Positions 1 to 19,097 of a stretch of DNA of 19,097 bases are shown piece after piece; positions within the stretch are counted from its first letter, which is position 1, and every line of letters starts with the position of its first letter. The stretch is taken from contig JAFTKY010000092.1 of the NCBI GenBank assembly GCA_017453005.1, forward strand, positions 1-19,097, given 5' to 3'. A model generated the notes under the pieces. That model did not search any database. It saw only the letters and a list, made by a program, of their open reading frames with translations, and had not been told where the DNA came from. The position numbers were made by a program, and so were the translations under genes. Source of the stretch: Clostridia bacterium. Lineage in GTDB: Bacteria; Bacillota; Clostridia; Oscillospirales; CAG-272.

Positions 1-42
1 GGTTATGAGCCGGTAGCTCTAACCAACTGAGCTAATGGCCCG
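1..42 (-). tRNA. Partial tRNA with CAU anticodon (tRNA-Met or tRNA-Ile2/lysidine type). Only the 5' half, through the anticodon loop, lies inside the window.
   Basis: The reverse complement of 1-42 reads CGGGCCATTAGCTCAGTTGGTTAGAGCTACCGGCTCATAACC. That gives an acceptor 5' arm, a D-arm GCTC/AGTTGGTTAG/GAGC, an anticodon stem ACCGG and a loop CTCATAA with anticodon CAT (complement of plus-strand 5-7). The 3' half lies beyond the window edge. Confidence 0.75.
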
Positions 43-75
43 TCTTTTGACGGTGCGTTTTTTCAACGCTTGATT

Positions 76-104
76 ATTATACTACATCAAAATTCATTTG
101 TCAA
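76..104 (-). promoter_or_regulatory. Sigma-A/sigma-70 consensus promoter driving the minus-strand tRNA.
   Basis: The minus strand reads TTGACA (complement of 99-104), a 17-nt spacer, then TATAAT (complement of 76-81). An AT-rich UP-like tract lies upstream at 105-160. The predicted transcription start is about 26 nt before the tRNA 5' end at 42. Confidence 0.6.
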
Positions 105-216
105 TAGTAAATCTCAAAAAATCCTCAAAAAAATAAAATTTTCTTTTATTGCTGTTTATATGGGTGTTCCCTTCTTTATTACATCTCCCCAAACCCCACA
201 AATTTTCAAAAAACCC

Positions 217-245
217 TTGACAAACGTGGGATATGGTGCTAAACT
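217..245 (+). promoter_or_regulatory. Sigma-A-type promoter of the aromatic amino acid operon.
   Basis: TTGACA at 217-222, a 17-nt spacer, then TAAACT at 240-245 preceded by TGc (extended -10 like). It is the only good promoter upstream of the leader and the DAHP synthase gene. Confidence 0.55.
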
Positions 246-276
246 ATTGATATAAAGAAGGAAAGTGAGACTTGAT

Positions 277-333
277 ATGCACAGCTCTATATTCACATTT
301 GCATATTATTACTTTTACTATTTTATGGACTGA
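277..333 (+). CDS. Candidate 18-aa leader peptide MHSSIFTFAYYYFYYFMD, rich in Tyr and Phe (attenuation leader).
   Basis: ATG at 277 is preceded by GAAGGAAAGTGAG (257-269). The codons are CAC AGC TCT ATA TTC ACA TTT GCA TAT TAT TAC TTT TAC TAT TTT ATG GAC TGA. Ten of 18 codons are Tyr or Phe. It lies between the promoter and a terminator hairpin, upstream of genes for Phe/Tyr biosynthesis. It is too short to appear in the six-frame ORF track. Confidence 0.5.
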   Translation: MHSSIFTFAYYYFYYFMD

Positions 334-392
334 TAATAGTAAAGGTGATTTTTGCTGCGTGAATTGCATACCGAGATTATATGATCTTAAAC

Positions 393-434
393 GGTACTTC
401 ACAGTAAAGTCGCTGTGGAGTACCCTTTTATTTT
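393..434 (+). terminator. Intrinsic terminator-like hairpin in the operon leader (attenuator).
   Basis: Stem GGTACTTCACAG (393-404) pairs with CTGTGGAGTACC (413-424), 12 bp with one G-U wobble. The loop is TAAAGTCG. It is followed by TTTTATTTTCATTT at 426-439. It sits 60 nt downstream of the leader-peptide stop and 65 nt upstream of the aroG-type start. Confidence 0.6.
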
Positions 435-498
435 CATTTGCTTTCCTCCCCCGCGACGCATATACGCACTTTATATATAAATGAAAGGAAACCACATC

Positions 499-1497
499 AT
501 GATTGCAGTACTTAAGAACGGAACAAGTCAAAAGCAAATTGACAGCCTTATAAATTGGATAGAGTCTCAGGGACTCTCCGTCCACCTTTCCGCAGGTGAA
601 TATCAGACCATCGTAGGTCTTATCGGTGACACGACGAAAATCGACGAGGACCTTCTCCGGAGCCTTGATATAGTTGAGACGGTAAAGCGAATTTCCGAGC
701 CCTTCAAGAGCGCGAACAGAAAATTCCACCCCGACAACACTGTCGTCAAGGTCGAGGACACAAGCGTTGGCGGCAACATATTCGCTGTCATGGCAGGCCC
801 CTGCTCGGTTGAGAGCCGCCAACAGGTTGTTGAGATAGCAAAGGCAGTCAAGGCGGCAGGTGCGACAATGCTCCGCGGCGGCGCATTCAAGCCCAGAACC
901 TCGCCCTACGATTTCCAGGGACTTAAGGCAGAGGGTATAGAGTACCTTCTCGAAGCAAAAAAGGTAACGGGACTTCCCATCGTCACCGAAATAATGAACG
1001 CCGCACATCTTCCCATGTTTGAGGAGGTCGACGTCATTCAGGTTGGCGCGAGAAATATGCAGAACTTTGAGCTGCTCAAGGAGCTTGGCAGAACGAAAAA
1101 GCCCATACTTCTCAAGCGCGGACTTTCGTCCACTATCAAGGAATGGCTCATGTCCGCAGAGTACATAATGGCAGGCGGCAACGAGAATATCATCCTCTGC
1201 GAGCGCGGAATACGCTCGTTTGATTCGCAATACACGCGCAACGTGCTTGACTTGTCCGCTATCCCCGTACTCCACGAGCTGACACACCTCCCCGTTATCG
1301 TTGACCCAAGCCACGCGACGGGTGCGTCGAGACTTGTCAAGCCCATGGCTATGGCAGCGGCGGCTTGCGGCGCGGACGGACTTATGATAGAGGTCCACAA
1401 CAACCCCAAGGCAGCGCTTTGCGACGGCCCGCAGTCTCTCACACCCGAGCAGTTTGCGGACGTAATGGGCGCGGTAAAGCCCTTGATACTTAAATAA
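499..1497 (+). CDS. aroG: 3-deoxy-7-phosphoheptulonate (DAHP) synthase, type I-beta, with an N-terminal ferredoxin-like/ACT-like regulatory domain.
   Basis: The C-terminal roughly 250 aa has DAHPS/KDO8PS-family motifs (GPCSVES, KPRTSPY, the GxR metal/PEP-binding region). An N-terminal roughly 80-aa extension resembles the Thermotoga-type regulatory domain. The start is chosen at ATG 499, which has AAAGGAAA 9 nt upstream; the ORF-track start at 481 lacks a ribosome-binding site. Confidence 0.9.
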   Translation: MIAVLKNGTSQKQIDSLINWIESQGLSVHLSAGEYQTIVGLIGDTTKIDEDLLRSLDIVETVKRISEPFKSANRKFHPDNTVVKVEDTSVGGNIFAVMAGPCSVESRQQVVEIAKAVKAAGATMLRGGAFKPRTSPYDFQGLKAEGIEYLLEAKKVTGLPIVTEIMNAAHLPMFEEVDVIQVGARNMQNFELLKELGRTKKPILLKRGLSSTIKEWLMSAEYIMAGGNENIILCERGIRSFDSQYTRNVLDLSAIPVLHELTHLPVIVDPSHATGASRLVKPMAMAAAACGADGLMIEVHNNPKAALCDGPQSLTPEQFADVMGAVKPLILK

Positions 1498-1529
1498 AAT
1501 TTGCCCTCACGGGCAGTTTGGAGCTATTT

Positions 1530-2378
1530 ATGAAAATAGGAATTGTCGGTCTCGGTCTTATCGGCGGCTCTATGGCGAAGGCTTACAGAGCATACTCCGA
1601 CGAGCATGACTGTGACTTTAAAATATACGCTTACAACAGAAGCCGCGCTATTCTTGATTTTTCCATACTTTCGGGCGTGGTTGACGGCGAGCTGAATAAT
1701 GAGACTATACCCGAATGTGATATAATTTTCGTCAGTCTCTATCCCGAGGCGTCCATTGAATATATGGTAAGGAACGCCCCCCTGTTCGCAGAAAAGACCG
1801 TGGTTATGGACCTTTGCGGAACAAAGCGCGAGATATGCCGCGTGGGCTTTGAGCTTGCAGAGCAGCATAATTTCACCTTTATAGGCGGTCATCCCATGGC
1901 AGGCACTCACAACTCGGGCTATAAATATTCAAAGGCGACTATGTTCCGTGGTGCGCCTATGGTGATCGTGCCTCCCGTATTTGACGATATACGTCTGCTT
2001 GACAATATCAAAAAGCTGCTCCTGCCCGCGGGCTTTGGCAGATTTTCAGTCACGAATGCGGACGATCACGACAGAATAATTGCCTTTACCTCGCAGCTTG
2101 CTCACGTAGTCTCAAACGCGTACGTCAAGAGCCCCACGGCAACCGTACACAAGGGCTTTTCGGCGGGAAGCTACAAGGACATGACGAGAGTTGCGTGGCT
2201 GAATGAGGTCATGTGGACGGAGCTTTTCTTTGAAAACAAGGAGCCTCTTCTCTTTGAGCTTGACAGCATTATAAATTCCCTTTCCGAGTACAGAGACGCG
2301 CTCGCGGACGGTGACAAGGAAAAAATGAAAAACCTTTTGCGTGACGGAAGGCTTGCAAAGGAACAGATAGACGGCTAA
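1530..2378 (+). CDS. tyrA: Prephenate dehydrogenase (possibly arogenate dehydrogenase).
   Basis: N-terminal Rossmann motif IGIVGLGLIGGS, with overall TyrA-family architecture. GGAG lies 7 nt before ATG 1530. The start at 1518 is less likely. Confidence 0.85.
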   Translation: MKIGIVGLGLIGGSMAKAYRAYSDEHDCDFKIYAYNRSRAILDFSILSGVVDGELNNETIPECDIIFVSLYPEASIEYMVRNAPLFAEKTVVMDLCGTKREICRVGFELAEQHNFTFIGGHPMAGTHNSGYKYSKATMFRGAPMVIVPPVFDDIRLLDNIKKLLLPAGFGRFSVTNADDHDRIIAFTSQLAHVVSNAYVKSPTATVHKGFSAGSYKDMTRVAWLNEVMWTELFFENKEPLLFELDSIINSLSEYRDALADGDKEKMKNLLRDGRLAKEQIDG

Positions 2379-2395
2379 AAAAGGAATAGTTAAAA

Positions 2396-3445
2396 ATGAG
2401 AAAACTGACAGTCAGTGCCTCGCGCACGTACGATATAATAATAGGAAGCGACCTGCTTGACTCCGCGGGTGCGCTGTCGGCAAAGGTAATATCTCCTTGC
2501 CGCACAGTCATCATCAGCGACGATACGGTAGCGGCTCTATACTCGGAAAGACTTATAGTCTCGCTGAAGGCGGCGGGCTATACCCCCGAGCTTTTCATCA
2601 TTCCTCACGGCGAGGAATCCAAGTCCGCAGAAAGCTATATAAGGATACTCAACTTCTTGGCAGATATGCAGCTTTCCCGCTCGGACTGTATCTTTGCTCT
2701 CGGCGGCGGTGTCGTCGGCGACCTTGCGGGCTTTGTTGCGACGACTTATCTGCGCGGTATTCGCTTTATACAGATACCTACAACTCTGCTCTCCATGGTG
2801 GACTCGTCGGTGGGCGGCAAGACCGCGATAAATCTCGGTGCGGGCAAAAATCTTGCGGGTGCGTTTTATCAGCCCTCGCTCGTTATCTGCGACTATTCAA
2901 CGCTCGCTACTCTGCCCGACGAAACATTCTCCGACGGTTGCGCCGAGGTCATAAAATACGGCATTATAAACGACAAGCCGCTTTTTGAGAAGCTCAAAAA
3001 TCCCATCCTGCCTCAAATTGAGGATATAATTGAGAACTGCGTTCGCAACAAGCGTGATATAGTCAACAAGGACGAGCGAGACAACGGTGTCCGTCAGCTT
3101 CTCAACCTCGGTCACACGGCAGGACACGCCGTTGAGAAATGCTCGGATTTTGAAATTTCACACGGCAGTGCCGTCGCGATAGGCACGGTGCTTATCACTC
3201 GCGCGGCGGCATCACTCGGCTACTGCACGGCAGACGACGTACAACAGACCGAAGAAATATTCAAAGCATATAACCTCCCGACAAAATGCCCCTTTGACGC
3301 GAAGTCACTCGCAAGTGTAGCGCAGGGAGACAAAAAGCGCGCGGGCGCAAAAATAAACCTCGTAATTCCCTTTGGTATCGGCAGTTGCAAGCTCGTTCCC
3401 ACACCTGTTGAGGAGCTTGAAGCAATATTTTCCAAGGGACTTTGA
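2396..3445 (+). CDS. aroB: 3-dehydroquinate synthase.
   Basis: A 349-aa protein with DHQS-family motifs: GGGVVGDLAGF, a metal-binding HGxxVA region and a GK.N..GAFYQP motif. Confidence 0.9.
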   Translation: MRKLTVSASRTYDIIIGSDLLDSAGALSAKVISPCRTVIISDDTVAALYSERLIVSLKAAGYTPELFIIPHGEESKSAESYIRILNFLADMQLSRSDCIFALGGGVVGDLAGFVATTYLRGIRFIQIPTTLLSMVDSSVGGKTAINLGAGKNLAGAFYQPSLVICDYSTLATLPDETFSDGCAEVIKYGIINDKPLFEKLKNPILPQIEDIIENCVRNKRDIVNKDERDNGVRQLLNLGHTAGHAVEKCSDFEISHGSAVAIGTVLITRAAASLGYCTADDVQQTEEIFKAYNLPTKCPFDAKSLASVAQGDKKRAGAKINLVIPFGIGSCKLVPTPVEELEAIFSKGL

Positions 3446-3460
3446 TTTGGAGCTATAAAC

Positions 3461-4735
3461 ATGAATTACACATTTACGGCAAAAAATACGAAAAACAAAA
3501 TAAACGCGATATCCTCAAAATCCGAGGCGCACAGACTTCTTATCTGTGCCGCTCTCTCGGACGGGGAGACCTGCATTGTTTGTAACGATACAAATCAGGA
3601 TATAGACGCGACCGTCAGCTGTCTCAACGCGCTTGGCGCGTCCATTATCCGCGCAGAGAACGGAGACGGAGAAAAATACTTTAACGTCACACCTATCAGC
3701 GAGATACCCACGCATGCGGCGTTTGACTGCGGCGAGTCGGGCTCTACTCTGCGCTTTCTGTTGCCCGTGGTTGCCGCCCTCGGTATTGAATGCGACATTT
3801 ATATGCACGGGCGTCTTCCCGAGCGTCCCCTCTCTCCTCTTTACGAGCTGCTCACAGAAAACGGAGTGACGCTCTCCCCCCAAGGCTCAAACCCGTTGCA
3901 CGTCAGCGGAAGGCTCAAATCGGGAAATTACGAGATAGCGGGAAATATATCCTCGCAGTTTATAAGCGGTCTTCTCTTTGCTCTGCCCTTTGCGGACGGT
4001 GACAGCACGCTCACCATGACGGGCAAGCTTGAGTCCACCCCGTACATAACCATGACCGAGCAGGCACTTGAGTGCTTTGAAGCTCATATCCGCAACGACG
4101 GTAACGTGTTTTACATTCCAAGGGCGAACAGCTGTGTGGGACTTAACCGTTTTACCACTCCCCACACCGTTTTCGTGGGCGGCGACTGGTCAAACGCGGC
4201 ATTCTTTCTCTGCGCGGGCGCGCTGTCCAAGGGCGGCGTGACCGTGTGCGGGCTTGACGTCACCTCCCCGCAGGGTGACCGCGAGATACTCAACATCTTA
4301 AAGCGCATGGGCGCGGCAATATCCCGCTCCGGCAACTCAATAACGGTCAGCAAGGCAGACCTTTTCGGCATTGAGATAGACGCCTCGCAGATACCCGACC
4401 TCGTTCCCGTCATCTCGGTGGTAGCGTCGGTCGCTATGGGCAAAACCAGAATTTATAACGCCTCCCGTCTCCGCCTCAAGGAGAGCGACAGACTAAGGAG
4501 CGTTTGCGATATGCTCTCGTCCCTCGGCGCGGACATAAAGGAGACCGAGGACGGACTTATCATCCACGGCATAAATAAAAAGCTTACGGGCGGTACCGTC
4601 AGCTCGCACAACGACCACAGAATTGCAATGAGCGCGGCGGTTGCCTCTCTCGTTTGCACGGGTCCCGTAACGGTCGAGGGCATCGAGGCGGTCAATAAGT
4701 CATATCCCTCGTTCATTTCCGATTTTGTAATTTGA
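3461..4735 (+). CDS. aroA: 3-phosphoshikimate 1-carboxyvinyltransferase (EPSP synthase).
   Basis: A 424-aa protein with the EPSPS fold signature, including LFLGNAGTA-like GESGSTLRFL, the RPLSPL region and a C-terminal DHRIAMS motif. Confidence 0.9.
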   Translation: MNYTFTAKNTKNKINAISSKSEAHRLLICAALSDGETCIVCNDTNQDIDATVSCLNALGASIIRAENGDGEKYFNVTPISEIPTHAAFDCGESGSTLRFLLPVVAALGIECDIYMHGRLPERPLSPLYELLTENGVTLSPQGSNPLHVSGRLKSGNYEIAGNISSQFISGLLFALPFADGDSTLTMTGKLESTPYITMTEQALECFEAHIRNDGNVFYIPRANSCVGLNRFTTPHTVFVGGDWSNAAFFLCAGALSKGGVTVCGLDVTSPQGDREILNILKRMGAAISRSGNSITVSKADLFGIEIDASQIPDLVPVISVVASVAMGKTRIYNASRLRLKESDRLRSVCDMLSSLGADIKETEDGLIIHGINKKLTGGTVSSHNDHRIAMSAAVASLVCTGPVTVEGIEAVNKSYPSFISDFVI

Positions 4736-4745
4736 GGTTAAACAA

Positions 4746-5819
4746 ATGACTACCTACGGAAAAAACATAAAGCTTACTATATACGGCGGCTCGCACGACG
4801 AACATATCGGAATGATACTTTCGGGTGTGCCGTCGGGCATAAACATTGATACGGACAAGCTCCTCGCTTTTATGAAGCGCCGCGCCCCCGGGCAGAACGC
4901 GTATTCAACAAAACGCCGCGAGCCCGATATCCCCGTATTTTTGTCGGGTATCGTAGACGGCGTGACAAACGGCGAGGACATTGAGGCTGTCATTTATAAC
5001 ACCAATCACCGCTCGGGCGACTACTCCTCGCTCTGGGATATTCCCCGTCCGTCCCACGCGGACTATACCGCGCGGATAAAGTACGGCGAGGGTGTTGACC
5101 TTCGCGGCGGCGGACATTTCTCGGGCAGGCTTACCGCTCCCATGTGCATCGCGGGCGGCATTTGTCTCCAGATGCTTGAGCAAAAGGGTATTTTCGTCGC
5201 GGCACATATTCACTCTGTTGCAGGTATCAAGGACGCGGAGTTTGACAGCGTAAACGTCTGCCTTGACGATTTCAAGTCACTTGCAAAAAGAGACTTCCCC
5301 ACTATTGACGAGGCGGCAGGTGTCGCCATGCAGGAAGAGATAGAAAGAGCGCGGCTTGACTGCGACTCCGTCGGCGGCGTTATCGAGTGCGCGGCTATCG
5401 GTCTCCCCGTGGGACTTGGCGAGCATATGTTTGACGGCGTTGAGGGCAGAATTTCGGGTATTATGTTCGGTATTCCCGCAGTCAAGGGTGTTGAATTCGG
5501 TCTGGGCTTTGGCTCTGCTGCCCTTCGCGGCTCGCAGAACAACGATTCCTTCTGCACCGACGGCAAAACAATAAAGACAGTCACCAACAACTGCGGCGGA
5601 ATCCTCGGCGGCATGACTGACGGTATGCCTCTTATTTTCCGCGCGGCGTTCAAGCCCACCCCGTCCATTTCAAAAGTACAGCAGAGCGTGTCTCTCTCCC
5701 GAATGGAAAACGTACAGCTTGAAATAGGCGGCAGACACGACCCCTGCGTCGTCCCCCGCGCCGTCCCGGTAGTTGAGGCGGCGTGCGCCATCGCGCTTTG
5801 CGATATGCTTCAAGACTAA
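4746..5819 (+). CDS. aroC: Chorismate synthase.
   Basis: A 357-aa protein with chorismate synthase signatures: GESHG-like YGGSHDEH, the RRAPGQN..S.RRE region and an RHDPCVVPRAVPV C-terminal motif. Confidence 0.92.
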   Translation: MTTYGKNIKLTIYGGSHDEHIGMILSGVPSGINIDTDKLLAFMKRRAPGQNAYSTKRREPDIPVFLSGIVDGVTNGEDIEAVIYNTNHRSGDYSSLWDIPRPSHADYTARIKYGEGVDLRGGGHFSGRLTAPMCIAGGICLQMLEQKGIFVAAHIHSVAGIKDAEFDSVNVCLDDFKSLAKRDFPTIDEAAGVAMQEEIERARLDCDSVGGVIECAAIGLPVGLGEHMFDGVEGRISGIMFGIPAVKGVEFGLGFGSAALRGSQNNDSFCTDGKTIKTVTNNCGGILGGMTDGMPLIFRAAFKPTPSISKVQQSVSLSRMENVQLEIGGRHDPCVVPRAVPVVEAACAIALCDMLQD

Positions 5820-5836
5820 ACTCAAAGGATAAAACA

Positions 5837-6985
5837 ATGGAACTTGATCTGAATAAAATCCGAGAAGAAATAAACGCGACGGACAAAGAGATCGTGGAGC
5901 TGTTCAAGCAGCGCATGAATCTTGCGGCATCCGTTGCGGAATATAAAAAGCAGCACAATCTCCCCGTACTTGACGCGGCGCGCGAGCGCGCTCTGCTCGC
6001 TAAAATTGCGGACATGGCAGGCGAGGAATTTGAAAAATACGCGCTTATTCTCTACCACACGATGATGGACGTATCAAAGTCCTATCAGCACACAAAGCTC
6101 ACCCCCGAGTCGCAGATGTATAACGGCATACAAGCCTCTCTTGACAGAACGCAAAAGGTATTCCCCAAGAAAGCCAAGGTTGCGTGTCAGGGCGTTGAGG
6201 GCGCGTACTCGCAGATAGCGGCAGGAAGATTTTTTGAGCTTCCCGCGATAAATTATTACCCCTCGTTTGACGCCGTATTTTCGGCAATCGAGCGAGGTGA
6301 GTGTCGCTACGGCGTGCTTCCCATTGAGAACAGTACGGCAGGCTCGGTCAAAAAGGTTTACGAGCTTATGATACGCCACAATTTCAATATCGTAAAATCT
6401 CTGCGCCTCAAAATCGACCACAATCTGCTCGTCAGACGCGGCGTAAAGCTTGAAAGCATCAAGGAAATCGTCTCTCACGAGCAGGCAATAAATCAATGCT
6501 CGGGATTTCTCGGCATGCTTGAGGGCGTCAAGATAACGGTCTGTGAAAATACGGCTGTGGCGGCAAAAATGGTCGCGCAGTCCGAAAGAGACGATATCGC
6601 GGCTCTGTCCTCGCGCGACTGCGCCGAGCTTTACGGACTTGAAAATATTGCTCCCGCCGTTCAGGACATGGGCAACAACTACACGAGATTTATCTGCATT
6701 TCCAAGGAGCCCGAGATTTATCCCGGCGCCGACAAATGCTCTATAATGCTCGTCACGGCAAACCGTCCCGGTATGCTTTATAACGTGCTTTCCTGCTTCA
6801 ACGCGCTTGGTATCAATATGACCAAGCTCGAGTCCACGCCCATTCCCGAGCGTGACTTTGAGTCTATGTTCTACTTTGATTTCTCGGTGTCCGTCTACTC
6901 CGACGACCTAAAGCAGCTCCTTTGCGAGCTTGAGGCACGAAGCGAGCGCTTCCGTTTCCTCGGCGCGTATTCCGAAATACTCTGA
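5837..6985 (+). CDS. pheA: Bifunctional chorismate mutase / prephenate dehydratase (P-protein) with a C-terminal ACT domain.
   Basis: The N-terminal roughly 90 aa is an AroQ-class chorismate mutase helix bundle. It is followed by a prephenate dehydratase domain and an ACT domain with an ESTP-like LESTPIPER motif. AAAGGA precedes ATG 5837. The 5783 start would overlap the aroC end and lacks a ribosome-binding site. Confidence 0.88.
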   Translation: MELDLNKIREEINATDKEIVELFKQRMNLAASVAEYKKQHNLPVLDAARERALLAKIADMAGEEFEKYALILYHTMMDVSKSYQHTKLTPESQMYNGIQASLDRTQKVFPKKAKVACQGVEGAYSQIAAGRFFELPAINYYPSFDAVFSAIERGECRYGVLPIENSTAGSVKKVYELMIRHNFNIVKSLRLKIDHNLLVRRGVKLESIKEIVSHEQAINQCSGFLGMLEGVKITVCENTAVAAKMVAQSERDDIAALSSRDCAELYGLENIAPAVQDMGNNYTRFICISKEPEIYPGADKCSIMLVTANRPGMLYNVLSCFNALGINMTKLESTPIPERDFESMFYFDFSVSVYSDDLKQLLCELEARSERFRFLGAYSEIL

Positions 6986-7001
6986 TAACCGAGGCAAGAC
7001 T

Positions 7002-8249
7002 ATGATAACAAACAGAAAAGAACAGGTCTGCGGACTTGTGGGCGAGCGGCTCGGACACAGCTTTTCCCCACAGATACACGCGTGTCTGTGCGACTACTCA
7101 TATTCGCTTTTTGAGATGCCCGAAAGTGAGCTTGAGGGCTTTATCAAGGGCGACGGATACCACTCCGTAAACGTGACTATTCCCTACAAGATGGCGGTCA
7201 TGCCTTATCTTGACGTCATTTCCGAGGCGGCGCAGAAAATCGGCTCGGTCAATACCGTCACACACCTGCCCGACGGCAGGCTGTACGGCGACAACACCGA
7301 CTTTTACGGCTTTATCCATATGATAAAGAGCGCAGGTCTTGATTTGTCGGGCAAGAGCGTGCTTATACTCGGCACGGGCGGTACGTCACGGACGGCAACG
7401 GCGGCTTGTGAGGCTTTGGGTGCGAAAAGCATAAGGCTCGTCTCTCGCAAAGGCGACTTGACCTACGGCAACGCACATACACTCTGCCCCGAGACGCAGA
7501 TAATAATCAACTGCACGCCCGTCGGAATGTACCCCGGCAACCTCGTCTCCCCGATAGATATTCAAAAATTCCCCGCGCTTGAGGGCGTAGCGGACGTTAT
7601 ATTCAACCCCGCAAAAACGCAGCTTTTACTTGATGCGGAAGGGCTGGGGCTGAAAACAGCTAACGGACTTCCCATGCTCGTCGCGCAGGCAAAGCGCGCT
7701 TGCGAGATATTCACGGGCGAGGACATACCCAACAGCGAAATTGACCGTATCACTCGCATAATCGCGGGGCAAACTACGAATATAGTCCTTGTCGGTATGC
7801 CCGGCTGCGGCAAGACCACGGTTGGAAAAATACTTGCGGAGCGTCTCGGTCGCGAGCTTGTTGACACGGACGAGCTTGTAGTGGAGCTTGCGGGCAAGTC
7901 AATTCCCGAAATCTTTGCCGAGCAGGGCGAGGAGGGCTTCCGCGCGATAGAACACACGGCGGTATGCATGGCGGGCAAGAAAAGCGGCGTCATAATTGCC
8001 ACGGGCGGCGGTGCTGTCACACGCCCCGAGAACTACGCTCCCCTGCACCAAAACGGAAAAATTGTTTTTATAACGAGAGACATATCACTTCTGGCAAAGG
8101 ACGGCAGACCGCTCTCGCTCTCGGGCGACCTTCGTGCCATGTACGAAAAAAGACTTCCCTCATACAGAGAATTTTGCGACATCGAGGCGGCAAACACCAC
8201 GCCGCACGAGACGGCAGAACAAATAATAAAAATATTTTTGGAGGACTGA
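7002..8249 (+). CDS. aroE-aroK: Fused shikimate dehydrogenase (N-terminal, about 265 aa) and shikimate kinase (C-terminal, about 150 aa).
   Basis: The N-terminal domain has AroE-like substrate and NADP motifs (VTIPYK, GDNTD, GTGGTSR). The C-terminal domain has the shikimate kinase Walker A GMPGCGKTTVGK followed by a DTD motif. The frame is continuous with no stop between the domains. GAGG lies 7 nt before ATG 7002. Confidence 0.85.
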   Translation: MITNRKEQVCGLVGERLGHSFSPQIHACLCDYSYSLFEMPESELEGFIKGDGYHSVNVTIPYKMAVMPYLDVISEAAQKIGSVNTVTHLPDGRLYGDNTDFYGFIHMIKSAGLDLSGKSVLILGTGGTSRTATAACEALGAKSIRLVSRKGDLTYGNAHTLCPETQIIINCTPVGMYPGNLVSPIDIQKFPALEGVADVIFNPAKTQLLLDAEGLGLKTANGLPMLVAQAKRACEIFTGEDIPNSEIDRITRIIAGQTTNIVLVGMPGCGKTTVGKILAERLGRELVDTDELVVELAGKSIPEIFAEQGEEGFRAIEHTAVCMAGKKSGVIIATGGGAVTRPENYAPLHQNGKIVFITRDISLLAKDGRPLSLSGDLRAMYEKRLPSYREFCDIEAANTTPHETAEQIIKIFLED

Positions 8250-8252
8250 CAA

Positions 8253-8687
8253 ATGAAGCTTCTTATCATCAACGGCCCGAACATCAACCTTCTGGGACTT
8301 CGCGAGCCCGCCATCTACGGCTCGCAGAATTACTCCGCCCTTTGCACGCTCGTCAAAAAGACCTGTGCCGAGCTTGATATTGAGTGCGAGCTGTTTCAGT
8401 CCAACCACGAGGGCGCGATAGTTGACAAGATCCAGGACGCATACGGTGTCTTTGACGGAATAGTCATAAACCCCGCGGCATACACGCACACCTCCATAGC
8501 GATACTCGACGCGCTCAAGGCGGTGTCTATCCCCACAGTCGAAATTCACATCTCCGACGTGTCCAAGCGCGAGGACTTCCGCCAGATATCCTACGTCTCA
8601 AAGGTAGCAGTCAAGACCTTCATGGGACTTGGCATCGAGGGATATAAGCATGCGATTGAGTATCTTAATGAGTTTTTGAATAAATAA
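8253..8687 (+). CDS. aroQ: Type II 3-dehydroquinate dehydratase.
   Basis: A 144-aa protein with the LNGPN.N.LG.REP..YG N-terminal signature and the H..D motif of type II dehydroquinase. Confidence 0.9.
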   Translation: MKLLIINGPNINLLGLREPAIYGSQNYSALCTLVKKTCAELDIECELFQSNHEGAIVDKIQDAYGVFDGIVINPAAYTHTSIAILDALKAVSIPTVEIHISDVSKREDFRQISYVSKVAVKTFMGLGIEGYKHAIEYLNEFLNK

Positions 8688-8735
8688 AGATAAAGTTTTA
8701 TCCTTCTTCAACCAAGAAGGTTGAACAACATCATA

Positions 8736-8790
8736 GCCTTCCCCAAGCAGGGGAAGGTGGCACGAGCCTGCGAGTGACGGATGAGGATGC
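8736..8790 (+). repeat. Inverted, degenerate copy of a GC-rich hairpin module (CCTTCCCC-aagca-GGGGAAGG ... GGATGAGGATG).
   Basis: An 8-bp perfect hairpin at 8737-8757. The 8779-8789 GGATGAGGATG segment is the reverse complement of 8834-8844. Together with 8831-8883 it forms a roughly 150-bp quasi-palindrome around an AT-rich 44-nt centre. Confidence 0.55.
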
Positions 8791-8830
8791 CAATAACAGT
8801 AAATATATTATAATACGCTGTCTGCTTCAG

Positions 8831-8892
8831 CAACATCCTCATCCACCGCTAACGCGGTCCCCCTTCCCCCACTTGGGGAAGGCTTTTTTGTT
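8831..8892 (+). terminator. Repeat module copy 1, ending in the intrinsic terminator of the aro operon.
   Basis: AACATCCTCATCCACCGCTAACGCGGTCCCCCTTCCCC-cactt-GGGGAAGG, followed by CTTTTTTGTTG. It has a small hairpin ACCGC/GCGGT and an 8-bp GC hairpin (8862-8882) followed by a T-tract. It is about 92 percent identical to the module at 13695-13745. Confidence 0.7.
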
Positions 8893-8961
8893 GAATGAAT
8901 ACAAAACGCGAAATCAAAATCTATGCAAAACAGAGAAACTAAAAAAATCGCGTCTCCACTC

Positions 8962-8990
8962 TTGACGGTCAAGTGACCGTGTGATATAAT
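8962..8990 (+). promoter_or_regulatory. Sigma-A promoter of the MerR-like gene, with a 16-bp perfect palindrome (ACGGTCA-ag-TGACCGT, 8965-8980) in the spacer.
   Basis: TTGACG at 8962-8967, a 17-nt spacer, then TATAAT at 8985-8990 with TGa extended -10. The palindrome overlaps the -35 element and the spacer. Confidence 0.55.
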
Positions 8991-9015
8991 ATTAGTGAGA
9001 TCAGGAGGTGAGAAA

Positions 9016-9570
9016 ATGTCAACGACTTTTCCGGGAACGACGATAGAAGTTCTTGAAATTCAAAAATCAAGCTCGCGTAAATTATTCGACGGCATATTTG
9101 CCACGGGAGGACTGACGCTCTCGCAGGTATCACTCATGACGGGCATTGAGCCGTACGCGATACAGAACTGGGTGAAGCGAGGATTTGTGGGCTCGCCCAA
9201 AAAGCGTCTTTATTCCCGAAATCAATTTTCAAGGATCGTAATAATCAACATGCTCCGCGAGGCGCTGCAGATAGAAAAGATATGCGACCTCATCCGTATC
9301 ATCAGCGGCGTGCTTGACGACGAGAGCGACGACCTTATTTCCGCAGACGAGCTTTATCACAGATACGTTGATCTTTTGGCGGAGCACAAAATAGACTTCA
9401 ACGATAAAAGCTCGATAACCGAGGCGGCAGACCGCACGGCGCGTGAATTTACGGACAGCGACGCGCAGACGCAGAAAAAGCTCTCAAGCATTCTGCAAAT
9501 TATTCTGTACGCTCACGCGGCGTCCCAGCTCCGCAAAAAGGCCGACGACATTTTTGCGACCTTGAAATAA
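9016..9570 (+). CDS. Small cytoplasmic protein with an N-terminal MerR-like helix-turn-helix (possibly a DUF1836-type regulator).
   Basis: LTLSQVSLMTGIEPYAIQNWVKRGFVGSPKKR matches the MerR-family HTH pattern (xxGxxxxxIRxYexxGLLxPxxR). AGGAGGTGA precedes ATG 9016. The C-terminal region is helical. Function is not established. Confidence 0.5.
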   Translation: MSTTFPGTTIEVLEIQKSSSRKLFDGIFATGGLTLSQVSLMTGIEPYAIQNWVKRGFVGSPKKRLYSRNQFSRIVIINMLREALQIEKICDLIRIISGVLDDESDDLISADELYHRYVDLLAEHKIDFNDKSSITEAADRTAREFTDSDAQTQKKLSSILQIILYAHAASQLRKKADDIFATLK

Positions 9571-9614
9571 AACTTTAATTCAAAAACTAATAATCATTAC
9601 GAAAGGAAAATATC

Positions 9615-10274
9615 ATGTTTATAGTTGATTGGTGGAATTCCATAGGACTTGCCGCGCAAATATTCGCGTGCATTGCAATTCCCTCTACGCTTATTCTGCT
9701 CGTGCAGACGGTTTTGATGTTCCTCGGCATCGGAGACGATGCGGATGTTGACGCCGACGGCATCGGCGAGGGCGCAGATTTTATCGGTGACGATATTGAT
9801 ACCGACGTATCCGAGGGAGTTTTCGGTGACGGTGACGTTGACGACGTCTCCGACGGCGCGGGAATGGACAGTCTTCGCTTCTTTACCTTCCGCGGCATCA
9901 TCGCGTTCCTCGTTGTATTCGGCTGGGTAGGACTTGCGATGTCCTCGGGCGATATTGCCCTTTACATCACCATACCCGTAGCAGCTCTGTGCGGTCTTTG
10001 TATGATGCTCTTTATCGCCGTACTTATCCGCGCGGTAATGAGACTTCGCGGCGACGGCAACGTCGACAACCGCAACGCAGTCGGCACGTCGGGTGTAGTT
10101 CATCTCACCATCCCCGCGCTTCGCACGGGTACGGGCAAGGTACACCTCATGCTTCAGGGCTCGTACGTTGAGCGCGACGCGGTAACGGACGACGAGACCT
10201 CCCTTCCCACGGGCAGCGAGATAGTCGTCGTAGGCGTCAGCGGACAGACTACGCTTATAGTAAGAAAAAAGTAA
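9615..10274 (+). CDS. NfeD-family (YuaF-like) membrane protein with a C-terminal OB-fold domain.
   Basis: Hydrophobic segments (FACIAIPSTLILLVQTVLMF, IIAFLVVFGWVGLAM, ITIPVAALCGLCMMLFIAVLI) followed by a C-terminal beta-rich NfeD-like domain (GTSGVVHL...GSEIVVVGVSGQTTLIV). An Asp-rich acidic insert lies between TM1 and TM2. It sits immediately upstream of a flotillin gene, as in yuaF-floT. Confidence 0.75.
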   Translation: MFIVDWWNSIGLAAQIFACIAIPSTLILLVQTVLMFLGIGDDADVDADGIGEGADFIGDDIDTDVSEGVFGDGDVDDVSDGAGMDSLRFFTFRGIIAFLVVFGWVGLAMSSGDIALYITIPVAALCGLCMMLFIAVLIRAVMRLRGDGNVDNRNAVGTSGVVHLTIPALRTGTGKVHLMLQGSYVERDAVTDDETSLPTGSEIVVVGVSGQTTLIVRKK

Positions 10275-10305
10275 AACAAAATTTTAAATAAATGGAGGAA
10301 AAATT

Positions 10306-11694
10306 ATGAATCCCGCAATTATCTTTTTGATTTGTGCAATCGCGCTGGTGCTTGTATCCTTTATCGCATGGATATGCTCAAGATACAAGAAATGCCCCTC
10401 TGACAAGATCATGGTCATCTACGGTTCGATAGGTAAGAACAACGACGGCACGAACAGAAGCGCAAAGTGTATTCACGGTGGCGCTGAATTCGTTATTCCC
10501 GTTTTCCAGTCGTACGCTTATCTCGACCTGACGCCCATATCTATCTCGGTCGACCTCAAGAACGCGCTCACACGTCAGAACATTCGTATCGACGTTCCCT
10601 CTCGCTTTACCGTTGGTATCTCCACGGAGACGGGCGTTATGCAGAACGCGGCTGAAAGACTTCTCGGTCTCCAGATGACCGAGGTACAGGAGCTTGCAAG
10701 AGATATTATCTTCGGTCAGCTCCGTCTTATCATCGCGACCATGGATATTGAAGAAATAAATACTGACCGCGACAAGTTCCTCGCGGCTGTAAGCTCTAAC
10801 GTTGAAACAGAGCTTAAAAAGATAGGTCTTCGTCTTATCAACGCGAACGTAACGGATATCACCGACGAGTCGGGATACATAGCGGCTCTCGGTAAGGAAG
10901 CTGCTGCAAAGGCTATCAACGACGCAAAGAGGAGCGTTGCCGAGCAGGAGCGCGACGGTTCTATCGGTGAAGCAAACGCGCAGATGGACCAGAGAATCAA
11001 GGTTGCAGAGGCAAACTCCGTAGCTATTCAGGGTGAAAACGAAGCAAAGATGAAGATCGCTATGTCCGACGCCGCGCTCAAGGAGAAAGAGGCAGAGGCA
11101 AAGAAGATCGCAACCACCGCAGAAAAGATCCAGGCTGCAAAGGCACTCGAAGAGTCCTACGCTGCAGAGCAGGCAGCCGAGCTTGCAAGACGCTCCAAGG
11201 AGCAGGCAACCCTCGAGGCTGACATTATCGTTCGCGCAGAGGCAAAGAAAAAGGAAATGGAGCTTGCTGCTGAGGCAGAGGCTGAACAGATGCGTAGACG
11301 CGCACAGGGTGAGGCTGACGCTATTTACGCGAAGATGCAGGCAGAGGCTCGCGGTGTCGAGGAGATACTCAAAAAGCAGGCTGCAGGTCTTGCTGAGGTC
11401 GTTAAGTCCGCAGGCGGCGATCCCGATTCCGCTCTCCGTCTCCTTATAGCTGATAAGCTCGAGGACCTCATGAGAGTTCAGGTCGACGCTATAAAGAACA
11501 TCAAGATAGACAAGGTCACTGTATGGGACGGCGGACAGACCGCAAACGGAAAGACGTCTACCGCAAACTTCATCTCGGGTATGATGAAGTCCGTTCCCCC
11601 TCTTGATGAGGTGTTCACAATGGCAGGTATGCAGCTCCCCGCAATTCTAGGTAAGAAGACCGAGGACGCAGTTGAAACGACCTCCGAGGAATAA
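10306..11694 (+). CDS. floT: Flotillin-like SPFH/band-7 protein (FloT/YuaG type).
   Basis: N-terminal TM, an SPFH domain, then a long Ala/Glu/Lys-rich coiled-coil (EA-repeat region) typical of flotillins. GGAGG precedes ATG 10306. Confidence 0.85.
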   Translation: MNPAIIFLICAIALVLVSFIAWICSRYKKCPSDKIMVIYGSIGKNNDGTNRSAKCIHGGAEFVIPVFQSYAYLDLTPISISVDLKNALTRQNIRIDVPSRFTVGISTETGVMQNAAERLLGLQMTEVQELARDIIFGQLRLIIATMDIEEINTDRDKFLAAVSSNVETELKKIGLRLINANVTDITDESGYIAALGKEAAAKAINDAKRSVAEQERDGSIGEANAQMDQRIKVAEANSVAIQGENEAKMKIAMSDAALKEKEAEAKKIATTAEKIQAAKALEESYAAEQAAELARRSKEQATLEADIIVRAEAKKKEMELAAEAEAEQMRRRAQGEADAIYAKMQAEARGVEEILKKQAAGLAEVVKSAGGDPDSALRLLIADKLEDLMRVQVDAIKNIKIDKVTVWDGGQTANGKTSTANFISGMMKSVPPLDEVFTMAGMQLPAILGKKTEDAVETTSEE

Positions 11695-11718
11695 TTGAAA
11701 ATTGCCGAATAAATCAAA

Positions 11719-11755
11719 CGGGCAGTCGCGGCGTTGCCGCGACTGCCCGTATTGT
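11719..11755 (+). terminator. Intrinsic terminator-like hairpin after floT.
   Basis: CGGGCAGTCGCGGC-gtt-GCCGCGACTGCCCG, a 14-bp perfect stem followed by TATTGT. The U-tract is weak. Confidence 0.55.
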
Positions 11756-11890
11756 AACCACGTTAGCCTTCTCCGGCGGAGTTGCACAGACTACAGGAGA
11801 GTACCATCACCGAACATAAGAATGTTGAACAATTACCCGTATTCTACCAATAAATCACTTTTGAATTGAAAGATATCATTCATAAGTTGC

Positions 11891-11919
11891 TTGAATTAAA
11901 TTGTACCGTATGCTATAAT
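11891..11919 (+). promoter_or_regulatory. Sigma-A promoter of the XRE-family regulator gene.
   Basis: TTGAAT at 11891-11896, a 17-nt spacer, then TATAAT at 11914-11919 preceded by TGc. GGGAG ribosome-binding site precedes ATG 11950. This places the true start at 11950, not 11866. Confidence 0.55.
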
Positions 11920-11949
11920 GTAAGCAAACAACCAAACAGGGAGAACAAA

Positions 11950-13482
11950 ATGAAAATTCAGATCGCAGATAACATAAAAAGATTTCGCATAGCAAGCGGA
12001 TATACTCAAAGTGATCTTGCAGTACTTTTGTCTGTTTCTCCTCAAGCGGTGAGCAGATGGGAAAACGGACAGGCTTTTCCTGATATAACCTTTTTACCTT
12101 TGCTTGCGAAATATTTGAAGGTGTCCATTGATGAGTTGATGGGAATAAAAGGGCAGCAAAACGAAAGTTTAAAAAAAGAGCTGCGCGAACGCAGACAAGC
12201 AGTCATAGACGATGATTCCGAAAAGCTTCAAAATGAGCTTCGTATTCTTGAAATATACGAAGAGTTAGGACATGCAGAGCTTTTTTATTTGATCGACTAT
12301 TTTAAGCAGCTGATGCTTGTGAAAAACAACGCAGTGGTAAAGATCAAAGATTTGGAAGATCGAATTGCCAATGCTCGGCAAATGATCCGGGATCGCTTGA
12401 GAACATCCGGTATGTGCGACAGAATATGGTTGCTAAATACGGTAGCCTCTTGTGAGGAGGAAGACAAATTGGCGATCTGGGCAGATGAATATGAGTTCCC
12501 CGAATATATGAGAACAAACTTTTGGGACAAATTGCTACTGTCAAGATATGACAAGGAAAAAAACACCTACAAACTAAATGCACAAAATCAAAAAATTTTA
12601 TATGAGCATATCCAAAATACCATTTATTATCTAACCGATAGTGTGTCTGGTGATATGAAGGAGCAGATGAATGACTTTCATGATCCGGAAAGATACAAAA
12701 TGGCGCTTGATACACTTGATCTGTACTCAACACGGGCAGACGATATCTTTTTGACCACGCGCATTATCGCTGAGGTGAGATACGCAGAGGCACTTTTGAT
12801 CAACGGATGTACTGAGGAAAGTCTTGCTATGTTCTCACAGGCAGGCAAACATCTTTTGCTACTGTATCATTTGCCTGATGGCAGTGTGCTTCACGGTTCT
12901 GTTCCTGTATTGAGTACGGTACACATCGCAATTGATTATTCGAAGGATAAGCTTGAAAAATGCGTGTTCAACCTGAATACATATGATAAAAATCCACAGT
13001 TTGACCAAATTCGCGAGGATAAAAGATTTGTGGCGTATATGGAATCAAGGGCAAAATTTCTTCCACATAATTGCAAAAGCTGGGTGGATGAGATTGGAAA
13101 TGATATGGTTGATACGCGGTGGAAAATGCTTCTGAATAGAGCAAAGAAAGAGACAGAGACACTTTCTGACGGCAATGTCGTGGTGATGCTGACCATCAAT
13201 GGCGCGGTTGACGCCATCTCGTTTCAGAATCTCAATTCCGTCATTGAGGCGGAGGGTGCGATGAAGTTTTTGATTGAGAAAAAGAAAAATGGTGATGCCA
13301 GAATCGAACGTTTGATTTGTATGTGGCACGATGGCAGTATTGATCTTCCCTCATTTGCTTTCAGAGAAGCACTTTTGTCTGTTGAAAACGCAAATGTTTC
13401 GACTCAAATGCTTTTAAACGGGATAAAGGGGTATGTTGTTAAGACAGTAAAAGCAACAATGCCTAAAGGATACAAAACATAA
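11950..13482 (+). CDS. XRE-family (Cro/cI-type HTH) transcriptional regulator with a roughly 440-aa helical C-terminal domain (RNPP/TPR-like architecture).
   Basis: N-terminal IKRFRIASGYTQSDLAVLLSVSPQAVSRWENGQAFPDITFLPLLAKYLKVSIDEL is a canonical HTH_XRE. The rest is uncharacterised. The gene is clearly more AT-rich than its neighbours. Confidence 0.7.
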   Translation: MKIQIADNIKRFRIASGYTQSDLAVLLSVSPQAVSRWENGQAFPDITFLPLLAKYLKVSIDELMGIKGQQNESLKKELRERRQAVIDDDSEKLQNELRILEIYEELGHAELFYLIDYFKQLMLVKNNAVVKIKDLEDRIANARQMIRDRLRTSGMCDRIWLLNTVASCEEEDKLAIWADEYEFPEYMRTNFWDKLLLSRYDKEKNTYKLNAQNQKILYEHIQNTIYYLTDSVSGDMKEQMNDFHDPERYKMALDTLDLYSTRADDIFLTTRIIAEVRYAEALLINGCTEESLAMFSQAGKHLLLLYHLPDGSVLHGSVPVLSTVHIAIDYSKDKLEKCVFNLNTYDKNPQFDQIREDKRFVAYMESRAKFLPHNCKSWVDEIGNDMVDTRWKMLLNRAKKETETLSDGNVVVMLTINGAVDAISFQNLNSVIEAEGAMKFLIEKKKNGDARIERLICMWHDGSIDLPSFAFREALLSVENANVSTQMLLNGIKGYVVKTVKATMPKGYKT

Positions 13483-13533
13483 AGAATTTTTTGAATAAAT
13501 TTTATTAAACCCCGATTACCTGTAGGTGCTCTC

Positions 13534-13617
13534 ATTTGCTGGCAAATCCATTGGTCGTCCGCAATAATTGATAATTGGGTCCAAGCGGATGTGCGATGCT
13601 TTATTTGCTTCGCAAAT
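13534..13617 (+). promoter_or_regulatory. Pair of palindromic operator-like sites, ATTTGC-tg-GCAAAT (13534-13547) and ATTTGC-ttc-GCAAAT (13603-13617).
   Basis: Two near-identical inverted repeats with conserved flanks (tcATTTGC..GCAAATcc), 69 bp apart. They lie between the XRE regulator gene and the membrane-protein gene. A tandem ATAATTG-ATAATTG lies between them. Confidence 0.4.
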
Positions 13618-13694
13618 CCCCTCTGTCTCGACCACGGGTCGCGACATCTCCCCTACGACCGAATAATCAAAACATTATTAGCAATCAAAAATGG

Positions 13695-13745
13695 TAACAC
13701 CTCATCCACCGCTAAAGCGGTCCCCCTTCCCCTCAAGGGGAAGGC
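13695..13745 (+). repeat. Repeat module copy 2 (AACACCTCATCCACCGCTAAAGCGGTCCCCCTTCCCC-tcaa-GGGGAAGG), located in a 5' UTR.
   Basis: Near-identical to 8831-8882. It has the same two hairpins, ACCGC/GCGGT and CCTTCCCC/GGGGAAGG. Here it is not followed by a T-tract. Instead it is followed by GAAAGGAG and ATG 13765. Confidence 0.65.
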
Positions 13746-13764
13746 TCTCACGAAAGGAGTACCC

Positions 13765-14310
13765 ATGAAAAAAATATATTTCAAAAAAATCAAGCGCGGC
13801 ATAGGCTACGCGCTCATCATGTATCTCATATACGGCGTCGGCGCGGATATTTTAGTCACGCTGTCAAATTTTTTCAAGGAGTATCCTTTTGTTCAGCTTC
13901 TCATAACCGTCGGCATCCCCGCGACGATTCTCTTTTGCGTCGCGTCATATTACCGAATAAATGACAGCGAAAAATTCAAGGCGTATAACCGCGCCGTCCC
14001 GTACGATAGGTTAAAAATAAAGGACGACCTGCTCTACACCTTGAAATCCCCCGACCTGCACGGCGATATTCTCGTGGCACTTACGCTTATCGGCGTATAT
14101 CTTGTGCCCTCCATAGCGATCCCAATCATACGCGTAGGCGGTGCGAGGGCGATTCCCGTAGCGCTTCTGTTGACGTTCGTGACACTGCTTGTCGCGATGC
14201 TGTTTTACACCGCCGCAGATATTATTTCGTGGACGGTCACGCACAAGCACTATCTCCTTGACCGCGATATCGTGGTCATGGACGAGGATATGGTGAATAA
14301 AACCCCGTAA
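13765..14310 (+). CDS. Small integral membrane protein of unknown function (about 4 TM helices).
   Basis: GGAG lies 8 nt before ATG 13765. There are four hydrophobic segments. The longer ORF-track start at 13591 would translate through the repeat module and is unlikely. Confidence 0.5.
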   Translation: MKKIYFKKIKRGIGYALIMYLIYGVGADILVTLSNFFKEYPFVQLLITVGIPATILFCVASYYRINDSEKFKAYNRAVPYDRLKIKDDLLYTLKSPDLHGDILVALTLIGVYLVPSIAIPIIRVGGARAIPVALLLTFVTLLVAMLFYTAADIISWTVTHKHYLLDRDIVVMDEDMVNKTP

Positions 14311-14313
14311 AAA

Positions 14314-14342
14314 AACCAACGGAAATATCCCGTTGGTTTTTT
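14314..14342. terminator. Bidirectional intrinsic terminator between convergent genes.
   Basis: AACCAACGG-aaatatc-CCGTTGGTT, a 9-bp stem. It is flanked by AAAAA upstream and TTTT downstream. Confidence 0.7.
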
Positions 14343-14380
14343 CTATTAACTTGTACGTATGCTTTCATCCTTTACCGATT

Positions 14381-14881
14381 TCAGCCCTTCCCGCGCCTTT
14401 CGTACTCCCGAAACCACTCGTCCGCAGGGTTATCGTGTATATAGGTTACAGTTCTGTTTTTCATATCTATAACGAATTCCTTCTGGACGTCGTCAAACCC
14501 GTAAGGCGCGCATGCGTCATGCATATCAACGCAGTCATCTATCATAGTACTCATACCCCAGCGATACACCGCAGAGTAATACGTTATTTTCAGAATGTCG
14601 CTGATCTGCGTCAGCCTTGAAAGCTCGTCAAGGAGATCCCTGCCCCAACCCGAGTAATGCACGGCACCCTTAAAAATCGGCAGGATCTCTTGCACCGTCT
14701 GTGCGCTCACAATCTCATTTTCTACTCCGTCATGCAATTTAGACGTGTAAGCGCCAAATTCACCGTTAACGGTTGAAAGTGTCATGTAATTATATTCTGA
14801 TGTTTCAGCATCCGTCAAATATCCCGATCCACTCATATATATCAACCTCATTTTAATTATTCGGGGCGCGATGCCCTCCAT
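14381..14881 (-). CDS. Hypothetical soluble protein.
   Basis: A 166-aa ORF with no recognisable motifs. AAAGG lies 5 nt before the ATG at 14881. An in-frame alternative start exists at 14851. A TGTCAA-17-extended -10 promoter on the minus strand sits at 14899-14927. Confidence 0.4.
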   Translation of the reverse strand: MEGIAPRIIKMRLIYMSGSGYLTDAETSEYNYMTLSTVNGEFGAYTSKLHDGVENEIVSAQTVQEILPIFKGAVHYSGWGRDLLDELSRLTQISDILKITYYSAVYRWGMSTMIDDCVDMHDACAPYGFDDVQKEFVIDMKNRTVTYIHDNPADEWFREYERRGKG

Positions 14882-14971
14882 TGCGCCTTTACGTATTTAT
14901 AGTAACATATTTTTTTGTGTATGTCAAGCAAGGCAAAGAAAACCGTCGGAGACGTTGCCTTTATTTTTTGG

Positions 14972-15000
14972 TTGACATTTTCCTTTTTTTATGGTATAAA
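14972..15000 (+). promoter_or_regulatory. Sigma-A promoter of the GH28-like gene.
   Basis: TTGACA at 14972-14977, a 17-nt spacer, then TATAAA at 14995-15000 preceded by TGg. GGAGG ribosome-binding site before ATG 15031. Confidence 0.6.
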
Positions 15001-15030
15001 AAAAGCAGAAGACTTTTATTGGAGGCAGAT

Positions 15031-16521
15031 ATGCTGATTATTCACAACGCGCCGTCGGGCGAGGCAAAATATTGCGGATATGATGTCAGAATAAACGGTG
15101 TAACGGCGTCGCCGTCTCTCTGTCGCGTGTCCGCAGTCCCATATAACACCGAGTGGCCCGGTCATCAGCGCCCTCTTGACCAGACCGAGGAGGCGGGTTT
15201 TTTGTCGTTCGAGTGTGACGGCGAGGTCAACGTTAGCATAACGTACAGCACTCCTCCGAGCGAGGTCACCGTGCGTCCGCTCTCCCGCGGCGTGAAGGCA
15301 AAAATTGACGGCAGTATCGCAAGCTTTACCCTGTCCGAGCTCGGCGCGTATACCGTTGAAGCCGACGGATACCACCACGCGTTGCATATTTTCTTGAACC
15401 CCATAAAGAGCTTTGAGAGCTACACCGACGGTGCGAAAACAGTCCTTCGCTACGGCGCGGGCATACACCGAATAGGACGTGTTGAGCTGCCCTCCGACAC
15501 CGCCGTAATAATTGACAGCGGCGCGTATATATACGGCTCGTTTTGTGCCGTATGCGCTCACAATATAAGTATATGTGGCTACGGTGTGATAGACGGCTCG
15601 TGCGAGGCGCGTGACAACGACAGCAGTCTGCTCCCCCTTGACTATTACGCCACCATTCCGCACGACCGCGGCGAAATACTTGACCTTATCCGCCGCCGAC
15701 ACTCACTTGACGGAATTTTGCGCTTTTACGATTGCGAGAACATTCACGTTGAGGGCGTGATAATGCGCGACAGCTCCACCTTCGCTGCCATTGCCGCAAG
15801 GTGCAAGCAGGTAATTTTTGAGAATGTCAAGGCGATAGGAATGTGGCGCTACAATTCCGACGGAATTGACCTTTTCAACTGCCGTGACTGTGTTATCTCG
15901 CACTGCTTTATGCGAAATTTTGACGATTGCATAGTCCTCAAGGGTATCTGCGGCTGGGATAATGAGAATATGGAAAATATTCTCGTCACTGACTGCGTCA
16001 CCTGGTGCGATTGGGGCAGAAACCTTGAAATCGGTGCGGAGACAAACGCGGACAGCTTCAAAAATATAACCTTCAAAAACTGCGATTGCATACACGGCTC
16101 GTCAATTTTTCTTGACATACACCACCACAACCGCGCCCACATTTCGGACGTGATATACGAAAATATCAATATCGAATATACTCGCCACCAGCTCTCGGAC
16201 GTATATCAAAGCGACATGAGCCTTCCCTATCCGCATGGGGACAAAATAACCCATCCCCTGCTCATAGGTATCCCTATTTACGCCTCGGGGCTTTTCTCCA
16301 AGGACGGCAAGCACGGTGACGTAAAGCATATAACCTTTAAGAATATAAATATCATCTCGGATATCCCCCTGCGCCCCATCGTAATGATACGTGGGCTTGA
16401 CACCGAGCATACCGTCTCGGACGTCACCCTTTCGGGTCTTATTCTGAACGGCACACCGCTCCGCACAAGCGATATTGACCTGGCGGTCAATGATTTTGCA
16501 GAGCACGTAAAGCATGAATAA
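15031..16521 (+). CDS. Glycoside hydrolase family 28-like protein (polygalacturonase/rhamnogalacturonase-type right-handed beta-helix). No signal peptide.
   Basis: GH28-like motifs: NSDGIDL (NTDGID), FDDCIVLKG (GDDC.A.K) and CIHGSSIF (GHG.SIGS-like). The repetitive Cys/Asn/Asp-rich segments are typical of parallel beta-helix coils. The start is chosen at the ribosome-binding-site-supported ATG 15031. Confidence 0.6.
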   Translation: MLIIHNAPSGEAKYCGYDVRINGVTASPSLCRVSAVPYNTEWPGHQRPLDQTEEAGFLSFECDGEVNVSITYSTPPSEVTVRPLSRGVKAKIDGSIASFTLSELGAYTVEADGYHHALHIFLNPIKSFESYTDGAKTVLRYGAGIHRIGRVELPSDTAVIIDSGAYIYGSFCAVCAHNISICGYGVIDGSCEARDNDSSLLPLDYYATIPHDRGEILDLIRRRHSLDGILRFYDCENIHVEGVIMRDSSTFAAIAARCKQVIFENVKAIGMWRYNSDGIDLFNCRDCVISHCFMRNFDDCIVLKGICGWDNENMENILVTDCVTWCDWGRNLEIGAETNADSFKNITFKNCDCIHGSSIFLDIHHHNRAHISDVIYENINIEYTRHQLSDVYQSDMSLPYPHGDKITHPLLIGIPIYASGLFSKDGKHGDVKHITFKNINIISDIPLRPIVMIRGLDTEHTVSDVTLSGLILNGTPLRTSDIDLAVNDFAEHVKHE

Positions 16522-16524
16522 AAG

Positions 16525-16556
16525 AAAGCCAACGGACACCGTTGGCTTTGTTTGTT
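16525..16556. terminator. Intrinsic terminator between convergent GH28 and spoIVB genes.
   Basis: AAAGCCAACGG-acac-CCGTTGGCTTT, an 11-bp stem, followed by GTTTGTT. An A-rich tract lies upstream, so it may act bidirectionally. Confidence 0.7.
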
Positions 16557-16569
16557 CCCGTCCTTTGCG

Positions 16570-17634
16570 TTAACGCAACGCCGCAGGCATATTCTCAAGC
16601 ATATTCTCAATAAATATCCCGTAGCCGACGGTGGGGTCATTTATCATAACGTGCGTCACCGCACCCACGAGCTTGCCATTCTGGATTATGGGGCTGCCGC
16701 TCATTCCCTGCACTATTCCGCCGGTTTTGTCGATAAGCTTTTGGTCCTTGACCGTGACCGTAAAGCATTTTGAGCCGCATTCGTCGTACTTTACAGATGA
16801 TATCTCGATATTGTACCTACACGCACCGTTGCCGTCAAGCGTACATATTATATACGCCGCTCCGCTCTTGACCTCACTCTTAAGTCCCACGGGGATGGGC
16901 TTGCCTACGCCCTCGGGACATTTTAAAAACATTCCGTACACGCCGCAGTCGGTGTTGCCAACGAGAGACCCAAGCTTATTCGTGCCGATAATGCCCTTTA
17001 TCTCACCCGGCACACCCGCAACTCCCTTTTTTACACCGCTGACCGTAACGTCCGAAACGACGCCGCGCGTCATTTTTATGAGCTTTCCGCTGTCCGCGCT
17101 GCATATTCCGTGTCCAAGTCCCGCAAACGAGTACGTTTCGGGATCAATATAGGTAACCGTTCCTATTCCCGCGCCGCTGTCACGTACGCAGAGCCCCGCC
17201 ATATATTTTCCCTCGCTGACTGAATATTTCGGAGAAAGCCTGAGACTTTTTTCCGCGCCCGCTCGGGTGAACGTAACGGCTATGCTCTTGCCCGACGAGC
17301 TGTCTATCAACGATATAAAATCGCTTGTGTCCCTCGGCTCATGCCCGTCAATTTTCGTGATAATATCCCCCGTCCTCAGTCCCGCTTGAGATGCAGGGCA
17401 GATATTTCCGTCCTTCGTGTCCACATCGCAAAATCCCACGACCACAATTCCCGCCATGCTGAATTTTACCCCGAAGGGTATTCCCCCGGGGATGAGCTTT
17501 AGTCCCGCGTATTTATTTTGAGACCTTGACGTTGCGCCGACGGTAACTCCCATACACACCGAAAGCGCAAAAACCAGACACAAAAACAGACATATCGCGG
17601 AGGCTGCAAAATGTTTGTTTTTATTTTTTATCAT
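16570..17634 (-). CDS. spoIVB: Stage IV sporulation protein B (SpoIVB, S55 serine peptidase) with a PDZ domain.
   Basis: N-terminal signal/TM, a PDZ-like region (GLRTGDIITKIDGHEP) and the catalytic GMSGSP serine motif with the conserved His region. AAGGA ribosome-binding site before the ATG at 17632-17634 (minus strand). Confidence 0.8.
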   Translation of the reverse strand: MIKNKNKHFAASAICLFLCLVFALSVCMGVTVGATSRSQNKYAGLKLIPGGIPFGVKFSMAGIVVVGFCDVDTKDGNICPASQAGLRTGDIITKIDGHEPRDTSDFISLIDSSSGKSIAVTFTRAGAEKSLRLSPKYSVSEGKYMAGLCVRDSGAGIGTVTYIDPETYSFAGLGHGICSADSGKLIKMTRGVVSDVTVSGVKKGVAGVPGEIKGIIGTNKLGSLVGNTDCGVYGMFLKCPEGVGKPIPVGLKSEVKSGAAYIICTLDGNGACRYNIEISSVKYDECGSKCFTVTVKDQKLIDKTGGIVQGMSGSPIIQNGKLVGAVTHVMINDPTVGYGIFIENMLENMPAALR

Positions 17635-17734
17635 AACGTAGTATTCCTTTTCCCTCTTGATTGCAGTCTTTTGACCACACTATTATTTTGGATTTCTTCA
17701 CGCGGTTTATGTTTAACAATTATTGAACTTTGAG

Positions 17735-17762
17735 TTGACAAATTCTTTTTTTGTGATAAAAT
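17735..17762 (+). promoter_or_regulatory. Sigma-A promoter upstream of the 17803 gene.
   Basis: TTGACA at 17735-17740, a 16-nt spacer, then TGaTAAAAT (extended -10, 17754-17762), in an AT-rich divergent intergenic region. GGGAG ribosome-binding site at 17787-17791. Confidence 0.5.
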
Positions 17763-17802
17763 TATTATGTATTTATTATATAAATGAAGGGAGTGAATAT
17801 GC

Positions 17803-18639
17803 ATGGCAGATTTTGGCGGTGCGTACTATCCGCTGTCCGAGCGCGAGACGAAAAAATTCCGGAAAATTATTCTTGATAATCTTGTAAAATCTGCCTCTGT
17901 TGAGCTTGCCGAGAGTGACGAATACGACGGCATCGGAAGGCTTTCCGAAAAGCAGATGCACTCCGCGCTAAAATCATTTATTTGCTCCGACGAAAGTAAG
18001 CACGAGATAAAAATCCAAGGCTCGCCCCTTTATATTCCAAGTGATGCGGAAAATACCAAAAACAGAAAATACGTAGCCGACGTGCTTGACGGAGATACTA
18101 TATACGAAATACAGACGGGCGGTTTTTCGCCTTTGCGCGACAAAATAAAGTGGATACTTGAAAACACGGCGTACAGAGTGGTAGTAATACACCCAATCGC
18201 CGAGACTAAATGGATAAGAAAAATTGACGAGAACGGCAAAATTTCACCCAAGCGCAAGTCAAATAAGCACGGCAGAGTCCAGGACATCGCAAACGAGCTT
18301 TATTTTTTCAAGGATTTTCTCACGTCTCCGAGGTTCTCACTCATGATACTCATGATGGAGGCTGAGCAATACGTAAAGCCTCAAAAACGCGGCAGAAGAC
18401 TGCAAAAATACGAGATGATACCCGTCTCACTTCTGGGCGCGTATCTCTTCAAAAACGCGGCAGATTACGCCTGGTTTCTGCCCGACACGCTCCCCGATAC
18501 CTTCACCGTCAAGGATTACTCAAGTCACGCAAAAATATACGGAATGGACGCGTATTCCATAACGAAAACCTTGTGTGATATCGGTCTTATCGAGGAGTGC
18601 GGTACTATCGGACGCGCCCGCGCGTACCGCAAAAAATAA
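17803..18639 (+). CDS. Hypothetical protein with a possible PD-(D/E)xK-like nuclease core and a C-terminal winged-helix-like tail.
   Basis: A 278-aa ORF. The VADVLDGDTIYEIQTGG segment loosely resembles a restriction-endonuclease-like D...(D/E)xK/Q core. The C-terminus (LCDIGLIEECGTIGRARAYRKK) looks HTH-like. No confident family assignment. Confidence 0.4.
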   Translation: MADFGGAYYPLSERETKKFRKIILDNLVKSASVELAESDEYDGIGRLSEKQMHSALKSFICSDESKHEIKIQGSPLYIPSDAENTKNRKYVADVLDGDTIYEIQTGGFSPLRDKIKWILENTAYRVVVIHPIAETKWIRKIDENGKISPKRKSNKHGRVQDIANELYFFKDFLTSPRFSLMILMMEAEQYVKPQKRGRRLQKYEMIPVSLLGAYLFKNAADYAWFLPDTLPDTFTVKDYSSHAKIYGMDAYSITKTLCDIGLIEECGTIGRARAYRKK

Positions 18640-18673
18640 AATTTCCAAAAGGTGAATTATTTTAAAAAAGGAC

Positions 18674-18702
18674 TTGACAAACCCGCCTCACTGTTGTATA
18701 AT
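18674..18702 (+). promoter_or_regulatory. Perfect consensus sigma-A promoter of tRNA-Ser.
   Basis: TTGACA at 18674-18679, a 17-nt spacer, then TATAAT at 18697-18702. It lies 44 nt upstream of the tRNA 5' end. Confidence 0.65.
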
Positions 18703-18745
18703 AGTTAGGCAAGTTCATTTAAACGGTCGACTTGCGACAAGTACA

Positions 18746-18836
18746 TGGAGATGTACTCAAGAGGCCGAAGAGGCGCCCCTGCTAAGGGTGTAGGTCGGGT
18801 TACCGGCGCGAGAGTTCAAATCTCTCCATCTCCGCC
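18746..18836 (+). tRNA. tRNA-Ser (anticodon GCU), class II with a long variable arm.
   Basis: Acceptor GGAGATG pairs with CATCTCC. U8; D-arm CTC/AAGAGGCCGAA/GAG; anticodon stem CGCCC/GGGTG with loop CTGCTAA (anticodon GCT at 18780-18782); a 19-nt variable arm; T-arm GAGAG/TTCAAAT/CTCTC; discriminator G plus encoded CCA. It closely parallels bacterial tRNA-Ser(GCU). Confidence 0.85.
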
Positions 18837-18844
18837 AACAAAAA

Positions 18845-18876
18845 AGGAACTTTTGTCTACCAAAAGTTCCTTTTTT
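18845..18876 (+). terminator. Intrinsic terminator of tRNA-Ser.
   Basis: GGAACTTTTG-tctac-CAAAAGTTCC, a 10-bp perfect stem, followed by TTTTTTG. Confidence 0.8.
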
Positions 18877-18883
18877 GTTTATC

Positions 18884-19097
18884 CAAGCCGCAGGCTTTGC
18901 ATATCATCGCCGCGCGAAGCGTGGTGTATATCATCAAGGGCGGCTCGCCGCCCTTGTATCTCATCACGCGCCAGCGTGCATCTTACCTGCGCCTTGATGA
19001 TATACAATGCTTCGCATTGATGATATACCGCAACAAGTTGCGGATGATATACACGCCTTCGGCGTGATTGGGATGCGAGGATGCGAAAATCTCTTGA
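18884..19097. repeat. Array of seven unique GC-rich perfect hairpins punctuated by the 9-mer TATATCATC and its reverse complement GATGATATA. The array runs to the window edge.
   Basis: The seven hairpins are: AAGCC-gca-GGCTT (18884-18896); CCGCGC-gaa-GCGTGG (18909-18923); CAAGGGCGG-ctcg-CCGCCCTTG (18934-18955); CACGC-gcca-GCGTG (18964-18977); CAATGC-ttc-GCATTG (19004-19018); CCGCAAC-aa-GTTGCGG (19027-19042); CACGCC-ttc-GGCGTG (19051-19065). The 9-mer copies are cATATCATC 18899-18907, TATATCATC 18926-18934, TATcTCATC 18956-18964, then GATGATATA at 18995-19003, 19018-19026 and 19042-19050. Confidence 0.6.

Follow-up and report, generated by a model that had tools for sequence, protein, structure and literature searches.

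Organization of the leader and the downstream aro operon

The DNA analysed is a stretch of 19,097 nucleotides from a Clostridia bacterium (contig JAFTKY010000092.1), hereafter referred to as the window. Pfam matches identified an operon of eight genes for the common aromatic pathway together with tyrA and pheA (Table 1). The genes are tightly packed or overlap with each other, and are probably co-transcribed. Beyond the operon, the next terminator-like site is located at 8862-8892, and is followed by a new promoter at 8962-8990.

A leader region precedes aroF. Its promoter matches the consensus at 10 of 12 positions and carries the extended -10 TG in front of the -10 hexamer TAAACT (240-245), and transcription should start near 252. 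The short ORF downstream contains five Tyr codons (TAT, TAT, TAC, TAC, and TAT) and four Phe codons (TTC, TTT, TTT, and TTT), two of the Phe codons (292-294 and 298-300) being located 5' of the consecutive Tyr/Phe (Y/F) run. The leader codons match the end products of the pathway encoded by the operon. An initial annotation of this DNA had proposed the same promoter, the same 18-codon ORF, and the location of the leader ahead of the genes for DAHP synthase, tyrA, and pheA, all of which were confirmed; its count of four Phe codons was also correct, but that of six Tyr codons was too high by one. For the ribosome-binding site, described there as plausible, the SD-like AAGGA is a candidate, but the spacing of 14 nt to the ATG is rather long and poor compared with the distance of mostly 8-11 nt in the relatives; the GUGAG motif is nearer but weaker.

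Table 1. Features of the leader region and the aro operon in the window
Feature	Position	Strand	Description
Sigma-70-type promoter	217-245	+	-35 TTGACA 217-222; 17-nt spacer; extended -10 TGcTAAACT 237-245
Candidate ribosome-binding region of leader ORF	258-269	+	AAGGA 258-262; GUGAG 265-269
Segment 1	276-303	+	5' strand of helix P1 (anti-antiterminator); MFE folds
Leader ORF	277-333	+	MHSSIFTFAYYYFYYFMD; 18 codons and stop; ATG 277; TGA 331-333
Regulatory codon run	304-324	+	Y Y Y F Y Y F; 7 consecutive Tyr/Phe codons
Helix P2	308-349	+	Y/F codons 308-322 pair with 335-349; then U349-U353
Segment 2 (switch strand)	350-373	+	UUUUGCUGCGUGAAUUGCAUACCG; partner, segment 1 or terminator 5' arm and loop
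Intrinsic terminator	393-434	+	Segment 3, 393-405; loop, 406-411; segment 4, 412-424; T-tract, 425-434
Operon aroF-tyrA-aroB-aroA-aroC-pheA-aroEK-aroQ	499-8687	+	8 genes; Pfam matches
aroF	499-1497	+	DAHP synthase with FXD domain; Pfam
tyrA	1518-2378	+	Pfam
aroB	2396-3445	+	Pfam
aroA	3461-4735	+	Pfam
aroC	4746-5819	+	Pfam
pheA	within 5783-6985	+	CM-PDT-ACT; Pfam
aroE-aroK fusion	within 6930-8249	+	Pfam
aroQ	8253-8687	+	Pfam

Alternative RNA structures in the leader

The leader RNA between 250 and 440 was predicted to fold with an energy of -57.6 compared with -34.3 +/- 4.0 for shuffled sequences (z = -5.8). Segment 1, consisting of the codons directly 5' of the Y/F run, pairs with segment 2 to form helix P1 (276-281 with 365-370, 291-296 with 359-364, and 301-303 with 353-355). 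Helix P2, with an energy of -13.2 kcal/mol, may function together with the following U-run as an RNA polymerase pause hairpin, which would be melted by the incoming ribosome. The alternative partner of segment 2 (UUUUGCUG...) is the 5' arm and loop of the terminator, and this pairing makes the antiterminator (350-356 with 403-409, 359-363 with 398-402, and 365-367 with 394-396), terminator positions 394-409 doubling as its 3' strand.

The terminator stem (393-405:412-424) is composed of 13 pairs, including 6 G-C pairs, with a 6-nt loop and is followed by CTTTTATTTT; the energy of this hairpin is -20.9 kcal/mol. On RNA 340-411, in which segment 4 is absent, the antiterminator is the minimum-energy fold (-14.5 kcal/mol). 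Since the antiterminator is thermodynamically weaker than the terminator in the window (-14.5 vs -20.9), the switch must be kinetic.

Several of these elements had been pointed out in the initial annotation. The hairpin with a U-tract is indeed present, its stem being 13 bp instead of 12. The two strands suggested for the antiterminator, CTGCGTGAATTGCATACCG (355-373) and CGGTACTTCACAG (392-404), are found as written and are able to pair, but the helix conserved in the family is larger, beginning 5 nt further 5' and entering the terminator loop. Mutually exclusive folds, which it had recommended looking for, are present and conserved (see below). The proposed E. coli pheA/trp-type architecture is thereby supported, with leader ORF, Y/F run, terminator, antiterminator, and anti-antiterminator all present; the classic four-segment design is completed by the anti-antiterminator (segment 1:segment 2) and by the hairpin of the Y/F codons themselves.

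Search for known RNA classes

The leader region was compared with Rfam. Nothing was detected at the gathering threshold, and in a cmscan of positions 100-600 at E<=10 only six chance-level matches to unrelated families (BSnc120, MIR4376, RUF4, Termite-leu, and others) were obtained; in the same scan the leader families of Rfam (Phe_leader, Trp_leader, leu/phe-leader, and others) gave no match. The T-box riboswitch model (RF00230) had no match at the gathering threshold or at E<=10, and the GGUGGNACC core was not found. The covariance search against riboswitches, suggested at the outset together with the claim that the leader lacks the T-box consensus, thus gave no match to any known riboswitch or T-box, and the claim holds for both the T-box model and the core sequence. 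A TRAP-regulated leader, for which an array of 9-11 (G/U)AG triplets separated by 2-3 nt was taken as the criterion, was also rejected, as only 4 scattered triplets with a longest chain of 1 were detected in 246-498.

Conservation of the leader ORF in related Clostridia

A total of 79 aroF loci of other Oscillospiraceae-type Clostridia, with AroF identity of 64-87%, were compared. The layout of SD, ATG, Y/F run, terminator, and aroF was identified in 67 of these loci and weaker variants in 4 more, many of the loci coming from related MAGs so that the counts do not represent independent events. The small ORF and its aromatic codons, the conservation of which had been named as a check on the initial annotation, are therefore kept in about 67-71 of the 79 loci, with drift at synonymous sites. 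Windows with at least six F/Y/W within seven codons were found on the sense strand of 52 of the 79 orthologous upstream regions and on the antisense strand of 2, the background, taken from the remainder of the loci, being 0.0025 per 400 nt.

An upstream in-frame ATG without intervening stop codon is present for the Y/F frame in 65 of 67 loci, but only in 10 and 6 for the other frames. Likewise, an SD-like motif at normal spacing is associated with the Y/F frame in 55 of the 67 leaders, compared with 3 and 1 for the other frames. The leaders encode 64 distinct peptides of 17-47 aa, in which conservation is confined to the aromatic run and to the residues that segment 1 encodes, the flanks and the length being subject to drift. 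They contain on average 4.1 Tyr and 4.7 Phe, Trp being nearly absent, and each of the two amino acids is encoded by both of its synonymous codons (TAT 113, TAC 150, TTT 255, and TTC 47). The Y/F run begins a median of 5 nt past segment 1, and the stop codon is located between -20 and +51 nt relative to the start of segment 2.

For the 12 relatives without an obvious leader, an Rfam scan detected no T-box and no other element. Upon inspection, 4 of them were found to carry variant leaders and 1 to have aroF inside an operon behind pheA; in the remaining ones no recognisable element was seen. Neither a T-box nor any other catalogued RNA element is present in the operons with the Y/F leader.

Conserved base pairing in the leader family

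The family RNA has four conserved pairing segments, and the Y/F run is paired with a downstream AAAGUAAnAGU stretch. For tests of the structure, 64 leaders were aligned with MAFFT by sequence only, and slid partners and shuffles were used as controls. P1, P2, and the terminator were 73%, 85%, and 90% paired, respectively, compared with 36-49% for slid partners, and the number of double-change cells in the three helices was 212, the shuffles giving 71 +/- 9. When RNAalifold was run on the raw MAFFT alignment, only the terminator was recovered, P1 and P2 being missed because indels split both helices; these two were written by hand, and were tested on the MAFFT alignment and then again on a model-based alignment. 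Over both alignments, the pairing ranged from 73 to 82% for P1, from 85 to 86% for P2, and from 90 to 95% for the terminator. Compensatory changes are present in P1 and at all 10 pairs of the family terminator, the energies of which range from -8 to -31 kcal/mol among 67 loci.

The antiterminator was 78% paired on the MAFFT alignment (36-56% for slid partners), with 27 double-change cells compared with 12.8 +/- 3.3 in shuffles. On the model-based alignment, for which the model did not include the antiterminator, it was 81% paired (33-60% for slid partners), and its covariation was not clearly above the shuffles, 53 of 500 reaching the same score. The co-evolution of the strands was also examined without alignment by comparing the duplex energies of cognate segments with those of segments swapped between loci. 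The cognate duplexes were more stable for the terminator (-20.9 vs -7.9), the antiterminator (-14.2 vs -10.9), and P1 (-18.4 vs -14.5), with p<=2e-4 in each case, and no difference was observed for three negative-control pairings.

Segment 2 includes a conserved core, AUUUUUGCUGC, and the conserved GUGAAA loop of the terminator is complementary to segment 2. When the antiterminator was defined by the terminator 5' arm alone, the signal was weak (mean z = -0.6 against the dinucleotide-shuffled whole spacer); it became clear after segment 3 was defined as arm plus loop and swapped-locus controls were employed, because the helix also uses the loop. The antiterminator is the weakest link of the predicted switch, its backing being mostly conserved complementary sequence with moderate covariation.

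Extent of the family and downstream genes

A covariance model, R1, was constructed from the leaders of 53 other species, leaving out the window and its nearest relative. Its sole match within the 19 kb of the window was at 280-431 (86.6 bits, E 3.6e-16, model positions 1-148), and it matched once in each of 63 further genome loci and of the 80 metagenome loci. Cultured strains among the carriers include Sporobacter termitidis DSM 10068, Angelakisella massiliensis, Hominicoprocola fusiformis, and Pseudoflavonifractor sp. AF19-9AC. The metagenome contigs had been selected by a conserved 21-nt core, and the leader layout was recognized in 80 of 80.

The gene after the leader in these 80 contigs was aroF in about 74, tyrA in 2, and the gene for an ABC substrate-binding protein in 1. 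The ORF caller assigned 11 downstream genes to 'other', of which 8 were identified by blastx as aroF with frame or start problems. Both tyrA-first leaders are Tyr-dominated (YYYYYYF), and the leader of the ABC substrate-binding protein gene is composed of Y/F/W. A PaaK-like gene (in locus L117) was rejected as a target; it is located 288 nt past a complete leader and has an apparent promoter of its own.

Judging from these sequence comparisons, the Y/F leader is an uncatalogued RNA family common to about 70 related species. No account of a Clostridial Y/F leader was found in the literature searched, which covered few subscription journals, and earlier comparative-genomics surveys may list it.

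Predicted mode of regulation

With a probability of roughly 0.85, the element in the window is predicted to attenuate transcription in the classic ribosome-mediated way, its leader peptide sensing charged tRNA-Tyr and tRNA-Phe. RNA polymerase would start near 252, transcribe the leader, and probably pause after P2 and the U-run (308-353), and a ribosome would initiate at AUG 277. When Tyr-tRNA or Phe-tRNA is scarce, the ribosome should stall on the seven-codon Y/F run, its footprint covering segment 1 and melting P2 so as to leave segment 2 free. The free segment 2 would then capture the terminator's 5' arm and loop as these emerge, and the antiterminator so formed would block the 393-424 hairpin, allowing the polymerase to continue into the eight genes from aroF to aroQ. 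When both Tyr and Phe are plentiful, the ribosome should reach the stop codon at 331, adjoining segment 2, and depart; segment 2 would be masked or retaken by segment 1 (P1), the terminator would form, and transcription would stop near 430-435. At zero translation, P1, P2, and the terminator would likewise form.

This model presumes that the polymerase pauses, that translation is coupled to transcription, and that the leader responds to amino-acid supply. The polymerase of Bacillus subtilis outruns the ribosomes, a state referred to as 'runaway transcription' (PMC13323073). If the same took place here, coupling-dependent attenuation would be difficult unless the polymerase and the ribosome were synchronised by the presumed pause.

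The switch between P1, P2, antiterminator, and terminator might instead be run by an RNA-binding protein, a tRNA, or a small ligand, with the UAC/UUU repeats as a binding site and the ORF being incidental. Such an agent would be in line with the usual control of aromatic operons in Firmicutes, that is, T-box, TRAP, or other protein-mediated attenuation, and the Y/F codons are under nucleotide-level constraint as they also lie within the conserved P2. It is unlikely, however, in view of the lack of Rfam matches including T-box, of the T-box core, and of a (G/U)AG array in the window, and given that it is specifically the Y/F frame in which SD, ATG, and an uninterrupted reading frame are retained. 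Moreover, the leader length 5' of the run changes by whole codons only, the stop codon is always near or past segment 2, and the amino acids of the run follow the downstream gene, Tyr-dominated leaders being placed before tyrA.

A constitutive and partly leaky terminator or pause, or an RNA-stability element, of which the ORF tunes the read-through without sensing amino acids, would leave unexplained the seven-codon Tyr/Phe runs kept across 64 different peptides, the conserved GUGAAA loop with its complementarity to segment 2, and the excess complementarity of cognate over swapped segments 2 and 3. This interpretation is thus quite improbable, even though the terminator is far more stable than the antiterminator and the covariation of the latter is moderate. 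Still harder to accept is a functional hydrophobic micropeptide, with the hairpin as the terminator of its own transcript. Small hydrophobic peptides are common, and this ORF comes with its start, stop, and terminator, but in the peptide nothing is conserved beyond the aromatic run and what segment 1 encodes, its length varies between 17 and 47 aa, the alternative RNA pairings are conserved, and the element is always located 7-136 nt 5' of an aromatic-pathway gene in the same orientation, mostly without a promoter between them.

Under the leader-peptide attenuation proposed above, the comparisons point to a known mechanism carried out by a new family, in a lineage for which T-boxes would be expected. 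There is about an even chance that it represents an undescribed, widespread dual Tyr/Phe attenuator family that, in gut and rumen Clostridia of the Oscillospiraceae type, acts as the principal transcriptional control of aromatic amino-acid synthesis and at times also controls tyrA-first operons and an ABC transporter.

Comparison with known attenuation systems

The pheL-pheA and pheM-pheST systems of E. coli are leader-peptide attenuators, for which trpL is the paradigm (PMC3082878, PMC11802643). As in pheL and trpL, the Clostridial leader includes a short ORF with a run of end-product codons, alternative 1:2, 2:3, and 3:4 helices, and, in front of the first biosynthetic gene, an intrinsic terminator. 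It differs from pheL in the host (a clostridium vs a gamma-proteobacterium) and in having no sequence or covariance-model similarity to any Rfam family. In addition, pheL senses Phe alone, whereas the Clostridial leader is predicted to sense both Tyr and Phe with roughly equal numbers of codons and should control the common pathway together with both branches (8 genes); its regulatory codons form a hairpin (P2), and its antiterminator uses the terminator loop.

The aroR leader of Corynebacterium glutamicum, as summarized in citing accounts, carries Phe-Tyr-Phe codons upstream of aroF and enhances transcription under Phe limitation (PMC4046766, PMC11802643, citing Neshat et al. 2014). Both leaders contain Phe and Tyr codons before a DAHP synthase operon, ribosome stalling being described as raising transcription for aroR and predicted to do so for the Clostridial leader; aroR, however, is actinobacterial and unrelated in sequence, has no more than three regulatory codons where the Clostridial leader has 7 or more, and is described as responding to limitation of Phe but not of Tyr.

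The view that a Tyr/Phe-sensing leader peptide would be unusual for Firmicutes is only partly right, as leader attenuators have been predicted for his operons of some Firmicutes (PMC9413887) and for Acholeplasma aroF (PMC8632094). The latter, the uORFC-13-1 motif, was proposed to act by ribosome-mediated attenuation (Brewer et al. 2021, PMC8632094) and resembles the Clostridial leader in that, in a lineage related to Bacillota, a predicted uORF with Phe codons is located just 5' of the intrinsic terminator that precedes aroF. It differs in being known from only 24 representatives, in Acholeplasma and environmental sequences (PMC8632094). Its U-run is described as encoding 'at least one' Phe, without description of Tyr/Phe alternation, and by this description it is set apart from the Clostridial leader; it was absent among the Rfam matches to the window. 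The his-leader attenuators, predicted in the Bacillus cereus group, Peptostreptococcaceae, and Erysipelotrichales (PMC9413887), are also in-silico combinations of leader peptide, terminator, and antiterminator in Firmicutes without T-box or repressor control, but are concerned with another amino acid and operon and were found in 5-6 species per group, compared with about 70 species-level genomes here.

T-box and TRAP elements share with the Clostridial leader the sensing of tRNA charging or amino acid level and the choice between terminator and antiterminator as output, but the sensor proposed here is the translating ribosome. Ribosome-mediated transcription attenuation in a Firmicute has been described for the leader peptides of bmrB-bmrCD and yxjB of B. 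subtilis, and for yxjB a NusG-dependent pause synchronises the polymerase with the ribosome (PMC4191407, PMC6851288). These systems differ in that antibiotics rather than amino-acid supply bring about the stalling, and in that there is no run of pathway-product codons.

If such a widespread dual-sensing family exists, ribosomes in this Firmicute lineage should trail RNA polymerase closely enough for coupling-dependent attenuation, probably aided by the hairpin and U-run pause built from the Y/F codons, in contrast to the picture of 'runaway transcription' in B. subtilis. Since the mechanism requires a ribosome acting on the nascent transcript, the leader offers a natural test of coupling or pause synchronisation in Clostridia. 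The mixed Tyr/Phe run also raises the question of whether shortage of either amino acid alone de-attenuates; for aroR of C. glutamicum, only Phe shortage is described as effective in the accounts cited above. The attenuator would explain the control of the costly shikimate, Tyr, and Phe pathway across a large set of abundant and mostly uncultured gut and rumen Clostridia. Few amino-acid leader attenuators are listed outside Proteobacteria and Actinobacteria, and the well-defined family described here, about 150 nt in length, is a further one. It could enter both Rfam and small-ORF annotation, where its 17-47-codon ORFs are now missed or misread as hypothetical micropeptides.

Organization of the leader and the predicted operon

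All the features claimed for positions 217-498 in the initial annotation, a promoter, a small ORF, a terminator and the downstream genes, are present in the sequence. The small ORF carries the four Phe codons that had been counted, together with five Tyr codons instead of six. The start of aroF is most likely ATG 499, preceded by AAAGGAAA. By Pfam, eight genes follow the leader in a row: DAHP synthase with an N-terminal FXD domain, prephenate dehydrogenase, dehydroquinate synthase, EPSP synthase, chorismate synthase, chorismate mutase-prephenate dehydratase-ACT, a shikimate dehydrogenase-shikimate kinase fusion, and type II dehydroquinase. Since the next terminator-like site and promoter do not appear before the end of aroQ, the leader precedes the entire common aromatic pathway and both the Tyr and the Phe branches.

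Features identified in the window
Feature	Position	Strand	Description
tRNA gene, cut by window start	1-41	-	5' half, CAT anticodon (Met or Ile2 type); reverse complement GGGCCATTAGCTCAGTTGGTTAGAGCTACCGGCTCATAACC
Short hairpin/T-runs	40-69		
Promoter	104-76	-	perfect TTGACA-17-TATAAT, aimed at the tRNA of 1-41
Promoter	217-245	+	TTGACA, 17 nt, TAAACT; extended -10 TG
Small ORF	ATG 277 to TGA 331-333	+	18 codons, peptide MHSSIFTFAYYYFYYFMD
Y/F run	304-324	+	seven consecutive Tyr/Phe codons
Terminator	stem 393-405:412-424	+	13 pairs, 6-nt loop, then CTTTTATTTT; -20.9 kcal/mol
pheA, longest reading	start 5783		overlaps aroC
aroE-aroK, single fused ORF	6930-8249		longest reading overlaps pheA end
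Gap past aroQ	8688-8994		307 nt
Terminator-like hairpin	8862-8882		with T-run, inside the gap
Strong promoter-like site	8962-8990		in the gap, precedes MerR/DUF1836 gene
SpoIVB peptidase gene	16570-17634		
tRNA-Ser(GCT) gene	18747-18837		

The SpoIVB peptidase gene indicates that the host is a spore-forming Firmicute, and the closest relatives of AroF come from Oscillospiraceae and 'Eubacteriales' genomes. The tRNA gene at the window start was not called by ARAGORN because it is truncated.

Conservation of the leader peptide

The comparison set consisted of 80 aroF loci, each species being represented by a single genome. AroF identities were 64-87%, and 79 of the loci extended far enough upstream of aroF. 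In 67 of these 79, a small ORF containing the Y/F run was found 100-250 nt upstream of aroF, with 14-73 nt from its stop codon to the terminator and 7-136 nt from the terminator to aroF. Among the remaining loci, four carry variants that are weaker or are GC-rich and dominated by Tyr (MSSSRFGYYYYYVLCSLCRA is an example), in one aroF lies behind pheA within an operon, and the others showed no recognisable element on inspection. A 7-codon window with at least six aromatic residues occurred on the sense strand in 52 of the 79 regions, against two on the antisense strand and six occurrences in approximately 0.97 Mb (both strands) elsewhere in the loci.

The 64 distinct leader peptides are 17-47 aa in length (median 21), with a mean of 4.1 Tyr and 4.7 Phe, Trp being essentially absent. 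As anticipated for a leader peptide, the Y/F codon run is kept among orthologous loci while the synonymous codons vary (TAT 113, TAC 150, TTT 255, TTC 47). In the Y/F frame, an in-frame ATG without intervening stop was present in 65 of the 67 loci, 55 of those with a Shine-Dalgarno sequence, versus only 10 and 6 loci for the other two frames. This frame specificity, together with the codon mixing, indicates that a reading frame is maintained, beyond mere U/A-rich sequence. Control by a riboswitch or T-box, the alternative raised in the initial annotation, found no support: Rfam 15 gave no match at the gathering score over the whole window and chance-level matches only for 100-600 at E<=10, and neither a T-box core nor a TRAP triplet array is present in the leader. 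The leader is thus not a known catalogued RNA element.

Conserved pairings of the proposed RNA switch

The pairing strands of the leader are referred to as segments 1-4 (276-303, 350-373, 393-405 and 412-424 in the window). The consensus of the 64 aligned leaders is ATG..TTTGCAGCTGnATA-TTTTTACTTTTACTTTT..AAAGTAAnAGTGATTTTTGCTGCAnA in the 5' part and CGCAGTnAAA..CTGCGG..T-tract in the 3' part, with 26-70 nt from segment 2 to the terminator 5' arm. In P1, the anti-antiterminator, the partner of segment 1 UUUGCAGC (F-A-A codons directly before the run) is segment 2 GCUGCAAA; P2 forms between the run UUACUUUUACU and AGUAAnAGUGA; segments 3 and 4 make up the terminator; and in the antiterminator, segment 2 with its U-run (UUUUGCUG) pairs with CAGUnAAA, a stretch that comprises the inner 5' arm and the loop of the terminator, this loop being unusually conserved across leaders.

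In the alignment made from sequence only, pairing reached 73% for P1, 85% for P2 and 90% for the terminator, and 83% for the structure as a whole versus 36-49% with slid partners, with 212 double-change cells versus 71 +/- 9 in shuffles; the antiterminator was 78% paired (36-56% slid), with 27 double-change cells versus 12.8 +/- 3.3. In an alignment-free test, duplex energies of own-locus segment pairs were compared with pairs swapped among loci, and differed for the terminator (-20.9 versus -7.9), the antiterminator (-14.2 versus -10.9) and P1 (-18.4 versus -14.5; p<=2e-4 for each), with no difference for three pairings outside the model.

The covariance model R1, built from 53 leaders with the window and its closest relative left out, encodes P1, P2 and the terminator, not the antiterminator. 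It gave a single match in the window (280-431, 86.6 bits, E 3.6e-16) and one match in each of 63 other genome loci, always on the sense strand upstream of aroF. On the R1-based alignment, which is biased towards the modelled structure, this structure was 88% paired, and the unmodelled antiterminator was 81% paired versus 33-60% slid, with 19 double-change cells versus 7.9 +/- 2.7. Despite this pairing excess, its covariation score on the same alignment was not clearly above shuffles (53/500), and the antiterminator is therefore supported less strongly than the other helices.

Three GC-richer relatives (L022 2848-2922, L057 2866-2928 and L060 1483-1551) carry a Tyr-dominated variant leader (RYAYYYVLY, GYYYYYVL, DYYYALY) with ...CRA or ...GRA at its end. 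The GCAGGGCG codons of this variant are complementary to the terminator 5' arm CGCCCUGC. These leaders score under the R1 threshold and appear to form a sub-family whose segment 2 differs. One AT-rich relative without the leader (L066, approximately 2880-2960, upstream of aroF) carries a tandem array of units resembling CTTAAAA(G/C) (AAAGCTTTAAAGCTTAAAACCTTAAAAGCTTAAAATCGCTAAAC). The array, which may be a protein-binding repeat, has a promoter-like site on one side and aroF on the other.

Proposed switch

The minimum-energy fold of 250-440 includes P1 (276-281:365-370, 291-296:359-364, 301-303:353-355), P2 (308-322:335-349) and the terminator, and the alternative structures predicted for an attenuator, 1:2 plus 3:4 versus 2:3, were found. 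With a ribosome on the run and segment 4 still unmade, RNA 340-411 would be exposed, and this RNA folds as the antiterminator (350-356:403-409, 359-363:398-402 and 365-367:394-396; -14.5 kcal/mol). The antiterminator initially annotated at 355-373/392-404 overlaps this predicted helix and omits the family-conserved U-run:loop part. Across the family, the run starts a median of 5 nt past segment 1, so that stalling at the first hungry codon would leave segment 1 covered by the ribosome. Relative to the segment 2 start, the stop codon is at -20 to +51 nt (-18 in the window), so that a ribosome completing the peptide would abut or cover segment 2. P2 is followed by five U's and could be a pause hairpin, at which polymerase would wait until the ribosome arrives; the models for such a role are the trp 1:2 pause hairpin and the NusG-dependent pausing that occurs in B. 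subtilis leader-peptide systems (PMC6851288). Taken as sequence evidence, the comparisons support the interpretation as a Tyr/Phe leader-peptide attenuator.

Comparison with known leaders

The predicted mechanism is the same as the textbook leader-peptide attenuation of trpL/pheL (PMC3082878, PMC11802643); the mechanism itself is not new, and the leader represents a new family, with many members, within a known class of regulators. Functionally, its nearest counterpart is aroR-aroF of Corynebacterium glutamicum, which is reported to have a leader with Phe-Tyr-Phe and to show an increase in transcription upon stalling under Phe limitation, not Tyr limitation (PMC4046766, PMC11802643). A Phe uORF is predicted before aroF in Acholeplasma (uORFC-13-1, PMC8632094), His leaders are predicted in a few groups of Bacillota-related lineages (PMC9413887), and antibiotic-sensing leader peptides direct transcription attenuation in B. 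subtilis (PMC4191407, PMC6851288). No published description of a Y/F leader of Oscillospiraceae-type Clostridia was found in full-text searches; older comparative-genomics surveys may list one. For a large group of gut Clostridia, the family would supply the missing control of aromatic biosynthesis, with two amino acids predicted to be sensed by a single codon run. Its predicted reliance on a ribosome acting on nascent RNA is an uneasy fit with the view that transcription in Firmicutes is of the runaway type (PMC13323073), making the leader a convenient test case.

Genes behind the leader in metagenomes

When metagenomes were scanned for the conserved core of 21 nt, 120 matching stretches were obtained, corresponding to 80 loci, and all 80 carry a Y/F-run ORF directly upstream of the core and a full-length R1 match. 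The downstream gene is aroF in approximately 74 of the 80. It is tyrA in two contigs, L103 (80-209) and L124 (1658-1787), where the leaders are Tyr-dominated (…SYYYYYYFNN), with a run of six Tyr and one Phe (MTNLFATNSYYYYYYFNN, MTKSFVAISYYYYYYFEN). This suggests that the composition of the run is adjusted to the gene under control; the two contigs, as close relatives, are effectively one case. In L108, a leader of the family at 4439-4567 (minus strand of the stored locus), MTMIRRSYYYGYYFWMQE with Tyr, Phe and one Trp, is followed by an ABC-transporter substrate-binding protein (PF04392) and a 314-aa unannotated ORF. These may constitute a system for aromatic amino-acid uptake that is controlled in the same way. 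Among the loci examined, the association of the leader with aromatic metabolism is exclusive.

In L117, a gene for PaaK-like phenylacetate-CoA ligase lies 288 nt beyond a complete leader and terminator (3312-3451 on the minus strand of the stored locus); with a good promoter-like site, TTGACA..TACAAT, in between, it was not counted as a regulated gene, and the arrangement may represent a regulated gene, an orphaned leader or a rearrangement. The variant MVTMNSS(V/A)(R/S)FSFYYYYFFTRKK makes up approximately half of the 80 human-gut hits, suggesting that human gut samples contain a single carrier species at very high abundance.

Follow-up and report, generated by a model that had tools for sequence, protein, structure and literature searches.

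The intergenic repeat analysed here is one member (type I) of a superfamily whose short DNA repeats are dispersed and share a mirror plan. It is very probably a dispersed repeat of the BoxC/PIT kind with a specific association with DUF559 nuclease genes. The link between module and DUF559 is a new result, and its adjacency and type co-variation make the nuclease a candidate enzyme for spreading or maintaining the repeats. For the whole reading, in which the repeat is partnered with DUF559 and the nuclease also has a mobilising role, we estimate a probability of about 0.5.

Module anatomy and copies in the window

The module consists of a CCTCATCC head, a first hairpin and a second hairpin of the form CCTTCCCC-loop-GGGGAAGG. 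A search of the window (the whole stretch of DNA analysed, 19,097 nt) with the pattern CCTCATCC-N8-30-CCTTCCCC-N3-7-GGGGAAGG gave three matches, compared with none in any of 200 dinucleotide shuffles, and a filter-free covariance-model search found no fourth copy in the 19 kb. The copies and their surroundings are as follows.

8253-8687, + strand: aroQ (type II dehydroquinase; Pfam PF01220, E 6e-57), last gene of the aro operon (481-8687)
8726-8893, unstranded: head-to-head doublet of copies C and A, separated by 50 nt of non-conserved spacer (8787-8836); inverted-repeat search
8737-8786, - strand: module copy C, inverted partner of A; exact pattern match; covariance model R1 53.7 bits, E 1.3e-12
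8837-8882, + strand: module copy A; exact pattern match; R1 46.8 bits, E 7e-11
8837-8844, + strand: head of copy A, CCTCATCC
8845-8858, + strand: hairpin 1 of copy A, ACCGC-TAAC-GCGGT, followed by the linker CCC
8862-8882, + strand: hairpin 2 of copy A, CCTTCCCC-CACTT-GGGGAAGG
8884-8889, + strand: T6 tract after hairpin 2 of copy A; terminator-like match of 8862-8882 plus CTTTTTTGTT
8962-8990, + strand: strong promoter-like site TTGACG-17-TATAAT with TG, for the DUF1836/MerR gene (ATG at 9016); the same in relatives
13700-13744, + strand: module copy B, solo and non-coding; exact pattern match; R1 56.2 bits, E 3e-13
13700-13707, + strand: head of copy B
13708-13721, + strand: hairpin 1 of copy B, ACCGC-TAAA-GCGGT, followed by CCC
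13725-13744, + strand: hairpin 2 of copy B

The earlier note had described a two-hairpin module at two sites, and pattern match, repeat search and covariance model agree that it is real and differs between them as described. In the repeat search, copies A (8831-8884) and B (13697-13747) share a 33-nt core at 97% identity, and both continue into the 8-bp hairpin CCTTCCCC/GGGGAAGG. They are distinguished by an additional T ahead of CCTCATCC, by a single base of loop 1 (C/A) and by loop 2, which reads CACTT in A and TCAA in B. The inverted copy that the note had seen at 8736-8790 is also present, but "degenerate" describes it less well than a full module: copy C shares its head and hairpin 2 with copy A, only its hairpin 1 (GTCACTCGCAGGCTCGTGCCA) is another, and its covariance score lies between those of A and B. 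As RNA, copy A folds at -23.7 kcal/mol (z -4.2) and copy B with a z-score of -2.9. The earlier note had made no mention of head-to-head doublets, of the mirror-repeat (triplex) logic, of a kinship with BoxC/PIT or of the DUF559 association.

The window had no match to Rfam 15 at gathering thresholds, and the E-value mode returned just long-hairpin miRNA models far under their thresholds; with nothing relevant in Rfam, the module was rejected as a known structured RNA. A protein-coding repeat was rejected as well, since hairpin 1 ranges in length from 12 to 29 nt and not in steps of three, and the conserved ribosome-binding site (RBS) and ATG leave copy B outside the coding sequence. Annotation commonly absorbs modules into spurious open reading frame extensions, here a 239-aa call.

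A dispersed family with a covarying hairpin

The pattern recurs in at least 120 genome loci and in at least 120 loci of viral and mobile-element contigs. The dispersed family of the REP/BOX/ERIC kind that had been proposed from the window is thereby supported, and the genome search refutes a purely local duplication. The pattern search of genome contigs gave, among the matches listed, 149 exact copies in at least 120 loci, with hosts that are mostly Clostridia but include Proteobacteria, Planctomycetota, Chloroflexota and Actinomycetota. The Clostridial carriers comprise gut and rumen lineages as well as their mobile elements, and carrier genomes hold an estimated 23 or so additional sites per Mb among the matches listed. 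Cultured carriers include Pseudoflavonifractor and Gemmiger. Copies are located in intergenic DNA, either solo or as head-to-head doublets.

Hairpin 2 and the CCTCATCC head are conserved, while hairpin 1 is hypervariable yet always paired (110 distinct sequences among the matches listed, 12-30 nt long). The hairpin covaries, as a check suggested at the outset revealed: the pair of columns 18-39 is CG 31 times, AU 27, GC 23 and UA 17, and the covariation score is 0.165 versus 0.057 in shuffles, none of 500 of which reached 0.165, with slid partners at or below 0.065.

Orientation of the bacterial copies was balanced. Among the matches listed, 22 versus 24 copies in tandem gene contexts had the one or the other orientation, 17 contexts were divergent versus 15 convergent, and with respect to purine skew the counts were 8 versus 8. 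Tabulating positions relative to genes, as had also been suggested, thus revealed neither an orientation bias nor a convergent excess, and a strand-specific cis-regulatory RNA in bacteria was rejected for want of such a bias. In viral and mobile-element contigs, however, solo copies were co-oriented with the purine-rich coding strand by 109 to 5 among the matches listed, counts that include related elements with syntenic copies and are not independent. This sense orientation is not predicted by a pure DNA-level, orientation-blind model.

Copy A at an operon end and copy B in a 5' leader

The doublet is placed 3' of aroQ, thus after the end of the aro operon, and the promoter-like site at 8962-8990 sets the downstream limit of the terminator region. 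As the earlier note had stated, a T-tract follows copy A and is absent after copy B. The hairpin-plus-T-tract layout of an intrinsic terminator (8862-8882 and T6) is found in copy A alone, and its hairpin 2 with T6 is probably the terminator of the aro operon, as predicted from this layout. In module-free strains and sister species an ordinary hairpin stands ahead of the same T-tract at the place that copy A occupies, and TTTTGT is conserved in these relatives with their own hairpin. Judged from this comparison, the T-tract at 8884-8889 is ancestral and not part of the module, and the operon's native terminator hairpin has given way to the doublet. Terminator targeting as a family rule was rejected, because convergent contexts are not in excess over divergent ones and runs of at least four T follow just 16% of family members, compared with a background of 3.6%; the other 84%, and copy B, have no T-run. 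In E. coli, PIT elements showed neither promoter nor terminator activity (Holder et al. 2015, PMC4666352), which together with the 16% suggests that termination is a local by-product and not the purpose of the family.

Copy B lies 12 nt upstream of the RBS GGAG (13756-13759) and 21 nt upstream of the ATG (13765) of a membrane-protein gene, a start confirmed by CACGAAAGGAGTACCCATG being identical in a related species. The dedicated 5'-UTR role that had been ascribed to it was not borne out. At the orthologous site of a related contig (L204) the module is missing while RBS and start are identical, bacterial copies have no orientation bias, and upstream of copy B there is only a weak promoter-like site. 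Two further contigs (L332 and L333) carry copy B, judged by an equal 282-nt spacer. Copy B is best read as an incidental solo insertion in the 5' leader.

These observations bear on an explanation at the RNA level, in which the module would act as a strand-specific terminator, stabilise transcripts by a stem-loop at the 3' or 5' end (perhaps as an RNA triple helix) or mark a site of processing, and would be kept by selection for its effect on expression. We consider it very unlikely, given the balanced orientation of the bacterial copies, the quasi-palindromic doublets, the absence of copies at orthologous sites of close relatives whose genes are unchanged, the lack of an Rfam family match and the inactivity of PIT elements as promoter or terminator. 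The canonical hairpin and T-tract of copy A and the enrichment of T-runs over background are in its favour, as is the ability of pyrimidine-motif triplexes to form in RNA (introduction of Holder et al. 2015, PMC4666352). The sense orientation in viral and mobile-element contigs points the same way, with the non-independence of those counts against it.

Doublets and variation among strains

The inverted repeat of the doublet at 8726-8893 reaches CAAC/GTTG, and in its central stem GGATGAGGATG (8779-8789) pairs with CATCCTCATCC (8834-8844); as single-stranded DNA it folds at -43 kcal/mol (z -8.0). Across the family, heads-inward is the dominant geometry (56 of 105 adjacent pairs), with spacers peaking at 41-60 nt. 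Such doublets are about 150 nt long, have terminal inverted repeats around a non-conserved centre, and always have arms unlike each other in hairpin 1. An obligatory pairing of 'A-type' (ACCGC..GCGGTCCC) with 'G-type' hairpin 1, like that of type A with type B TMECO, was rejected for want of a significant excess (17 observed, 13.5 expected, p 0.17). Of 140 sites among the matches listed, 83 are solo half-elements, which makes these the commonest form.

Modules are gained, lost or replaced among strains. The doublet is absent in two strains of the same species (L329 and L330) and in four contigs of sister species (80-85% identity in three proteins), where ordinary terminators are found at that position. 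At this site about 85 nt are replaced among strains, which is not a simple insertion, and the strain comparison revealed no clean empty site. The outer flanks of 56 doublets had no consistent direct repeat that could be a target-site duplication, apart from isolated cases (L099, L180). With such flanks and with replacement among strains, a classical transposon with target-site duplication was rejected; ORF and Pfam spot checks found no transposase in 862 kb of flanks. The doublets resemble MITEs in their size and inverted ends, as does a gene-carrying form of about 450 bp with the same ends, but a MITE is defined by terminal inverted repeats that match a known insertion sequence plus a target-site duplication, and the family differs from this in the lack of consistent duplications and of a transposase family, as well as in the unequal doublet arms and the prevalence of solo halves.

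The mirror rule and kinship with BoxC/PIT elements

In the module, the head mirrors the purine arm of hairpin 2. The same plan runs through the superfamily, each member of which combines a pyrimidine head with a linker and a pyrimidine/purine hairpin, the head being mirrored in the hairpin's purine arm. Valid triads were taken as G*G-C, A*A-T and T*A-T, with block 3 mirroring the purine block and blocks 1 and 2 Watson-Crick complementary. For Y8-loop-R8 hairpins, 7-8 of 8 triads of the purine motif were valid on the 3' side in 86 of 182 cases, whereas the control side reached this in 14 of 176. From type to type, head and arm change together, GGGGAAGG or GGAGAAGG occurring with GGATGAGG, AAGGGAGG with GGAGGGAT and GGGAGAGG with GGAGAGGG, among others. 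In type I, GGATGAGG gives 7 of 8 valid triads against GGGGAAGG; with the variant arm GGAGAAGG all 8 are valid, as they are in types II and III. On these sequence grounds the module has the architecture of the intrastrand-triplex repeats, with loop 2 swapped for a hairpin; the triplex itself is predicted.

Knowledge of BoxC/PIT elements goes back to the early 1990s, and we are aware of no function, origin or mobilising activity assigned to them. As described by Holder et al. (2015, PMC4666352), BoxC/PIT/TMECO elements have three blocks, are intergenic and without strand bias, and occur in inverted pairs at strain-variable loci. The module has the same three blocks, that is, a pyrimidine arm, a purine arm and, on the complementary strand, a mirroring second purine block, as do these elements in E. 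coli and other Proteobacteria (Bergler 1992, Hoyne & Maher 2000, Holder 2015). Both are strictly intergenic, have tens of copies per genome without chromosomal strand bias (except for the strong strand bias of the module in viral and mobile-element contigs), and share frequent inverted pairs, strain-rearranged loci and the lack of a nearby transposase. They differ in hosts, which for the module are mainly Clostridia, in block sequences (CCTTCCCC/GGGGAAGG/GGATGAGG versus CCCTCNCCC/GGGNGAGGG/GGGNGAGGG in BoxC), in the one mismatched triad out of eight in type I, and in loop 2, which is a covarying hairpin of 12-30 nt in the module and 3 nt in BoxC/PIT. Of the modules of types I, II and III that were examined, none fits the published TMECO consensus CCCTCNCCC-N3-6-GGGNGAGGG-N3-GGGNGAGGG, which among 336 loci matched just one E. 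coli locus (L335) and one other (L108). With its hairpin in loop 2 and no match to the TMECO pattern, the module is a structural relative or variant and not a TMECO, and the published ITxF search, with loops of 1-6 nt, would miss it. Holder et al. reported no mobility function and never found a mobility gene near BoxC/PIT elements (PMC4666352), and a DUF559 link for BoxC was not reported in the literature that we searched.

DUF559 genes lie between and beside modules

Among the matches listed, a DUF559 gene abuts the module in 7 of 120 module-seeded loci, and 4 of these 7 genes are flanked by inverted modules with the heads inward. In a reverse test, 80 metagenome loci were picked by DUF559 homology alone, and 61 of the 80 contained modules. 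An inverted module stands just upstream of 41 of 78 DUF559 genes, in 24 cases at most 4 nt from the ATG, and 26 of 78 have a module at or over the stop codon. The module head (GGATGAGGTG on the gene strand) is the ribosome-binding site of the DUF559 gene, whose stop codon can fall inside the second module. Farther DUF559 clades have other module types in the same position, and module types track the clustering of the DUF559 proteins. The types are mutually exclusive: 862 kb of type-I loci contained no module of type II or of type III.

The flanked gene belongs to Pfam PF04480 (DUF559; E 1e-27 to 1e-32) and encodes a single-domain protein of about 120 aa related to Vsr-like PD-(D/E)xK nucleases. 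Structures matched by the DUF559 profile are PDB 3hrl (E 9e-20) and 3r3p (E 7e-4), the latter being the catalytic domain of the homing endonuclease I-Bth0305I. Doublets occupied by the gene have a gap of 351-500 nt, compared with about 50 nt in empty ones, in the same heads-inward geometry, and among the matches listed exact modules outnumber DUF559 genes by roughly 40 to one. A pseudogenised copy was found in one locus (L050). The window has no DUF559 gene, and for its source organism the partnership is therefore an inferred one. No DUF559 gene was found, despite many modules, in 120 viral and mobile-element loci (1.07 Mb; among the matches listed), and a DUF559 gene of a Thermoactinomyces plasmid has no comparable flanking repeats, which indicates that the association is not universal in the Pfam family. 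In the literature searched no paper ties DUF559 to repeats, although DUF559 was found enriched among predicted invertible or inverted-repeat-flanked genes (PMC9881135).

The E. coli DUF559 gene ycjD adjoins a TMECO pair, just as type I-III modules flank Clostridial DUF559 genes. Two exact TMECO matches lie directly 3' of ycjD, and TMECO 9 at fabI-ycjD is contained in the supplement of Holder et al. (PMC4666352). We found ycjD in 3378 of 5426 genomes (62%) as a single-copy gene (median 1 per genome). The TMECO-bearing query taken from downstream of ycjD had a median of 15 matches per genome with the ycjD locus versus 4 without, in a comparison whose statistics ignore phylogeny, and some E. coli genomes without the locus keep 9-14 matching places. 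Tentatively, we suggest that small DUF559 nucleases may be the cognate enzymes of intrastrand-triplex or mirror repeats across bacteria, including BoxC/PIT (YcjD), the Clostridial types I-III and the repeats of a Neisseria homologue.

A nuclease partner and the alternatives

In the mechanism that we propose, the DUF559 nuclease would recognise the non-B structure or sequence of its cognate module and nick or cut there, after which host repair or gene conversion would copy modules to new sites. In its home locus, the DUF559 gene lies between two inverted modules, with the head as its RBS. The parallel would be REP/REPIN with RAYT, using another enzyme. In both systems, short palindromic intergenic repeats occur in tens to hundreds of copies, in large part as inverted doublets, and flank a nuclease gene that is usually present once. 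Repeat types co-vary with enzyme clade, target-site duplications are absent, and copy numbers are lower where the enzyme is missing. For the modules, heads-inward pairs are the majority, and ycjD is single-copy, but the flanked gene is PF04480 and not an HUH/Y1 (IS200/IS605-like) transposase, its small Vsr-like product has only a predicted activity on the repeat, and the module has two hairpins and a mirror block per unit and no GTAG/CGTC tag. The likeness is one of functional analogy, not of membership.

Adjacency and co-variation also fit a nuclease that processes or guards such structures, or repeats that simply accumulate around the gene. Modules may be selfish or neutral non-B repeats spread by other means (slippage, recombination or another transposase), with DUF559 as a host structure-specific repair nuclease that relieves triplex or hairpin replication blocks and whose expression is set by the module in its own 5' leader. 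Vsr-family enzymes are repair nucleases acting on distorted DNA. The head serving as the RBS would permit structure-dependent autoregulation, the co-variation of type and clade and the fewer matching places without ycjD fit equally well, mobile-element contigs have modules without the gene, and Vsr and DUF559 have been grouped together (PMC3424549). A host repair function, however, would not require the gene to sit exactly between inverted modules with its stop codon inside one; so compact a unit, about 450 bp long, is reminiscent of a mobile cassette, and the gene is accessory in E. coli and pseudogenised in one of our loci. We regard this explanation as possible but rather unlikely.

Distinctly unlikely, in our estimate, is that DUF559 is a free-standing homing endonuclease that homes to the centre of empty doublets and parasitises pre-existing repeats. 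A homing gene would be expected in many doublets, in contrast to the approximately one gene per 40 modules and the single copy of ycjD. The empty spacers offer no conserved sequence for a homing site; they are unrelated in sequence, with just 2-9 nt beside each head mutually complementary, and were rejected both as remnants of deleted DUF559 genes and as a conserved homing site. The explanation draws on the sequence homology to the I-Bth0305I catalytic domain, the shared geometry of occupied and empty doublets and the enrichment of DUF559 among inverted-repeat-flanked genes (PMC9881135). The likeness to this EDxHD/Vsr-like homing endonuclease extends to a small nuclease gene in a repeated target-like context, but DUF559 units lack an intron or intein as well as any further DNA-binding domain, and a genome apparently has a single such gene set against many repeats.

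A BoxC/PIT-like design with a hairpin in one loop is thus very common in Clostridia and their mobile elements, and its modules mark recombination-prone intergenic sites and can displace native terminators. If the partnership with the nuclease is true, DUF559, a large family, would gain a role, and the 'genomic instability' reported at TMECO loci would be explained, with a gene-carrying unit of just about 450 bp. It would then be a second domesticated, vertically persisting repeat-enzyme partnership beside REPIN-RAYT, based on a PD-(D/E)xK nuclease recognising non-B DNA.

Module copies in the window and their neighbourhood

Features of the window:
481-8687: aromatic amino-acid operon, in the order DAHP synthase, prephenate dehydrogenase, dehydroquinate synthase, EPSP synthase, chorismate synthase, chorismate mutase/prephenate dehydratase, shikimate dehydrogenase/kinase, dehydroquinase II
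8737-8786, minus strand: module copy C, inverted, read in sequence
8837-8882, plus strand: module copy A, read in sequence
13700-13744, plus strand: module copy B, read in sequence
Downstream of the operon: DUF1836/MerR gene, SPFH protein, HTH protein, unknown 181-aa protein, GH28 hydrolase, SpoIVB

The module consists of a head (CCTCATCC), a short hairpin 1, a linker (CCC in copies A and B, CCA in C) and hairpin 2 (CCTTCCCC-loop-GGGGAAGG), followed by C. Near-identical modules at two sites, as claimed in the earlier note, were confirmed: A and B share 97% identity over a common 33-nt core, differing in one T ahead of the head, a single loop 1 base and loop 2, and a degenerate module pattern matched three times in the window versus in none of 200 shuffles. 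The third copy is inverted as described but not degenerate, its covariance score lying between those of A and B; its hairpin 1 is a different one. Searching the whole window with the covariance model without filters gave no copy beyond these three. C and A form a doublet, two inverted modules with heads inward (8726-8893; ssDNA fold -43 kcal/mol, z = -8.0), located after aroQ and before the DUF1836 gene promoter, and it is typical of module doublets. GTTGAA occurs on either side of it (8720-8725 and 8890-8895), and a small separate hairpin directly upstream, CCTTCTT-CAACC-AAGAAGG (8702-8720), may be a leftover of a former terminator. The window belongs to a 32.7-kb metagenome scaffold and its gene content, SpoIVB included, indicates a spore-forming member of the Clostridia.

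Copy B precedes the start codon (ATG) of the 181-aa gene by 21 nt. The assembly gene call (13591-14310, 239 aa, GTG start) spans it; we place the start at 13765 because a related species has the same RBS and start. Modules of the family, type I in the window, are readily read as spurious N- or C-terminal extensions (e.g. '...PPSPQGEG...'). In the spacer between the HTH and 181-aa genes, a segment of ~60 nt (GCTTTATTTGCTTCGCAAATCCCCTCTGTCTCGACCACGGGTCGCGACATCTCCCCTACG, 13600-13662) adjoining module B is present as its reverse complement in the related contig L204 (~10510-10570), flanked by collinear, nearly identical coding DNA; it reads as a small inversion or invertible element.

A dispersed family with a covarying hairpin

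The pattern CCTCATCC-N8-30-CCTTCCCC-N3-7-GGGGAAGG, scanned over one genome per species, matched at least 120 genome stretches, which bears out the proposed dispersed repeat family and rules out a local duplication. Among the matches listed, most are Clostridia MAGs and isolates (Oscillospiraceae, Acutalibacteraceae, Christensenellales, Lachnospiraceae, Pseudoflavonifractor, Gemmiger); further carriers are Selenomonadales, Rhodanobacter, Luteimonas, Roseiarcus, a Rhizobiales MAG, Paludisphaera, Flexilinea and Bifidobacterium simiarum. Although the pattern put no constraint on the 8-30 nt after the head, this stretch nearly always forms a hairpin, with 110 distinct sequences among the matches listed and a mean stem of 5.4 bp versus 3.5 in shuffles. 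The covariation check was likewise positive: in the 133-sequence alignment the central hairpin 1 pairs are of all four Watson-Crick types in similar numbers (CG 31, AU 27, GC 23, UA 17), and the covariation score is 0.165 versus 0.057 when shuffled (0/500 reach 0.165; slid partners at most 0.065). Head and hairpin 2 are nearly invariant across the family. No Rfam family matches the module.

Module copies are intergenic, those scored "inside" falling at the margins of an ORF or within a spurious one. The bacterial loci showed no orientation preference relative to adjacent genes (22 co-oriented and 24 anti-oriented tandem contexts; 17 divergent, 15 convergent) or by purine skew (8 vs 8). The 140 sites in module-seeded loci comprised 83 solo, 53 double and 4 triple sites, and adjacent pairs were predominantly head-to-head ((-)(+) 56, (+)(-) 18, (+)(+) 17, (-)(-) 14). 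Hairpin 1 always differs between doublet partners. The spacer of empty doublets is non-conserved, with a length peak at 41-60 nt and a few bases of pairing past GGATGAGG/CCTCATCC at its ends. Additional sites in these loci, 23 per Mb, suggest a total of ~50-70 per genome. One locus, L226, holds alternating (-)(+)(-)(+) clusters among co-oriented genes (3457-3841, 6278-6764, 8394-8579), with (+) modules close to consensus and (-) modules diverged, an arrangement like that of E. coli BIMEs.

The pattern also matched at least 120 viral contigs (IMG/VR). These differ from the bacterial loci by a strong orientation bias, with copies on one contig almost always sharing an orientation (28/31 contigs) and solo copies lying 109 with versus 5 against the purine-rich coding strand, and by the lack of a DUF559 gene (small Vsr-like nuclease family) in 1.07 Mb of the contigs listed. 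Two annotated contigs, L250 and L230, encode DnaD/DnaB/ParA/ParB-type proteins, carry modules at syntenic positions and are probably plasmid- or ICE-like; this synteny implies that many viral contigs are related elements of that kind and that their counts lack independence. The orientation bias may reflect RNA-level selection in compact genomes coded on one strand, or a step of spread that is strand-specific.

Comparison with related strains

No module was found in 62.8 kb from four sister-species contigs (DUF1836 protein 80-85% identical), where the aroQ end carries ordinary species-specific hairpins followed by a conserved TTTTGT tract. In two same-species contigs (protein 99%, downstream DNA 100% identical to the window) the spacer is 187 nt versus 328 nt in the window, and their terminator GCCCTC-TCCCC-GAGGGC + T7 corresponds to hairpin 2 of copy A + T6. 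Since the relatives' hairpins precede the same T-tract, the module has the position of the native terminator hairpin, next to an ancestral T-tract. Copy A gave a terminator-like match and probably ends operon transcription, a role that is plausible and locally supported; family-wide, at least 4 T directly follow 16% of copies, against a 3.6% background. The same-species strains offer no clean empty site, ~85 nt being replaced, and no target-site duplication accompanies the window doublet. Among 56 doublets the only convincing candidate for such a duplication was L099 (3101-3303), with a doublet between ~19-nt direct repeats CTGAGCGCGGC(A/G)GGAAAAG; L180 has a 14-nt direct repeat offset from the doublet ends. 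A dedicated 5'-UTR role, as had been proposed for copy B, was not borne out, the copy being absent from the orthologous site in L204.

DUF559 nuclease genes between inverted modules

Translation of the DNA beside module heads gave the same small protein in several unrelated genomes (MNKTNNSKL...RKNMTKEER.LWY.FLK...IVDFY...ELDGSQH), which Pfam matches to DUF559. The gene adjoins a module in 7/120 listed module-seeded loci, and in four (L001, L047, L051, L020) the covariance model placed inverted modules, heads inward, on both sides of it, the whole unit measuring ~450 bp. The start codon lies 5-10 nt past GGATGAGG(TG), so that the module head serves as the RBS, and the ORF end can fall within the second module (...ACC TCA TCC ...). 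As an independent test, 80 metagenome loci were picked by DUF559 homology only and then searched with the module model. Modules were found in 61/80: a (-) module directly 5' of the gene in 41/78 loci (24 ending at most 4 nt from the ATG), a (+) module located at the stop or across it in 26/78, and both in 15. Tandem same-orientation arrays with a period of ~118-165 nt stand either side of some DUF559 genes (L147 2042-3321, L149 1027-1320, L170 2185-3072; as many as 8 modules within 5.3 kb). In L112 (5172-6065) the ORF continues into an RNase H domain, as a 297-aa fusion or read-through, and in L050 (237-539) an in-frame stop makes the gene a pseudogene.

Distant DUF559 genes carry other module types in the same position: type II, GCCTCCCTT-loop-AAGGGAGG-TGG-[hairpin]-AC-GGAGGGATTG-ATG; type III, GCCTCTCCC-loop-GGGAGAGG-TGG-[hairpin]-AC-GGAGAGGG-N6-ATG; and some less common forms. 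The types exclude one another, with 23 type II and 7 type III modules in the DUF559-chosen loci and none in 862 kb of type-I-seeded loci, and they cluster with the DUF559 protein tree. This co-variation of module type and nuclease clade is like that of REPs and RAYTs, where repeat and enzyme co-vary comparably. In PDB the DUF559 profile hits 3hrl (an endonuclease-like protein of N. gonorrhoeae, E 9e-20) and 3r3p (the homing endonuclease I-Bth0305I, catalytic domain, E 7e-4). An alignment of six proteins has D (VDFY), E-x-D (ELDG) and H in every sequence. Around the N. gonorrhoeae homologue of 3hrl (L334), a ~95-nt segment is repeated on both sides (431-524 and 1044-1137), each containing AAAACAGCCTGCACAAGCTGTTTT and a pyrimidine/purine hairpin CCCTCTCCCTGTGGGA(A)AGAG...AGAGAGAGGG.

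Kinship with the BoxC/PIT/TMECO repeats

The E. coli DUF559 gene, ycjD, is directly followed by copies of CCCTCACCC-CAA-CCCTCTCCC-loop-GGGCGAGGG. This repeat is BoxC, also PIT or TMECO, an "intrastrand triplex motif" of pattern CCCTCNCCC-N3-6-GGGNGAGGG-N3-GGGNGAGGG (Holder et al. 2015, PMC4666352); two exact matches lie directly 3' of ycjD, and the supplement of that study places TMECO 9 at fabI-ycjD. The published description (23 copies in K-12, always intergenic, no strand bias, inverted pairs frequent; PMC4666352) fits the Clostridial modules. On the complementary strand the module head mirrors the purine arm of hairpin 2, with 8/8 valid purine-motif triads in types II and III and 7/8 in type I (8/8 with the variant arm GGAGAAGG). 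At DUF559 loci, hairpins with 7-8 triads numbered 86/182 on the 3' side versus 14/176 on the control side, about half being the expected maximum because each palindromic hairpin was scored in both orientations. By the mirror rule the Clostridial module is thus a triplex-motif repeat whose loop 2 has turned into a variable hairpin, a structural variant of the BoxC/PIT repeats. The published search missed it because its loops were limited to 1-6 nt; Clostridia and Firmicutes are not mentioned there (PMC4666352). Upstream, ycjD has TCACCTCATTCTGACAAGA-N7-TCTTGTCAGAATGAGGTGA (L335 551-595), a perfect inverted repeat of 19 bp that runs up to the start codon; its gene-proximal arm (AATGAGGTG-ATG) is the ycjD RBS, which the predicted structure would mask. 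The CACCTCAT/ATGAGGTG ends of this repeat look like the type I head.

Copy number and the proposed partnership of repeat and nuclease

Single-copy ycjD is present in 3378/5426 complete E. coli genomes. A 261-nt query from its downstream region, which includes TMECO copies, matched a median of 14 places per genome. In 60 evenly spread records ranked by query match (59 after dropping one plasmid record), the 37 with the ycjD locus had 8-22 places (median 15) versus 1-14 (median 4, many only 1-3) in the 22 without it (Mann-Whitney p 2e-8, without correction for phylogeny); some genomes without the locus still hold 9-14. This pattern would fit a slow decay of the repeats once the enzyme is lost, as is reported for REPINs, and would fit a guardian role just as well. 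From adjacency, geometry, co-variation and presence/absence patterns, all observed, we infer that DUF559 acts on the modules.

In a study of programmed inversions, "DUF559 domain-containing protein" is one of the products over-represented in segments predicted to be invertible (odds ratio 14.3; PMC9881135), exactly what genes flanked by inverted modules would yield. We found no report of a DUF559-repeat association in the searchable literature, and the systematic, type-specific association of modules with DUF559 genes, E. coli ycjD included, is a new result. It brings the questions of how these repeats arise and are maintained within reach of experiment.

Follow-up and report, generated by a model that had tools for sequence, protein, structure and literature searches.

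Hairpin arrays with short constant linkers in a cassette family inserted behind tRNA genes of gut Clostridia

Results

Features of the locus

The DNA analysed here, hereafter the window, is a stretch of 19,097 nucleotides from a Clostridia bacterium. Toward its right end it carries a tRNA-Ser(GCT) gene, a terminator, and an array of seven GC hairpins with 8-mer linkers, which read TATATCAT on the left and ATGATATA on the right (reading of the sequence and a repeat finder). The continuation of the locus was found on L001, an ENA ruminant-gut metagenome contig on which the last open reading frame (ORF) of the window, DUF8091, is sequence-identical; an L001 coordinate is the window coordinate minus 7802, and window position 19097 maps to L001 11285. 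The features are listed below, with '>' and '<' standing for the two linker orientations.

18674..18702, plus strand: promoter of tRNA-Ser, TTGACA-17-TATAAT (L001 10872-10900, 12/12 match, offset 7802)
18747..18837, plus strand: tRNA-Ser(GCT), the gene ahead of the cassette (ARAGORN; Rfam tRNA)
18836..18845, plus strand: CAACAAAAAA, left copy of a 10-bp direct repeat flanking a 905-bp insertion (L185-L001 alignment)
18837..18879, no strand: bidirectional terminator brought by the cassette, perfect arms of 19 bp (AACAAAAAAGGAACTTTTG / CAAAAGTTCCTTTTTTGTT) around the loop TCTAC (repeat finder; hairpin type seen behind other tRNAs)
18846..19097, plus strand: in-window part of the inserted cassette, which continues about 650 bp beyond the edge
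18883..18899, plus strand: founder hairpin H0, CCAAGCCgcaGGCTTtG (CCAAGCC-GCA-GGCTTtG), constant first unit of the family (75 instances of T-run-AT-CC..GG-[T/C]ATATCA)
18900..18986, plus strand: '>' half, linkers CATATCAT, TATATCAT, TATCTCAT and CATCTTAC with hairpins H1-H3
18908-18926: hairpin H1, '>' half
18935-18956: hairpin H2, '>' half
18965-18978: hairpin H3, '>' half
18987..18996, plus strand: centre CTGCGCCTTG, 10 nt, complementary to the 5' arm and loop of H0, with one mismatch in the window
18997..19074, minus strand: '<' half, three exact ATGATATA linkers with hairpins H4-H6 and the terminal degenerate linker ATTGGGAT
19005-19019: hairpin H4, '<' half
19028-19043: hairpin H5, '<' half
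19052-19066: hairpin H6, '<' half
19094..19097, plus strand: TTGA, first four bases of the -35 element of the PF05635 promoter (L001 11282-11310)

Read from left to right, the array consists of H0, CATATCAT, H1, TATATCAT, H2, TATCTCAT, H3, CATCTTAC and the centre CTGCGCCTTG, followed by ATGATATA, H4, ATGATATA, H5, ATGATATA, H6 and ATTGGGAT. The fourth left linker, CATCTTAC at 18979-86, is degenerate and is part of the design, and the repeat finder gives a regular unit spacing of about 23 bp. The window holds 14 matches to the motif at no more than one mismatch, versus 3.9 expected, a count equalled by none of 200 shuffles; six of the 14 are packed in 152 bp. Folding of the whole array beats that of shuffled sequences as well (z of about -5, as DNA or as RNA). 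The array is a real, non-random feature.

An initial annotation of the window had described seven hairpins and a conserved 9-mer that switches to its reverse complement midway, and had judged the array to be neither coding, nor a CRISPR, nor random. Indeed, the hairpins map as H0-H6 at 18883-19066, the reverse complement occupies the right side, with the switch at 18979-18996, and the judgement on the nature of the sequence holds. The 9-mer is exact in the three right copies; on the left it is exact only at 18927 (TATATCATC), the copies at 18900 (CATATCATC) and 18957 (TATCTCATC) having one mismatch each. The true constant unit is the 8-mer TATATCAT / ATGATATA, the adjoining C and G being stem bases. 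Nor is the array truncated by the window edge, as had been thought: it ends at 19074, at ATTGGGAT, and what the edge cuts is the -35 hexamer of a promoter and with it a partner gene. The annotation had also considered that a downstream coding region might explain the motifs; the ORFs over the array are hairpin read-through, and gene callers extend ORFs across it.

An insertion at the 3' end of tRNA genes

In three sister lineages (L185-7, L189 and L192, within L185-L192), in which DUF8091 is 77-79% identical, the tRNA-Ser gene is followed directly by a terminator, without the array. By blastn, L001 carries an insertion of 905 bp at 11044-11948 (window 18846 onward), between the CCA/A-run and the ancestral terminator, so that the first terminator (18837-79) came with the cassette. 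L185 matches L001 over 10853-11043 and over 11949-12186, with 10 bp in common, and CAACAAAAAA flanks the insertion on both sides: its left copy is made of the last CA of tRNA-Ser and the A-run of the terminator, and its right copy lies at L001 11949, outside the window. The same type of terminator hairpin, …CTTTTGTCTACCAAAAG…, is found in other species behind tRNAs for Ser, Arg, Val, Leu, Gly and Glu and behind tmRNA, and at L005, L008, L014, L024, L050, L051, L102, L103, L105, L123 and other loci.

An identical 117-aa PF05635 protein accompanied by a second gene of the same length (101 aa) occurs in at least seven different contexts, and the identical 117-aa PF05635 cassette sits directly behind tRNA-Ala(GGC), tRNA-Gln(TTG), tRNA-Trp and a tRNA-Ser remnant. 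The element is thus an insertion relative to sister species, and it is mobile, identical cassettes sitting behind different tRNAs. Among the matches listed, a tRNA or tmRNA gene ends 51-220 nt before the array in 59 of 141 cases, with 16 tRNA specificities represented in addition to tmRNA, and none of the 141 arrays lies upstream of a tRNA or tmRNA within 400 nt. It is the '>' half that is proximal to the tRNA. Of 79 assessable canonical left ends, 44 are behind an intact tRNA or tmRNA, 22 follow a CCA and A-run without a called tRNA (several with visible tRNA 3' remnants), and nine follow an A-run terminator only. The tRNA targets have only the CCA and the A-run in common.

An integration site next to the tRNA gene was among the ideas of the initial annotation, and it was right in spirit, the array being within a 905-bp insertion at the exact tRNA 3' end. 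In its explicit form, this idea would have the 8-11-mers act as attP-like arm sites of a tyrosine integrase working in trans on a CIME-like cassette, an explanation that we consider improbable. It would suit the location at tRNA 3' ends, the 10-bp direct repeat at the junctions and the conservation of both cassette ends, as well as the att-like duplications of tRNA 3' fragments seen at neighbouring loci and the different insertion found at the same tRNA in L002. However, one and the same cassette is found after at least four tRNAs, and the targets of the family comprise at least 16 tRNA types and tmRNA with only CCA and A-run in common, which is unlike an integrase; there is no integrase in or beside the cassettes, the duplication extends only to CA and the A-run, and arm sites leave hairpin spacers with covarying stems unexplained. 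It is conceivable, if unlikely, that we are dealing with a new class of bacterial mobile elements that target the CCA end of essentially any tRNA or tmRNA by a structure- or RNA-based rule, with PF05635 as trans and the array as cis machinery; the tRNA 3' end, or the CCA/A-run/terminator junction, would then be the primer or landing site. We know of no described bacterial counterpart to a cassette placed precisely behind the CCA of any tRNA without a recognisable recombinase.

The cassette beyond the window edge

The initial annotation had advised looking for a binding-protein gene, among others, just past the window, and a PF05635 gene is found 57 nt after the array in L001. There, the array is followed by a promoter, TTGAAT-17-TGnTATAAT (L001 11282-11310), whose first four bases are the last four of the window, then by an RBS, the 115-aa PF05635 gene (start at 11332), a 66-aa membrane ORF and a terminator, with right-end repeats also in the cassette. 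The full order of a cassette is an A-run/hairpin/T-run terminator, H0, about three '>' units, a centre complementary to H0, about three inverted '<' units, a sigma-70 promoter, an Avd/IVS-like PF05635 gene, a variable small second gene and the right-end direct repeats. The latter are two repeats of about 20 nt, GTACTTTTAGTCGTTCTTACC … GCACCTTTTAGTCGCTCTTTCGCA; beyond them come ACAAAAAA and a further terminator, which often belongs to an older element. The cassette ends are:

left end: ACAAAAAGAGAACTTTTG…
right end: …CTTTCGCA

The subfamily of L001 has an equivalent right end, which is common to L024 and L066, with other cargo, and to L118. In L118, array and promoter are joined straight to the right end, as in a MITE-like internal-deletion derivative. 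The right-end motif taken from L001 is specific to this subfamily (four loci), and an initial guess at a right-end motif matched two loci.

The DNA common to cassettes ends at the PF05635 stop codon, and the second gene varies, encoding membrane peptides, a lipoprotein, an AAA_23/AAA_15 ATPase or DUF2695. Cargo genes received no PADLOC assignment and gave no significant match in a PADLOC/Pfam follow-up search, and no recombinase, transposase or reverse transcriptase (RT) was seen in the cassette. Solo arrays, which have the consensus sequence and no cargo, also occur.

Distribution and grammar of the array family

When one genome per GTDB species was scanned for GATGATATAC-N8-30-GATGATATAC, at least 120 loci were returned. 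Among the matches listed, the hosts are nearly all uncultured Clostridia, represented by metagenome-assembled genomes (MAGs) from the guts of ruminants and other animals under the labels Oscillospiraceae, Acutalibacteraceae or 'Eubacteriales', and the few matches in other phyla amount to a chance-level count. The family is essentially absent from viral contigs, in which one of 61 motif matches had a family-like GC-rich hairpin spacer and five of 61 had any palindromic spacer. A scan of metagenome contigs with a tRNA end and terminator added one locus, L123.

All 231 units in these loci are extragenic. The 231 spacers between adjacent 8-mers represent 151 distinct stems among the matches listed, and a perfect end-anchored stem of at least 4 bp is present in 190 of them, versus 11 after shuffling. 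Spacer lengths range from 10 to 22 nt with a peak at 14-16 nt, and 132 spacers begin with CA and end with TG. Mixed arrays are mostly convergent, '>' then '<' (46, versus seven divergent). A left-end pattern written as a regular expression (A-run, terminator hairpin, T-run, AT, H0, [T/C]ATATCAT) retrieved 75 composites, typically laid out as terminator, founder hairpin, about three '>' units, centre and about three '<' units; the commonest composite has 3 + 3 linkers (27/75). Arrays with a single orientation exist as well (L044, L073 and L087). Linker variants of the superfamily include AATGATG, GAAATC and TATGTAAT.

H0 is of several types, and in each of them the centre is the exact complement of the H0 5' arm and loop. 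The H0/centre pairs are CAAGCCGCAG / CTGCGGCTTG (GCA/TGC), ...GACAG / CTGTC... (GACA/TGTC), CATTGCGAAA / TTTCGCAATG, and CAAGTCGCAG / CTGCGACTTG, so that the complementarity between H0 and centre covaries across the family. Either a pairing or a copying mechanism may account for this match.

Further explanations to be weighed are a CRISPR-like array, replication iterons or a partition site, chance and assembly artefact. What could be said for them is the regular spacing of about 23 bp. Against this, the constant part is 8 nt long, the 'spacers' are palindromic hairpins of 10-22 nt, no cas, rep or par genes are present in the 120 loci among the matches listed, the surroundings are chromosomal, and hundreds of assemblies yielded the array independently. 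Repeat size, palindromic spacers, gene absence and recurrence effectively refute these explanations, including the iterons that the initial annotation had proposed, and we give them next to no credence.

Stem pairing and strand specificity

In 57 distinct 15-nt units, 97.7% of the cells are paired, versus 70.8% in column shuffles (0/500 shuffles match) and 28-42% in a control with slid partners. The first pair and the loop-closing pair, both C-G, are fixed; in the three middle positions, every one of the four Watson-Crick pairs occurs. This shows selection for stem pairing with free stem sequence. The conserved parts are the linker, the stem base C-A...T-G, the loop-closing C-G and the GNA or GNNA loops. 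Read on the TATATCAT strand, the loop sequences comprise GAA (39), GCA (22), GTCA, GCAA, GTA, GTAA, GTTA and GACA. They follow the patterns c-GNA-g and c-GNNA-g, without a bias towards purines at position three, and we take them to be the classic very stable DNA mini-hairpin motifs, not RNA GNRA loops.

Wobble pairs reveal a strand bias in the near-perfect stems. Read on the TATATCAT strand, they contain 29 G·T versus 5 A·C; read by half on the tRNA-sense strand, the counts are 13 G·T versus 2 A·C in the '>' half and 1 G·T versus 6 A·C in the '<' half. We infer that the minus strand is the functional strand of the '<' half. That the optimised strands of the two halves are opposite speaks against an RNA over the whole array as well as against a symmetric cruciform. 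Folded to minimum free energy, either strand gives a 'ladder' built by pairing of left-half with right-half linkers, but the same opposition of the halves speaks against a single-strand ladder being what selection maintains.

These results weigh on another idea of the initial annotation, that of a structured RNA across the array. In such a scheme, read-through from the tRNA gene would fold into the ladder, as a non-coding RNA or RNA-processing platform, and be cut as RNase III does with the 23S intervening sequence (IVS), for which a precedent exists (PMC4990558). The ladders given by the minimum-free-energy folds, their z of about -5, the 3 + 3 layout of the commonest composite and a variant, L057, with a plain long inverted repeat upstream of the PF05635 gene would all agree with it. 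On one strand, however, the '<' hairpins have A·C mismatches and UNC loops, the loop and wobble signatures of the halves being on opposite strands; moreover, one-orientation arrays exist, a strong terminator precedes the array, and Rfam gave no match over the array at the gathering threshold (19 loci) or at E up to 10. We therefore hold this explanation to be very improbable.

Variability between strains

The initial annotation had advised a look at related strains. Between the window and L001, there are three differences over about 11.1 kb upstream of the array and 32 within 18898-18992, in one half of the array: two hairpins are exchanged for other hairpin-forming sequences, the linkers are altered too, and the right half is identical. 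The '>' half is thus hypervariable between near-identical strains, and the '<' half, identical in L001, is largely kept in other cassettes. L123 and ten further loci (L193-L202) provide more alleles of the '>' half, each with a largely conserved '<' half. Since varied '>' alleles are joined to a conserved '<' half, the tRNA-proximal half reassorts as a module, for which gene conversion among the many paralogous copies would suffice. In L087, L096, L044 and L073, arrays have grown by two-unit blocks duplicated in tandem.

The PF05635 gene

The 115-aa protein belongs to PF05635 (23S_rRNA_IVP; 68 bits versus a Pfam cut-off of 33.8), and its nearest structure is PDB 2RLD (E = 1.5e-16), an entry with five chains. 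PF05635 proteins of the cassettes are basic, with a pI of 8.7-9.2. The link between gene and array was recovered by tblastn with the 115-aa protein, which found homologues 76-96% identical straight after arrays in 11 more loci, behind various tRNAs, and distant homologues of 42-61% identity in seven further loci. PF05635 is the only recurrent first gene after arrays, and no other recurrent gene was found within 3.5 kb of arrays in the loci (at least 120); in roughly half of the composites the array has no ORF behind it and no PF05635 gene beside it. In 40 of 50 composites, transcription of the right-hand gene points away from the array, and RNA polymerase therefore seldom runs into the '<' half.

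The PF05635 family comprises 3454 clusters at E <= 1e-5. The best 120 of the 3454 all reach 81% identity to the query or more, with nearly all at 90% or above, and lie mostly on contigs of 0.5-2 kb, a multi-copy signature; the array repeats break up rumen and gut metagenome assemblies. Divergent PF05635 genes located after tRNAs have other repeats, TATGTAAT in L094 and, in L057, hairpin-less inverted arrays of ATTCATT. Such a link between repeat motif and protein subfamily could be mere co-inheritance, because array and gene are physically linked, and for this reason their co-variation was not used as evidence for binding.

Discussion

Relation to known elements

The initial annotation had put forward four ideas, of which a BIME-like mosaic is the closest in form. 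As with REP, BIME and REPIN elements of proteobacteria (PMC3733652, PMC3116915), we find a large, lineage-wide family of many extragenic palindromic units (at least 120 loci, 231 units), clustered in mosaics with linkers, in both orientations, with tandem expansion and variation between strains; a function of the folded single strand is presumed in both cases. The arrays differ in that the stem is free and the 8-nt linker constant, whereas REPs conserve the palindrome. Neither of the two marks of a known REP/BIME family was found when searched for: there is no GTAG/CGTC tag, the units being flanked by TATATCAT, and no conserved palindrome, with 151 distinct stems in 231 units. Unlike in BIMEs, orientation switches once per array instead of alternating, a founder hairpin is present with a matching centre, the tie to tRNA 3' ends is strong, and the associated gene is PF05635, no RAYT having been seen in the neighbourhood of the arrays; among the matches listed, PF05635 was the only recurrent gene within 3.5 kb.

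The likeness to BIMEs raises the question of a passive role. Hairpins of a BIME- or REPIN-like element would halt or pause polymerase, protect RNA 3' ends or absorb supercoils, and insulate the very strongly transcribed tRNA gene from its neighbours, with PF05635 as a frequent passenger. We regard this as possible, though doubtful, and as the chief rival of the role favoured below. It would fit arrays that are extragenic and directly behind terminators, whose hairpins are short, GC-rich and of stable loop types, which keep their consensus in solo copies without cargo, and which grow by two-unit duplication. In L001, H3 with CATTTTTC scores terminator-like, and in L044 and L040 the one-directional arrays between co-directional genes are antisense to the genes, where the sense orientation would terminate. 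Tandem terminators are nonetheless a poor description: the tail is UAUAUCAU, only H3 is flagged in L001 besides the true terminators, and a strong canonical terminator already stands before the array. The linkers are not U-tracts and are nearly invariant, as are the stem base and the loop-closing pair, which suggests recognition over thermodynamics. Furthermore, the '<' half usually has no incoming transcription (40 versus 10), L010 has an array in sense orientation within a 5' UTR, flanked by a T-box and the gene of that T-box, and the strand-specific wobble pattern is at odds with a symmetric cruciform.

Targets of diversity-generating retroelements (DGRs) require a GC-rich DNA hairpin with free stem sequence and a strand-specific GRNA loop (PMC3240598), and Avd is a relative of PF05635 (PMC10053308). 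The arrays share with this target hairpin a GC stem whose structure matters and whose sequence is free, a strand-specific G..A loop and an Avd/PF05635 partner, here at 68 bits versus 33.8 and with 2RLD at E = 1.5e-16. The DGR hairpin is single, with 7-10 bp and a 4-nt GRNA loop 3' of the variable repeat, whereas the arrayed stems here have 5-8 bp and mostly GNA triloops or GNNA loops. The arrays have no recurrent large ORF beside them, and no RT, TR/VR pair or target gene was seen there.

Insertions in 23S genes with an S23p/PF05635 ORF, in Coxiella and Leptospira (PMC4990558), resemble the cassette as small selfish horizontal insertions in a stable-RNA gene with self-complementary non-coding DNA. 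However, the 23S IVS resides in helix 25 or 45, its ends pair around the ORF, and it is cut by RNase III, whereas the cassette lies after the tRNA CCA, has its own terminator and promoter, keeps the array upstream of the ORF, and its outer end repeats are direct. MITEs and cis-mobilisable tRNA cassettes likewise have conserved ends and variable cargo, deletion derivatives such as L118, solo copies and tandem accretion behind a tRNA. Unlike them, the element has outer repeats that are direct rather than inverted, no clear target-site duplication past CA and the A-run, any tRNA as target, and no transposase or integrase.

The array family is of the kind of extragenic palindromic mosaics and miniature cassettes, but is set apart by its insertion at CCA ends and its dedicated Avd/IVS gene. 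The cassette family is apparently undescribed: in a literature search of incomplete coverage, the motif returned only unrelated primers, and no matching report was found for hairpin repeats 3' of tRNA genes.

A candidate role for the array

We tentatively favour the view that the array is a strand-specific folded cis-module of a mobile cassette, read by a protein, probably the Avd-like PF05635 protein. The array units would fold into single-stranded hairpin and linker sites read by a sequence- and structure-specific protein, the recognition unit being a hairpin with fixed base, closing pair and loop together with an 8-nt tail; the opposed halves would offer the same site on whichever strand is exposed. 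The reader would most likely be the cassette's own basic Avd-like PF05635 protein, whose relative 2RLD has five chains; Avd is a pentamer. The complex may serve the element in promoter control, in insulation from the tRNA gene, or possibly in propagation, and solo arrays may be non-autonomous or decayed copies.

A protein reader is suggested because the invariant parts of the array are those that a protein would read, the stem interior being free, and, by analogy, because the Avd family works in DGRs with a target hairpin of the same logic. Where PF05635 is missing next to the array, as in about half of the composites, the protein could act only in trans. To our knowledge, the only understood member of PF05635 is the DGR cofactor, and Avd is a candidate for recognising the DGR hairpin; we know of no sequence-specific binding or catalytic activity in the family, and of no nucleic-acid ligand for its thousands of stand-alone copies.

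Conclusions

The cassettes pair one PF05635 clade with a strand-specific hairpin/linker repeat, and provide a testable candidate ligand. If the cassettes were indeed elements that target tRNA ends by a structure- or RNA-based rule, which we consider unlikely, the 30-year-old 'IVS protein' family would be a signature of selfish elements specialised on stable-RNA genes, residing in 23S helices in some lineages and at tRNA ends in this one.

The tRNA-Ser 3' end as an insertion site

In another sample of the same species, a contig (L002, 1930-2035, corresponding to window 18826-18837 and beyond) departs from the window exactly 3' of the tRNA-Ser discriminator base, and in its tRNA-Ser two pairs of the acceptor stem are disrupted by an AT-to-TA swap. 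The position of the divergence, together with the swap, points to a different insertion or an att variant at the same tRNA-Ser. Elsewhere, fragments of the tRNA-Ser 3' end, 17-20 nt long including CCA, recur 150-240 bp 3' of the intact tRNA in three loci:

L096, 820-1050
L022, about 4960-4700, reverse complement
L023, 6225-6500

These repeated fragments constitute att-like duplications. The hairpin array of L022 is placed behind the tRNA-Ser remnant and not behind the intact gene.

Beyond the window, on the ruminant-gut metagenome contig that continues it (L001), two further ORFs lie 3' of the cassette:

L001 12171-15705, minus strand, 1043 aa and 159 aa long

Their features include an HExxH-like motif, a second motif resembling that of ADP-ribosyltransferases, and a large duplication within the ORFs. 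The region has the look of an island distinct from the cassette, placed behind the tRNA that both share.

Variants of the PF05635 gene

Many database PF05635 proteins (P0121-P0127 and similar, 152-161 aa) have an N-terminus 37-46 aa longer than that of the 115-aa gene product (L001 11332-11679); the start codon was probably called too far upstream, the ORF running into the promoter and array. Behind a tRNA-Gly, L057 (3850-4085) carries a 47% identical PF05635 gene preceded by an inverted ATTCATT / AATGAAT repeat array without hairpins; the array amounts to a long, imperfect palindrome rich in AT.

Context, growth and diversity of the arrays

One locus (L010, 4326-4673) has a three-unit, sense-oriented array that follows a T-box leader and precedes the start of the leader's 825-aa gene; given this position, the units are unlikely to act as strong terminators. 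In L003, an array at 4740-4962 lies approximately 110 nt 3' of a Gut-1 RNA (Rfam RF01706, 53.9 bits).

Four loci carry long arrays, the longest with 11 or more units:

L087, 1-390
L096, 2083-2285
L044, 830-1030
L073, 611-760

All are composed of alternating two-unit blocks, which indicates growth through tandem duplication.

Further hairpin arrays use different linkers, namely AATGATG/CATCATT, GAAATC and TATGTAAT/ATTACATA:

L194, L196, L198 and L199, 3' of the cassette's right-end terminator
L197, L200 and L202
L094, about 3660-4013, minus strand

Since the same grammar, including the orientation switch, is kept despite these other linkers, the comparison suggests that hairpin-plus-linker arrays form a superfamily.
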